A stretch of 64,000 nt of DNA, taken from NCBI GenBank assembly GCA_000320545.1, contig ADNK01001131.1, forward strand, positions 53,961-117,960, written 5' to 3'. The first letter of the stretch is position 1. Every line of letters starts with the position of its first letter. Below are positions 1 through 64,000 of the stretch, in pieces. A program made the position numbers and the translations under genes. Below the pieces are notes generated by a model. The model had not been told where the DNA came from and ran no database searches. It worked only from the letters and a program-made list of their open reading frames with translations. This DNA is from Bigelowiella natans CCMP2755. Lineage: Eukaryota > Protista > Cercozoa.

Positions 1-706
1 GAGGTAGTGATATTCGTTGTACTCCTTCTTTCTCATTGTAATTATACTAATACTAATAATCATGATCATTTATTGTGCCCCTCCTTCTCTAGATGCAACG
101 TGTACGATTAGAGCTTGGAAATTATGTCGCTAGCACATTTATGCGTAATGCATCTCTGATCTCGGTACTAGTAAGTAGTAGTGAGTAGTGAGTTGTAGAA
201 GCAGTAGCATGATGGTAGTGATGATCATCATCATTATCATCGATAGTGAGTAGTTATATGTGATTATTATTACTATTATTATTATTATTATTCTTTATTA
301 TGATCCTATGCTTATTAGGGTCTTCGAGAAGACGCAAAGTTGGCTATTGCAAGTGATGTGGCGCAACTAGAGGTAAAAGAACTACTAGTAGTAGTAGTGG
401 TAGTAGGTGTGTGATCAGCCATTCATGACCATCATCTTCATCATCAGCAGCATAATTATCCTTCATGATTCTCCCCATTATTAAGTGAGCATGTATATCA
501 ATATATATGTATATCCGTTGGTAGGCCGTGTTGCACTTAATTGCACCCAAAGAGAGCTTTGCTTTCCCACCAAAGTAGAGGCCACTACCACTACAACTAT
601 CATAACGAAAATAAGAAACAAAAACTAGCTCATACATGCCAAAGCTTGCATGCTGAGTATGGCTCATATCGTCTAAGCCTCCTTTCCTTCATTCATCATC
701 ATCATT

Positions 707-738
<32 letters not shown>

Positions 739-1003
739 ATGATCACAAAGAAGTGATGGCAATTCATTCTCTGGCGCTACTACAAATCCATGACTAAAAT
801 AGGTATTATGCTGATTTGAGGCATTTCAAGAGAATTTTGTTCCTCGATGAGAAGGTCTGTTATGATGATGATAATGACGCTGATTATGATGGTGGAGGAG
901 GAGGAGAAGAAAAGGATGTGATAATATAATATTTTGACGGTGTCGTACGCTGCAAGTTTTAATCTAGAAAGCAAAGCAGTATGGCCTATCACGCATTTGA
1001 AAA

Positions 1004-1043
<40 letters not shown>

Positions 1044-1227
1044 CACACATTATGTTTTAACATCTGCAGCTTCTAATACTAAATATCTACCACCAGTAGT
1101 GATTGAACAACAAGGTACATTGCATGCTGCTCTTAGGCAATCGTGGAGAAAGCATTAGATACGTCTCTCGAGCCTGTCGTCACTACTCAGTTCTTGGTGA
1201 GATTTGTTGCTCATGTACAGATAATAT

Positions 1228-1282
<55 letters not shown>

Positions 1283-1690
1283 TACAATCACGAATGATTC
1301 GTATCTAATGACATCTTATAACGTCGTCGCCTCACAATATTCGGTAATGAGACGAATACGTGTTTCACGGACAACATCCCCCCCCCCCCCCCCTCCTTTC
1401 TTCCTCTCCTCCTCCTCCTTCTATTAACCGAGAATAATATGAGAGGGAGAGAGAGAGAGAGGAGAGAGATTTAATGGCTGATAAGATAGTGTTTGATTAT
1501 GGTACTGCTCAACGTCGGTATGATGTGTATTATTAGCTCTCAAGATTGTCAAATAGAGCTGTTCCCGTGACATGTGTGCCATATAAGGGACGATACGACT
1601 ATGTTATAACTAGTATTTGCTGCTGCTGCTGCTGCTGGTGGTGGTGGTGGTAGCTGGCTCAGGAGCAATAGAGAATTATTTGTTGCTTTT

Positions 1691-1733
<43 letters not shown>

Positions 1734-2260
1734 CCTCTGTTGTTGAACTTTTTGCTTAATCCTTGAATCCTCCTCCGGGCACAGCACACATGTATCTTGT
1801 GTTTCTTTTTGTTCTTTATTGAAAAAGGCCCTAGGTACTTCGATAGGGAAGTATAACCGATGGCTTCAAAGCCATGACTCCAAGATCATCCTGAAAAGAC
1901 TTGAAAAACTTGTGGATGAAGAGGTACTGCAAATCTAAAGCAATAGACGATTAATGCCGACTGCCATATTATCCTTCGTCACAGTTTAAACCGAAAGTAC
2001 TGATCTTCTTCTACATAAAGTCATCGTGTTCAACTACATCCTCTTCCTCCTCTCTTCTTTTCAATATATATCCTTAGATTCGCTCGAAAATCAGAGATGG
2101 CCGTGCTCTCTCGAGCGCCAGCATGAAGCAAGCTAATTCTAGTTTAGGTTTGGTGGTAGAATACATTGGGAAGTGTTTGCAGAGTAGTAGTACCACAGCA
2201 ACATCTTTTGGTTCTGCTCCTGCTTCATCAGAGGTTATTCTGCAGCAAAGTGTGAGCTAA
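1..2260 (+). CDS. COG5: Conserved oligomeric Golgi complex subunit 5 (3' part of a multi-exon gene; start lies upstream of the window)
   Basis: GT-AG spliced exons read FMRNASLIS|GLREDAKLAIASDVAQLE|AVLHLIAP..PK|YYADLRHFKRILFLDEK|AIVEKALDTSLEPVVTTQFL|..KYNRWLQSHDSK... This parallels the COG5 C-terminus (FIRHASLIRPL..KMRLAADFAQMELAV..YRMLRSFRPLLF..IIIQFL..FSQWLDDH). Stop TAA at 2258-2260. Confidence 0.8.
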
Positions 2261-2970
2261 CAGCGTGGGTGAAGGTCAAAAGGATACGATCATGTTGTAC
2301 CTAGGCCCGCATTAAGAGTCAATGAAAAAGGCATTGTTAAGCGTTCGACGCGAAGCTCTTGCTGTGACTCTGAAAATGTTAACTTACGCTGTGGAAGCAG
2401 TTTAACAGTGCCTGATCATGCTGTGTGCAGCTTTGCACAGCCCTTTTGCGTGAGCGAGTGGAGTTGGCTAGCAGGGGCGGCTGGCAACACATTTACTTCT
2501 GTCTTGGGGCCATGCTGTCTAGATGTACGACTAAGTGCGCATTTTAGCAAAAGCTAAGCTATTTTAAGTCAACGCTCGCTACAGCTTCACACATACTAGC
2601 TAGCTAGCATAATTACAATGACGATCGAAGTTTCCTGACTGATGTGTCACACATGCGTGCTTGAACCATGCATACGTTTAGAGGCCTTCGGTCTATAAAT
2701 GCAGCTAACAGCGCTTGTCACCGCCCAAGAGTATACATCACACGTTCTGCAAGCGTGAGCAAGCTAGCTAGCTAGCTAGGGCAGTAGCGCCACATAATTT
2801 GCGATTGATTTATGGTGTTCAAATGGTTTTCGGAACTTTACATGGTCAACATGTTCATCGCACGGAAGCCATCACGAGCCGCAGAGAATGGTGACATCAT
2901 GATGATATTAATGCTAACACTAACTGGATCAGGGGCTTCAAAATGCGTCATTAAGTTGAGACTGTCTGAT

Positions 2971-4651
2971 TCAGAGAAAGTTCTCTGAGCTCAGCGCGTC
3001 TCCTCCTTTTTGGCGATAGTGTTGGTGTTTCTTTAGACGCTCCTGGAGATCTTCCTTGCCGGAGTAGATTGTCTAACATCCACCAAATAAAACGGGTTAG
3101 AATTGATAATCACATTTCAGATTAAGAAGGGGTATTGATTATTGACCTTATTCATTTTTCTTATGAAACTGGCATCACTGGCATTTGAATGTTTTTTCTT
3201 TTCATCGCGTTCTTCTTGGATAGCCTTCTCCTTCGCCTTTCTTACTCTCTCCAGTTTGGAGTCCTCGTGTGCCTCTGCATCATCTTGCATCTCTCGGAGT
3301 TTTGCCAGTCTTTCTTCGCGGGTAAGCTTTCGCTTAGGACGACGTTGCGAATCCTCATCCCCACTACTGTGATCTTGAATCTCATCTCTATGAGCTCCTC
3401 CTCCTCCTCGTCGAGAGGCTCTATCCCGCTTATTATTACGCTCTCTGTTGTATCTATCACGTGATGCAGATCGATCTCTGCGACGATAGGATCTCTCACG
3501 ACGATATCCTCGTCGATCTTCTCTTTCCCTTTTCCTACCGTTTCTGCTGTTGCCACTGCGCCGACTGTCTTTATGCTCTCTCGATCTTGATCGCTCGCGT
3601 CGTCTATGATGCGTATTATCTCGACGACCTCGTCCCTGCTGTTCATCGCCACTGGAAATTCTTGTTGGGCTTGCTGATTGAGCTCTTACAGGGGGTGGGG
3701 ATGCATTCGGATTGAGGATTAGACCGTATTTGTTTCCCGAGGAAGCAGGTGGCAATGCTCTGGGAGGAGGATCATCCCCACCGTCGTAGTGCCCTTCAAG
3801 ATCTCTATCAGATCCCGATTCGGATTGACCCTCCCCATTTTTTTCTCGCTTTTCTTTCTTTGCTCTCTTCTTTTCCTTTTTACGATCCTTTTTCCTTTTT
3901 TTCTTCTCCTTTTTTGACTGCTTCTTGCGAAATTTTTTAAGCTTACGTAACTCCTTAGCTCTAGACTCTATTTTCTCCATCTGCACTGGATTGTTCAGCA
4001 CAGCGGCTCTTGCTGCCTGCTCGCGATGCATTATTGCTACGAGAGGATCTTCCCTCAATCGTGCGCGTTCTTCCATCTCCTCGTTCGCTTTCTTGTTCAG
4101 GAACACTGAGCCTATTCCGCCCTTCTTCTCCATCTTGAGTATGTCATCCTCTTCCCCTCCAAGGTTTCCTTCGTATTTCTTGCCAAGTAAATATTCTTCG
4201 CTGGTGGGTCCTTGGGCATGGACACCTTCATACATCCAATCAACTCGTTCGCCATGAGTCTTACTGAATCAGAGGGAGAAGAAGAGGGGGAAGGAGTTAG
4301 TGAAGGATACCAAAATACATCATTTTCATCTTTACGTACATGTTGAGTCCTGAAGCAGCCTGCAGTCTACGCAATTCTTCAATCTGCCTCTCCTCCTCCC
4401 TTTCCTTACGCAGTTGTTCCATCTTCTTCTGCTCAGCCTTCTGCTTCTGCTCAGCCTTCCACACCCGCTCAGCATTCTACGAGTATGAGAACTATTTTAG
4501 CGTGTTTGAATTCATGTTGTCCCAATGCATGTAATGTTATTGACTAGATGAAATTGAAAGTTTATCATTAGCTCAATATTCAAACAAATAGACATCATAC
4601 CCGTATCGTGGCCGTATGCCAACTCTTCTTATTCAAGAAAGCTAAAGACAT
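2971..4651 (-). CDS. CWC25: Pre-mRNA splicing factor CWC25 (4 exons)
   Basis: N-terminus MSLAFLNKKSWHTATIR|NAERVWKAEQ (CIR_N motif), then ..WMYEG..EEYLLGK..REDPLVAI, a Lys/Arg/Ser-rich middle, and last exon TIYSGKEDLQERLKKHQHYRQ..ENFL*. Confidence 0.9.
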
Positions 4652-5202
4652 TTTCTCTGTATCGTCTCGTCAATGGACGCGTCAAGTCAGTGAGGAGGTC
4701 GGTCTTCCGCTTTAAGATCGAGAGTGGCGAATTTACAAAAGATAAAGCTAAATAATCCGGATATATCAGCATTCTTACTGAATATTTTAGATAAATAGTG
4801 GCAAATAGAAAACAAAATACATGATATTTGATCGTTAATAAATCTCAAATATACCCGCACGTATGTTAGTAAGACCTATATCCAGCTTCTTGACCGGTAA
4901 AAAGAACGAAAGCCATGCGGTTCACTGATATTCGTTCCAAAGGCCGATTTATTATTTCCATCATTCAAAAAGTCGGCTCAAGGCGCCCCCCCTCGCACCT
5001 CTCTGCCACTTGATTTGACCTGTTAGTCCTCGATGTGTTGTTTCAGTGTCAGAATTAGAAATACCCTATCCACGTAAAGTCTAAGTGTTAATTCAATGAT
5101 CGAAATGAAGTCACACGTGTAAGAAAATCTGATAAACTGCTACTCTTCCTCAGTCAATCCGAGCTAATCGTACTCTTTCTATTGTTGATGATAGGAGGAA
5201 CT

Positions 5203-5630
5203 ATGTCATATCCTTACGCTTCTAAGGACGCTACTCCTTCGCATGCAGACTACATCGTAAAAGTGATGACAGAGAGCTTCTGCGGCACGCAGCTCGACAG
5301 GATTCAGCGTTGCGAGAGTGCAGCAACTCCAGACCCGCTGGAGTGTAAGCTGCCTCTCAACTCGCTCAAGAAGTGCGAATTTTTCCTGTGAGTGAAATCT
5401 TTACGTAGCACTAATCCAATGATATAACGTATATCTCTTGCTCTAAGTCCTAACTCTGATCCATCATTTTTCACAGTGCCAGGAACATCGCTAAGACTTG
5501 CAATCCTCAATTCATGGATTTGACGAAGTGTATGAAAACGAAAGATACTCAAGCTTGCCAAATGGAATATGACACAATGTATAAGTGTTTCATGAGGAAC
5601 ATTAGGTCAGGAGGATCGACTAAGTATTAA
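5203..5630 (+). CDS. Small quadruple CX9C mitochondrial intermembrane-space protein, most like complex I subunit NDUFA8 (CHCHD5/Mix14-type is the alternative); 2 coding exons
   Basis: Four exact CX9C motifs (CGTQLDRIQRC, CKLPLNSLKKC, CNPQFMDLTKC, CQMEYDTMYKC) across one GT-AG intron. The PDPLEC linker resembles the NDUFA8 DPxxC linker. Confidence 0.7.
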
Positions 5631-6037
5631 TGATTCTTCTCATTGTCTTGTCGTCCCTGATATTATGCTCAGATTAGCTAGATACGATGACCTATCCTTC
5701 AAGGGAGAGCAAACCCCATGAATTTTTGCATTATGTTGCATATATCCGATGCATCACCCATGTCGCAAATTGTACATGGTGCTTGATTTGATTCACCCTT
5801 AATATACTATTGCACATCATACAACTAGAAACAGCACGCATTGTATCTAGGTATATGCGTGATGATGATACATGTGAATATGTTTTTGTTTGTGCCTACT
5901 CTGCACACATACTAGACATAGCATGCACACGCGCAATTAATGCGTAGTTATGTACATACACGGCACAAGGACACGACTAAATGAATAGCATAGCAGGCTG
6001 GCGGCGCCCATGTGTGAGTAGCTAGCTAGCTCTTGAT

Positions 6038-6127
6038 GAGATTCGAGGGATGAAATGTATAAATTATATATCTTTTGCCAATATGCTATGGTCATCATCC
6101 TAATGTAGCTATGCATACAAAGCTGCG
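6038..6127 (-). repeat. Dispersed intergenic repeat family, copy A (degenerate, reverse orientation)
   Basis: Contains tcatcctaatgtagctatg, the reverse complement of the family core CATAGCTACATTAGGATGA. Confidence 0.6.
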
Positions 6128-6771
6128 CCACCTCTAGACCTGTATAGCTAGCTAGCAGGTCTAGAGATAGCTACATAGCTAGATAGCTAGATAGGATGCA
6201 TGCAGCAAGCATGCATCAGCAGAACACAACAAGCATGCTAGCATGGCTAGCTATTGCCAGAGCTAGGCTAGACCATTTGTGCTAGCTAGCTCTAGAGCTA
6301 GTGTGGATCGAAAGAAACGATCATGTGCTCACAAAAAGGCACACATACTAGCATCCCTAGATGCAGGGATTGGCGCAGATGTGTTACACACACACATGCA
6401 CAATTCTAGAATCATGAAGACTGAACCCTCAATCTAGCTGTGGCATCGTAGGTGATGACGTGTACATGCACCATGTGTGGAATATTGTTTTAGCGTACGT
6501 ACATGTATGTACAGCGCTCATCTACTAGTCCTGATAGCGAAGTAGTGTAGAATGTCAGCTGCAACAATTGGTTGTTAATCCGGCAGCGTACGGCCAGCTA
6601 TGACTTGTGCGCACATATATCGCATAGCGTTGCATGCACTCTCTTTTCATTCATTTTGGCTCGCCCGTGCGGTAAGAATGCTTGCGCAGATAGCAGAGCG
6701 TTAGAGCGCATAAACCCCATGCATATGCAATAATAGGCTTGCGTCGTAGTCATCTAGTCATACCCGCCATA

Positions 6772-6848
6772 CGCTGTAGCTGCTGCTTTGTATAGCTACA
6801 TTAGGATGACAATTGAAAAGATTTAATCACTTCATTACATCCGTCTCA
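6772..6848 (+). repeat. Dispersed intergenic repeat family, copy B
   Basis: cgctgtagctgctgc..atagctacattaggatgacaattgaaaag..ttcattacatccgtctca, which matches the copies at 23.1, 30.2 and 56.2 kb. Confidence 0.8.
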
Positions 6849-6989
6849 TACCCTCCATACGACCACTTCTTGGAGCTAATTTCCCCCCCTACGATATTAT
6901 GTCACAATCGCAGCATCATTATGCAAATAATAGGTACGTGAGTCGAACGTGTTTGATCGTATACCATACGATCTGAAAGGCATTACGTG

Positions 6990-9245
6990 TTAGTTTTCGG
7001 TGCCAGTGCTGTTTTTTTTAACAGCAGCGAAGGCTTGATCCTCTCGTCGACGTGTGTATGCAGCAATCAATATATCGTAGGTTTGAGAATCTGATGACAT
7101 TTAGCAGGAAATAAATGTCAGTTGAAGTTTCATTCAGCATAAACTATGGGTTCAAGCAGCATCAACACGGTAATAAAGAAGGATATAAGGTTGCATCTTA
7201 TGTTTCATCTTGGTGTACAATAATGGGGAAACACTTCCAAAAGTACAGTCAAGAATCTTCTCTAGTATAACTTGAATCGAAAGATATTAGAGAATTATTT
7301 ACAGTTTATTTTTCAATTTTGTATTCATACTTATGCTCATTTTTATCATCACTATGAATATATTTACCTGGTTGTGTGCCTCCTTGAAGCATAGCGTCGA
7401 AGAGCTCAAGCGCCCGGTTCCATTCGCCTTTACTGGAGTGCACTTGCATAACGCTGTTATAAGCATTGAGCTCCACAGAGACATTTTCTCGCTTCATACG
7501 ACTGAAGAGTTCAAGGCACTTGTCCCATAAGAACCTCTCCCTTGACAGGACTTCCAACACTAAACTGTATAAGTGCGGTGGCGGCGATCTAGGGAGTATC
7601 TCGTGCAAAACCTTGAGTGTGTCCTCCCAGCGCCCTAGCTGGCTTTGTGCATTTACGAGAAGCTCACCAACATTACCATCTGCTGCATGTAGAACTTCTC
7701 CCGTAGGAAACGTATTGAACACATCGATTGCTGCCTCATACCTGTATGTTTACACCCAACCCACACACAAAAGCACATGAAAAAGCAAGCAAATACAATA
7801 TTATGTATATATGATGAACACTATAATAAGGCGTACTACTCCCCAATGACGAAACATGCAAACTCTCTGATTCCGTTTTCATGAATAATGATAAAGATTT
7901 TGAAGTTTTCCCCACATCACCATCACCATCATCATCATCATCATAATCATTACTGGGCTGCCTGTTCACATGCCCTCATTACAGCAATGCAGGTCTTCGT
8001 GTCTCGAGGCACATTCTTCCTTTGCATCTCCTTCATTAGCTCAATGGCGATCTGCCAACGAGTTGGAGAGCTACGAGAAATAGCAGTGATTAATGTATTG
8101 TAAAGCTGTGTATCAGGGTCCAGAGAGTCACGTTGCATTCCTTCAAATGTATCCAAAGCGACCTGCCACCTCCCAGCCCTTCCTGCACAATTAATGAACG
8201 CAGCGTATGTCATTGCATCTTTCCGTACGCTCATGCTGCGAAAGAGCCGACGACACATTCCAAGATCGGCGCTGAACGATTACAAAAGATTGTAAGAGTT
8301 AGTACGTATTGATTGTGGTGATGACGATGATGATGATGGTAATGGATGATGATAATCTTCGACTACAGCAAGTTTTCGTACCAATTTATAACATGATACG
8401 TTCGGCCAATGATGCCACAAATAATCGCGGCATATTCATTCATCATTCCGACTATTAGATAGATGTCAAACTCTGTTGTTACTACTACTGATCCTCCTAC
8501 TACTACTGCTACTGATACTACTACTACTGCTACTACTACCCGTGTTCGAAGGCAGACAGCAGCGCATTGTACGTGACGACGTTAGGTGGTACTTCGTCAT
8601 CCTGCATTTGACGATAGGCACGTAAAGCTCTTGTCCAGTGTTCTTGCGCACATGCCGAGATGAGTGTGTTGTATGCAGTCACATCAGGCCTAATCGCTGA
8701 CATTTGCATCTCGAGGAACACTGCCGTCGCCGCGTTTGCAGCACCTTGAGGGATTATTGAGCAGACCGATATGAGGGTCTTATACGACACATCATTGGCT
8801 CGGACAGATGACTGAAGCATGTGAGAGAATGTTCGTAAAGCCGCTCTCCAATCTCCTCTTTCCTTATGGAACTTGATGTGCTTCGTGAAGCTGACAACAT
8901 CCATTCTGATACCGGAGTTTATCATGGTGTTGAAGGTCTGTATACCCTCATCGAATCGCTCGGCTTCCTCACACGCAGTGATAAGAAAATCGTAAGTGTA
9001 TTTGTTTGATCGGATCATCGCATTATTCATTTCCTGTACAACACCAAATGCCTTCTCCCTCTGTCCCCTCTGAGCGAACGCGTTAATTCTTAAATTATAC
9101 GAAATCACATCGGCTCGGATGCGATCTCTCTGCATTTCCTTGAACAGCCATTCAGCACTAATGAATCATAATTATTACAACAGAGAACGTAAGCTTAGAA
9201 GAGAGGAAGAAGATAGTGTTGATGGCAGACATACATACACACATG

Positions 9246-9311
<66 letters not shown>

Positions 9312-11102
9312 TGGTGCGCATACCCTTCTGAGTTCTTGTCAGCGGCCTGCATCGCAATAACCGTGTTGTATGTGAAGATATTGAGCCTGACAGCCTTGTT
9401 CTTCATCTGTTCGAAGAGATCCATGGCGTCACCCCATTGATGACTCTTCGCATATACACCAATGAGTGCATTGTAGGTGCTCGTGTCTCTTCTCATGCCC
9501 AAAGAATCCATTCTATCACAGACCACTTTTGCCTGCTCCACATTATTTCCGCATGCACTCAAAAGAGAGGAATATGTAATAGAATCGATGCGCAGAGCTA
9601 GTTCAACCATTGTCCCGAGAACTTCCACAGCACGCTGCCATTGCTTCCCACGAGATGCCGCGTTGATCAGGGCGGTGTAAACCACTGCATTGAGACGATT
9701 GGCAGCGATACTACCATCCTCTCTAGTGTTAAATGTGCTGCCCCTAATACGACGATCTTCACTGCTGTCATCGCCTTTGTTGCCAATACTAGCACTCATC
9801 TTCCTTTTGACTTGTTCTCCGACTTCCAAAGCCATTTCCCATTTTGCGCCTCTTGTGTAGCCGTTGATGAGAGTACTGTACGTCGCCGAGTCAGCTTTAA
9901 GTCTCGAATTCAACATTTCTCTATATAAGTCTTGCGCTTGGACCCATTGACCAGAGCGTGCACACGCATTGATAACAGAATTGTAGATGATCGTGTCGGG
10001 CCTCACATGAGAATTCAGCATCCCACCTGATGATATGGGGAATGTGTGTTTTAAGAAGCAACCAAGGGATAAGGATGACGGAACAACTATGAAAGATGTC
10101 GCAATTAATATGTCGTTCTAGTTGTGAACTCAAATGTATTAGTAGTCGGAAAGGAGAAAATACAATAACCCAGTAGATCCACCGCTCTTTGCCACAATAC
10201 AGTGCGTGCATAGGCTGTGAGCAGGTTGTTGTAGCTGATAACGTCAGGATCTGGTGCTCCATCGACTCCTGTCAGTCTTTCAAATGCTTCTAGAGCGTCA
10301 CGCCATCGTTTACTCCTGATGATACAGAAGGAAAAGTATTATCATTAAATGATAGGCTTATACCCTTGATATATCACAATCACGATCACGTTTCATGCAT
10401 GATGACGTGTCTCAGTGTGAGTGTGTGTTTGTATGTGTGTGCTATTTACCTTGCCAACGAGCCTATTAACTTGTTTGTTTCCACTAATACTCTCCGCCTC
10501 CGCGATGAGTGGTTATCTCCAAATCCCCCTTGGCCTCGGACCCGAGTAGCAGATGATGTTCGTGGAGAAGTAGTCTGCCGTCTTGCTACTCTTCGGCGTG
10601 GTGGGTTACTATATCCACTACGGTACATTTCATTTTTATCATTCTGAGTAATCTTCGCATCTGGATCTCCAGGTATTATCTCACTTCGTATTCTGTCGTT
10701 ATTGCCAAAATTACTATCATCTGGCAAAGCGCTGTCTTCTCCCCCTATTCTATCTCCTCCTCCTCCTCCTCCGTGCTCCTCCCCATCCACGTTCTCGTTA
10801 ACATCTTTCTCAGCATTATCTCGCTTTGCAGTTGAGTAGAGGAGAAGGTTCCGATTGCTTTGTGTACTTATTTGTTGGCTGAATTTGGATCGAATAGGCA
10901 AATTCCCTGAGGGAAGGAGATGCCAGGTTCTGAGCTTCGCTTTGAGCCATGAAGATGGGGATGGGGATTGAAGAGCACACACATGACCGCTGCAGGTGCT
11001 GTGGCCCGGGTGGCTTGCCAGGCGAATAAACGTGAATGTCAATACCAAAGTTATCAACATTCCCTCGAGCGCCCTCCAATCCCTCCTCTTGCTGATCAAC
11101 AT
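6990..11102 (-). CDS. P-class pentatricopeptide repeat protein with signal-peptide plus transit-like presequence (probably plastid-targeted); multi-exon
   Basis: Many 35-aa PPR motifs (PDVISYNNLLTAY, PDTIIYNSVINACARSGQW, DSATYSTLINGY, PDVTAYNTLISACA, PDTQLYNTLITAI). Hydrophobic N-terminus LITLVLTFTFIRLAS followed by an S/R-rich segment. Last exon DSQTYDILIAAY..TEN*. Confidence 0.9.
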
Positions 11103-11726
11103 CTGGGCAGCGTTTGAGGGGGGGGGGGGTGCGGGGCGGAGGGGGGAGTCACGTTTTCATGGTTGTGTTGGAGTTTTGATACCTGCAGATACCCTTCCTT
11201 CCATCAAGATACTGTTTACTATCTTTAGTGAGAATACGATAAAATATCCTAATTATTTTGAAAAATGAAGAAATTATCTAAAACATATATAACAACAATA
11301 AATGCCAGTCGCCACTAGATTAACGAACATAGGATGTTTACGTTATAAAACAATGACAAAAACATCTTGAACAAGAATATTGGAAGTTTACTGCATGAAA
11401 CAATGACTACAACAACACAGCCACACCTTCTGTTTTGACGCCCAATTATGTAAGACTCAAATTTGGGGGAATGTTGTATGAAAGGTCTAATCCTACCTAG
11501 TATTTCATATAACACAATAAATATTTATCTATAATGTCCATAAATGGGACCCATTTTCGATTTTCGCTTTGTTCTATAAAACCAATTTGGCCCCTGTCGA
11601 TGCTCGCTTAGAGTTCCTACAGCTCATCATAACACGATAATGATCGAAGGCCCTTTAGAGGAGGGGCAGGAGATGCTGCGTGAAGATAAGAAGATATACT
11701 AGATTCATTCGAAGTGCTGTACTTCA

Positions 11727-13579
11727 ATGAACCCTGGACGCCGTTTTGCTTCTCCTGGAGGGGCAACAAAAGACATCTTCAAGGACCAGAAAGTTACCGA
11801 ACGTCCGCTTCCTTCCTCCTCGTCTTCTCGATCACATGATACCAACACTTTTACGAGAAAGTCAAGCTCCAAACGGACAGGGATGTTGTCTGAGGCTTTG
11901 ACAACTACAACTACAACTACTACTGCTACTACTACAACTATTGCTACTGCTCTAACTACTGGGAATAGTGACAACACAACTACTACTCCAACTGCCACTC
12001 CCGATGATGATGACTCAAGTCGCAACTATCATTCACCTTGTTTGAAAGTCTCATACCTGAGGAGTTCAGATATCCATATACCCATTCAAGTAAGAGTTCT
12101 CAGAGTTGGAGGTTTAACAAACCTTAGAAAAATTGGACTCGATAATGTGGATGGCGGTTTATGTCTCAGCGTCGAGGTAAGCAGGAATGAAATTGCAGAC
12201 AACTTGGTGTAGTACTTTTTAGAAAACCGTGAAGAAGATTCTACTTTCAATCGAATCTGTGAATTTGACATCATCAATTCATCGAGTCTTTATTATACCG
12301 TTAATATCGTTATTATTGATATTCTTGTTACAATTATCCCAAGGCGTCTCTGGTGACACAAGGTGAATCCATCGCTCTCACGAACAGGTAGTATTAATGT
12401 GATCTCTATCTAACCCATCTACTAATAGTATGGCGAATTGAAAATAATTCACTTCTTAAGCCTATTATCATGTAAATAGTACGCCTATTCGGAGCACAAA
12501 GTTTGATACTGTAAGCTACGGAAACTGGTTGTCGTTTGAAACAAAAGTGTCTTCCCTTGCCCCTTCCTCAAAGGTGATATTTAGATCGGATAGGTCAATT
12601 GTGCATCGACACTATGAAATGATCGACCTCCTTATGCTAACACGTTATTGTATTAACCATGTTTACAACCACCATACTATTTTCATCAGGTTGTATTTGT
12701 GCTTCGTGATCGGATGAGACAAAACGGCGAATTAGGTTATTGATTATTCTACTTTTTTATCTTTCTGAGAAATAATAACCATAATATTATTGATGACAAT
12801 CATAGAAATCAGGATGATGATATTGATTATGGTGATATTTCTTTTCCTCAATGAATATCCGTATCCATTATGTGCACACTGTTTTTTTAGGCCGCGCAAC
12901 TCTAGACTTTTTTGATGAGAAGGTATCAAAAGCCTGTTACATTTTTAATCCTTTTTTTAATTGTTGTTATGATTATATTTAACTTAATCTTTGATTGTGA
13001 ACTTGACTTAGGGCATTCTTCTACAAGGCTCTTGTGTGCGCTTTTTCAAGAGGGGAGAGACTGATGGGGATGAAACCAATACCAGTGGTGGTTTTGATAT
13101 AAATAACGCTGAAATTCCCCCTCTCGTTCAGCTAGAACAAAACGTGCGAAGGTATTAATGAAACCAATATTACAAAGATATTATTATTATTTCATTCCTA
13201 ATATCCGCTAGCTCCTTGACTGTCTGTTGATATACTACATCCATACTAACCCTGCTATACAGAGGTATAAGTTACTGTTGCATACGGATGGTGATAATGA
13301 TGCTGAAATAAGCTAGGAATGATATGTTGTAGAGAGGGAGAATGGTAACAAGTATTATATATCTACTCATGGATCACCCGTAAACAGATACCGCCATGGG
13401 TTGGCACCTATTGGACGGCAAGCAACCTTCTTCGTTGCAGCATCGTCAGAAAGCGGGAGCAATAGCGACAACATCAGTAGCTCTAATAATAAAATCTCGA
13501 CCGTTCCATGGTTGACCCGAATGACGAGGAACAGAGCCCAGTATTGTAACACAACACAAACACAAACACACACACACAA

Positions 13580-13624
<45 letters not shown>

Positions 13625-14538
13625 AAGAGTTGATTATGTCACCTATTGATTGAAATCTTGAAATACCAATGGATTCAGAAATCTATATGATACTGAGGCA
13701 AAACTCCGCGAATCACCGAGACCCTATCCTTCGCAAACCGTGTTGTATTTACACGTTGAGCTTCCCTCTTATAGGTACTGCTTTAGTATCATGATGATGA
13801 TGCCATATGGTGATGATGATTTGCTAAGTGTTGAAGGAGGCGAGAGCCATTGTGTTGGTAGCAAAATAACCCCCTTCCTTATATTTGTATGTAAGATAAA
13901 GACGTTTGTGATAAAGACGACGCTACTTTAATGGCGTTTATTATTATGTTAATTAACTCTCCGATCATGGAGTAGTGACAATACGACACCGCTGAAATCC
14001 TAGCTAATTTTTATGATATTTAGGAACACGTTTTTATCTAAAATATAGTAGTAGTATACTAGCGTGTAATAATACTAGCATTGGAGTAGGATTTGAAACA
14101 TTTATACATTTATGGCTCGTGTTTCTAATTACATCTAGTCTTCCCGTATTATTCCACGAGAAAGAGCAGATAGTCATGTCAGAAGGAGGAGTAAGTGGGG
14201 GAGGAGGAGGAGGAGCAGGAGGAGCGATAAGCACTAATAGTGCCAGAATGGGTAGCATCCTCCCACTCCGACCAGCAGCTGAGGAGAAAAAACAACGTAG
14301 TAGTAGGAGGAGGAAGAGCATGGAAGCTGGACGTGAGTTGCTACAACCAGCTCTGGAACGCATGGTTGTTGGAAGAGGGGGTAATGCCAATGAAGGAGGA
14401 GGAGGAGGAGGAGGAGGAGGAGAAGGAAGGAAGAATGATCGTAGTAGTAGTGGTGGTGGAGATAACAAGAATTCTCGGTCATCAGAACCACACGGCAGCA
14501 GAATGAGAAAGGTAACTGCCGTGAACAGTATCATACTG

Positions 14539-14571
<33 letters not shown>

Positions 14572-15261
14572 TTACTACTATCACTTTACCACTACTTTAA
14601 GAGATTAAGTTTTAAATATTCACTGTCTTCGCCAGTTCTTGTATAGAAGAGAGGTATTCAAATCATACAAAGTTGTATTCTCTTTGATTTGCGGCTATTA
14701 CTTAGGAAAATCGCCTCCTCTTCATCAATGGCAACAATGACAATAGCAATAAGAGGAGGGGTCTGAGCCATTACTTCGATGCTAAAATCAACTGGATTGC
14801 AGACCCCGATATAGACGATGAGAATGTGGGTGGAGGACTAGCATCATCTTCAATATGGACGGAGAGAGGAAAGCATGATACTATTACTACAACAACAACA
14901 ACTACTTCTACTTCCTCTTCTACTGCTACCACTAATCTGACAGGATCCCCACCCTTGGGTTCCACGCTCCTCGCACCACTAAGAATAGGGAGGTCGCCAG
15001 CTGGTGGAGAGAGAGGGGGGGACCGAACGAGGACAGGGAGGCAGCAGCAACAACAGCATCTACAACATCACCACCACCAACAGCAGCAGAAGCAAGATAA
15101 TCGCAGTTACACAGAGCATGGAGCGAGGATAGGAGGAGTGCTAACGGGTATGCCAGTTATTGTAAAGGCCTACAAGAAGCGAATGTGGAAGGAATTTCGA
15201 GGAAGAAGAGGAGGAGGAGGAGGAAGCATAGGAGGTGGTACTTGGAGAGTAGTAGTAAGTG

Positions 15262-15294
<33 letters not shown>

Positions 15295-16569
15295 ACAATG
15301 TACCAGTACGACGATATATTGCGACAAAAATATCTACAAATAGTAGTAGTAGTATCACTACATAAGGCGATATACAGAGGAGAGAAGATAAGAAGGGGGA
15401 AAAGGAAATTAAAAACACATCCATCACAATTATTTGATTTTTATCTGCTGTCTTCTTCTTCCTTGTACTACTACTACTACTACCACTACTACTACTTCAG
15501 GGGGATTGCATGAGATGCCGAAACAGCAAGATCGAACGAAGCTCACACAAATTCTCAGGGTAAAAGAGATATGTATAGGAACAGTGTTATTGGAGGAGGG
15601 TGAGGATAATGATGATGATGATAATATCAACGGTGACTTTCCTGCTCATCGTTGTTTCCTCTTCTCCTACTACCGATCATCATCCTAATTTTATCCCTTC
15701 TTCCTTGGACCACATTCATTATCATTACTACTACTAGCATCATCACCTTTCAAATAAATTCACATTTAGGTTCCGAGTACAGATGAGCTTTCCAGTGATG
15801 AAAAAATTCTATTGTGGAGATATCGCAGGTAATAGTTGGTGAGGCGGAGAAGAGAAAGGGGGAGCAGGAGGAGGAGGAGGAGGAGGAGAGTTCCTACTAT
15901 ATTTTGTACAGCAGCAAATATTACCGCTGTGCACTTTCGTAGTAGAAAATTGTTGTTGTAATAAACATTAATATCGGTTAAAAAGCGCTTTTTTCTCTTC
16001 ACACTCATATATTAGTGATTCTCATCGCTGCTTAGTTTCTTTCTGATATTACTGGTGTTTCTACTATTTGGTAGGTTTCTTCGTCGGTATGCTAGCGCTT
16101 TATGTCCGATCCTCTGCACGGTAGACTGGAGTGATGTGGAAGACGTCAAAGAGGTGTTGGATGTGATTTCTGTCTTCTTCTTCTTCTTCTTCTTCTTCTT
16201 CTTTTTCTTCTTCCAGTTCTTCGTCTTCATCGTGATTTGTATTTGCTAATTATGGTGAGGTAGTGTACTTGAACATTAAGTATTCGTGCTTCTCTCTACT
16301 AATATATATTTTTCCTAGATGATGATGTAAATAATACCGATGTTTTGTTATTACGATCGAGTAGATTGAGTATTTACTCTCTGTGTGGGAGCCGCTTAGT
16401 GCGTTAGACGCTCTCGAGTTGCTTTCTGATAAGTTCAAGGGAGCTCCTCCCATTGTTCGCAGTCATGCTGTCAAAGCTCTAATGCGACAAACAGACGATC
16501 AGATCCTCAGATATCTCCTTCCTCTCGTGCAGGTATTAGTTGTAATACTGATGGGCCTTGAAGCATGTT

Positions 16570-16614
<45 letters not shown>

Positions 16615-17430
16615 CATATTCTTAATTTGTTAATTGTTGAATTGTTCCTGCTTTGTCGACCAGCAATCATAAATATCCTAAAGTTATTAATATCCCTGCT
16701 ATTACTGATTATGATGATAATGATGATCACGTGGTTGATTAGTCTTTGAAGTATGATGGTGATGATGGCGATATGGTATGCGCTCCTGGATCTCTGGCAC
16801 AATTTCTGATCAAACGAGCAATAGAAAATTTCGAAATAGCTTCCAACCTCTATTGGTTTCTTAAGGTAGCTCTGCTGTTCCTTTGTGCGAATACTTACAC
16901 ACATGACCACTTTGTTGTTGTTGTTGTTGATGATAATGATGATGATGATGACGATGGTGAAGATGATTTCATAATACTACCACCACAGGTTGAGAGCAAA
17001 GGTGATGCTACAGCTGCTGCTGCTACTACTGCTACTGCTGGTGCTAGGAATGGTGGTGGTGGCGGTGATGAGAATGTTGACGAAGATGATTCTTCGACCT
17101 CAAAGGAGGAGCAGAAGAAAACGAACAACGATAAAAACGTTTACAAAAAGATATGGATAAAGTTCAACAATCGACTGAGCGCCAAGTGGAAGGAGGCACT
17201 GACATTGCAAGAGAGCTTGCTACAAGACCTCGCTAACCTTAGAAATGTAATGAGTAGCAGTAGTAGTAGTAGTAGTAGTAGTAGTTGTTGTTGTTGTAAA
17301 TACCTGCTACAGACCTCGCTAATCTCAGAAACAGTAGCAATACATATAAAAGAGAGACTTAATAATACATACATACATACAAGTGGGCGACTAATTTCGA
17401 AAATGACGAATTGTAAACTACTACAACACT

Positions 17431-17472
<42 letters not shown>

Positions 17473-17754
17473 TGCATGCATGCACACGCATGCATGCACA
17501 CGTATTTACTTTTTTGTTCGTTCTTCCTGAACATGCAGTATTGTATGCTACCATAGATTACATATCATCGGCCTTTGCAGCCGTATCGATACGCAAGACA
17601 ACACAACATGATATGACATGAAGCCGTTTGTTATCGTTTCTCAATCTGAGTTCTCTTTTATTGTAGTTGGTTTCTGCTAACCAAAGAAGCAGTAGTGCCA
17701 ATGTACCATTGTCATGGAATAATCAATCATAAATACTACCGTTTCAGTTATCTC

Positions 17755-17808
<54 letters not shown>

Positions 17809-18431
17809 ATCAGGAAGCGAAAAAGGTTGGAGGGAAAACGGAGGACTGGATTACATGTCTTCGAGAACAACTTCTGAAGGTATACAAATGGTAATTAAGT
17901 TATCAGGGGATTAATTTGTGTTGTGATCGTTAGCGTTAATTAATCGATGTGTAGTGTGAATAGCAAGGGATAACCCTATGATGATTACACTAAGTTTTTG
18001 TCATCATGATAGCATTCATAATAACGTATATTTAAAATAACAGGAACCTGAAGGTTCATTTTCGCATTTGAACGATTTTCAAACGGGTGTTCGGTGTCCT
18101 CTGCAGCCTTCCGAAAAGTTGCTCGTCGGTGTAATACCGTCCAAAACGACAATGTTCAAGAGTGCGATGGCGCCTCTTCTCGTTACTTTCAAGACTTTAC
18201 CGGCAGGTGTATTGTCATCAGCAGCAGAAGGGGAGGAGGAGGAGGAGGAGGAGGAGGAAGGAAAAGACGCTTCTGTAGCACTACTATCACCAAGTGAAGG
18301 AAGCAGCCACGAAACGAAGAAGCGCGACAAGAAGAAGAAGAAGAAGAAGAAGAAGAAGAAGGAGGAGGTAGTATAGGATATATCATCATCCCTTTAGCTC
18401 ATCCATCCTTTCCCTCTATGTAGGGAGTAAA

Positions 18432-18471
<40 letters not shown>

Positions 18472-18609
18472 CATCCTTTCAGCTCATCCACCCTTTCCCT
18501 TTCTTCTCGTCCCCAAGTAACTTTCTTTTTCTTCCTTTCCTTCTTCTTCTTCTCCTTCTTCTTCTTCTTCTTCTTCTTCTTCTTCTTCTTCTCGCTCTGT
18601 CCGACACGT

Positions 18610-18655
<46 letters not shown>

Positions 18656-18675
18656 ATGATATAATTTTTTAAAAA

Positions 18676-18712
<37 letters not shown>

Positions 18713-20331
18713 GTTCGCATACATTGACTCAATAGGTATTGTTATCCTGTGGTGAAAAACGTTGGATTTTTAAATCCGGTGATGACTTACGGCAAGATCA
18801 GCTCGTAATGTGAGTCATGGAGAACTACTACTACTACTACTACAACGAATTCCTAATTGTTAATGTAAACACACTACTAAGTAACACCAAATGTCACTGT
18901 CATCTAATACAGGTGTCTGATCGGTGTGATGGATGAGTTGTTCAAAATGCTCAACCTTGATTTAAGACTTACGCCGTATAAAGTTCTAGCTACAAGCACG
19001 TACTACTATCATTTGTATAACAATATATATACACATCAGTGGAAGCAGCATCATTTTGATAAATGTTTCCTTGTATCTCTTCTTTTCCAATCAATAACAT
19101 TCTTCTCCACCTCTCCCTCCTCCTTTGTAACTCTTTGAAATACTAGTACGATGTTGCTACACAAGAACTACTGCTGCCCAGAATTACAAAGATGCAACAA
19201 CAACTCTTAATTAATATATTCTCTTCTCCTCCTCTTCTTCCTATTCTTCCTCTTCTTACTTCTCACAGAGATCAGGGATTGGTAGAGTTTGTCGAAAGCT
19301 CAACGACTCTCAGCAAAATTAGAATGGTACAAAGGACAAAGGGATAGGGAGGGGGGGGGGGAGGAGGATAGGCTTTATCTGCTTGCTGTGATTAAATGAA
19401 GAGAAGTGTATGAGAGGACTACCAGTGCTACGAAAAGAAAAAGAAGAGAAAGAAGTCACGCCGAATACGTAGGCTAGTATGAGGCAGAGACATGTAACGC
19501 TGCTGTATTTTTGTTTCGGAAGAAATGAGAGAGAGGAAGAGAAGGGGGATAGAGGGGGGTCAAGGGAGAAGTAATATCATATAATTGATAGATGGTTTGA
19601 TTATATCTTCTTCTTCTTCTTCTTCCAGTAGCCATCATCAAATAGAATAATGGGGCAGCATTCTGTATTATCCTTCATTTCTTTCTCAAAAGACGATTAC
19701 ATCATTAACAAACAGGAAAAGAAATCATCAAGTAATCCTACCAACGATTCTCAGCAGCAGCCGCCGCAGCAGCTTCATCCTCCTCCTCCTGTTCTTCAGA
19801 ACATCTCTTCATCTTCTTTCTCTTCTGCTCCACTGGCATCACCAGCAACACATTTAAAGACTAACTCATCATCAGTAGCAGCCGCACCACCACCACCACA
19901 AGCAGTGTCTATCATCAAAGAAGAAAAAAGGAGTGATAGCATCACCAAACCCTCCTCTGGAAATGTTTTAGTAGCACCAGAACTAGCACCAGGAAGAGGA
20001 GGAGAAGGAGAAGGTCGTTATCAGTCGTTACTTTGCAGTGATGATAGGACAGCAATAGCTGGAATTGAGAAGAAAAGGAATAATAATAATATTAAGACAG
20101 CAGCTATTGGTGGTCTTCCTGCTGAAGGAATAGCAGGGTGGCGAATACAAAGCAGTAACAACAGCAACAGCACCAGCACAAAAATTGGAAACGACGACGA
20201 CGACGACGACGACGACGATGGAACCCCTGATCATAAAAGTAGAAGTAGCAAGTCAAATACAGTAAATGATGATGGTGGTGGTAATGATAGTAGTACCCGT
20301 GGTATAGCAGTTTTAACAGCTGCTGCTACTA

Positions 20332-20372
<41 letters not shown>

Positions 20373-22396
20373 ACCACTGCTGCACCTTCGACTTTTATCT
20401 CGCGACAACAACGAGGAGGGGAAAAGGCTAACGACGGCGACGACGACGACGATGATGACAACGACAACAAAAGGGACGACTACCACATCAATAAGAGCCT
20501 TAGTGGTAACAAGGAGGAAGGACTTTTAGCGTTTCTGAAAAAACACAATAAGGTATTACTATTTCTACTACTGCTGCTAGTGCTGCTGCTACCACTACTA
20601 GTAGGGTTATAGATGAGAAAAGGTGTTAAATAATTACAACAACAATGACAATGCTTTCTGCTTATGACGACGATGATGACGACCACGACCATGCTCTCCT
20701 ACTCTCTTCATTCATTCCTAAATCAGGAGGGCGCCCCACTAACACGCGCAAAAGAAAACCTCGTCCGAAGTTGTGCGGTAGTAAATATTGAGGATGGATC
20801 ACTTTCTTTGATGATAATGATATTATCTGTCAAGTTTCATTTTTTAATACTACTCATTTTTTGCATGATTATGACCGTCATCATTATCATCACCATTAAA
20901 CCATATTGTTTTCTCTTGTTGTTTTGTGCTCCTCCTCCACCTCAAGGGTTATTGCATCATCACCTATGTGCTCGGCGTGGGGTATGACGACAACGAAATG
21001 GAGGAGAGATCCTCATAATACTGCCTGTGTTGCTGCTGCTGCTATGTTTGCCAGTCAACATCGATTTACTTATGAGTGAAGCACCACATTAATATCATCA
21101 TCATCATCATCATTATTATCATCATCATTATCATCACTCCTTCAGGGACCGCCATTTGGACAACATATTGATAACAAGAACAGGCCGCATATTCCATATC
21201 GATTTTGGATACGTTTTCGGGGTATAAATGAATGAATAGTGTGCGTTGTTTTTATGTAGCACAAAAGGCTGCTGAACTATCGATATTGCATCATATCTTT
21301 AAAATGTCAAGCGGCCTCACTAATGCAAATGTTATACCTTAATTCCTTTCTTCTCCTCTTTACAATGATGGTGATGGATATATCCTAGATTGTTTATTGC
21401 ATCGTTATATAATGTATCTCAAACACTTCCTCCTCCTCCTCCTCCTCCTCCTCCTCCTCCTCTCCTTCCTAAATATTAATCAGAATGATCCAAAACCCTT
21501 TGCTCCTCCTGTGAGACTTGTTAGTGAAATGTTCGAGGTAATAGTAATTAATAGTACACTACATAGAGGAGCCAACAACCAAAATAGTAAGTAGTCCAAT
21601 AGAAAAATCAGCATCACCAAAGAATTTGTAGTCCTAATAGTAGTTGTTGTTGTAGAGTTATATAAGTTTGGATGTTTACATACAATTAGGCGATGGCAGC
21701 AGCGAGACAGCATGAAGATTTCTTGAAATACTGCTGTTGGGTACGTATGATGAGGATGATGATGATGATGATGATGATAATGGTGTAAACTGTGTGGTAG
21801 TTTGTGAGCTTGCCTTACTACTTAGCAAGAGTATACGAATATGCTACTGATTTTTGAGAGATAAAGTTAATATGACATGCGCTCCATTCAAGTATATCCC
21901 ATATTGCATTTGGCGTGATAATGATAATGATTCTGCTGTGGGCGTACCTACCGCTGCTCTCTATCTTTCATACACGTCTACTACTACTACTACTACTACT
22001 ACTACACCTAATGCCCCTACTTCCACAAAAACTGCGATTGCTTCCGTTATCATTCGTCGATAGGCATTCAATCGGTTGCGGTCTCAAGCTCGAAGGATTC
22101 TAAATCTAGTGTCCATCATGAAGGTATTATATAGATCAAATATGATTGACCCCTTCATCATTAGTTCTACTTGATATAAACTGTTATTCTTATTTCCTTT
22201 GCTGCTGCTCCTCCTCCCCCCTCTACTTACTTACTTTCTTACTTCCAAAATGCCATGAACTGAATACAGGATTTGCTTCCTGGGGATACCAATAGCCATC
22301 TCACTTATGTATGATTAAAACCATCATAACACATATCAAAAACAGTATTCTATATTGGTACGATGTGCTGAAGAGGAGGGATTGAAGATGATTGCG

Positions 22397-22437
<41 letters not shown>

Positions 22438-22787
22438 TATTATGTTTATCTGATCTCCCATACCGTGATGATAGTAGCAGCCAGCAGCTATGCGTAATAC
22501 TCATACAGTTTGGTATTCACACCTAACCCATTTTTTATTGAAAATGATCGCTGAAGGCGTTATCATCATCACTTCAAACAATGGTAGGTGCACAAAAAAT
22601 TAGATTTAAGTTCTAGCGATGCTAAGGCTGAGAAGGAACTTATAAATCAGATTAAGGTATAAGTATTTCCACCATTGTTGACACTTTGACTTTGATAATA
22701 ATCATGTATTTTCATTAGGCAAGCACAAACCATTTTTTCGCCGAGTTCTTTGAGTATTTCCATGCGGTTGCGGTAGCGAATAGGTGA
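11727..22787 (+). CDS. VPS34: Class III phosphatidylinositol 3-kinase Vps34 (>25 exons, large low-complexity insertions)
   Basis: C2 region ([12 protein letters not shown]), helical domain ([39 protein letters not shown]), kinase motifs [70 protein letters not shown], and C-terminal [12 protein letters not shown]. Confidence 0.95.
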
Positions 22788-23100
22788 CATTGTGAACCGA
22801 GTTTGCTTAATGATCTCGACATTATTCTAGTGAATGAAATTCTTTTCCAAGACGGACGGTTGCTTGCTTCTACGCTGATTCATTACTTCGTTTTGGTAAT
22901 GTATGTTCAGGCGTACAGACAGTGTAAATGTTGCTTGCATTTCATGTGTAAGATGTGCAATTTGTTTTGATCAAGCTGAGCGTGCTGTTCACTACATGGT
23001 TTGCTTACTAGTGTCCGTCTACATATACCAATTCAAGTGCTGTGCGCACAACACGCCACATGCGACCCATTGCATTCACACACATGCCTGACATCGTAGC

Positions 23101-23209
23101 AGAAACAAACAAGTACAACATAAGCGCAATAAGCGCGGCTTTACATAGCTACATTAGGATTACAACTGAAAACGATTAACTTATTCATTACTAGATTACA
23201 TCCGTCTCA
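23101..23209 (+). repeat. Dispersed intergenic repeat family, copy C
   Basis: gaaacaaac..aagcgc..tacatagctacattaggattacaactgaaaa..ttacatccgtctca. Confidence 0.8.
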
Positions 23210-23832
23210 CATGTCAATGCGCTGCGCGCTAGCAGCGTATCTAGCTAGCTAGCCCTTAGAACGTGAATATAGATAGCCCTTTATAGGCTATATAGCGTAC
23301 ACAAAAGCACATATGCTACAAAGTACACATGAGATTAGTCACATCTAGACATGCATGTGTCCCAGAGAACATGTCTAGATGTCGTGTTCTGAACCCGGGC
23401 ACAACTACGCTAGATATAGCCCTATATAGGCTATGTAAATAGCGGTAGCTCAAGAGATGTGCTATCACTAGATATATGTGATGTTGTAACATTTAGTCCG
23501 AACATGGTAGCCTGCGCCTTATAGTAGCTAGAATAGCTGACTTGATGCTAACGATATACAGTAGGTATGCGAATGACGCTAGATATGCAACGCGATGTTG
23601 TTTCGCCAATTTCCCCGGCTAAGCAGAACAAGCAAGCTAAAAATCTTATGGTGAGGTCATGGTATGGCTGCAACTCACGTTGTCCTTCGCTTCTTGCTGT
23701 GCGAAACGTGTTGTCGAGGTGATGACCGCATACATGTAGCAAACATTGCGATGAAAGCAGGGCCGGTACGTATAGATGAAGGACTGTGCATAATTTTTGC
23801 AGTCAATTGTTGCCTACGGTACATCAAGTCTA

Positions 23833-24843
23833 TCAGTCTATGGCTATTCCATCTGTTCCCTTTGCAGTATAGAAATTTTTCCAGTCCTCAAAATCTCTTT
23901 TCCATAAACAAACTTTTCCTTCGGCATCACTCGATGCTAGAATTGACCCAGTCAAGTTCCAGGATACTTTCCAGATTTGTATATTATTTTCTCCTGCTAA
24001 ATCTTTTTCTGTGTCGACTTCGAAACGCCCAGTACCCCCATCGCTTGCCAATTGGTCAGTCTTTGCCTTAAGTTTGTATATTCGCACGGCATCGCTAGCA
24101 GTTGCTATGAGATGGTAGGATCTTCCCATGCTCGGAGCCCACGCTAACGAGCGGATTGGACGGTTGTGCTTCCCTAATTTGCTTGCTTGTACCCATCGAA
24201 ATTGTTCTTCATAGTATTCCCATATTGCCTGCTCTTGTCCACAGGCCACAACTAGCGAAGGAATTTCCATATAATTTGGATTCCAAGCAATAGCTGTGCA
24301 CGCCTTCTTACCTGCTGATAATTCTGAAACCTTTACCCACTTCGTCAGATCCATAGCATCATCAGCCTCGTAAACATAAACCTTACCATCAGCGCAAGGG
24401 ATTGCTAGCGTCAATGCTAACGTAGGTTCTGCCCCAGGTTTAAAAGCAAGGCCTGTCGGCTTGCTGTCCAGCTTAATTCCACGTCGTTCTGCAAACGAAA
24501 GGTCCCCACCACTAGTGGTAGTCTCTTCAAATATCCGTACAACATTGTCATCGAGTGTCGCTGCGGCAAAAACCTGGCCGAAGTGTGGTGGAGCCCATGA
24601 CAGCCTCCGGACTCTCCCTTTTACATCAATTTCTACCTCCTTCTTGAACTGGCTGCTGCCACTCCTCCCAAAGATCTTTATCCGATTATCTTCTGAGCTG
24701 ACTGCAAAGCGCTGAGAGTAGAAGTCAAAAGCAAGGTCATAGATTATTGCCTCAGCCTTTGGATGATCACTGCTTTCGACATTTTGCTTGTCTTCGCTTT
24801 GCGTCTTGTCCTTTCCGGACCCCCCATGCTTAGCTTCATACAT
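23833..24843 (-). CDS. SEH1: Nucleoporin SEH1 (WD40), single-exon ORF of 336 aa
   Basis: IYDLAFDFYSQRFAVSSED..IKIF, LSWAPPHFGQVFAA, VYVYEADDAMDLTKW, LAWAPSMGRSYHLIATAS and WKVSWNLTGSILASSDAEGKVCLWK are hallmark Seh1 segments. Confidence 0.92.
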   Translation of the reverse strand: MYEAKHGGSGKDKTQSEDKQNVESSDHPKAEAIIYDLAFDFYSQRFAVSSEDNRIKIFGRSGSSQFKKEVEIDVKGRVRRLSWAPPHFGQVFAAATLDDNVVRIFEETTTSGGDLSFAERRGIKLDSKPTGLAFKPGAEPTLALTLAIPCADGKVYVYEADDAMDLTKWVKVSELSAGKKACTAIAWNPNYMEIPSLVVACGQEQAIWEYYEEQFRWVQASKLGKHNRPIRSLAWAPSMGRSYHLIATASDAVRIYKLKAKTDQLASDGGTGRFEVDTEKDLAGENNIQIWKVSWNLTGSILASSDAEGKVCLWKRDFEDWKNFYTAKGTDGIAID

Positions 24844-25181
24844 GGTTGTTCAGATTGTTTAGATGATCTAGGTTTGGGGGAGGATCCGAAGTATTAATGA
24901 TGATTTAAAAGACGATATGGCGGATGACGATGAGATTAACGATTGCGGCGGGGGGAGAACACTGGAATTCTCGAGAATTGTTCTAGATGTTGCTGTTGCT
25001 TCTGTCTCTAGATCAAAAAATTTGGATATTTTCGCGATTGTAATTGATTATAAATGTGTGGCGAAGAAATGGTCTGTATTCGTTACACGACGACAAGAGT
25101 ATATTGTTGTCGCAAGGAAAAAGTGATCTTCACAACCAACAACAACGTTGTGGTGGTTGGTTGCTCAAGGCCTACTACACA

Positions 25182-25941
25182 ATGGCTGCTGCTTCAGGCA
25201 ACTCACTGCCCTTACCTGCCCTCTTCACCATACTAGCCGCCGTCGCACTTTCCCCACAGCCAGCTACGCCCCAACGTATTGATCATGTAAATTACAAATC
25301 GTCGTTGATGTCGAAGTCCATGGGAAGCAGGCTGATGCGCCAAACTCAATTGTCGCAAATTGACACCAGTTTGAGTCAACTCAGAAGAGTACCTAGAATC
25401 GAGAGGAGGAGTGTAATAGAAAGCAAGTTGTTGGTGACAAGAGCTTCCAAGAAATTAAAAGTGGAAGGAGTCGTGGATCGATTTGTCTATGCAGAGTAAA
25501 AATCGCTACCACCACCATCATCATCTAATTCATCGTGTAAAATAAAAATTCTTGACTCAATCTTCCATCTGCGAATTTTTAATATTTAGCGGCAATCCTA
25601 AAGTTGCAATCCCTACGATGCTCTTTGACACATCTTTCCTGAAGAAAAAGACAGGTTTTGTTCTTAAATTAGGAAATATGTTGCAAATATAAATAGTTCT
25701 TAAATTAGGAAATATGTTTGCTGCAAATATATATAAATAGCAACATGGCTGCGATACGACTAAATCATCATGTGATAAAACTGTTACTAATTACTACCAA
25801 AGGACTAATCTATGTCATTATGTCATTATGTCTAGCTTTTATGATGATTTGTCGTTTTGTTCTCAGGAAATCTTACAGTGGATGCGGTGGTTGATGCAGG
25901 ATTTCGTGGAGTGGTTTCCAATAACTTTCCTAAGGGTAATC

Positions 25942-25983
<42 letters not shown>

Positions 25984-26584
25984 GCTAGTTGTTGTTATTC
26001 GTAGTTTTGAACTACTCCAAAAGGGTCGTTAATAATACTTGCAGTGTTCACCCATCCTATATGTGTCGAATTGCTGATTATTCCATTCTTTTTATTTGTG
26101 TCCAACCACTACGACTACTTGTTAGCAGCTTTAAAGTGAGTAGTATATGCAATTGTATGTTGTCGTTCTCTCTCTATAATTTCCATAGAGAACTTCGAAG
26201 AGGGTGTGGGCCTTGCATTGGAAGAGCTGAAAAAACAAGGGTAGGTCAATATCAGTAAATCCCGCTGTAGTGTATGCTGCATGGTTATTGTATTGCACTA
26301 CAGTGATACTTCCTCCTTAGCATTATCGTTAATATTCTACTTATTTTCCATTATTATTTCCCATCAAACGATGGCACTAATAATTTGTTAGAATTTGAAT
26401 TATTTGCATGACAATACTTATTCTGTAGATACCGAAGAACAGATTATTTCGTGCAAACACGATTTGTGCCTTCAGCGGTATTATTCCTGATAGAATGAGA
26501 GTTAGACAAACATCTAGATAATGCTACTTTCTTATTCGTATCATGTTGCGCTGCCTGTTTATCAGCAGTAGAATCACATATAAA

Positions 26585-26637
<53 letters not shown>

Positions 26638-26852
26638 CTAAAATGCTGGTTGAGCGAATAACAGCTTCTTCGTTCGTCTGTTATGATCGCCTCCTGTGCA
26701 TCCTGGGTGATACGATGTTCTTATTTGGCTACAACAATCACAGACTCAAGAAGCTGGATCTTGTCCGTACGACTCCGGTGCTTCCTTGCCAATACAAGTA
26801 CTACTAGTAGTTAGATATCATCGATCTGTTATCATGATTGTCTGGCAGCAGT

Positions 26853-26885
<33 letters not shown>

Positions 26886-26906
26886 CATTTCCTTTATTCC
26901 TTCGTG

Positions 26907-26946
<40 letters not shown>

Positions 26947-27501
26947 TGTGTTTCCCCTCCCCAACCCCTTAGATCCGGCAGTCTTTCATAAGTTCTCAAA
27001 AGAAGTTGAAAGTGGACAAACTTGACGCATTTCTGTGGGAAGGTAGTAGTAGCTTTGCTGGTTAGTAGTAGTAGTAGTAGGAGGAGGAGGAGGAGGAGTT
27101 GAGAACAAGAAGAACAAATTTTGTATACTAAGAGCAAGTACAGGGGGGGGGGGGGGGAGAATGATTAGCATTGCACTCTATCATATTTCTAATTGCACGT
27201 ATTATGTTTCTTCTTCCATTTTTAGGTGCGACATCATGGATGATAGTAAGGTAGTACGCATGATTGTTTTACATGTCAAGATGATGGTGATGATGATGAT
27301 GGTGATGATGATGGTCCTCCTCCTCTTCCTCCTCCTCACATGCATCTTACTCCTTTGTTCTTAGAGAGAGAGATATGGATGGATATGCAGAACTTGAAAA
27401 CTTATTCTTGGAAGGAAGGTGGGTGGTGTGTTTATCGTTGACTCCTACTCATCATCATCATGTTCATTTAATTGAATATACTTAGTTTGGAATCACCACG
27501 G

Positions 27502-27532
<31 letters not shown>

Positions 27533-28144
27533 ACGATCATTAATTTATTACTACTACTTTCTCAGAACTAAGTTGATTGGGATTGGCTACTTCATGTTTC
27601 CACAGCTCAAAGAAATGTAAGTAATTATGATTATTATGATTATTATTATTATAATGAATAAGCGCAGGGCAGCAGAAGTAGTTGTAGTAGTAGTAGTAGT
27701 AGTAGTAGTCGTATGAAGAAGAGGAAGAAGGGGAGAAGGAGGAGGAGGAGGAGGAGGAGGAGGAGAGGAGGGGTAAATCGAAGAATGATAAAGTTAGTAC
27801 ATCTCGCAGTAGTAGTATATTTCATCTTCTTCATTTTCTTCTTCTATTCTCTTTATTGTTCATTGATTATGATACTTCTGCTTGGTGACAGATACCAAAG
27901 GGCAGAAGTCAAGCCAATGATTTATGCGATGCCGTAATACACCTACTACTACTACACCCACTATCATCATCATAAATCTAAGATCACGTGTATGTACCTC
28001 CTGTTGTCAAAAATACGTGATAAAATGTCTTTATCGTCGTCGCCTTGTTTTGCTTTCTCACTCCTCTTCCTTCCTTTCAATTTAAACATTATGGTATATG
28101 ATCTTACTGATTGATTGGTTAGATACACACCGTACTCACTTTTG

Positions 28145-28175
<31 letters not shown>

Positions 28176-28856
28176 AACTAGGTTACACGGACATTTGGGT
28201 TGGGAGAGAGATGCACGCAAGTTTTGTCAGGAAAATGGTATAATCTTTCAGGTGAGTCGTCATTGGTCATCTAGCAGTAGTCCTCAAGCTTTATGTGAAA
28301 AACAAAATGATGACAACATAATAATACAATGATGATGACGATTTCGAATAGATAGTTACTTAAATCCAAGTTGTTGTTGTTGTTGTTGTTGTCGTTGTTG
28401 TTGTTGGTGTTTCACCAGGCATTGAACATTCTGAACGGCAATGACTGGGTACTAGTAAGAATTGATGATGATCTTGACCATGATGAGAGATGTAAAGAAG
28501 AAGAAGAAGAAGAAGATGATGATGATGATGATGATGTTGCCTACTAGTAAGGTTAGATAATAATCACAATTTAAGAACACTTATAAATAATCAATAAGTA
28601 GTAACACCTAGGGATGATGATGATTACGACATATCAAATCGGAGAATGATAGAGGCATCGTCGTCGTCGTTGTCACCAGGGTTCTAGTTAAAACAACAAC
28701 AACGTACACACTGATAGGTCTTAAAAGACGATACCGTTCTAGCCATGGCTTATCAGAGGAGTGTCAGCAGTAAAGTGGTACTTACTTCTTACTGTTATTG
28801 CTGCTGTTATGGCTGCTGCTGCTATATCGATCGCCGGTTTTGTTATGAGGATGATA

Positions 28857-28889
<33 letters not shown>

Positions 28890-29635
28890 TTTAATATTAT
28901 CATGCTGCTGCTACCATTGCTGCTCCTTTTGCTGGTGCTTTTACCGATGATGATACAGCAGTTCTAAATTGTTGTTCATCTTCTTCTTATGTTCTCATGA
29001 TTATCGATACGTGTGATTCTTCACTTCTATTTGCTGCTGTTTCCTTCTACTCGCAGATATTGCTGCGATTTGCTTTACAAGCTGGGATGGTCAACGTAAT
29101 TGACGTGGATGAACCCTACCTCATGCGAGAATACATGCAGGTGGAAGAAGAAGAAGAAGAAGAAGAATCACCACAACCGCTTGCTAACGTCGTCGTTAAG
29201 CATCATCATATCTCTCATTTATCCTCATACTCTCCCACACACTAATACTTGGTTGCTTTAGTGCTGTTTGCCATCTGAGTGCTTCTTCGTATTACCCCTA
29301 GCCCTTACGTGTGTCTTCTTGTCTTTATCATCACAATAATGTAGGTTTACGATATTGAATTAAGTCCAGATGAGATGTGGTACATCGAGACAATGGGTAA
29401 TAATTGATGATTTTGATGTTGTCTGTGTTTAGTATGAAGCAGTGTTGTAATTGGTTTAGATTTAGTTAAATGAAAATATGGTAGATTACATGACGTTAAT
29501 ATGAGGCAAAATTACAACAAACTAAGTAATTTTGTAAATTTTAGTTATTAACCAAATTCTACCCATTCTGAGATGACGATAGATACCACTTTTGTTATAT
29601 GTGCAGATCGAAGATTTGTGGATATGTACGAATAA
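25182..29635 (+). CDS. Aldo/keto reductase-fold protein with bipartite (signal plus transit-like) presequence; catalytic tetrad apparently lost; many short exons
   Basis: Spliced exons: AVVDAGFRGVVSNNFPK|ENFEEGVGLALEEL..|RRTDYFVQTRFVP|..CPYDSGASLPIQ|IRQSFISSQKKLKVDKLDAFLWE|..KLIGIG..|YQRAEVKP..|RKFCQENGIIFQ|..ILLRFALQAG..|VYDIELSPDEMWYIE. N-terminus LPALFTILAAVALS followed by an S/R-rich segment. Confidence 0.85.
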
Positions 29636-30192
29636 AATCGTATCGAAGTAGTAAAACCATTGTAGCGAGAAGACCCATAGCAGCAATAGTAGTAGAAGCT
29701 TCCGACTTGGTATGACATCAAGAAAAAGAAAGTAGTCGGTCAAACAAGCTATATGTCACCATGACATTATCATCGCAAATAAATATGATTCGGTGAAGTC
29801 ATGATCGATCATGTTGACACGCAGTAGTAGGTGTACTTACTAGACGCACAAACATCGCAAGTTAATAAGTGTGTGTGTGTGTGTTTGTGTGCTTGTGCAG
29901 CAAAAGTCATTATCTCATCGTTGCATGGCACGTACTGCGCGTCCACGTGCAATTTTACAATCATCATGTACTCGACACAAGCATGAGACGATACATCATT
30001 GTTGTTCATTGTTCAAAATCATGCGTCATTTCTTCATACCGCAAATGCCTTCTAAACTAAACTCACAGTCTAGCAGTGTGTTACATACATGCACGCTAGC
30101 TAGCACGCGCGGTGTCAATTGAAGCTTATATGCCGCCACCGCCGTTGGTGACATCTAGACATGTATTTGATTACATGAAACACATCATCGCG

Positions 30193-30408
30193 GAAACCAA
30201 CGTAACAGATTCAACATTAGCGCTGTAGCCGCTGCATTACATAGCTACATGAGAATGACCATTGAACAAATTTAATTTGATTGATTACATCCGTCTTACA
30301 CCTTGCGCCACTGCCACAATGCGAGACGGATGTAATGAAATGTTTAAATTATTTCAATGGTCATCCTAATGTAGCTGTGCAATGCAGCGGCTACAGCGCT
30401 TAAATTGT
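30193..30408. mobile_element. Inverted pair of the dispersed repeat (copies D/E); MITE/foldback-like hairpin
   Basis: agcgctgtagccgctgcatt..atagctacat..gaccattgaa..attacatccgtct (30219-30296), a ~25-nt spacer, then agacggatgtaat..ttcaatggtcat..atgtagct..aatgcagcggctacagcgct (30324-30400). Confidence 0.65.
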
Positions 30409-30854
30409 ACTGCCACAATGCGAATGTGGCTGCCGATGCAGCAGGATGACCGATCACTACATATATACACAGCCAAGCAATGTATGCGAATACAGACACA
30501 GTATTTCTTACTGTTGCGCATTAACATGCTTGCTGCAAATAGCATAGGCATTACAGCATTGCTAAATTGCAATGAAATTGCAACGAGATTTGAGAATGTT
30601 GTGTATGCAATGCGTAATTTCACGTTGTAAAGGAGGCTGCTATGCTAGCCCAAACATACAAAACTTGATGAAACAAATTGCTGCTACCAGATAGAGCATA
30701 CGCATGCGTGATGCCGCTGCATGAACAACAGAGTAGGCGAGTATTTAAGACTAAAGTAAATTTAAAATTGATAAGAATTATTTTCCATCGAGAGGTATGT
30801 GAGTTCCAGAGAGTCTTAAAACCATGCAAAGATACCCAATCCGGCTCATCTATA

Positions 30855-31971
30855 TCAATCTGCTTTTCTTCTTTTGCCTTTCGAAGATTTTCGTCTCCTG
30901 GCTCCTGCACATATTGGATGATGATAAACCTCAAGATTGTCGTGGACATAATATTAGATACAACACATCCTTACCATTTGGCGACGATTTTTGCTCTCTT
31001 TCGAACAATTCAGGCCATATTTTAGGAAGCTCCTTCACGTCCGCTATTGTGTAAGAAATTTGTACTATTAATAAAATGATGATCTTGAAATAACTGAACT
31101 TAGTGTACAACCCAGAATATGGATACATAATCTACCCCCCCTATTATTTAGTCTGGAAGAAAATTTGATCGACAAGTATTTGACGAAGATTGATACTTGA
31201 GGACACGTTCAGTATGTAACCATTAGCAATGGAGATATTACCTATAATATGATCTGCGAAGTCGCTCATGTATTTTAGCGCATCTTTGCCATCACGGCTT
31301 TTGAGACCGATCAGTGCTGTGTTCCATCCTATCTTCTTCGCCGTCTTGATATTTGACCAGCTGTCATCCACAATATAGCACAAGCTAGGGTCTCCATTCT
31401 TTGCGATTTCCATAGCATGCTGATAACACTCAATAGAGTGTTTGGTGTGAAACTTAGCTGCACGGACATCAATGATGGGATTCTCGAAGCATTTCTCCAC
31501 ACCTAAGATGACAACATTTGATAATAAGGAATGCAGTGGTCAGAATCCTGCTGTGATAGTGAATTACAAGAGCTAGCAAACTATATATTATTATTATGAA
31601 TTAATAATTACCAAGATGCTCGATACAGTTAGTGGCATGTTCTTTAATGGATGCAGTAAAAACCCACTTGTCGACCTATGAAGAAGTAGTAGTTGTAGTA
31701 CTATTCAAACGTAGTCCTCATTTCAACTGCTACTGATGTCTGATGCCAAATATGATGCTGCGAGTGCTCTGCGATTTATCTAATCAGTGCTGACCGTGAT
31801 ACGATTGAGCATTTTCTTCAGGTCAGGGTCCTCCTTGATGTATTTCTACATGATGATGATGATGATGGCAAAATGATGGATTTAGGCAGGGGCGAGCAGA
31901 AAAATACGGAAGTGATGAGAGCATGTAGTTATTATGTTACCGAAGAAAAAAAATTATACACGATACACACT

Positions 31972-32014
<43 letters not shown>

Positions 32015-32115
32015 CACCCATACCCCGCCCCCATACATAAAGAGGGAGGGAGGGAGGGAGAGAGAAAGAGAGAGAGAGATCTATATCATCATGACTCTCA
32101 TGCCTGAAAGCGCAC

Positions 32116-32154
<39 letters not shown>

Positions 32155-32870
32155 ACACAATGCAATGCTCAGATGTTGTCTGGAACACTACAGAGCATTT
32201 AAATAGTATTAAATCTAGATATGTATTGGATGCTGATATCTTCCTATTACTTCAATTTTTGGAATCTCATGTACTGTCTTCAAAAAGTCATCCTATGTAA
32301 AAGAAGAAGGGTCAATGCAAGATCTTAGCCGCGATAAAGCAGCAATAACAATGTTAATGACTACCAAATCAAACTTAATCTCCTCTTGTTGTAATCCGCG
32401 CAGACATGTCCCATGTTTCTTATACAACTGGAATTCATGTGGTATATCATCTATGTTTAGGAGTGACGACGACTACTGAAGAATGTGCTAATAGTGGGTG
32501 AGTGGGTCATCGATCGGCTATATGATGCATCATATGTGTAGCTTTATTCACCTCATATGCTTTCCCGGATGGTAGACCCAATTTTTGAGTGACATAATCA
32601 TCAATGTTACGAGTAATAAGCTTGGCAACCTCCCAGTTTTCGTTCCTGTCGTTTGCAGCATTACATTGCATGTGATAAGAATATTTCTCTTCGGAATCTG
32701 CTCGTTTGGCACCTGTACAACGTGTCGTCGCAGTCGATGAAGAGAGTACGTTTCCCTACTCCGTCGCCGCCCACTGGTTTCTTTGGAATATTTGTAGTAA
32801 TCGACATCACAGCAAGGGCGATGAGCATAAATCCGAAAACAAGGGCGAGCAGGAGGTTCAGGTCTATCAT
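30855..32870 (-). CDS. HAD-superfamily pyrimidine 5'-nucleotidase (SDT1/PHM8-like) with N-terminal hydrophobic anchor
   Basis: Motif I LFIDCDDTLY, LYKKHGTCLRGL, KWVFTAS..HA, and motif IV IVDDSWSNIKTAKKIGW..LIG. Last exon GARRRKSSKGKRRKAD*. Confidence 0.85.
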
Positions 32871-33838
32871 TTCTTCTGGGGGGGGATGCAGTTTCCGAAG
32901 ATGCTAACTTATCTCCGTAATAATCGCAATAATCGCAATAATCGTAGGCGATATTCATCGATTTCAAGATCGAATTCATTGTCGCAATATGAAAACCTCT
33001 TCCCGCGCTGGTTGGGTGCTGTCTGTAATTCATCATCATTGTTCATTGTTCATTGTCTGTGCAGAGCGGTCACAGTCATGCCTAGCAATTGATGCCTAGA
33101 TGCAGCTGCGATGCTATGATGCTAGAATGGCCTGCATTTGCAGCACTGGAGCAGATGCGCGCAATGGGAGCCATTGCATGCACTGTGGCCTTTCTAGCTT
33201 TCTGGCTTTGTTGCGATTGTGCATGTGTTGATCCCCGCTGGTTTGCTAGTCAGTCCTCACTGAAGCCAGTTCGAGGCACTGCATTGCATGCATTGCAAGT
33301 GTCTTGCCACAATTTGGAAATGTGGTTTTTCATCATTGTTCTCATTGTTGCATGATGACAGCAGGCTTGTCTAGATGTCACATGGAAGTCTAGAAGTGGC
33401 TAGATCTAGAGATCTGGAGATGGGTGCAACATTTCTAGATGTGTGCATGCAGTGGCGCACAGCCCATGCGTTAGCTAACAAGCTAGCAAGGCTCTAGAGC
33501 TGTGCCGCACTTCTAACAACTTCAGCCTTGACCACCTATTGTGAGTCTCACCAGCTCAGCTAGTCAGGGCATTGCCAAGGCGTGCCATGCCTAGATGCAG
33601 CAGGCACGTTGCGTTGGATCCAGATGCTTGCCGGCCACTCTAGAATGGCAGCTGCTGCAACATGGCAAGTACGCATATGGACTGTCGCAAAGGAACCTGT
33701 TTCACGCACACGTGCGCATGCAAGTGGTTTCTTCTTGCGTCACATAGCGAATGCAGCACAGCAAAATTTCATGCAACATTGACAAATTTTGGGACCAGTG
33801 CGAAATTGGCCATTGCATCTTTAAAAATATGAATCATA

Positions 33839-34321
33839 TTACTGCTTGAATTCCTTCTTTGCAGCTATACTAGCGGGCCGTGGATACGCTTCCTTTGAGG
33901 AAGAATCAAAGTTATTTTTCTCATCAATCACCTAAGACAGAAGAATATAGAATATGGAAAAAAACCACTTATTTTCAACAATGCTATGAACGTATTTTGT
34001 CGTAAGTCCCCGGAATCTCTTAAATGTACTAGTAGCGGATTAAATTCCTCTATTTTTTATTAAACACAGATGTGCACGCAACACGTTGCATGCAGGGAAG
34101 AAAGGATGAACACTACCCAAGTTTCTCTCGTCTCCCATCCTATCGCAGCTTCCCCCAGAGGATACTAATACTAACACTAACACTAATACTAATACTAGCA
34201 GATTCCTCTTATTCCCGTTTGTTTTGCAAGTTGTGTTACCTGACGGACGTTCATGTTGATCCTACTTCGTGTAAGGTACTTTCTGTGAACAAAGAATAAG
34301 AAGTTAATGCACTTATCAATG

Positions 34322-34359
<38 letters not shown>

Positions 34360-35068
34360 GATAGCATAAGGCAGGGTAGTGGTGGTACTTCAAGTAATGT
34401 TAATCCCGAAAATTCGTTTGGTAGTAGTATATCTTAGGTATAGTACACATATTATTACCCAATCAACTTCTCCTCTTTACTAGGAGAATCATGTAGAAAT
34501 CTTGCAAGCTCTTCGCATGAACCCTGGTAGCAATGATGATGATAATGATAACTAATCTCGTATGAATAAATAAATAAATAGCTCTCCTCCTCCTCCTACT
34601 ACTAAGTAAGTAACCAACCTCTAGAATCCTTGGTACTCCGTGAAAACACAATCTACTATGTCCCTGTAGCAGCAGCAGCAACAACAACAGCAGGTATAGG
34701 TAAAAGAAAGAAGAGGAAGAAGAAGACATAGGTGGAGGAGAAAGATCAAATTATCGAGAATCATATAGTGTACTCCGTAGAAGTAGATTTCCACCACTAC
34801 CATCATCATCATTATCATCATCAACATCATCATCGTCGTCGTCGTTATTAGCATTGTGAGCCCCACTCACTCACTCACTCACTCACTCAATCACTCAATC
34901 ACTGACCCACCCCCATGATCACAGCGTCGCCTGAATTGACGAATATGGCTGTTGGTTCTACATCCTTGCTTTTCCCGCCTAAACATCATTTATTCAAATT
35001 AATCATTTCATGACGATACAAATTAGAAATATTATACACACACACACACACACACACGCACACACATA

Positions 35069-35105
<37 letters not shown>

Positions 35106-35459
35106 TATATACATATATGCGTCAATTTATTTCCCATACTAAAAGAAGAGGGAACACAGCAGACAAACCCATAGATGATCAGATTCTTTTGTTTAGTACA
35201 ATTTGTTCAGGAGGAGTGGTAAAAGTAGTAAGACCCAATTAATAATAATCTGCTGGGCCTCTCTCTCTCTCTCTCTCTCCCTCCCTCCCTCTTTCATAGT
35301 AAAAGACCACTGGCGTCTCCAATCTGAAAAAAAGACTCCAGCAGCCAAAGGAATAAATTGTCCGAAATACGGCAGCACAACCGAGAGATACAGACACCTT
35401 TTTTTAACACATTAGTAGTAGTAGTAGTGGCACCAGCAGTATACCAGTAGCATCATGAG

Positions 35460-35498
<39 letters not shown>

Positions 35499-36386
35499 GA
35501 GGAAGAGGAGAAGGAGAATCAAGAAGAATAACCATGAGGTCGCATCAGGAAACAGGGACATTATGTGAATTACGTACTACGCATGTATGATATAGTATGA
35601 GATATATTACTATTGGGTAATCGAGAGTCATCTCGGCGTCGTCAACATGATGAAATATATTACTATTGGGTAATCGAGAGTCATCTCGGCGTCGTCAACA
35701 TGATGAAATATATTACTATTGGGTAATCGAGAGTCATCTCGGCGTCGTCAACATGACCTCCCATAGAACCGTCATAAGGGTAGAAATTTACGATTGCTGC
35801 CTCACTCTAACGTTAATATCAAGACAGAAGAAGGAGGAGAAGAAAACCAAAACATAACTCTATTTATTTCCTTCTACTTGTTCTCCTCCTGAAAATGGAT
35901 CGAAGAAGAAGCAGCCTCCTCATGGCCACTACCATAATTCAATCTACCCGTACTATCAGTACTACTACTGCTGCTGCTGCTACTACTACTACTACCTTCA
36001 CTTTCAAGCCCACGCGTCTAGCAAGAGCATCTGCCATCGAAGCCTGAAGAAGAAGGAAGAGAAGGAGGAGAAGGAGGAGGAGGGGGGGGCACACATACAT
36101 CGGTAAAGGAGGAGAGAAACAAAGGGAATAATATGCACCCCTTCAACAACGACATGAAGAATCGACGATAATAATGTCTTCTTCGCAAAAAGGAAGAGGA
36201 AGTGGAAGAAGGATTAGGAGGTTTTCATAATTACCAGATTTTCTGGAAAATCACTTTTCTCATTCCTAATTGATGTGATCACTGAATATACATGCTGCTT
36301 CGAGGAGGAGGGTGGTGTACAAAATGACTTTTAGTATACATGATGGCGGAATGATATGGGATTTCTTGTTCTTGTTCTTGTTCTTG

Positions 36387-36417
<31 letters not shown>

Positions 36418-36479
36418 GGTGCTGGTACTTGTGGTAAAGACGTTGAGTCCAGTCATAATGATAGCCAAGAGAGGCCCTA

Positions 36480-36520
<41 letters not shown>

Positions 36521-37413
36521 CACCGCAGCAGCAGCAGCAGCAGCAGCAGCAGCACAATGTGTGTTTGCCATCGTTTCTGAATCTGAATGAACATAGACGA
36601 CAATAAAGAACTCACCATCTCAACTTATAGAATTCTGAGTCTTTGCCTACATCATTACACTCCACCTGAGAGGATCGAAAGAAGACAAAAGAGGAATAAG
36701 TAAGTTCTGATTAATAACAATGCAAACAATGCTGCTGCTGCTACTACTACTACTACTATTACCACTACCCACCACCACCACCTTGAATAAAAGTAGGGTG
36801 ATTGCGAAGAAAACTTGAAGGGCAGACAACTCAATGACTGACTGACTCACTCACTAACCGCATTTGCCCAGTGATCGGGCTGTGTGCCGTGCAAGTTGCT
36901 TAGATTCGTGTGTGCACAGTTTGAAAACTGGGGGAGGGAGGGAGGGAGCGAGGGAGGGAGGGAGAGAAGATAATGAAAATGCAGAGGATAAAAAACAACA
37001 TGAAATTGGCGGGGAGAATCTGTGGATGAACATGGTGTTTTAGCATGGATATAATGATAAAAATAGTTATTATGATTATAGTAATAATAATCTACAAATG
37101 TAGCAGGTGGCCACGGCAATGTGTGCATTGACTCTGTTGGATGCGAAATTTTCCATGTCATTGTGACCGACCTCCTTAATGGCCCTTTTTGCCCAAAACA
37201 GCTGTTCCTGCAGGCTAAGGGCATTCTTAATAATGTATAATCCCTGAGAAGATATAAAAAGAAGAAGCACGTTATTCTCTCAGTGGTGTGCAGCGAGTGT
37301 TGTACGAGTGTTGCATGATGTTGGGTTGTAGAAATATGGACCACCTCCACTTCTGGAATCCTCCATACTTGTTGGGCATCATCCTTCTTCCGAGGAGCAG
37401 AAGAAGGCGGCGC

Positions 37414-37450
<37 letters not shown>

Positions 37451-38166
37451 AAAGCCTTGGAGGACAGAGTCTCAGATTGCACCACATTTTCAAGACGCAC
37501 GGCCCTAGATCCTTCGTACACTCTGATGATGCATGACATGGCATGGTATGGCACGTGAACGACGATGTTAAACACTTCATTAAAAGGTAGTACTACAACC
37601 AACCACCGTGAACAACCGACGACAAACAATTAGCAGCATGCGCAATGAAGAACAAATATATTGGTAGGTAGGAGGACTGCAGCTTAAATAATACTACATG
37701 TATGGACAACCGAGAGAGATCTATAACGTTGGAGAAATCCGTTTTCCTTCGCTTTTTATCCTTCCCCTTGAAAAGTATGTTTTGACAACTTAGCTATTTT
37801 TGTAGCATCGCAAGGGATATCAATCATCATTTGAGTGCTGCTATTCAGGCAAATCCTCTATAATAACACACACACGCCGTATCATTAACCTTATATAGCC
37901 TGTATCGTTTTTCAGCAATACGAAATAAATTCGTCGCCGCCGCCTAGGAAAAATAAATGTAGTATCAGAGATTTTCCTCAGCCTGCCTTCATCTATTTTC
38001 CTCATGTCCATGCATGTGTTGTGGCCTTCTTCGAAATTCGAATATCAAGCATATGTATAGGCTATGATTGTACCCCTCCTGCTTTATTTTCGGGTTTTCC
38101 CTTATCGGAAGAAGCATCATCTCGACTTGCTTTGTCCCTCCTCCTGAAGCTGCTGCCAAGCTCCAT
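33839..38166 (-). CDS. ALKBH1: Fe(II)/2-oxoglutarate dioxygenase AlkB homolog 1 (many short exons)
   Basis: Exons read FRIAEKRYRLYK..FSNVIDLS, GLYIIKNALSLQEQLFW, HTNL, LRW|ASLGYHYDWTQR, EAAIVNFY..SMGGHVDDAE, VSVSLG, GGKSKD..SGDAVIMG, RLCFHGVPRI, SRINMNVRQV. The HxD...H and R..R motifs are complete. One small internal exon was not resolved. Confidence 0.92.
35597..35755 (-). repeat. Tandem triplication of a 53-bp unit covering the ALKBH1 exon end (HVDDAEMTLDYPI) plus its GT donor
   Basis: Copies start at 35597, 35650 and 35703 (period 53) and are identical except for one base in the outermost copy. Confidence 0.95.
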
Positions 38167-38242
38167 TGAGCTTTGAGGGCAGCTACTAAAACGCAGTTGG
38201 TTTTTGTGTTGCGACATGGAAATTCATGCAAATTTTTTATTC

Positions 38243-38306
38243 TTGTCGCAATGATGTGTCAATCATCCGTCGTTCCCGGAAGAACGCGAACGAATGCCGA
38301 CGGCAA
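38243..38306 (+). ncRNA. Possible second, degenerate box C/D snoRNA immediately upstream of the main one
   Basis: TTGTCG..ATGATGT (C-like) ... CCGA (D-like) CGGCAA gives a terminal stem with one G-U pair. TGTCAATC partially complements SSU rRNA GAUUGACA. It is short and both boxes are imperfect. Confidence 0.3.
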
Positions 38307-38312
38307 CCAACC

Positions 38313-38419
38313 ACTCGCAATGATGATCTCGTTCACGTTGATGAAGCTCTAGCAATTTGCTGTCATCAGCGAAGGACAAAATTGCAGACAGGGCAACAGA
38401 TTCCCCTTTCTGAGCGAGT
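38313..38419 (+). ncRNA. Box C/D snoRNA, predicted guide for 2'-O-methylation of LSU rRNA (AAGGGGAAUC region)
   Basis: Perfect terminal stem ACTCGC/GCGAGT, box C ATGATGA at 38320-38326 and box D CTGA at 38410-38413. CAGATTCCCCTT just 5' of box D is complementary to the conserved LSU rRNA sequence AAGGGGAAUC(U/C)G. Confidence 0.75.
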
Positions 38420-39224
38420 CTGATTGGCCAGTCTGGTCAGTCTTTTAGCTCTTCGGCGATGCGGTGTTCTTTGATTGAATTGCGATCATCCGCCTCGGCG
38501 CCGGCGCTTGGGGCGTGAATTCCAGTCCCGCACCAAATCCGCACCAGAGCTGTGCACGAATGAAAAGGACAATGAAACAAAATTTAGAACATTCACACGG
38601 AGACTTCATGCAACTCTGCTCTGCACTGCTAGACTGAATGCCAAAAAAAACGATGTTTGTTGTTGTGGATCGAAAAAGTGATGCGGATTGCTCTGTGCTC
38701 TGTGAAGTGCCGTGGCAATGCCATCACGCACAATCCCACATCGCTTGGTCGATGACAGGCACCTTGAAGGCACATTTTCCTGAAACGCGAACAAACAAAT
38801 TGCAATGGAGCTTCAGAGCTAGAGAGTGATGCAGTGCAACGTGCACTGCTAGACTGGTGCGGAGCAGGCAGTCGATCCACCGGTCCAGACAGTCCAGCAG
38901 TGCCGCCGGCCAAACATCCCGCCAAAGCTCGTGCGTGTGCAAGGGTGACGATTTCCATCTGTGTCAGCTAGTCAGGCTTGCAGGCTGCACATTGCATTGC
39001 ATTGAACACTCATCCCACGATTTGAGATGATGCGTCACGGGTGCCGTGCACATCTTCTGTTTTGCTCATTCACGAACTTCTCCAGTTCCCTAGTTCTTGC
39101 TAGCTTGCATGTGCACATTCTTGTCAGCGGTCTGGCCGCGCCACCCACGATCAAGGAGCTGTCGCAGCATGCGCACGTCCACTCGTGCTGCACGCTAGCA
39201 CGCTGCGCTGCGCACATGCGCATG

Positions 39225-39409
39225 GAAGTTCTCAGAACTTCGGGAATCTTCGAGAAGCTTCGAGAATCTTCCAGAAGCTTCGAGAACATTCCGGAAGATT
39301 CGAGAATCTTCCAGAATCTTCGAGAGCGTTCCGGAAACTTCGGGAATCTTCCAGAACACTCGAGAGAATTTTTCGAGAGAATTCTGGAAGATTCTCGAAT
39401 CTTCGCGAA
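39225..39409. promoter_or_regulatory. Very long heat-shock-element-like array (alternating nGAAn/nTTCn, 10-bp period)
   Basis: 39239-39356 reads TTCggGAAtcTTCgaGAAgcTTCgaGAAtcTTCcaGAAgcTTCgaGAAcaTTCcgGAAgaTTC... with ~24 in-register units and a single GAG variant. A second register at 39382-39409 has 6 units. Confidence 0.7.
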
Positions 39410-40068
39410 TGCGCCGCGAATGCGCCGGAACCCAACATGCACATGCATGCAGCGCAAGTTCTCAGGTCATCAGAATTCAAACGCACACGAGACCGCGTGT
39501 TGACACTTGGTGACATCAACAGCACAGTCCCGCGCACAAAAGCTAAGCAGCTACCGCAAGCCCGCTAAAAGGTTATGAGGAAAAATTCTGGCATGTCGCG
39601 CGTTGGCATTGTGACTCATTCCAATGATTCGTCAACTCTCTAGCTCTAGCTCTGCATGTTCATTCACGTTTGGAATGCTAAAATGGTGTGCTAGCGCGCG
39701 TGATCTAGCTAGCTAATGATCCTAGGACAGACGACGATTGTGCGATCTCTCAGTCATCATTCTAGTCATTGACGTCACAATGCTAGAATGCAGTCTAGCA
39801 GTGTCTAAAGTCAAGTGCGCACAATGGCGTGCATGCGTTCAGCTAGCCACAGTAGCAGCAGCTATGTGACACATTGCATGTCTATCATAGCTTGCACAAG
39901 CACATGTACGTGAGCACACCACGCGGTCGAGATATGCATGGCATGTCAATGTCTAGATGTAGTGAATCGAAGGCTGAAATGGGACACACTACTACTGTGG
40001 CACAGCAGGATCATCGGTTGGTCGACACTAAGCTACTCCAATGAAAAAAAGATGGTATTCGAGTCATG

Positions 40069-41326
40069 TCATTTTTCAATCCTGGTGTGGCTCGAATAAT
40101 AATCATCTAGACGATTACTCAAGCAATCTAATCTTGATATCCGTTGTGACTCCATGCGCTTTGCCTCTTGAAGTTGAGTCCGTGTGTCTTCAAGGAGATC
40201 TTCTAAAGCATCCCATTGAATCTCCCTCTCCAAGGGGTCCAATGAAGGTTCCCATGGCTTTTTCAGCTCGTCGTCCCTTTTTTTCGCACGCTTGCTCATG
40301 TTCTCCTGTTCGCCAATAATAGAAGAAACTTTACGTGTTCCTGCTGCTGCTGCTGCTGCTGCTGCTGCCAAATGTCCCGCTTCCTGCTTTCGCTTCTTTG
40401 AACGTGGATTGTGATTCTTCCTCTCTCCTTCATATTTAATTGCTCCAGTCTTAGTTTTAGGTGCAACAACAACTGTTGTTATCCTTTTGGTGATCGCATC
40501 GACTGTTTGTGATATAAGGGATGCAGCAGATACCAGTGAGTACACTGTACCTAGAGAGGATGAGTCATTGTTGTATAATTGCCTTGACATGCTACAAATC
40601 GCTGCATCGAGCTTCTTCTCAGCCATAGTTTTGGCATCGTCATCCTCCCCATCACCCTCATCATTCTTAGATGATGATGATGCAGCTAGTGTTAATTGCT
40701 TTGCAATACCATCGAGCCAGGCGTTTATGGAATGGATTTGTTGTTTCGTCGTAGCACGAATCTCACGGAGACCTTTGAAGTTATCAGCGAACTCGAATTC
40801 TGTACCGACGACTTGTGTCGGCACAACAGAAGACAGTGGTGGCCATGTGTCAACCACATCCATTAGCCCTTTCTGCACAAGTTTTGTCCTGAATTCCTTA
40901 ATAGTTTCAGAATAGATCTGAAGCCATTGGTCGCAGGTATTGTAGTAGTAGAGACGATATCGCCAGCTAAGTTTTTCAACGCATTTGCGAATACAGTCAC
41001 GCAACGTACTCACGACGGGAAGTGGGTTTAGAGTTGTTGGATAACGCCTCGAGTTCTTTGCCAACCAAGTCACGTGCTCTTCGAGTAGAAGGGAACTATC
41101 TTTCGTAGGATATAAGATCCAAGTCTTCTTCTTTTCATCCTTCTTCTTCTTCATGTAATACTCAGCACCAGCTTGCTCCCTCTCATGCACGACACACGGC
41201 AAGGCCAGTATCCTAAACGCACCAATGCTCTCCCTTTCTCTTTTTGAAAGGCCGTCCAGAAGAATCTCACGTACTTTTTCTTTGACAACTCTTTTCTCAT
41301 TCTCCCGGAAAAAACTTGGTACCTGT

Positions 41327-41362
<36 letters not shown>

Positions 41363-43895
41363 GAAAAGATGATCAAATCCATGATTATGGTGATGATGAT
41401 GATGATGATAATGGATTCCTTTATCATAAACATTGCAACAATTACATACACTACAGGATTAAAACAAACAAAGCCAACAGCAGCAGTAGCTGCATGTAGA
41501 AGAAAAGGAAAAAGGAGGAGGAGGAGGAGGAGGAGGAAGGGACCTGACAAATAACTAAAATAGGGAACTTCGAAGCTGATACTGGTGCTGCTTCTGAAGG
41601 TGTAGTCACTGACTTAAGCATCTGGATAAATTGTTTCTGAATTCTCTTCTTTGTTGAACAAGAAAGCTTCTCTTCGTCAAAAACGAAAGGGACTTTCTGA
41701 TTCTTGCTAATATCATCATTCCTTTGTCCCAGTGTGCTCACCTGTAGATAAGTTGTAAAATTTCTTATAATGATGATGATGGGTTTATTAGTATTATCAT
41801 CCAACAGCACCAGTGTAGAAAGAAAAGACTTATACTCTTCTGTTTACTGCTGCTGCTGCTGCTACTACTACTACTACTACTTCCCATGGTACTGATACCT
41901 TGTTACATTCATTCTTTTCATGCAAATTGATCATGGGATAGAGAAGAAGAAAAGAAGAAAAAGAAAGAAATCTGCCCAATGTACATGTGCAAAAAGAAAA
42001 ACAGTATCATTTCAGAAAAACTGGCACGATTTGATCGCCCTTTTTTTCATTTTGGTGGATGCTTTTCTTCCAACAAATGGAGAATATCATCATCATCATC
42101 ATCATCATCACCACTAATTTCCTTTCTAAACTAATATGATTACTACAACTATGTAGTAGAAACCAACCGGCAGTCCTTCAAATAGGAAGATCCCAGCATG
42201 AACACGGCGATATTCATCTCTACTCACTGGAGGGAACAATGTCGTCCTCGTCATCATCGAGCTGGTATTAGTTGGAGTAGGAGGAGGACTTGTATAATTT
42301 TGAGGATGAGGATGACCATCAGGAGGAGGAATCTGCTCGTCTTCTCCCTGATCATTTTGGTGGAGAGTATGCAGTGCTGGAACATTGTAGACATGAGCAT
42401 TTCCTCCTCCTCCTCCTCCTCCTTCTTCTTCTTCTTCTTCTTCTTCTTTTTGTTCTCCATTCCGTTCATCAATAAGCACCGTGGAATGGAAAATCACCTT
42501 CTTCTGCTGACTCAAGGAGGAGGAGAAGGAGGACCAGCACATGCGGCGAAAACTTGGATTATTCGTTGTTGTAGTTGATGTTACGTCATAATGTATATCC
42601 AAGGCTCTCCACACCCTTGCAGTGCCATTCGAGGTACCCGTCACACCAAGCTTAAGAAAGATCCATCGACGGAGCTCATCAGTACCAATCAGATCATCAT
42701 CATCATCATCCTCATCTTTGTTCATGCCGTAGTAGTAAGAAGAAGAAGAAACCGAAGTTGTGGCACCACAGATTACCAAATCAAAGAACACGTCAATGAA
42801 TGATGATTTCTTTTGCAGGTCTGTCTCCTCGAAGTATCTTAAATTACGCTGGATTATCGCTTCTGGTGTAACTAGAGGGATTATACCATTACAATCTCCT
42901 CCTATTCTCGTTCTTCGTTGTCGTTTTCTTGTTCTCCTCCTTCTTACCATCATAATCGGGTTGTTGTTTCTAGTAGTCAACTCGACCAAACGGTGAGGGT
43001 GATGGTGATGGTGGTGATGTTCTTCTCCTTCTCCTTGTTCTTTTTTTTCTTCATCTCCTTCTTCCTGCTGCTGCTGCTGCTGTATCTTTCTCCTCATCAT
43101 CCTTTTAACCCCACCATCAATACTATTACTACTACTACTACTACTACTACTACCACTACTATGCTCTTTGCCTCCTCCTCCACCTCGAGTTTTTCTTCTT
43201 CTTTTTCCTGTGGTAAGCAGATTGTATATTGTTTCAACTTCCGTAAGTCCTGATAACACTGTGCTCCTTCCACCATAGTTTCGAGTGAGTGCTGAACGAT
43301 TGTTAAGAATCCTTTGCTTTGATGCTTTGGTTTCTTGGGCCAAATACCTCATAACATGCCAATAAGGAAACATGAGAAATCTATCCGCAGCTGATGCCAT
43401 TTTCCTTAAACGTTCCAGATGTTCTCTTCGACGCCTTTGTTGTTCCTTGTTCTTCCAGAATACCACACCATTATAGAGCCGCTCACACGTATTTTCCTGT
43501 GCGATCCGAGCAAGATTTCGCCATTTATTCTCTACGAGGTGTTGTCGTCTCTTTTCTTTCTTTTTCCTTTCTCGAATTTGGTTCTCTCTGTGCTGCCTCG
43601 CCTTTACAGCTTTTAGCCTTTCTTTCCGTCGTTGTTCTAGCTTCCTCTGCCTCTCTTTTTCTTCTTCTTCCTGGCGTTTGAGTTTTCTTCGGCGAGCCTC
43701 TTCCCTTTTTTTAGTCTTCTCCTCTTCTATTCTCCTTCGCTTCTCCTCCTCCTCTGCCTCTCTTTCTCTCCTCTTTCTCTCCTCCCTTTCCTCCTCCTCC
43801 TCCTTCTTTTTCCTCTCCACAGCAGCATGGCGTTGTCCAGGAGTCTAATAGGTCAGATCATAATTATACCATCATATACGAATATGTCTAATGTA

Positions 43896-43935
<40 letters not shown>

Positions 43936-44224
43936 GAAAGAGAGAGAGAGGGGATACATAAAAAGAGGATAGTCAAACACTTTCTCGCTTGAGCACGAAT
44001 GATCATTATCATTTTTATCATTATTATTAGTAGTAATATTTGTTGTCGTTGCTGCTCACGTAAAAATTAACGTGCTGTGATGATTCCTTCCAACAAAGCA
44101 AGAAGGAATATGAGATGTATTCTTTACTCATTTTGTGCGTGTATTTGTTGTTTGTTCTCCACTAGTACCAAAACCAACAACTCACGTTACTCTACTTCCT
44201 CCTCCTTATTCATTCCATCACATA

Positions 44225-44263
<39 letters not shown>

Positions 44264-46043
44264 AAGATGTCACCGCTACTGCCAGATTACTAAGCGACGC
44301 TTTTTGTGAAGAAGAAGAAGAGGAGGAGGAGGAGGAGGAGGCTGAAAGTAGGAAGTTCCTGATCCTGACTTGTTCTTGTTTCTGAAAGCTGGTGTGGATA
44401 GGGTCCTTTGTAGCATTCCATATTTCACTCCATGTCATGCCTGAAATCTTGTTCTCTACGATCGATTCCTTCGTTCGATCCATTTCTGTGAAATTAGCAG
44501 GTTCTGCTTGTGACATTTTTGCCTTCGGAATTTGGCTGGTAGGGCCAATTTCTAGAGGCACTGAGTTGGCTTTCAAGAAGTCAGTGGTTTCAGAATTTCC
44601 ATCAAATCCATATAGTTTTGTTAGGTGTGCAATGGCTACCGAGCCTCCTCTATACCCATTTCTCGATAAATAGAGAAGATTATAACGTATTTCCGGGAAG
44701 CTCTTACAGAGAGCCAGCATTTGCAGGACTGTAACTTTCTTTCTCAAGCACTCAAAGAACTTAATAAAATTTCCCTCAATATAAAGTTTTTGGAGTTCTA
44801 TGACAATCTTGATGAAAGGCGAGGTTCTGAGGTAGGAGGGTATCCTGTCGTACGTGAAGTGGAAATCTCTTCGATTCAGAAAGTCATAGAGCAGCTCATA
44901 CGAATACACCTCTGCTGACATTGGTGAAATATGGCCAGCATCCACACAGTCGTTGAATGGACCATAAACCTTTTCCTTATTGCTTGCGTGTACGTTCCCA
45001 TAATTTTCAAGTCCGATGCCAAAATAGTCGAACATCACGTAAAAACGATAGCAACGTACAGCGATTTCTATGCTGCCATAGGGAAGTTTCTGAGGAATCA
45101 AATCGTTAATTATTGACCTCACTCGATTGTCCAGAAAAATGTATAATTCGTTCGGATCTCTGGGTTCGCCATCAGGATAGGTTTTCGCACTGACAACACT
45201 TTCACCACTTAAGTAGTTTAAGCACCAATGTAATATATGAGGGGGGCGGATCCGTTCTGGATGTGTAACTTCTGCACCAGCATCAGAGCGATAGTAGTAC
45301 TTGACGCATGTATCATAGTCGGGAGTGGAACGATGATGATGGCCTCCTGCTGCTTTAGTAGAGACTACCTCATAAGGAGAAAGCTTGTTTGTTGCTGCCC
45401 TTAAATTACACTCTTCCTTGTGACACATCCTTAGCAGCTTTCCTACTATTGCCTCACCTTTTGTCGCATTTGGTATCCCATGATCTCTTGGAAGTGGGGG
45501 GGGAGGCCCGGGTACATAATGACCTATTCCTTTGTTCCTCCTCCTCGACATCATAATTGCATTCTTCTCATCAGGAATTCCTCCTCCATTCGTCATATCA
45601 TAACTCAGTACTGCGTTTTGAAATCGTAGCTCTCTTTTTTTCAGGACATCTGGATCTTGGGATATCGACGACGACGAGGAGGAGCTTGATGTATTGTAAA
45701 CAGACTTTTTCTTCTTTATTGAAATTACACGTTTTTTCTTGTTGTTCTTCTTTAAGGGTCCTTTGGATAGCGTAGTCTCGTCATTATCTTGTTGTTGAAG
45801 CATGAATGCGTTATTCGGATATTTCTCCTCGTAGTTCGCATCGTAGCCCGCTGTATCATCCTCGTAGTAGTTGTCGCCGTACCCAACCCCATCACCATCA
45901 CCATCATCATATTTTTCGTCTTCGATATCTTTGTATCCGTCATCATTGTAGTCATAGCCGTTCTCGATATTTTCCTGATCGCCACCATCACCGCCATAAT
46001 CATTCCCCCAATCTTGCTCTGTTTGTTGCTGCTCTTCCCCATG

Positions 46044-46078
<35 letters not shown>

Positions 46079-47777
46079 ATATTTTCTTTTTGAAAGAAGG
46101 AACATAGCTCCCTTTAAATGTGCCTCCATACTCAAGCGAGTTGGCATTATTATCCATCTTGCTTATTATCCCCTTTTTATTATTATTATAATTAAATCCG
46201 GTGGGCTGCTCGTCGTCGCCTTGCTGGTCACTATTTAGAGAAGCAGCAGCTGGTGGGTTAGCTTCAGCTTTCTTTGGTAGATGCTGCAACCGGAGTTTCT
46301 GCTCCATTATCAAAGCAATTATGTAAAAACATGTCAGACAATTGTATAATATCTGATGCATACTCTTCTCAAAAAAATGCAGGAGTTTCGATTTAAAAAT
46401 ATTAAACGACGTGTATGAAACATACTCCTGCTAAAGTAACAGGTGTAGATTTGCATCATACATTAAAATGCCGGCGTTCAAATTTTCCTCCTCCTCCTCC
46501 TCCTCCTCCTCATGCTTGAAATATGATGACAACATGTCGTAACGGAAGGGAAATTGATGCTGCTACTGCTGCTAAATCATAATATGTCGAGTCGAGCAGG
46601 TACTACAATTCATATAACTTGGCAAACCTTTCCATTCATATTTCTGCCGTTCTTAGCTGCCTTCGCAGCTGCTTTCTGGGATTTCATGTTGACGAAACAA
46701 AGCTTCTTCTTGCGTAATATCTTGACAGAATGGACGGGTCCAAATTTAGAGAAGTGTTTTTGTACATTATTCTTATTCAGTGCTGGCACGTCTGCCCCTT
46801 TGATCAGGATGGTTTTCCCTAATGCTGCCGCTGCTGCTGCGCCAGTCTTTTGCCATGGTTTAGTAGAGACCCCTCCACCACTACCACCTTTCCCACCAAA
46901 AATTTGCTGTTTTTTTGAATTGCCTTGTCCTTTATCGAATGTGCTGAACATCCCACTCTGCTTTTGGATCATATCCCCAGATCCTCCTCTTCCAACGTGT
47001 CTAAAATTGCAACTTGCCCCCTTATTACAATTCCCGTCCTTGTAGTATTTGCAGATTTTATCGCTCTTCTTCTTCTTCTTCTTCTCTTCGCCTGTGTTAC
47101 CATTGCCCATCATCATCATCGCCTCTTCATCATTGTTTCCCTGACTAGCTCTGGAGAAGAAACCACCTGCAGTAGCATCTTCATCGTAGTCGTCATTATT
47201 CGAGGAGTTCCAATTGTGGCCAGTAGTGTCAGAAACCATCTCACTACCGCTACTGACATCATGAGAGTGTTTGCACTTATCTCCAAATTTGCAATTTCCA
47301 TTCTTGAAAAATTTGCAGAGGATCTTCTTGCTTTGGCTGCTGTACCACACATTCAACTCATCAATCCAGCTATACAGATTATAAATTCGAATTTTTCAGT
47401 CCTCTCTGTGGTAATATTTAATATGTTTCCTGACCTGTTTTGTTTAGCACTGGTTCTATCAAAAAAACTTAGGCCATGAGAAGATTGAGGATCAGAGGAA
47501 CCCATTCCTTTATGATTCCCGATATCATGAGAGAACTGGCACATATTTCCCATTTTACAATTTCCAAATTTCTTGAAAAATTTACAGAGAATATGCTTTC
47601 TGTTTTGACGTCTAAAACACACAAACAATGTAAATTTGTACCTCTTAAAACGATTTTAATTTTAGCTCACCCATTCTTTCCGTCGTTCTTCGAGCCACCA
47701 AAGAATTCGTTAAAGCGTTCTTGTTTTTCTTCACCACCACCACCATCATCATCACTGGCGTTGGAAGAGAAGAACAT
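40069..47777 (-). CDS. SAC3/GANP family mRNA-export (TREX-2) scaffold with three N-terminal CCCH zinc fingers and an RRM
   Basis: CCCH fingers CKFFKKFGNCKMGNMCQFSH, CKFFKNGNCKFGDKCKHSH and CKYYKDGNCNKGASCNFRH; RRM HFSKFGPVHSVKI..CFVNM; Sac3 core IVG..RMC..E..R..LSPYE..VKYYYRSDAG..IRPP..L..YL..YIFLDNRVRSI..D. An E/R/K coiled coil and C-terminal exons follow; the junctions I checked are in frame. Confidence 0.85.
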
Positions 47778-48160
47778 CAATCAACCGTCAGCCGTCAGCC
47801 TGCAGCCTACCCCGCAGCCGCTTGAGCCGCTGGATGAATATTGTTTCTTTTGATCTTCTTATTGCGGTCAGTCAGTCAGTCACATACCAATACACGTATT
47901 ACGTCGTTTGCGCATCCATGTGCTTGTCGCAAAGGGAAAATCTTATATGATCACGAAAAGGACAATTCTGCTCTGGATTTGGCTAGGGCGACAATACGGC
48001 GGGTATTCTGTCTTTCTCAGTGCCAACCAATTCCTAACATCCTCCCGCCAAAATGTTTAGAATGTTGTCGTATGCAAAGAATTCCCTTTGTTTTGTGCCT
48101 TTCTGTCTGTCTCCGAGGAAAAAGAAGAAGGAGAACGAACAACAAGCCGCCGATCAAGCA

Positions 48161-50562
48161 ATGGGGATTAACGGTCTCCTCCCTCTCCTCAAACCTGTTT
48201 CGGAGAGGATTCATATAAAGCGATTTAAAGGAGAGACCGTTGCAGTTGACGCGTCTTGTTGGTGAGACTAGTTTAATACTGTGAATAAAGTGCCTAATTC
48301 CTTCGCATCTAGGCTTCATCGTGGGGCCTATGTCTGCGCGACGGAGCTTTGCTTGGGGATTCCAACTGCAAAGTAACAAATCCAAGTCCACTTTAAGTGG
48401 AAATCACTAACTAGATTATCTTTAGATATGCAGAATGGTGTATGAAGCGAATCAACGTGTTGCGTGGAAACGGAATCGAACCCCATCTTGTTTTTGACGG
48501 GGCACAAATGCCATTGAAAAGGGACACGGAGAGTAAGCGAAAAAAGTAAGTGACCAACAATGGCCAGAAGGAGAAGAAAGCAAATAATGCATTATCTTCC
48601 TCAGAAACAGGACAGATAGTCTGCAAAAGGGTCTTGCTTTCTACAAAGCAGGGAACAGGACAGTCGCTGCAAAGCACTTTCAGCGAGCTATAAGAGTAGA
48701 CAGCAAAATGGTTTGCACCTTCATGCAGGTCATTCTTCAAAAGTTTAATTTGCGCCTTCCATAAATAAATATGCAATATTGTAGATGCTTAGGGAAGAAA
48801 ACGTAAAATTTACGGTTGCACCGTACGAAGCAGATGCCCAACTTGCTTATCTGGCACGAAAAGGTGACGTTGCAGCAGTTATATCAGAGGACTCGGATCT
48901 GCTAGCTTTCGGATGTCCGAAGGTAGTTATTGGTGAGATAAATGGTTCTCAAGGTTAGAATGATTTCAATTTATCTAATTGCAATAGGTCATTTTTAAAA
49001 TGGACGACCACGGATCGGGAATTTTAATATGCCTTAAACGTGTCGTTGGTCCTTCCGGGCTATTAAGACCATTCGGATTGGACCAATTTCGTGACATGTG
49101 TATACTTTCCGGTTGTGATTACTTACCTTCCATACCGGGTATTGGGCTCAAGAAGGCGCAAAGACTAGTTCGAGTGAATAAGAATATATCCAGGATCGTA
49201 AAGAAGGTTAAATGGGATGTAAAATTTTCCGTCCCAAAGAACTACGAAGAAAATTTTGAAAAGGCGGTTTTAGGATTCTGCCATCAACGTGTTTTTGACC
49301 GCGAGACACAAAGTTTAGTCCATCTGACGCCGCTATCAGATACTTTTTGCGAATCTCACGAAGATGATAGCTTCTTAGGTGCCTTAGTTCCAGGGGATCT
49401 TGCAGTCAAAATCGCACAGGGTTTTGCAAATCCACGAACGAAAGAAGAATATTCTACAGAATATACTAAGCGCATTTCTAAAATAAGGAAAAATGATACT
49501 TTTCATGCAAAGTGGCAGCTGCAACCCCCTTCTCGCCAGCCATCCATTGAAGCATTTGTGAAAAGAAAGCAAAATTCTACCAAGCCGCCTGCGCCTAAAA
49601 GTGGTCAGATCGGACGGAAACTTGCAAAGAGGCACAAATCTATGCCAATCTACGGTGGTTGCTCATATCTTAAACTACAAACAAGTGCTAAAGTCTCACA
49701 GCCATTCCGCGCACCGAGACTATCGAATCTTGAATCGCAGAGATCCGATGTCTCAACGACACAGAGCAAATTTTTCGGCCAACAAAATTCTGCTGCACTT
49801 AATTCAGAGGCTGACATGCAAAAAAAATTACGTGGACTATGCTCTACAGAGCGCACTGTATCCTGTGCTGTCAGCCTACAACAAAATTCCAATTTCAATG
49901 CTGAGGCGGCTTTGAGAGATATCAAGTCATCTGCGGAACTTCATTACAAACGTGAGAGTCAAAGGAAGAACTCTCCTGTCAAAGCTTCGGAAATTGATAA
50001 AATGGAGTACAAATTGAAGTCAAAATATGAAGGGTTAAATATATCTCAAAAAGAAAATATTCCTAGTTTTCATAATAAGACTGATGCGTCATCTAACGTG
50101 GGAAAATTAATTGGCATAAGGTCCAGCCCAGAGGATATCAAGCCAAACATTTCGAAAGGTTGCTTGAGAAGTCCACTTATAACTCAACGAAATAGTCTAA
50201 TCTTGCCCAACCGAAGAAGAAATATTGAAGAGTGCTTAAATCGGATTGAAGCTTACAAACATAAAGCATTTACAGACACCTTAGCCAATACAACGTGTAA
50301 GGAACAGATTAACATGGCACCTGCATCCTCCGAAACGGCATTACATTTACTCGATGGTTTCGCAGCGAGTAACTCAATATCAAAACGGGATAGTTTTACA
50401 TTTATGGAGAAGAGGAAGAGAAAAGAAAGGGAGAGAAGTATGTTAAAAACAGCGTCCTCGCCTGCAAATTTGCTGGAATTTATTTATCGACCATCAGTGC
50501 AGAAATCATCCTCGGATAACATGTATAGGAAACTTGATTCCAAATTGGAACAATTTAAATGA
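48161..50562 (+). CDS. EXO1: Exonuclease 1 (XPG/FEN1 family)
   Basis: [89 protein letters not shown]. Introns are ~50-65 nt. Confidence 0.95.
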
Positions 50563-51251
50563 ATGAAATTTTAATATATTATATCTTTAATCAAACTTAG
50601 TAAACAGGTTTAAAGCGTAGCTTAGCCTATTTATTGATTAAATTTAAAGTTATACTTTAGTGATGGGGAAAGAGCTGAGGTGGATTTAGGTGTTGTCTAG
50701 TTGTGGCGCTTGTATAAGCCTCGACACTCTATGTTTAGCTAATATCGTATCGATGGCTTACAACCGATGTATCACTAATGCGATCAATTTAAAGTATGAA
50801 TATAGAAACATAGAAACTAGATCCTTCTGAATTACTTTGTATATTTGGGCTACTGGTTCATAGCGTAATCGAGTATCTTATGCATGCATGCTGCGTAGCC
50901 GTTAAAATACGTGTTGTGGGTCAATTAAAAATCCAACAACTGGCAACGATTTAGCGTCATCATCTTGACATGCAGACAGGGGGTGTGGTGCTGCGCAGCG
51001 GGCGGTTCGATCGCGGCGCTGCTGCGAGTAGTCACGAATGCTCGCCATGCTGCATGAGGGCACATCTTAGCCATGATGCGTGCTGCCGACATACTGCATC
51101 TAGCATCGAAAATGCGCGCTAGCAGCGCAGCCAGAACTATTTTGTTGAAATCTAGAAATTACTGCATGTGTACAGTTACTAGACAAGCTTATGAAGCATT
51201 GCTTTAATATTTATCGATGTTGATATTTTATATGCATGCCTAATATGATGC

Positions 51252-52152
51252 TTACACGTGTCCCAAGCTAGAAGGAGGAATCGAGCGATGAGTACTCCAC
51301 GCCTCCTTCGCGTTCTGTGAATCTCTCGCCTTGCTACGATGAAAGGATGTATTCAGAAACACGTGCTCCATTCTAGCGTAAGGATTTCGAGCTTTAGTGG
51401 TTTTGAAAGAAGACATCTCTTGAGCCACAAGTCTATGAGGATGAAGCTGGAGTGCAATCTTGGATTTTTCATTTCCAGGAGTACTTGGGCAACCACCTCC
51501 GCAGCGAATTCTGGGTTTCCTACACTTTGGAAATCTTTTTGCCTTCACCTTTCTCGCTTTTGAATTTTTTTTTCGGGAGAACCTTGGGAGTTTACTGAAC
51601 GAGAAAGCCGTGCTATGCATCGCTGGAGTCGGTGGTACGGTGTAATAACCAGGGCCTACGTTATCAGTCTCGTACCTATTTGGTGACCACCTGTTCACCT
51701 TTGGTAAAGACGCAGTTGGAGTGTGCTTTCGCAGATACTCGTATCCAACTGTTCCATCGTATTCGAGGGGTGAAGGACTAGGGGAGCGAACTGGAACCCA
51801 AGGTTGCACATTATGAGTGCTGAGGGTAAATTTACGACCCGCAGAATTCATAAACGATGTTGACTTGCCTTTCTCTAAGTTATGTTTGTACATTCCTGGC
51901 CCTGGAACGAACGTATCATCGTCTTTGAACCTCGGAATGAGACTCTTGAAATTAGAACCCTTTGCGCTTCTCCAGTGCATGTTGGATGCTCTTTCCCTTT
52001 CAGCTGCTCTCATCTTTCTCATATATTTCGATTCTAAAATAACAATATAACCTTACTAGGTGGATGGAACAATTTTTAAAATTCATACGTTGCGATTGGG
52101 GTCGCCCAATATTCGGAGTGAAGGTGTTTCTTCGAATAGCGGGAATGGACAT
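51252..52152 (-). CDS. SHIPPO/PGP-repeat (ODF3/STPG-like) axonemal protein, 2 coding exons
   Basis: Repeats PRF..FVPGPGMY, SPSPLEY and NVGPGYY..AFSFSKLPRF. The start MSIPAIRR (52152) splices in frame to the 256-aa ORF. Confidence 0.7.
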
Positions 52153-52960
52153 GGTTCAATCTGGGGATAATATTTCAAAAAAACTGTTGGTTAGTTAAGT
52201 TCAAGATGATATATGATGAAGCAAGATCAGTATCATGCAGCACTTCTAATATCAAAATCTGTGGTGTCTTCTATTTGTCTTTCGAGTAATGTTTGTTTCT
52301 TTTCAAGGACGATAAAGCTCTTTTGAATGTGTAGAGCTTTCATAATTACGTTGGACTAATGTTTGTTTCTCGTTTGCAAAGGGGTGAAGCTGTCGATCTT
52401 CCAACAGCACCAGCAGCGGCACCGTTTGGATCTGTTAAAATCAGGGATTGATGAATGATGATGAGTGTTGATTGATCATCGTTGTTCCATGGTGCTCAAC
52501 ACTTCTGAAAAACAGCCTTGGTTTCCACCCAGGAAACCACCAGAAAATCTTGTTTCCAAAAAAAACGGAAATTACAGTTGTGTAACCATGTCCGACGATG
52601 CACATTGGCGCGCCGTTACGAGAAGTGCTGTTCACTTATTTAGCTCGGTTAATCATTCTGCATGTAGGAAATTCTTGACTTCCATATAAATTTTGTGAAT
52701 TATTAGAACTTGACCATTTACTACCTTTTTTCCCTTTATTAAAATCACATAAAAAATTAATGGAACACGATGTTTTTTGGAAAAAATGCTGTAAACATCT
52801 CAGATGGGAATTTTATCCAACTAGTATTTAAATATTTCAATATAGACTTCCACGGACTTCCGAATGAAATATTTATGTTATTTTCTCATAGTTTGTTGCC
52901 AACAACGATGACAACAACAACGACGACGACAACAACACTAACAACAACACTAACAACACT

Positions 52961-52997
<37 letters not shown>

Positions 52998-53156
52998 GCT
53001 GCAACAAGATACTCATCACTTGCGTGGGTGCTTCTTAGAGGGAAGTGCTCGTTCGTGCTGCAACGTGCGTGCAGGCTGGGCGAGGACAACAGCATAAGAG
53101 TTTCCTTCGATCGGAAGGAAGAGGTAAATTGCAGGAGGATACATATCAGTGGCATC

Positions 53157-54896
53157 ATGGGCCAAAAGAATGGCGTCCTCAAGGTTCATTTACTGAGTGC
53201 TGTTGGTGCTCTACATGTCATCGCATGCATTGGGCTTCACCTTATTTTGTGCATTGCAGCACACATATAAATCTGGAGCAACATACGTGGGCGAATTTAA
53301 GAGCGATCTGAGGCATGGAAAGGGAACATATAAGACAACAGAAGGACATTGTTATCAAGGTATTTATTTTCAAATCTTTTTAAGCTCTGTGCCCTTTTCC
53401 GTATCTGATTTTCTCTCCCTGATAGGCGAATGGAAGAACGACCTTCGAGACGGCACGGGAACATTCACATATGTCCAGCCTTCAAAAGACAATCCTCTTG
53501 TGGTAATAGTGAGGAATAATAACATAGGGAAACAAACGTGAGCTACACAACAACAATAATTAGAGTCAATTATTAATGGTTGGTATTTCACAAATTCAGA
53601 GCTCTTGGGCAGGATCATATGAGGTGGGATCGATGCTATGTTATTCACTTTTTGAGACAAACACAGTTTTAAAAGTAATACTGATACATTGTTCCGGCAA
53701 AACATGTGCTACTACAGGGAGAATGGAAAAATAACAAGAAACACGGAAAGGGTGTGTACAAATACCTAAATGGAGACATCTATAGAGGTTAGTTCAATAA
53801 TATGTTATATGAAAACAAACTACTGGGAGACGAAATCAATAAAAGGAGGCATTTGTATTTCTTCTCTGTCATCACTTTTTCTTATCTTAAAAAACAACAG
53901 GGCAGTGGAAGAGTGACAAGAAATCTGGAAAAGGACTCTATAAAATGAGCAACGGGGATACATACAAAGGAGATTTTAAAAACAACATGTTTGATGGTAC
54001 CAACATATTCACTCAATCCAATAAATCTGTCATTTTGAGATTATCTTCCATCATGGCCTAGTGGTCTTGCTTTGTTCCTCGCTCGCTGACTCGCTCAGCT
54101 GCTCGAACAAGGAATGACGTAAAAATAGTTTTCTCAGCAGCTATAACGGCGTTTGCTGCAACTTTATCAGATATTCTAATTTTGTTGGACTATTCATATT
54201 ATCACCCCACACAACCAACACACCTTATCAATACATATTTGCTGGAGCATCATCATCAACCTGCTACGACTCATCACACCACAACAAAATGATTACTTAC
54301 TTACTTACTTCAGGTATCGGAGTCATGGAAAGAGCAGATGGCACCGTTCTGAAGGGAACATGGTACCGTTGTGCTTCCTACAATTGTATACAGCGATTGA
54401 CGCATGATCTCTTCCTAGTTTTCTTCCTTTTTTTTTTTCAGTTGGCTTCTTCAATCTCTCTTCTTCTAATACCTACCAGCGGGTTAATAAAATCAATACC
54501 CCTATATTTAACAGGCTGAAGAACGTGCTGCATGGGAAGGTTATTACGACACTACACGATGGAACGAAATTCGAGGAAATGTGGCACAACGGAAAAAAGA
54601 AAACCAGCAAAGACCTGCGTGAGAAGGAAGAAGGGAAAAGTCCCATGGACTCAGTGGACGATTTAATTAATGGAGTGGGCAGTCAACGAGAACAAGCAAC
54701 TAATAAAATTTTAAGCAAAAGTAAGGGAAATAAGAATACATCTGAGAAGAAAGAGAAGAAAAAAAGAAAGAAACAAAAATTAAAGCAACAAAATAAGAAA
54801 CATACAAGCAACACTAGATACGAAATAGCTCCTCCAGCAAATACTGGGACTGAAGAAAAACTGAATCCAACAGAGATGGTGGACGTTGGGTTGTAA
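53157..54896 (+). CDS. MORN-repeat protein (RSPH1-like), multi-exon; start uncertain
   Basis: Tandem MORN motifs YVGEFKSDLRHGKGTY, YQGEWKNDLRDGTGTF, GEWKNNKKHGKGVYKYLNGDIY, GQWKSDKKSGKGLY and YKGDFKNNMFDG. Confidence 0.85.
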
Positions 54897-56204
54897 CGTA
54901 TGAAAGGAGTGGGGTGGAGAGTGATGAACCGAATAAAAGCTTAGCTTCCTGTACATTCAAAATTTAATGTTGCATCGTTTAACATGTGCAATTCAACACG
55001 CATATGTAACTACTTAATTGATGGTAGCAACTAGGCAATACCGCTTTACTTGATGAATCATGCGAAACTGTGTAGCTATGCTTCAGCATAGCTAGATAGT
55101 GTCATCATGTGGCATGCTAGCATGGATCCCATGCTATAGAGACTAAGTCTCTGTGCGCTAAAGCATGATTGATGTGCTACACATGTGCGTAAATGATGTA
55201 CTACTCTCCATAATGCACATGAAACACCGTCGGCAACGGTCGCGCACATAAATAGTCAAATCGCATCGGCACGTCTAGACGTCCTCACATTCTAGCATTG
55301 GCGCTCTAGAGCTGCACTGCTGACAAGCTAGAGATGGGGGCTGCAACGACATGCGCATTTCCGGCGTGCGTGTGCATGCATGCATGCTAGCATGCGGTGT
55401 GTGTGAATACAAGCATATGTAGCCAGCACATGAGCAACACGATGCACACATCTAGCAGCTAGACATCTAGACGTCTCTAGATCCCTGCTAGATCTATATC
55501 TAGCTAGACATGCTAGCATGCTAGCATGCCTAGCTAGCTATAGATGCACCGCAACGAGTCGTCGATCCATCTTCTGAAACTCTTTGTTAGCGCTGACGGA
55601 CAGCTAGACCTGAGACAGCCTGCTAGCCTGCGTGCGCTGCTACGATGCAAATATGTGAGTTTTGTCAATGCTAGCAAGCTAGCATGCATGCGTAGCATGG
55701 CTAGCTAGCTAGATGGGTGCACAGCTGGAGAACTGTTTCAGTTGTCATCACAACTATGACAAGTTGCATGCGATGCGCATGTCATCACACACTTGCTAGC
55801 TTGATCAAATGAAATGATTGTGCATGTCAGTCGTCACAATGACTCTAGCACTCTGCAAACATGCAACAGATGAAGCAATGTGCTAGCATGATGCGTGCAT
55901 GTGTGCATGTGACATGCACGCTAGCACGCATGATCTAGTGATGTCACGTGTGTCATATGACACACATTGTGTGCATGCATGCATGCATGCATGCATGCAT
56001 GCATTGAATGATGAACAACTCTAGAACTGACGGCCATTGTCATGGACCACAACGACGAAACGAAACGCCTTGCAAATAGAAAAACAGAGCGCGCACTGCT
56101 GCATGCAAAGCTATAGCACAACATGGCCGACCAATTTGTGTCAATTTGCAATGCCTTTGTTCAAATGCATGCAACACGTTAGCGCATGTCTAGATGTGAC
56201 ACAA

Positions 56205-56548
56205 GAAACAAACAGACACAACTTGAGCGCTGTAGCCGCTCTTGCTCTGCATGGCTAGATAGTTCAGAGCTACGCACATCACAGGACAGATCACCATCAT
56301 TTCAAAAAATTCAAACATTTCATCACATCCGTCTCTGCTAGGTCTATCAGCTATCTCATGCACAGCGCTCTAGTTGCATCTGTTTGTTTCTTTTACATGC
56401 ACAAGACGGATGCACACGTAATGAAATGTTCATTTTTTTTCAATTGTCATCCTAATGCCGCATGTAGTTCTAGTAGTTGTGTGTAGTGCAATGCACTAGT
56501 ACAGCTGTGGATAGCAGCTACAGCGCTCAAGTTGTGTCTGTTTGTTTC
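56205..56548. mobile_element. Inverted pair of the dispersed repeat (copies F/G) with perfect 32-bp outer arms; MITE/foldback-like
   Basis: gaaacaaacagacacaacttgagcgctgtagc (56205-56236) and its exact reverse complement (56517-56548). Inner ends are catccgtct/agacggatg. Further partial copies lie at 56629-56702. Confidence 0.7.
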
Positions 56549-57306
56549 CTTTGTTAACTGTGCTAGTGTGTACGCGCACATGTGCACATGTGCACACGCC
56601 ATGCGATGCACATGCATGCATGTGACGAAAAAATTAAACATTTCGATAATTACATCCGTCTCATACACTAGTACATAACTAGATAACTAGATAAGACGGA
56701 TGTTGCATACTGACACACATGTGTATATCAACATGTATGTACACATCAGATAAATACATGTCACAGATGTCCATTATCATCTCTAGCACTGTCTAGCTGT
56801 GTTATTGGCAACTTGGTCTACATTAGTATATGCTAGCATGTAGTGGTGTCTCTACATGTCACACATACTGGAATGTGCTGGTGCATGCATGTAGAGTCCA
56901 TCTCTGGGAGCATGAAAAGTGATTGAGCACCGTCTAAACATTCATCACACGCACGATCATATGATTCTCAGGGCTGTGTTAATCATTTAGTTACATATGT
57001 ACACATATGATAGGACTAGAGGATGGGATTCGATCCTGAAGTTCATCTGTATTAAGAATTTCCATGTAGCAATGTGGACTACATCATAGGGTTCTCGAGC
57101 TTGTCATTCTGACGTTCCATGAGAAATTTATGTACAAAAGTGCGATCTGCGATCTACATTTGATATATCTTCACATCTGTTAGTTAACTGAATCCAAGAT
57201 GACTATTTAACTAAAATATTGAGCTGGAATGAGGTGGGAAAATGACTGTCTGAGCCTTAAAGTTAGAATATACGTATTTCTTCATAGGTCCTCAAATTAC
57301 AAGTTC

Positions 57307-57954
57307 TCACAAGTTCTCTCTTTTTGTTTGTTTGCTTTTGTTCCCCAATATCGTCTCGCTCGGAGAGGATGTAAGGGCGATCTTTCTTTTCCTGCTTCTC
57401 TTCGCGAAATCAACGTTGTGTTCCAGCCTGTCCGTTAGTAGGGGTATCGATTCCGTTTTAATTTCGAATGGCTGCTTCACATGAAGGAGACGGGCTGCTG
57501 ACCACCCAACAATCGCATTTTGGCTATCATGGATGAAGGATGACAAAACCTTCTTGCTTTTTAAATTCGTTGTTCTATCTGTATAATTAGTGCGATTCAA
57601 ATCTTGCATGAACGATAGAATCGTCAGTGGCTGAAGGCGGAATACAACTTGGTTAATTTGCAGAGGTAGGCGCACGTTAGTGGTATCCTGTGCTTTCATA
57701 TTTACAGGTGTGGTTGTTTCTGCTGAATCCCTTCGAGCTAATGTCTCCATAACTTGGTGTTCACGTGTTTTGTCGCACACAAGCTCAGTCGTCGAGGTAG
57801 TAATTATAGACTTTTTTTGTTGCATGGTGATATCCTTAATTCTCAAACCTTGTTTTCTGGTGGAGTTTGTATGCTGCCTCCTCTCTTTCTTGTTCGGCCG
57901 CTGCAACCCACGGGCGAAACTTTTTAGGTTTTCAGTTTGGCCGGTGATTTCTCC
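57307..57954 (-). CDS. Hypothetical protein exon (216 codons open from an AG acceptor); gene limits unresolved
   Basis: Long non-repetitive open frame GEITGQTENLKSFARGLQRPNKK..KRENL. No recognisable motif. Confidence 0.45.
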   Translation of the reverse strand, partial: GEITGQTENLKSFARGLQRPNKKERRQHTNSTRKQGLRIKDITMQQKKSIITTSTTELVCDKTREHQVMETLARRDSAETTTPVNMKAQDTTNVRLPLQINQVVFRLQPLTILSFMQDLNRTNYTDRTTNLKSKKVLSSFIHDSQNAIVGWSAARLLHVKQPFEIKTESIPLLTDRLEHNVDFAKRSRKRKIALTSSPSETILGNKSKQTKRENL

Positions 57955-59492
57955 CTATCCGAAAGTGATCCTCGTAGAGCTCTGTTTTCAAAGTATTCGC
58001 GGAATCTTCTTCGAGGACTTGTAGTGCCATAACACGGCTTCAAGGCAAATATAGATGGGACTGCACTGCAATCTGACACACAATCGAGCGACCATGAGTT
58101 CATGAAACAATTGTAGAATTGCCCAAACATATGAAACTTGCAACCTCGGCGCACAGTAGAAATAGAATATTAATAGCGAAATCACATTATCCGCATAGAA
58201 TGTACAAGCAGACGAACGTAAGATCTCACGATTCGCAGAGGTTACAGTCACGTACATAAGAAATTGATCATTTTCTCAGACCAAAAAAGGAAGATATCTT
58301 ACTATAGAAATTTGGAAAAACTTCTTACCGAAATAAACATGATGATTGTTTGATAAAAAAGTTAGGGGGGGGTGTTAGAGGCGACCGCTTGAGGGGCTCT
58401 GCAGAGGGGTACGAGATATTAAAAATAACTTTTCAGGAAAATACTGCTTACTTTAATTCGGGCATATTTTCATAGAAATGAATACATTTATAAGTCGTAC
58501 ATTAATATTTCCGAAGATTATTTTCAAGTTTCGCAAACAATGTTAATGCTTGTGGTGGAATGTAAGAAAAAAACGTTTTATATTAGAGTTTTGTAAATTT
58601 AGTCGACAGTCAAAGGTGAATCTTAAAGACTTATTGTTGTATCTGATCATAGATGATCTGAATATATTTGCTCAGAGTGCGACGAAGGAAGTGTATGTGT
58701 TTACTACTGCTCATTCTGTGTCATGCGAATCCAAATTAATTTGTCGCCAGAGCTTTCTGGGTTTTCCATTCAATCAAGTCGTACTCTAGTAGATGAAATG
58801 ACATAGGTTTCCTACTCGTACTCGTAGGGTTTCCCCTAGATCTAATTACCGGTAATTAAAAAAGGGAAAACCTGTCGGTCTTCATGTCTTCATGACAAGT
58901 TTTCCCAAAATTGGTTTTGGAGGCACAGTTGGATTTCCATTTTTTCAAAATGACAGAAATTGCTAACGCATTATCTAGATCTAAGATATGGCACCGAATA
59001 ATTCTTAGCCCATCATCATAATGACAGTGGCGACTATAACTTGATGAAGCTGACTACTTTCTTGCAGGTTTGTGCTTGTTATGTTTTAGTAGGATGTTTT
59101 CCCAATGTGCTGCTGCAGGCGGCTCAGAGAGAAGTCGTCTATCATTAGGATAAGGAGAATTTACCTAATGTACTACGACGAGTGAGTGAGTGAGAGTGAG
59201 AGAGTTAAGTTGAGTTAAGTTTCTTCCTACTAGATCAACTCAACACCATTACGAGGAGATCTATTCCAAGACTATTATTTATCATACAGGAGGAGGAGGA
59301 GGATCATGAAAGAACAAGATCAGAGCTCTGAGCATTAGTTGTTGCCTGAGCAAACCATGAGTTGACAGACTTCTGGCTGCTCAAAGCTGCCACCAATCCT
59401 TCTCAATAGGTAGTGCGGATCCATTCGAACATGTAATTTTAGAGTATTTCTCGATGATCTTTTGTTGGTAGATTCTTGGTAAAGACTGGATA

Positions 59493-61362
59493 ATGGGGCT
59501 GAAGTATAGTACTGGGGCTGGGGTAGCGGGTCTGCGTAATCTAGGGAGCACCTGCTACATGAACACGGCTTTGCAAAGTCTGTTTCACACTCCCCTTCTC
59601 AAAGAATCATTGGAGAATCACGAAAGCCGTCTCCAAGAGTCAGGAAAGGTTTTTTAAAAACGCATTGTATTTCGACACCTTAGTGATGATAATTCAGAGC
59701 TCCGTGGAAGACAAGCGTCTCGTGAAACTTCTTGCACAATACATGACAATCGTCTGGGACGAGCGAAACAAGCGGCGTACAATTGACACCATGGAAATGA
59801 AAAAGGTGGTGGGAAAAAAAGAAGTAAAGAAGTTTGTTGTGATTGATGTTAATCATCTCATGCCATTCGACATTTCTCTTTTTAAGATATTGGATACACT
59901 GGATCCTCGATTTAAAGGGCGCTACACAATGCACGATGCATTTGAGTTTCTCGTCGATGTTTTGTCAAAGCAATTGCATGATCAAATGAAGACGTTTCCA
60001 AGCGGTTCAGAGACTCTCAGATCCAAGGTAAACAACTGGAACATAGCTCTGATAATCTATCATGACCACCACCATCCTCTCCCCGCATCATTCTATTAAA
60101 TAGCCCATTACAAATTTAGAAAACTTTCTATTAATAACACTTAGACTTTCGTTATGATAAGCGACACATCTGAGCCTCTCGAGCAGTTGAAGCTGAGAAA
60201 TCTAAGCAATCAAGTTTGGAAATGCCTTATGGCCCGCCATGGACATTCCTTCTTTACTGATCATACTTGGGGACAATACAAGAGGGATACAATATGCCAT
60301 GGTTGTAGGAAGCGAGTCGTAGATTTTCCATTCTTTCGATTCCTCCAACTATCGCTACCTGAAGGGGGAGGGGATGAAAATAACTCATCTAGATCACTCG
60401 GTGTCAGTAGCATAGGTAGTACCAACAGTACGTACAATAGACGTGAGGTAAACGACAAAGATGGTAAACAAGTTGATTTGAAGTATCTCCTTCGGCATCA
60501 CGTGGTACAAGTAAAACGTAAAAAATGGAATTGTCCCAACTGCGGGTCAATAGCTGAGCCTGTGGCAACGACACAGACAATCTGGAAAATTCCCGATGTT
60601 TTGCACATTCGACTGTGCAGGGTGAAGCAATTAGAGAATAAGATCTACCTTAAGCTCAACACAAGTGTCTGTTACCCGACAGAATTAGATATTAGCAGAG
60701 TATTGCTTCAAGAGTGTCTAGCTAGGGGGGGGGATGGTGGTAAGATCCGGGACGAAAATGGCAAACATAGTGATATAAAAAGTAACACTAAAGCTATTAG
60801 AAAGCATGAGGACCCTACTAAATCTGATCTCTTATCGCAGTTGGTAGGGCATGGTAGTTGTAACATGCACGGGTCTGGTTCAAATTGTGTCATTAAAAAT
60901 AATAATAAGTCTGCTGCTTCTGCTACTGCAGCAGCAGATAAGGGGAATGGTAGTGCAACGTTAGCATTAAATAAAATCAAAGCTAGTAGTAGTAGTATTT
61001 GTAGTAGTAGGAGTAGTAATAGGAGTAGTAGTAGCGCTGCAGCACCAGAAGCAGTAGGCTCACTGGGTAATAGTAGGAGTAGGAGTAGTCCGTATTATTC
61101 TCTCTTTTCAATAATTTCACATCGGAGCAACTCAGCAGAGAGGGGACATTACGTGGCACATATTCGGAACCGCCACAATGGCAATTGGTACACACACAAT
61201 GATAAACATGTACGTGTAAAAACAAATCTAGATGACACGTACAAAGAAGTCTACGTTCTCTGCTATGCACGTAAAGAATTATTTCCAGATTTGAATGACA
61301 GGCGAAGAAATGAGGAGTCGCCTCCAACGATAAAGGATGATAATGTTGGTTGTCTGTTCTAA
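59493..61362 (+). CDS. Ubiquitin-specific protease (peptidase C19)
   Basis: Cys box GLRNLGSTCYMNTALQSL, HDAFEFL, zinc ribbon CHGC/CPNC, IWKIPDVLHIRL.R, and His box YSLFSIISH..GHYVAHIRN..WYTHNDKHV..YVLCY. Confidence 0.92.
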
Positions 61363-62772
61363 GACAAGCGCAATCTGCAACTTGATTAACCTAAGTCTAT
61401 ATTACTACCTTCAATCGACCACGAACATCCTTATCCTATACGCATGGTCGTCACCTCGACATCAAGAAATCTATTGTAAATTGCATGGGATACAACAACA
61501 CGTTGTTCATGCACATGTCTAGATGTACATGCACATGTGTCTGCAACGTGACATTCATTGTGTTGTCGATCTGAGATGCTTGCGGTCTGCATGTTGTAGC
61601 TAGCATGAGCTAATGCATGTCGTGTTTATAGATCATGATAGCTGCTCATGCTATGTCTAGTATGTGTCTGCACTGCGGCTCCAGCATGTGACGTCCATGC
61701 GCATGTGTTTCGTACGTGCACAGGTACATGATCAACTTGCTTTCCATGGAACATACACATATGCTAGATGTGGCCTCGCGTGCAGCGACGAATACATGAA
61801 ACATTTCTTTTAGCGCATGTAGGCTTACGGCCAGCCATGCTAGCATGCATGCATTTGCACATTTGTTAACCTAATCAGACCTGTTTACACGTTGTAACGG
61901 CCATGCGCTACATGGCACGTGCACCTGTGTGTGTTGGGCGATGTCACACATCTAGCACAGACATGTCTAGATGCGGCCATGTTCTGTGTGTGGTGGCGCC
62001 TGCTTGCTTGCTACGCTTAGTTTGCTGTGCGCTGTGCTAGCTAGCTAGCCATGCCTGCTTGTGCGCTCGACTTCAATGCTCTAGCATTTGCACGTCTACA
62101 CATCTGTACACGTGTGCATATGTGCTTATGATTGAGTACATCAACAACCATCAGACCGAGACACGAAGCAGAGCTCAGCTAAGCAGTGGTGGGTCCAGCA
62201 ACCTCTAGACCCTTGAATTTGTTGTCTAGCAGGTTGTTAGCTTGTCTGTTTAGCTAGCGCCTGTTACAGCTAGGAATGCCATGCATGCAATGCAGCGCAT
62301 GCTTTATTGTCATTGAATGCAATCGAATTGAACCGCGTAGGATCATTTGTCATTGCCATGCGCACTGAAGTGCAGCTGTCGTCTAGCTAGCCAGACGCTA
62401 GCTATGTCGGTCATCCGTAGACGGCATGTGCATGATGCAACAACAAGTATGCGTGCAGAAGGCTGATGATGCGCATCAGCTACGATCTAGACGATCAGCA
62501 CTGAGTAATGGAAGCTACTGCCGTCATCGACATAATTTGTTGCTTATGGTGCCCTGTTTGTGATACGCGAGCATGCGCATGCATGCAGCATCTGGAATAT
62601 ATAGCGGCTGTAATTACAACAGCCAGACACTTCGACTGATGGCCTTATGATGATGAATAATGATGTTGCAGATACAACCTATCAATAGGCATGATGGCGT
62701 GCATTAGCGTTGATGTCCATGTAGAATGGATTTACATGGTCAAGAACAGCTATTTTTGTGGGTTTGATGTTC

Positions 62773-63483
62773 TTATTTTGAAGTTTTCTGCTTCTTAACA
62801 GCAGTACCACCAGCCTTAACGTTCAAGCCTAAACTTTGAGCGTGGGCCTGCAATAGATCAAATGTGGGATAGAATCAGTTTTCGGTGTATTTATCCATAC
62901 AACAAAAAGATGATTTAAAGACTGCATTATATTATAACTACCCAGAATGTGGGATATGTTTTGTTGACGCAAGATTTCTCTGTGATAGCAATGCCAGGCA
63001 TTGCAGCACCAACAACCTATAAATGTTGCCAGGAGATGTGATAAGTATAATCATATGAAAATGAAGGAGGGTATTTCCAAATGCTACTATTTCTATGGCC
63101 ATCATCATTAATGCAGTAGATCATAAATAATGACTGTCACCAAGTTATCAAATACATCATCATTAACCGTGATCATCATCATTATTATACCGCAAAAGAC
63201 ATTGCCAGACGATGATCGTCACGAGGATCGATGAATACAATTCTGGAAGAAATTATGGTGATAATCACTGTACTAAAGGAGGGGAAAGATGTTTTCTCAT
63301 CATCATCATCATCATTATCATCAACAACATCGGGAGGTGAGGGTTAAGTAAGTTACTTGTCCTTTGAGCGATTACGAAGAGCAGGATTTCCTGTAATCTC
63401 AATACCCGTCTCAAGTTCTTTACATTTCACTTCCAGTTTGGTTAGTTCCTGTTTGTTATTATTACTAATAAACGTACTGCTGA

Positions 63484-63516
<33 letters not shown>

Positions 63517-63793
63517 AAGTGCCTTGTCCCCCATCAAATTATAAAAGACGGACAGGAGGATTACAACAAGGCTGCTACATGTTCTGGGGGATTCCAAAAC
63601 AAAGAAAATGCATGCGATTCCATCAATAATATTGATATGTTAAAAGTAGATTATATCTTGAAACCATAGTAGCAATATGATAGCTATAGCACCACATGAC
63701 GATACAGTTATCGACTTGGTGAAAGAAGTTATTACTAATCAAAGGAAAGCAGCATATACGGATGAAATGATTTCTATCAAATAGTAGCTGTTG

Positions 63794-63826
<33 letters not shown>

Positions 63827-63912
63827 AACAACCTGAACCATTGCTTCGATTCTATTACATTCCTTCCAAACGATAATATCACGAAAGATTCATCGCATCA
63901 ACACAATCAAAC

Positions 63913-63947
<35 letters not shown>

Positions 63948-64000
63948 GCATCATCATCATCATCATCATCATCATCACTGAATAAATAAAATTGACGGAA
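62773..64000 (-). CDS. aroA: EPSP synthase (AroA) domain, 3' exons only; gene continues beyond the window
   Basis: Spliced exons ECNRIEAMVQ|ELTKLEVKCKELETGIEITG..|..IDPRDDHRLAMSFA|VVG..GIAITEKSCVNKTYPTFW|AHAQSLGLNV..TSK*. Confidence 0.88.

What the first reader, a model, noticed from the sequence alone, without database searches (positions are those of the whole stretch)
39225..39409. Giant phased heat-shock-element-like array (~30 nGAAn units) in a CpG-retaining island upstream of ALKBH1
Seen: GAA and TTC alternate in exact 5-bp register for ~120 bp (39239-39356), with a second 6-unit register after a short break. GAA/TTC are nearly invariant while the 2-nt spacers vary (gg, tc, ga, gc, ca, cg, ac), which simple slippage would not produce. 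CpGs in TTCGAGAA and TTCCGGAA are intact although neighbouring intergenic DNA looks CpG-depleted. Established: HSF trimers bind inverted nGAAn repeats, functional HSEs usually have 3-6 units, and transposon-borne HSE arrays are known from C. elegans Helitrons. Inference: this is either a super-HSE that could make ALKBH1 (ATG ~1.06 kb away) or the neighbouring snoRNA heat-inducible, or a mobile element that spreads HSF sites.
Basis: partly seen in the sequence, partly recalled or inferred. Interest (0 to 1): 0.88.

Follow-up and report, generated by a model that had tools for sequence, protein, structure and literature searches.

The report
Retrotransposon LTR remnant with heat-shock-element array
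The long row of heat-shock-factor binding motifs is not a host promoter built for ALKBH1 but part of the leftover end repeat (LTR) of a young, transcribed copia-type jumping gene; this family keeps such rows under selection and scatters them through this alga's genome, and heat induction is still untested.

Summary
The array is real. It has 24 in-phase nGAAn/nTTCn units (23 perfect) at 39239-39356 and 8 more (7 perfect) at 39372-39409, against 0 expected by chance.

It is not a host-built element. It lies inside a 449-bp LTR (39122-39570) flanked by a 5-bp target-site duplication, ATTCT. A 9-nt primer-binding-site stub follows the LTR, so this is a solo or internally deleted remnant of a Ty1/copia retrotransposon.

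The genome holds at least 71 LTRs of this family. Full elements are 6.5-7.1 kb, their LTR pairs are 99.3-100% identical, and most have long open gag-pol frames. Every LTR examined carries the array, with 18 to 32 units.

Changes private to one copy hit GAA/TTC cores as often as spacers. Changes shared between lineages are about 7-fold depleted in cores. So the cores are selected in the replicating element and decay neutrally after insertion.

The host encodes HSF genes. Family RNA is abundant in RNA-seq contigs, but no contig joins this LTR to its own flanks.

The CpG-island claim fails, and the ALKBH1 super-HSE reading is unsupported. HSF binding and heat induction are untested.

The scan had already found this family on at least 8 other pieces of this genome. 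The closest parallels are ONSEN, Macrostomum LTR elements and Caenorhabditis Helitron HSE clusters.

The parts
39117..39121 (.). Left copy of the 5-bp target-site duplication, ATTCT
   Evidence: Identical ATTCT directly flanks both ends of the insertion. All 8 full-length paralogues also have 5-bp TSDs, one with a single mismatch.
39122..39570 (+). 449-bp LTR of a Ty1/copia retrotransposon family (TGTCAG...GCTAAAA), older lineage; the nearest relative is a solo LTR on contig C514 at 91.6% identity
   Evidence: At least 40 scored matches at 76-91% identity; 71 LTR start motifs in the genome; alignment of 26 distinct LTRs; best identities.
39225..39238 (.). Off-lattice GAA/TTC leader (GAAgTTCtcaGAAc), conserved in all LTRs
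39239..39356 (.). Main HSE-like array: 24 alternating nTTCn/nGAAn units in exact 5-bp register, 23 perfect
39372..39409 (.). Second HSE-like block: 8 units, 7 perfect, 3 bp out of phase with the main array
39404..39427 (.). 11-bp tandem duplication (CGCGAATGCGC, 2.2 copies), shared with some other old LTR copies
39410..39570 (+). Rest of the LTR downstream of the arrays (presumed end of U3 plus R and U5; boundaries not mapped)
   Evidence: Position within the LTR. The transcription start site could not be mapped from contigs.
39571..39579 (+). 9-nt stub of the primer-binding site (GGTTATGAG); in full elements it continues as ...CCTCAAGAGG
   Evidence: RNA contigs of other copies run on past 39579 with CCTCAAGAGGACTT.
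39580..39584 (+). GAAAA, probably the last bases of the lost 3' LTR (family termini are ...GCTAAAA or ...GCTGAAA); marks an internal deletion
   Evidence: Inference.
39585..39589 (.). Right copy of the target-site duplication, ATTCT

Best explanation
Window 39122-39584 is the remnant of one insertion of a Ty1/copia LTR retrotransposon. It consists of a complete 449-bp 5' LTR, 9 nt of primer-binding site and about 5 nt of the far end, bracketed by the duplication ATTCT. The interior was lost by deletion. The nGAAn array is a standing part of this family's LTR. It occupies the upstream half of the LTR (from about nt 105), where LTR promoters and enhancers (U3) lie. The most likely function is a multi-trimer binding platform for the host's heat-shock factor(s) that drives or boosts transcription of the element from the LTR, as HSEs do in ONSEN. 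Array length changes by in-phase 10/20-bp slippage, while selection on the replicating lineage keeps the GAA/TTC cores intact. Once a copy is inserted, and especially once it is dead like this one, the cores decay neutrally. Shown here: the identity as an LTR remnant, the family structure, the selection pattern, the presence of HSF genes, and family transcription. Inferred: HSF binding, heat induction, and any effect on the AlkB-like gene about 940 bp to the left or on the snoRNA candidate.
For: About 450 bp (39122-39579) recur at least 40 times in the genome, often as same-strand pairs 6.1 kb apart. Between such pairs lies a 1480-aa ORF with Retrotran_gag_2, Pol_BBD, rve and RVT_2 in copia order. 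LTR pairs are 99.3-100% identical, apart from one pair (C2046) at 95.2% whose only difference is a single 20-bp gap in the array with no mismatches. 5-bp TSDs occur in 8 of 8 full copies and in the window copy, a PPT (..ATGGGGGCG) precedes the 3' LTR, and a PBS follows the 5' LTR. The genome has 71 LTR starts, in subfamilies with 416-bp and 358-bp LTRs plus older solo LTRs with TSDs. Every one of 61 LTRs examined has the array, from 10+8 up to 32 contiguous units. On 26 distinct LTRs, singleton changes per column are 0.22 in cores, 0.27 in spacers and 0.20 in the non-array LTR. Shared changes per column are 0.05, 0.35 and 0.22 (core vs spacer p=2.5e-6; MK-like 2x2 p=0.004). Of 254 six-unit arrays in the 91-Mb genome, 218 lie in the 61 LTRs examined. 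The genome encodes HSF DNA-binding domains at 2 loci (97.7 and 54.8 bits). Sixteen runs, from among 8 studies, hold at least half of the element's words. The four runs laid are RNA, because they show GT-AG spliced joints. In them the LTR bins reach summed word depths of mostly 10^2-10^5 (one of the 16 bin-run values is 0) against 15-115 for neighbouring genes, and contigs run from the LTR into the PBS and interior. Precedents: ONSEN has 5 units per 49 bp (PMC13602373); Macrostomum LTR elements have 1-4 HSEs that are needed for more than 250-fold heat induction (PMC12801592).
Against: No heat-shock data, HSF-binding data or transcription start map exists for this organism in what I could reach. 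The family's RNA is already abundant in RNA runs whose conditions I do not know, so the array may act constitutively or through another factor. Contig depth is a poor measure of expression, and the roughly 70 copies inflate it. The core/spacer labels were taken from the alignment itself, which slightly favours cores looking conserved; the singleton class serves as an internal control. LTR termini are TG...AA rather than the usual TG...CA.
Confidence: 0.7

Rival explanations
1. Exapted enhancer. The element brought the array, but this remnant now makes the AlkB-like gene (5' end at or beyond 38182, about 940 bp to the left) or the snoRNA candidate (38243-38419) heat- or stress-responsive. This is compatible with the best explanation and adds a host-level function.
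For: The array is still nearly intact (30 of 32 units perfect) although the copy is 8-12% diverged from its relatives. HSEs act in either orientation and at a distance of about 1 kb (established knowledge; Helitron-borne HSEs do rewire neighbouring genes, PMC6927752). The insertion sits in the promoter-side intergenic region of the AlkB-like gene.
Against: Private mutations across the family hit cores as often as spacers, so there is no sign of host-level constraint on inserted copies. The AlkB-like gene shows ordinary depth, and no contig links it to the LTR. In Macrostomum, only two solo LTRs of the strongly induced families lay within 2 kb of host genes, and those genes were only mildly upregulated (PMC12801592). 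A single locus cannot show selection.
Confidence: 0.15
2. The array serves something other than HSF. It could bind another factor that recognises GAA/TTC dyads, or act as a long hairpin in DNA or RNA (for example for packaging, dimerisation or small-RNA production).
For: The 185-nt stretch folds at -86.6 kcal/mol, z = -6.8 against shuffles, and weak miRNA-precursor-like Rfam matches fall on it. Family RNA is abundant in runs where no heat treatment is on record.
Against: Any nTTCnnGAAn lattice is self-complementary, so the fold is a by-product. A hairpin would need complementary spacers, but spacers are the fastest-changing columns of the LTR (0.35 shared changes per column). The 18-nt inverted match in the window's second block is private to this copy. 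All Rfam matches are far below their gathering scores. The exact 5-bp alternation of GAA and TTC is the defining geometry of HSF sites.
Confidence: 0.1
3. A host-evolved super-HSE dedicated to ALKBH1 or the snoRNA, or a neutral minisatellite with no function.
For: Position upstream of the AlkB-like gene. Period 10/20/40 tandem structure, and in-phase indels between the two LTRs of a single element.
Against: The array lies within an LTR bounded by TSDs and is shared with about 70 paralogous LTRs. Lineage-level changes are 7-fold depleted in cores relative to spacers, which a neutral minisatellite would not show.
Confidence: 0.03

Closest known systems
ONSEN (ATCOPIA78), the heat-activated Ty1/copia retrotransposon of Arabidopsis and other Brassicaceae
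   Same: It is a Ty1/copia element with clustered nGAAn/nTTCn units in the LTR that recruit host HSF for transcription (PMC13602373, PMC8376061). Solo LTRs can carry the motif next to host genes.
   Different: ONSEN has five units in 49 bp. Here there are 18-32 in-phase units per LTR, and one subfamily has an extra 6-8-unit array inside the element. The host is a chlorarachniophyte alga (Rhizaria), and the polyprotein is at most 32% identical to any protein found. Heat induction and HSF binding are shown for ONSEN but untested here.
HSE-bearing Ty3/Mdg4 and copia LTR retrotransposons of the flatworm Macrostomum lignano (PMC12801592)
   Same: LTR families independently acquired canonical HSEs; the HSEs lie upstream of the start site and are needed for heat induction.
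   Different: Those elements have one to four canonical HSEs per LTR. The window LTR has 23 overlapping matches to the same regular expression. The superfamily and the host kingdom also differ.
Helitron-borne HSE clusters in Caenorhabditis (Helitron1_CE; PMC6927752)
   Same: A transposon carries dense, tandem, overlapping HSEs and accounts for essentially all high-density HSE clusters in the genome. Here at least 218 of 254 six-unit arrays lie in this family.
   Different: Different transposon class. This element has LTRs, 5-bp TSDs, PBS/PPT and gag-pol, not rolling-circle Helitron ends.
Drosophila copia and yeast Ty5 priming from an internal part of tRNA-Met (recalled from memory, not checked in a paper here)
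   Same: The PBS is complementary to the anticodon stem-loop, not the 3' end, of a tRNA-Met-like gene: 14 nt match two genomic sites that form a perfect CAU anticodon arm.
   Different: The full tRNA genes could not be read, so initiator versus elongator identity and the cleavage site are unknown.

Membership tests
Ty1/copia LTR retrotransposon (this locus as its remnant) | Two direct long terminal repeats flanking an internal coding region in paralogous full copies | tested here: met
   15 LTR pairs, spaced 6.1 or 6.74 kb, 99.3-100% identical; one pair is 95.2% because of a single 20-bp array indel.
Ty1/copia LTR retrotransposon (this locus as its remnant) | Short target-site duplication directly flanking the insertion | tested here: met
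   ATTCT at 39117-39121 and 39585-39589. 5-bp TSDs in 8 of 8 full copies (one with a single mismatch) and in several solo LTRs.
Ty1/copia LTR retrotransposon (this locus as its remnant) | gag, protease, integrase, then reverse transcriptase (integrase before RT) | tested here: met
   PF14223 at residues 105-223, PF22936 at 374-457, PF00665 at 608-703 and PF07727 at 958-1208 of the 1480-aa ORF of L046. The window copy itself has lost this part.
Ty1/copia LTR retrotransposon (this locus as its remnant) | Primer-binding site next to the 5' LTR, complementary to a host tRNA, and a polypurine tract before the 3' LTR | tested here: inconclusive
   The PBS GGTTATGAGCCTCAAG follows all 5' LTRs and is complementary over 14 nt to a tRNA-Met-like anticodon arm found twice in the genome. 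The whole tRNA genes could not be fetched. The tract ..ATGGGGGCG precedes all 3' LTRs.
Heat-shock element / HSF-driven promoter (ONSEN-like heat-activated LTR) | At least three contiguous inverted nGAAn units in 5-bp register | tested here: met
   24+8 units in the window; 18-32 in all 61 LTRs.
Heat-shock element / HSF-driven promoter (ONSEN-like heat-activated LTR) | The host encodes HSF with the canonical DNA-binding domain | tested here: met
   PF00447 hits at C1696 (97.7 bits) and C2910 (54.8 + 32.7 bits, split by an intron).
Heat-shock element / HSF-driven promoter (ONSEN-like heat-activated LTR) | Motif cores conserved by selection relative to spacers | tested here: met
   Shared changes are 0.05 per core column against 0.35 per spacer column, while singleton rates are equal.
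Heat-shock element / HSF-driven promoter (ONSEN-like heat-activated LTR) | Motifs lie upstream of the transcription start (in U3) | tested here: inconclusive
   The array occupies about nt 105-290 of the 449-bp LTR. Only assembled contigs were available, and they cannot show starts.
Heat-shock element / HSF-driven promoter (ONSEN-like heat-activated LTR) | HSF binds the motifs, and transcription rises on heat shock | not testable with these tools
   No heat-shock or ChIP data were found for this organism.
Helitron carrying HSE clusters | Helitron ends (5'-TC...CTRR-3' with a 3' hairpin), insertion without a TSD, and a Rep/helicase gene | tested here: not met
   The carrier has LTRs, 5-bp TSDs and gag-pol.
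CpG island protected from methylation decay | CpG retained against a CpG-depleted, hypermutable background | tested here: not met
   Flanks have observed/expected 0.89-0.94. Singleton changes: 12 at 74 CpG C/G sites against 38 at 154 other C/G sites.

The most novel reading that the evidence does not exclude
The array is a selected 'super-HSE'. By stacking up to about ten HSF trimers per LTR (and more inside the element), the retrotransposon out-competes host heat-shock promoters for a small HSF repertoire. Its roughly 70 scattered LTRs, including remnants such as this one beside an AlkB-like gene and a snoRNA candidate, then form a transposon-built heat-shock regulon in a rhizarian alga. That would be a third, independent origin of HSF hijacking by LTR elements and by far the largest natural HSE arrays in an LTR.
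Probability: 0.25. Interest if true: 0.7.

Novelty: new member of a known kind. Interest (0 to 1): 0.45.

Why it matters
Transposons that carry heat-shock elements are known from plants (ONSEN), a flatworm and nematode Helitrons. The 2025 flatworm paper counts only two experimentally validated LTR cases. This family would add a third eukaryotic supergroup (Rhizaria). Its arrays are about six times longer than ONSEN's, and the sequence shows that the element, not the host, maintains the motif. That makes it a clean system for two questions: why an element would need 18-32 units, and whether scattered solo LTRs rewire host genes under stress. For this locus the practical point is corrective: the 'super-HSE upstream of ALKBH1' is a transposon remnant, and any regulatory role for the neighbours is unproven.

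Tried and rejected
- **Rfam scan of 36000-42000 at E<=1.** It returned only sub-threshold, palindrome-driven miRNA-like matches on the array and nothing for the snoRNA candidate.
- **Helitron reading.** Rejected on structure.
- **Hairpin function.** The strong fold is explained by motif self-complementarity, and the spacers are unconstrained.
- **Polyprotein homology search.** No relative above 32% identity, so the copia lineage could not be named.
- **Pfam on neighbouring ORFs and on ORFs overlapping the LTR and 3' region.** Nothing relevant.
- **One Pfam call failed on frames containing stops.** Single exons of the AlkB-like gene are too short for Pfam.
- **HSEs upstream of host HSP20/HSP70 genes.** For the same reason 10 of the 71 LTRs and a complete subfamily-B element were not read.
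- **The one six-unit array seen outside the family (C273, L014).** It lies near a nucleoside-hydrolase-like ORF, not a chaperone.
- **Literature searches.** They found no heat-stress RNA-seq for Bigelowiella and no alga-borne HSE transposons.
- **Consensus.** Column-majority states of the LTR alignment were used only to count changes.

Full report
**1. Observation**

Reading 38400-40800 and re-phasing the sequence in 5-bp steps confirms the array.
- From 39239 to 39356, TTC and GAA alternate in exact register for 24 units. 23 are perfect; the exception is GAG at 39324-39326.
- After a 15-bp break that shifts phase by 3 bp, a second block of 8 units (7 perfect) runs 39372-39409.

This is far beyond chance.
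- A six-unit pattern hits 11 times in the window, against none in 100 dinucleotide-preserving shuffles.
- Chains of four or more units occur twice, both here, against 0.18 per shuffled window.
- Tandem Repeats Finder sees periods of 10, 20 and 40.
- Across the twelve 10-bp rows of the main array, the six core positions are invariant in 71 of 72 letters, while the four spacer positions vary.

**2. What it is**

A search of the window's own genome (91.4 Mb, 3736 contigs) with 38450-39600 shows that only the part 39122-39579 is repeated. It gives at least 40 scored matches at 76-91% identity. Many lie as same-strand pairs about 6.1 kb apart.

Eight such pairs were fetched.
- Each is a pair of direct repeats of about 416 bp, 99.3-100% identical. 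The exception is one pair (C2046), whose only difference is a 20-bp gap in the array.
- Between the repeats lies one long ORF. In L046 it is 1480 aa and carries the copia-type gag, Pol beta-barrel, integrase core and RVT_2 domains in that order.
- All eight are flanked by 5-bp target-site duplications (one with a single mismatch).
- The 5' LTR is followed by GGTTATGAGCCTCAAG... and the 3' LTR is preceded by ...ATGGGGGCG.
- Seven of the eight have an ORF of at least 1455 aa.

The element is therefore a young Ty1/copia LTR retrotransposon. Its LTR termini are TG...AA rather than the usual TG...CA.

The PBS is complementary over 14 nt to a sequence found at two other genomic sites. That sequence forms a perfect anticodon arm with a CAU anticodon. 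This suggests priming from the middle of a tRNA-Met, as I recall for Drosophila copia and yeast Ty5. The tRNA genes themselves could not be read.

**3. The window copy**

| Coordinates | Feature |
|---|---|
| 39117-39121 | ATTCT (left target-site duplication) |
| 39122-39570 | LTR, 449 bp |
| 39571-39579 | First 9 nt of the PBS |
| 39580-39584 | GAAAA, which resembles the family's own 3' terminus |
| 39585-39589 | ATTCT again (right target-site duplication) |

This is one insertion whose interior and nearly all of its 3' LTR were deleted. RNA contigs from other copies diverge from the window exactly at 39579/39580 and continue with the rest of the PBS.

The closest relative is another solo LTR (C514) at 91.6% identity. 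The young subfamilies are 88-90% identical. So this is an older, dead copy.

It is oriented on the + strand and points away from the gene on its left.

**4. Family-wide picture**

The 20-nt LTR start motif occurs 71 times in the genome. They fall into three groups:
- Subfamily A: LTR 416 bp, elements spaced 6.1 kb, 32 contiguous in-phase units.
- Subfamily B: LTR 358 bp, spaced 6.74 kb, 10+8 units; one element has 12+8.
- A tail of older solo LTRs with their own TSDs and intermediate arrays (16+10, 24+8, 28+8).

Every LTR examined has the array, and it starts at the same place (about nt 105-110) in nearly all of them; the few exceptions carry insertions further upstream in the LTR. LTR pairs of subfamily B are 99.4-100% identical, so both subfamilies are recent.

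In one element (C2046) the two LTRs differ only by a 20-bp, four-unit indel inside the array. Array length therefore changes fast and in phase.

Subfamily A elements also carry an internal (TTCCAGAATG)x3-4 array about 390 bp before the 3' LTR.

The 61 LTRs examined account for 218 of the 254 six-unit arrays in the whole genome. Among the 50 places listed, only one (C273) lies outside the family.

**5. Selection test**

I aligned the 26 distinct LTR sequences and classed columns as core (GAA/TTC), spacer or non-array.

| Column class | Mean pairwise diversity | Singleton changes per column | Shared changes per column |
|---|---|---|---|
| Core (GAA/TTC) | 0.036 | 0.22 | 0.05 |
| Spacer | 0.120 | 0.27 | 0.35 |
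| Non-array LTR | 0.080 | 0.20 | 0.22 |

Diversity values are; singleton and shared counts are.

Splitting the changes by frequency is more informative than diversity alone.
- Singleton changes mostly arose after insertion. They are equally frequent in the three classes.
- Changes shared by two or more distinct LTRs were inherited through replication. They are strongly depleted in cores (core vs spacer p=2.5e-6; MK-like 2x2 p=0.004).

So GAA/TTC is under purifying selection in the replicating element and decays neutrally in inserted copies. Spacers are the freest columns of the LTR.

Two caveats apply. Column classes were read from the same alignment, and one old copy (L082) aligns poorly and contributes many singleton core changes.

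**6. Host factor and expression**

The genome encodes HSF-type DNA-binding domains at two loci.

Sixteen public runs, from among eight studies, hold at least half of the element's sampled words. Their records do not say RNA. However, the four runs I laid on 36000-41900 show six joints with GT-AG ends on the minus strand, so they are RNA assemblies.

What the laid contigs show:
- The LTR bins have summed word depths of mostly 10^2-10^5 (one bin is 0 in one run), against 15-115 for the two neighbouring genes.
- Contigs run from the LTR into the PBS and interior of other copies.
- Intergenic DNA next to the LTR is uncovered in three runs and at depth 4.9 in one, so DNA carry-over multiplied by about 70 copies cannot explain the signal.
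- The family is transcribed, but contigs give no start sites, no strand and no reliable level, and the growth conditions are unknown.
- No contig joins this LTR to its own flanks.

**7. The neighbours**

The spliced minus-strand gene to the left reaches at least 38182, about 940 bp from the LTR.
- One of its exons (35714-35806) gives a weak match to the AlkB-type dioxygenase family (E=0.011).
- Another exon reads GLYIIKNALSLQEQLFWAKRAIKE.
- 'AlkB-like' is plausible but not proven.

The gene to the right (minus strand, contigs 39858-41742, ORF 40069-41202, no Pfam domain) presents its 3' end to the LTR.

It lies within a 747-nt contig in one run.

**8. CpG claim**

| Region | CpG observed/expected |
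|---|---|
| Array | 1.61 |
| Rest of the LTR | 1.16 |
| Immediate flanks | 0.89 and 0.94 |
| Whole window | 0.77 |

The flanks are not depleted. Singleton changes in the family are no more frequent at CpG C/G sites (12 at 74 sites) than at other C/G sites (38 at 154 sites). The high CpG content is simply what repeated TTCGAGAA and TTCCGGAA units give.

**9. Mechanism and rivals**

The best reading is that the array is the element's own HSF-binding enhancer or promoter, maintained by selection for transcription and resized by in-phase slippage. The window holds a dead copy of it.

The rivals:
- An exapted enhancer for the neighbours is possible but has no support beyond position.
- A non-HSF function such as a hairpin is suggested by the strong fold (-86.6 kcal/mol, z = -6.8). 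That fold follows automatically from the palindromic lattice, and free spacer evolution contradicts it.
- A host-built super-HSE or a neutral minisatellite is contradicted by the LTR context and by the selection test.

**10. Comparison and novelty**

- ONSEN LTRs have five units in 49 bp (PMC13602373).
- Macrostomum LTR families have one to four canonical HSEs, which are required for more than 250-fold heat induction. That paper counts itself as only the second validated LTR case (PMC12801592).
- Caenorhabditis Helitrons carry tandem, overlapping HSE clusters and hold essentially all high-density clusters in those genomes (PMC6927752).
- With the flatworm paper's regular expression, the window LTR gives 23 matches; the family's LTRs give 12-23.

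No paper in the library describes such an element in Bigelowiella or in any other alga. The polyprotein has no relative above 32% identity among 5.8 billion proteins.

The organism is a chlorarachniophyte by its nearest protein match, Lotharella globosa at 58%. The species name Bigelowiella natans comes from earlier notes of this scan and fits the genome size; I did not verify it.

The scan had already found and followed up this family on at least eight other pieces of the genome, with the same reading. I reached mine before seeing those notes. New for this locus:
- the singleton-versus-shared test;
- the negative result on neighbour linkage.

Verdict: this is a new member of a known kind. It is quantitatively extreme and experimentally untested.

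Noticed in passing
L046:6710-6747 (and the same place in 6 of the 7 other subfamily-A elements): A second, internal HSE-like array, (TTCCAGAATG)x3-4 (6-8 perfect units), lies in the non-coding stretch about 390 bp upstream of the 3' LTR. It is absent from the subfamily-B 3' region that I could read (L015) and from L053.
   Followed up: partly
L051 / L070 vs L071 (G000:C2046:59921 and 66005): The 5' and 3' LTRs of one element differ by a single 20-bp (four-unit) in-phase indel in the array and by no substitutions. Array length therefore changes faster than point mutation.
   Followed up: partly
G000:C1772:114259-114279 and G000:C2965:96845-96865: Two identical sites form a perfect anticodon arm with CAU and are complementary to 14 nt of the element's PBS. 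They are probably tRNA-Met genes that prime reverse transcription from an internal position. The DNA could not be fetched.
   Followed up: partly
L014:1501-1528 (G000:C273:59315-59342): This is the only six-unit perfect nGAAn array among the 50 listed places that is not in this retrotransposon family. The neighbouring ORFs look like a nucleoside hydrolase and an ankyrin-repeat fragment, not chaperones.
   Followed up: partly
Rfam gives no snoRNA match there at E<=1.
   Followed up: partly
window 39858-41742, minus strand: An expressed gene with a 377-aa ORF (40069-41202) and no Pfam domain. It has a (CTG)9 run at 40341-40368 encoding poly-Ala and a likely intron at 41318-41546. Its 3' end faces the LTR.
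   Followed up: no
window 39122-39127 and 39564-39570; all family LTRs: The LTR termini are TGTCAG...GCTAAAA (or GCTGAAA), that is TG...AA rather than the usual TG...CA.
   Followed up: no
window 36857-38182, minus strand: The AlkB-like gene is built of very short exons (about 50-180 nt) separated by introns of 101-349 nt with GT-AG ends, as seen in spliced contigs from four runs.
   Followed up: partly
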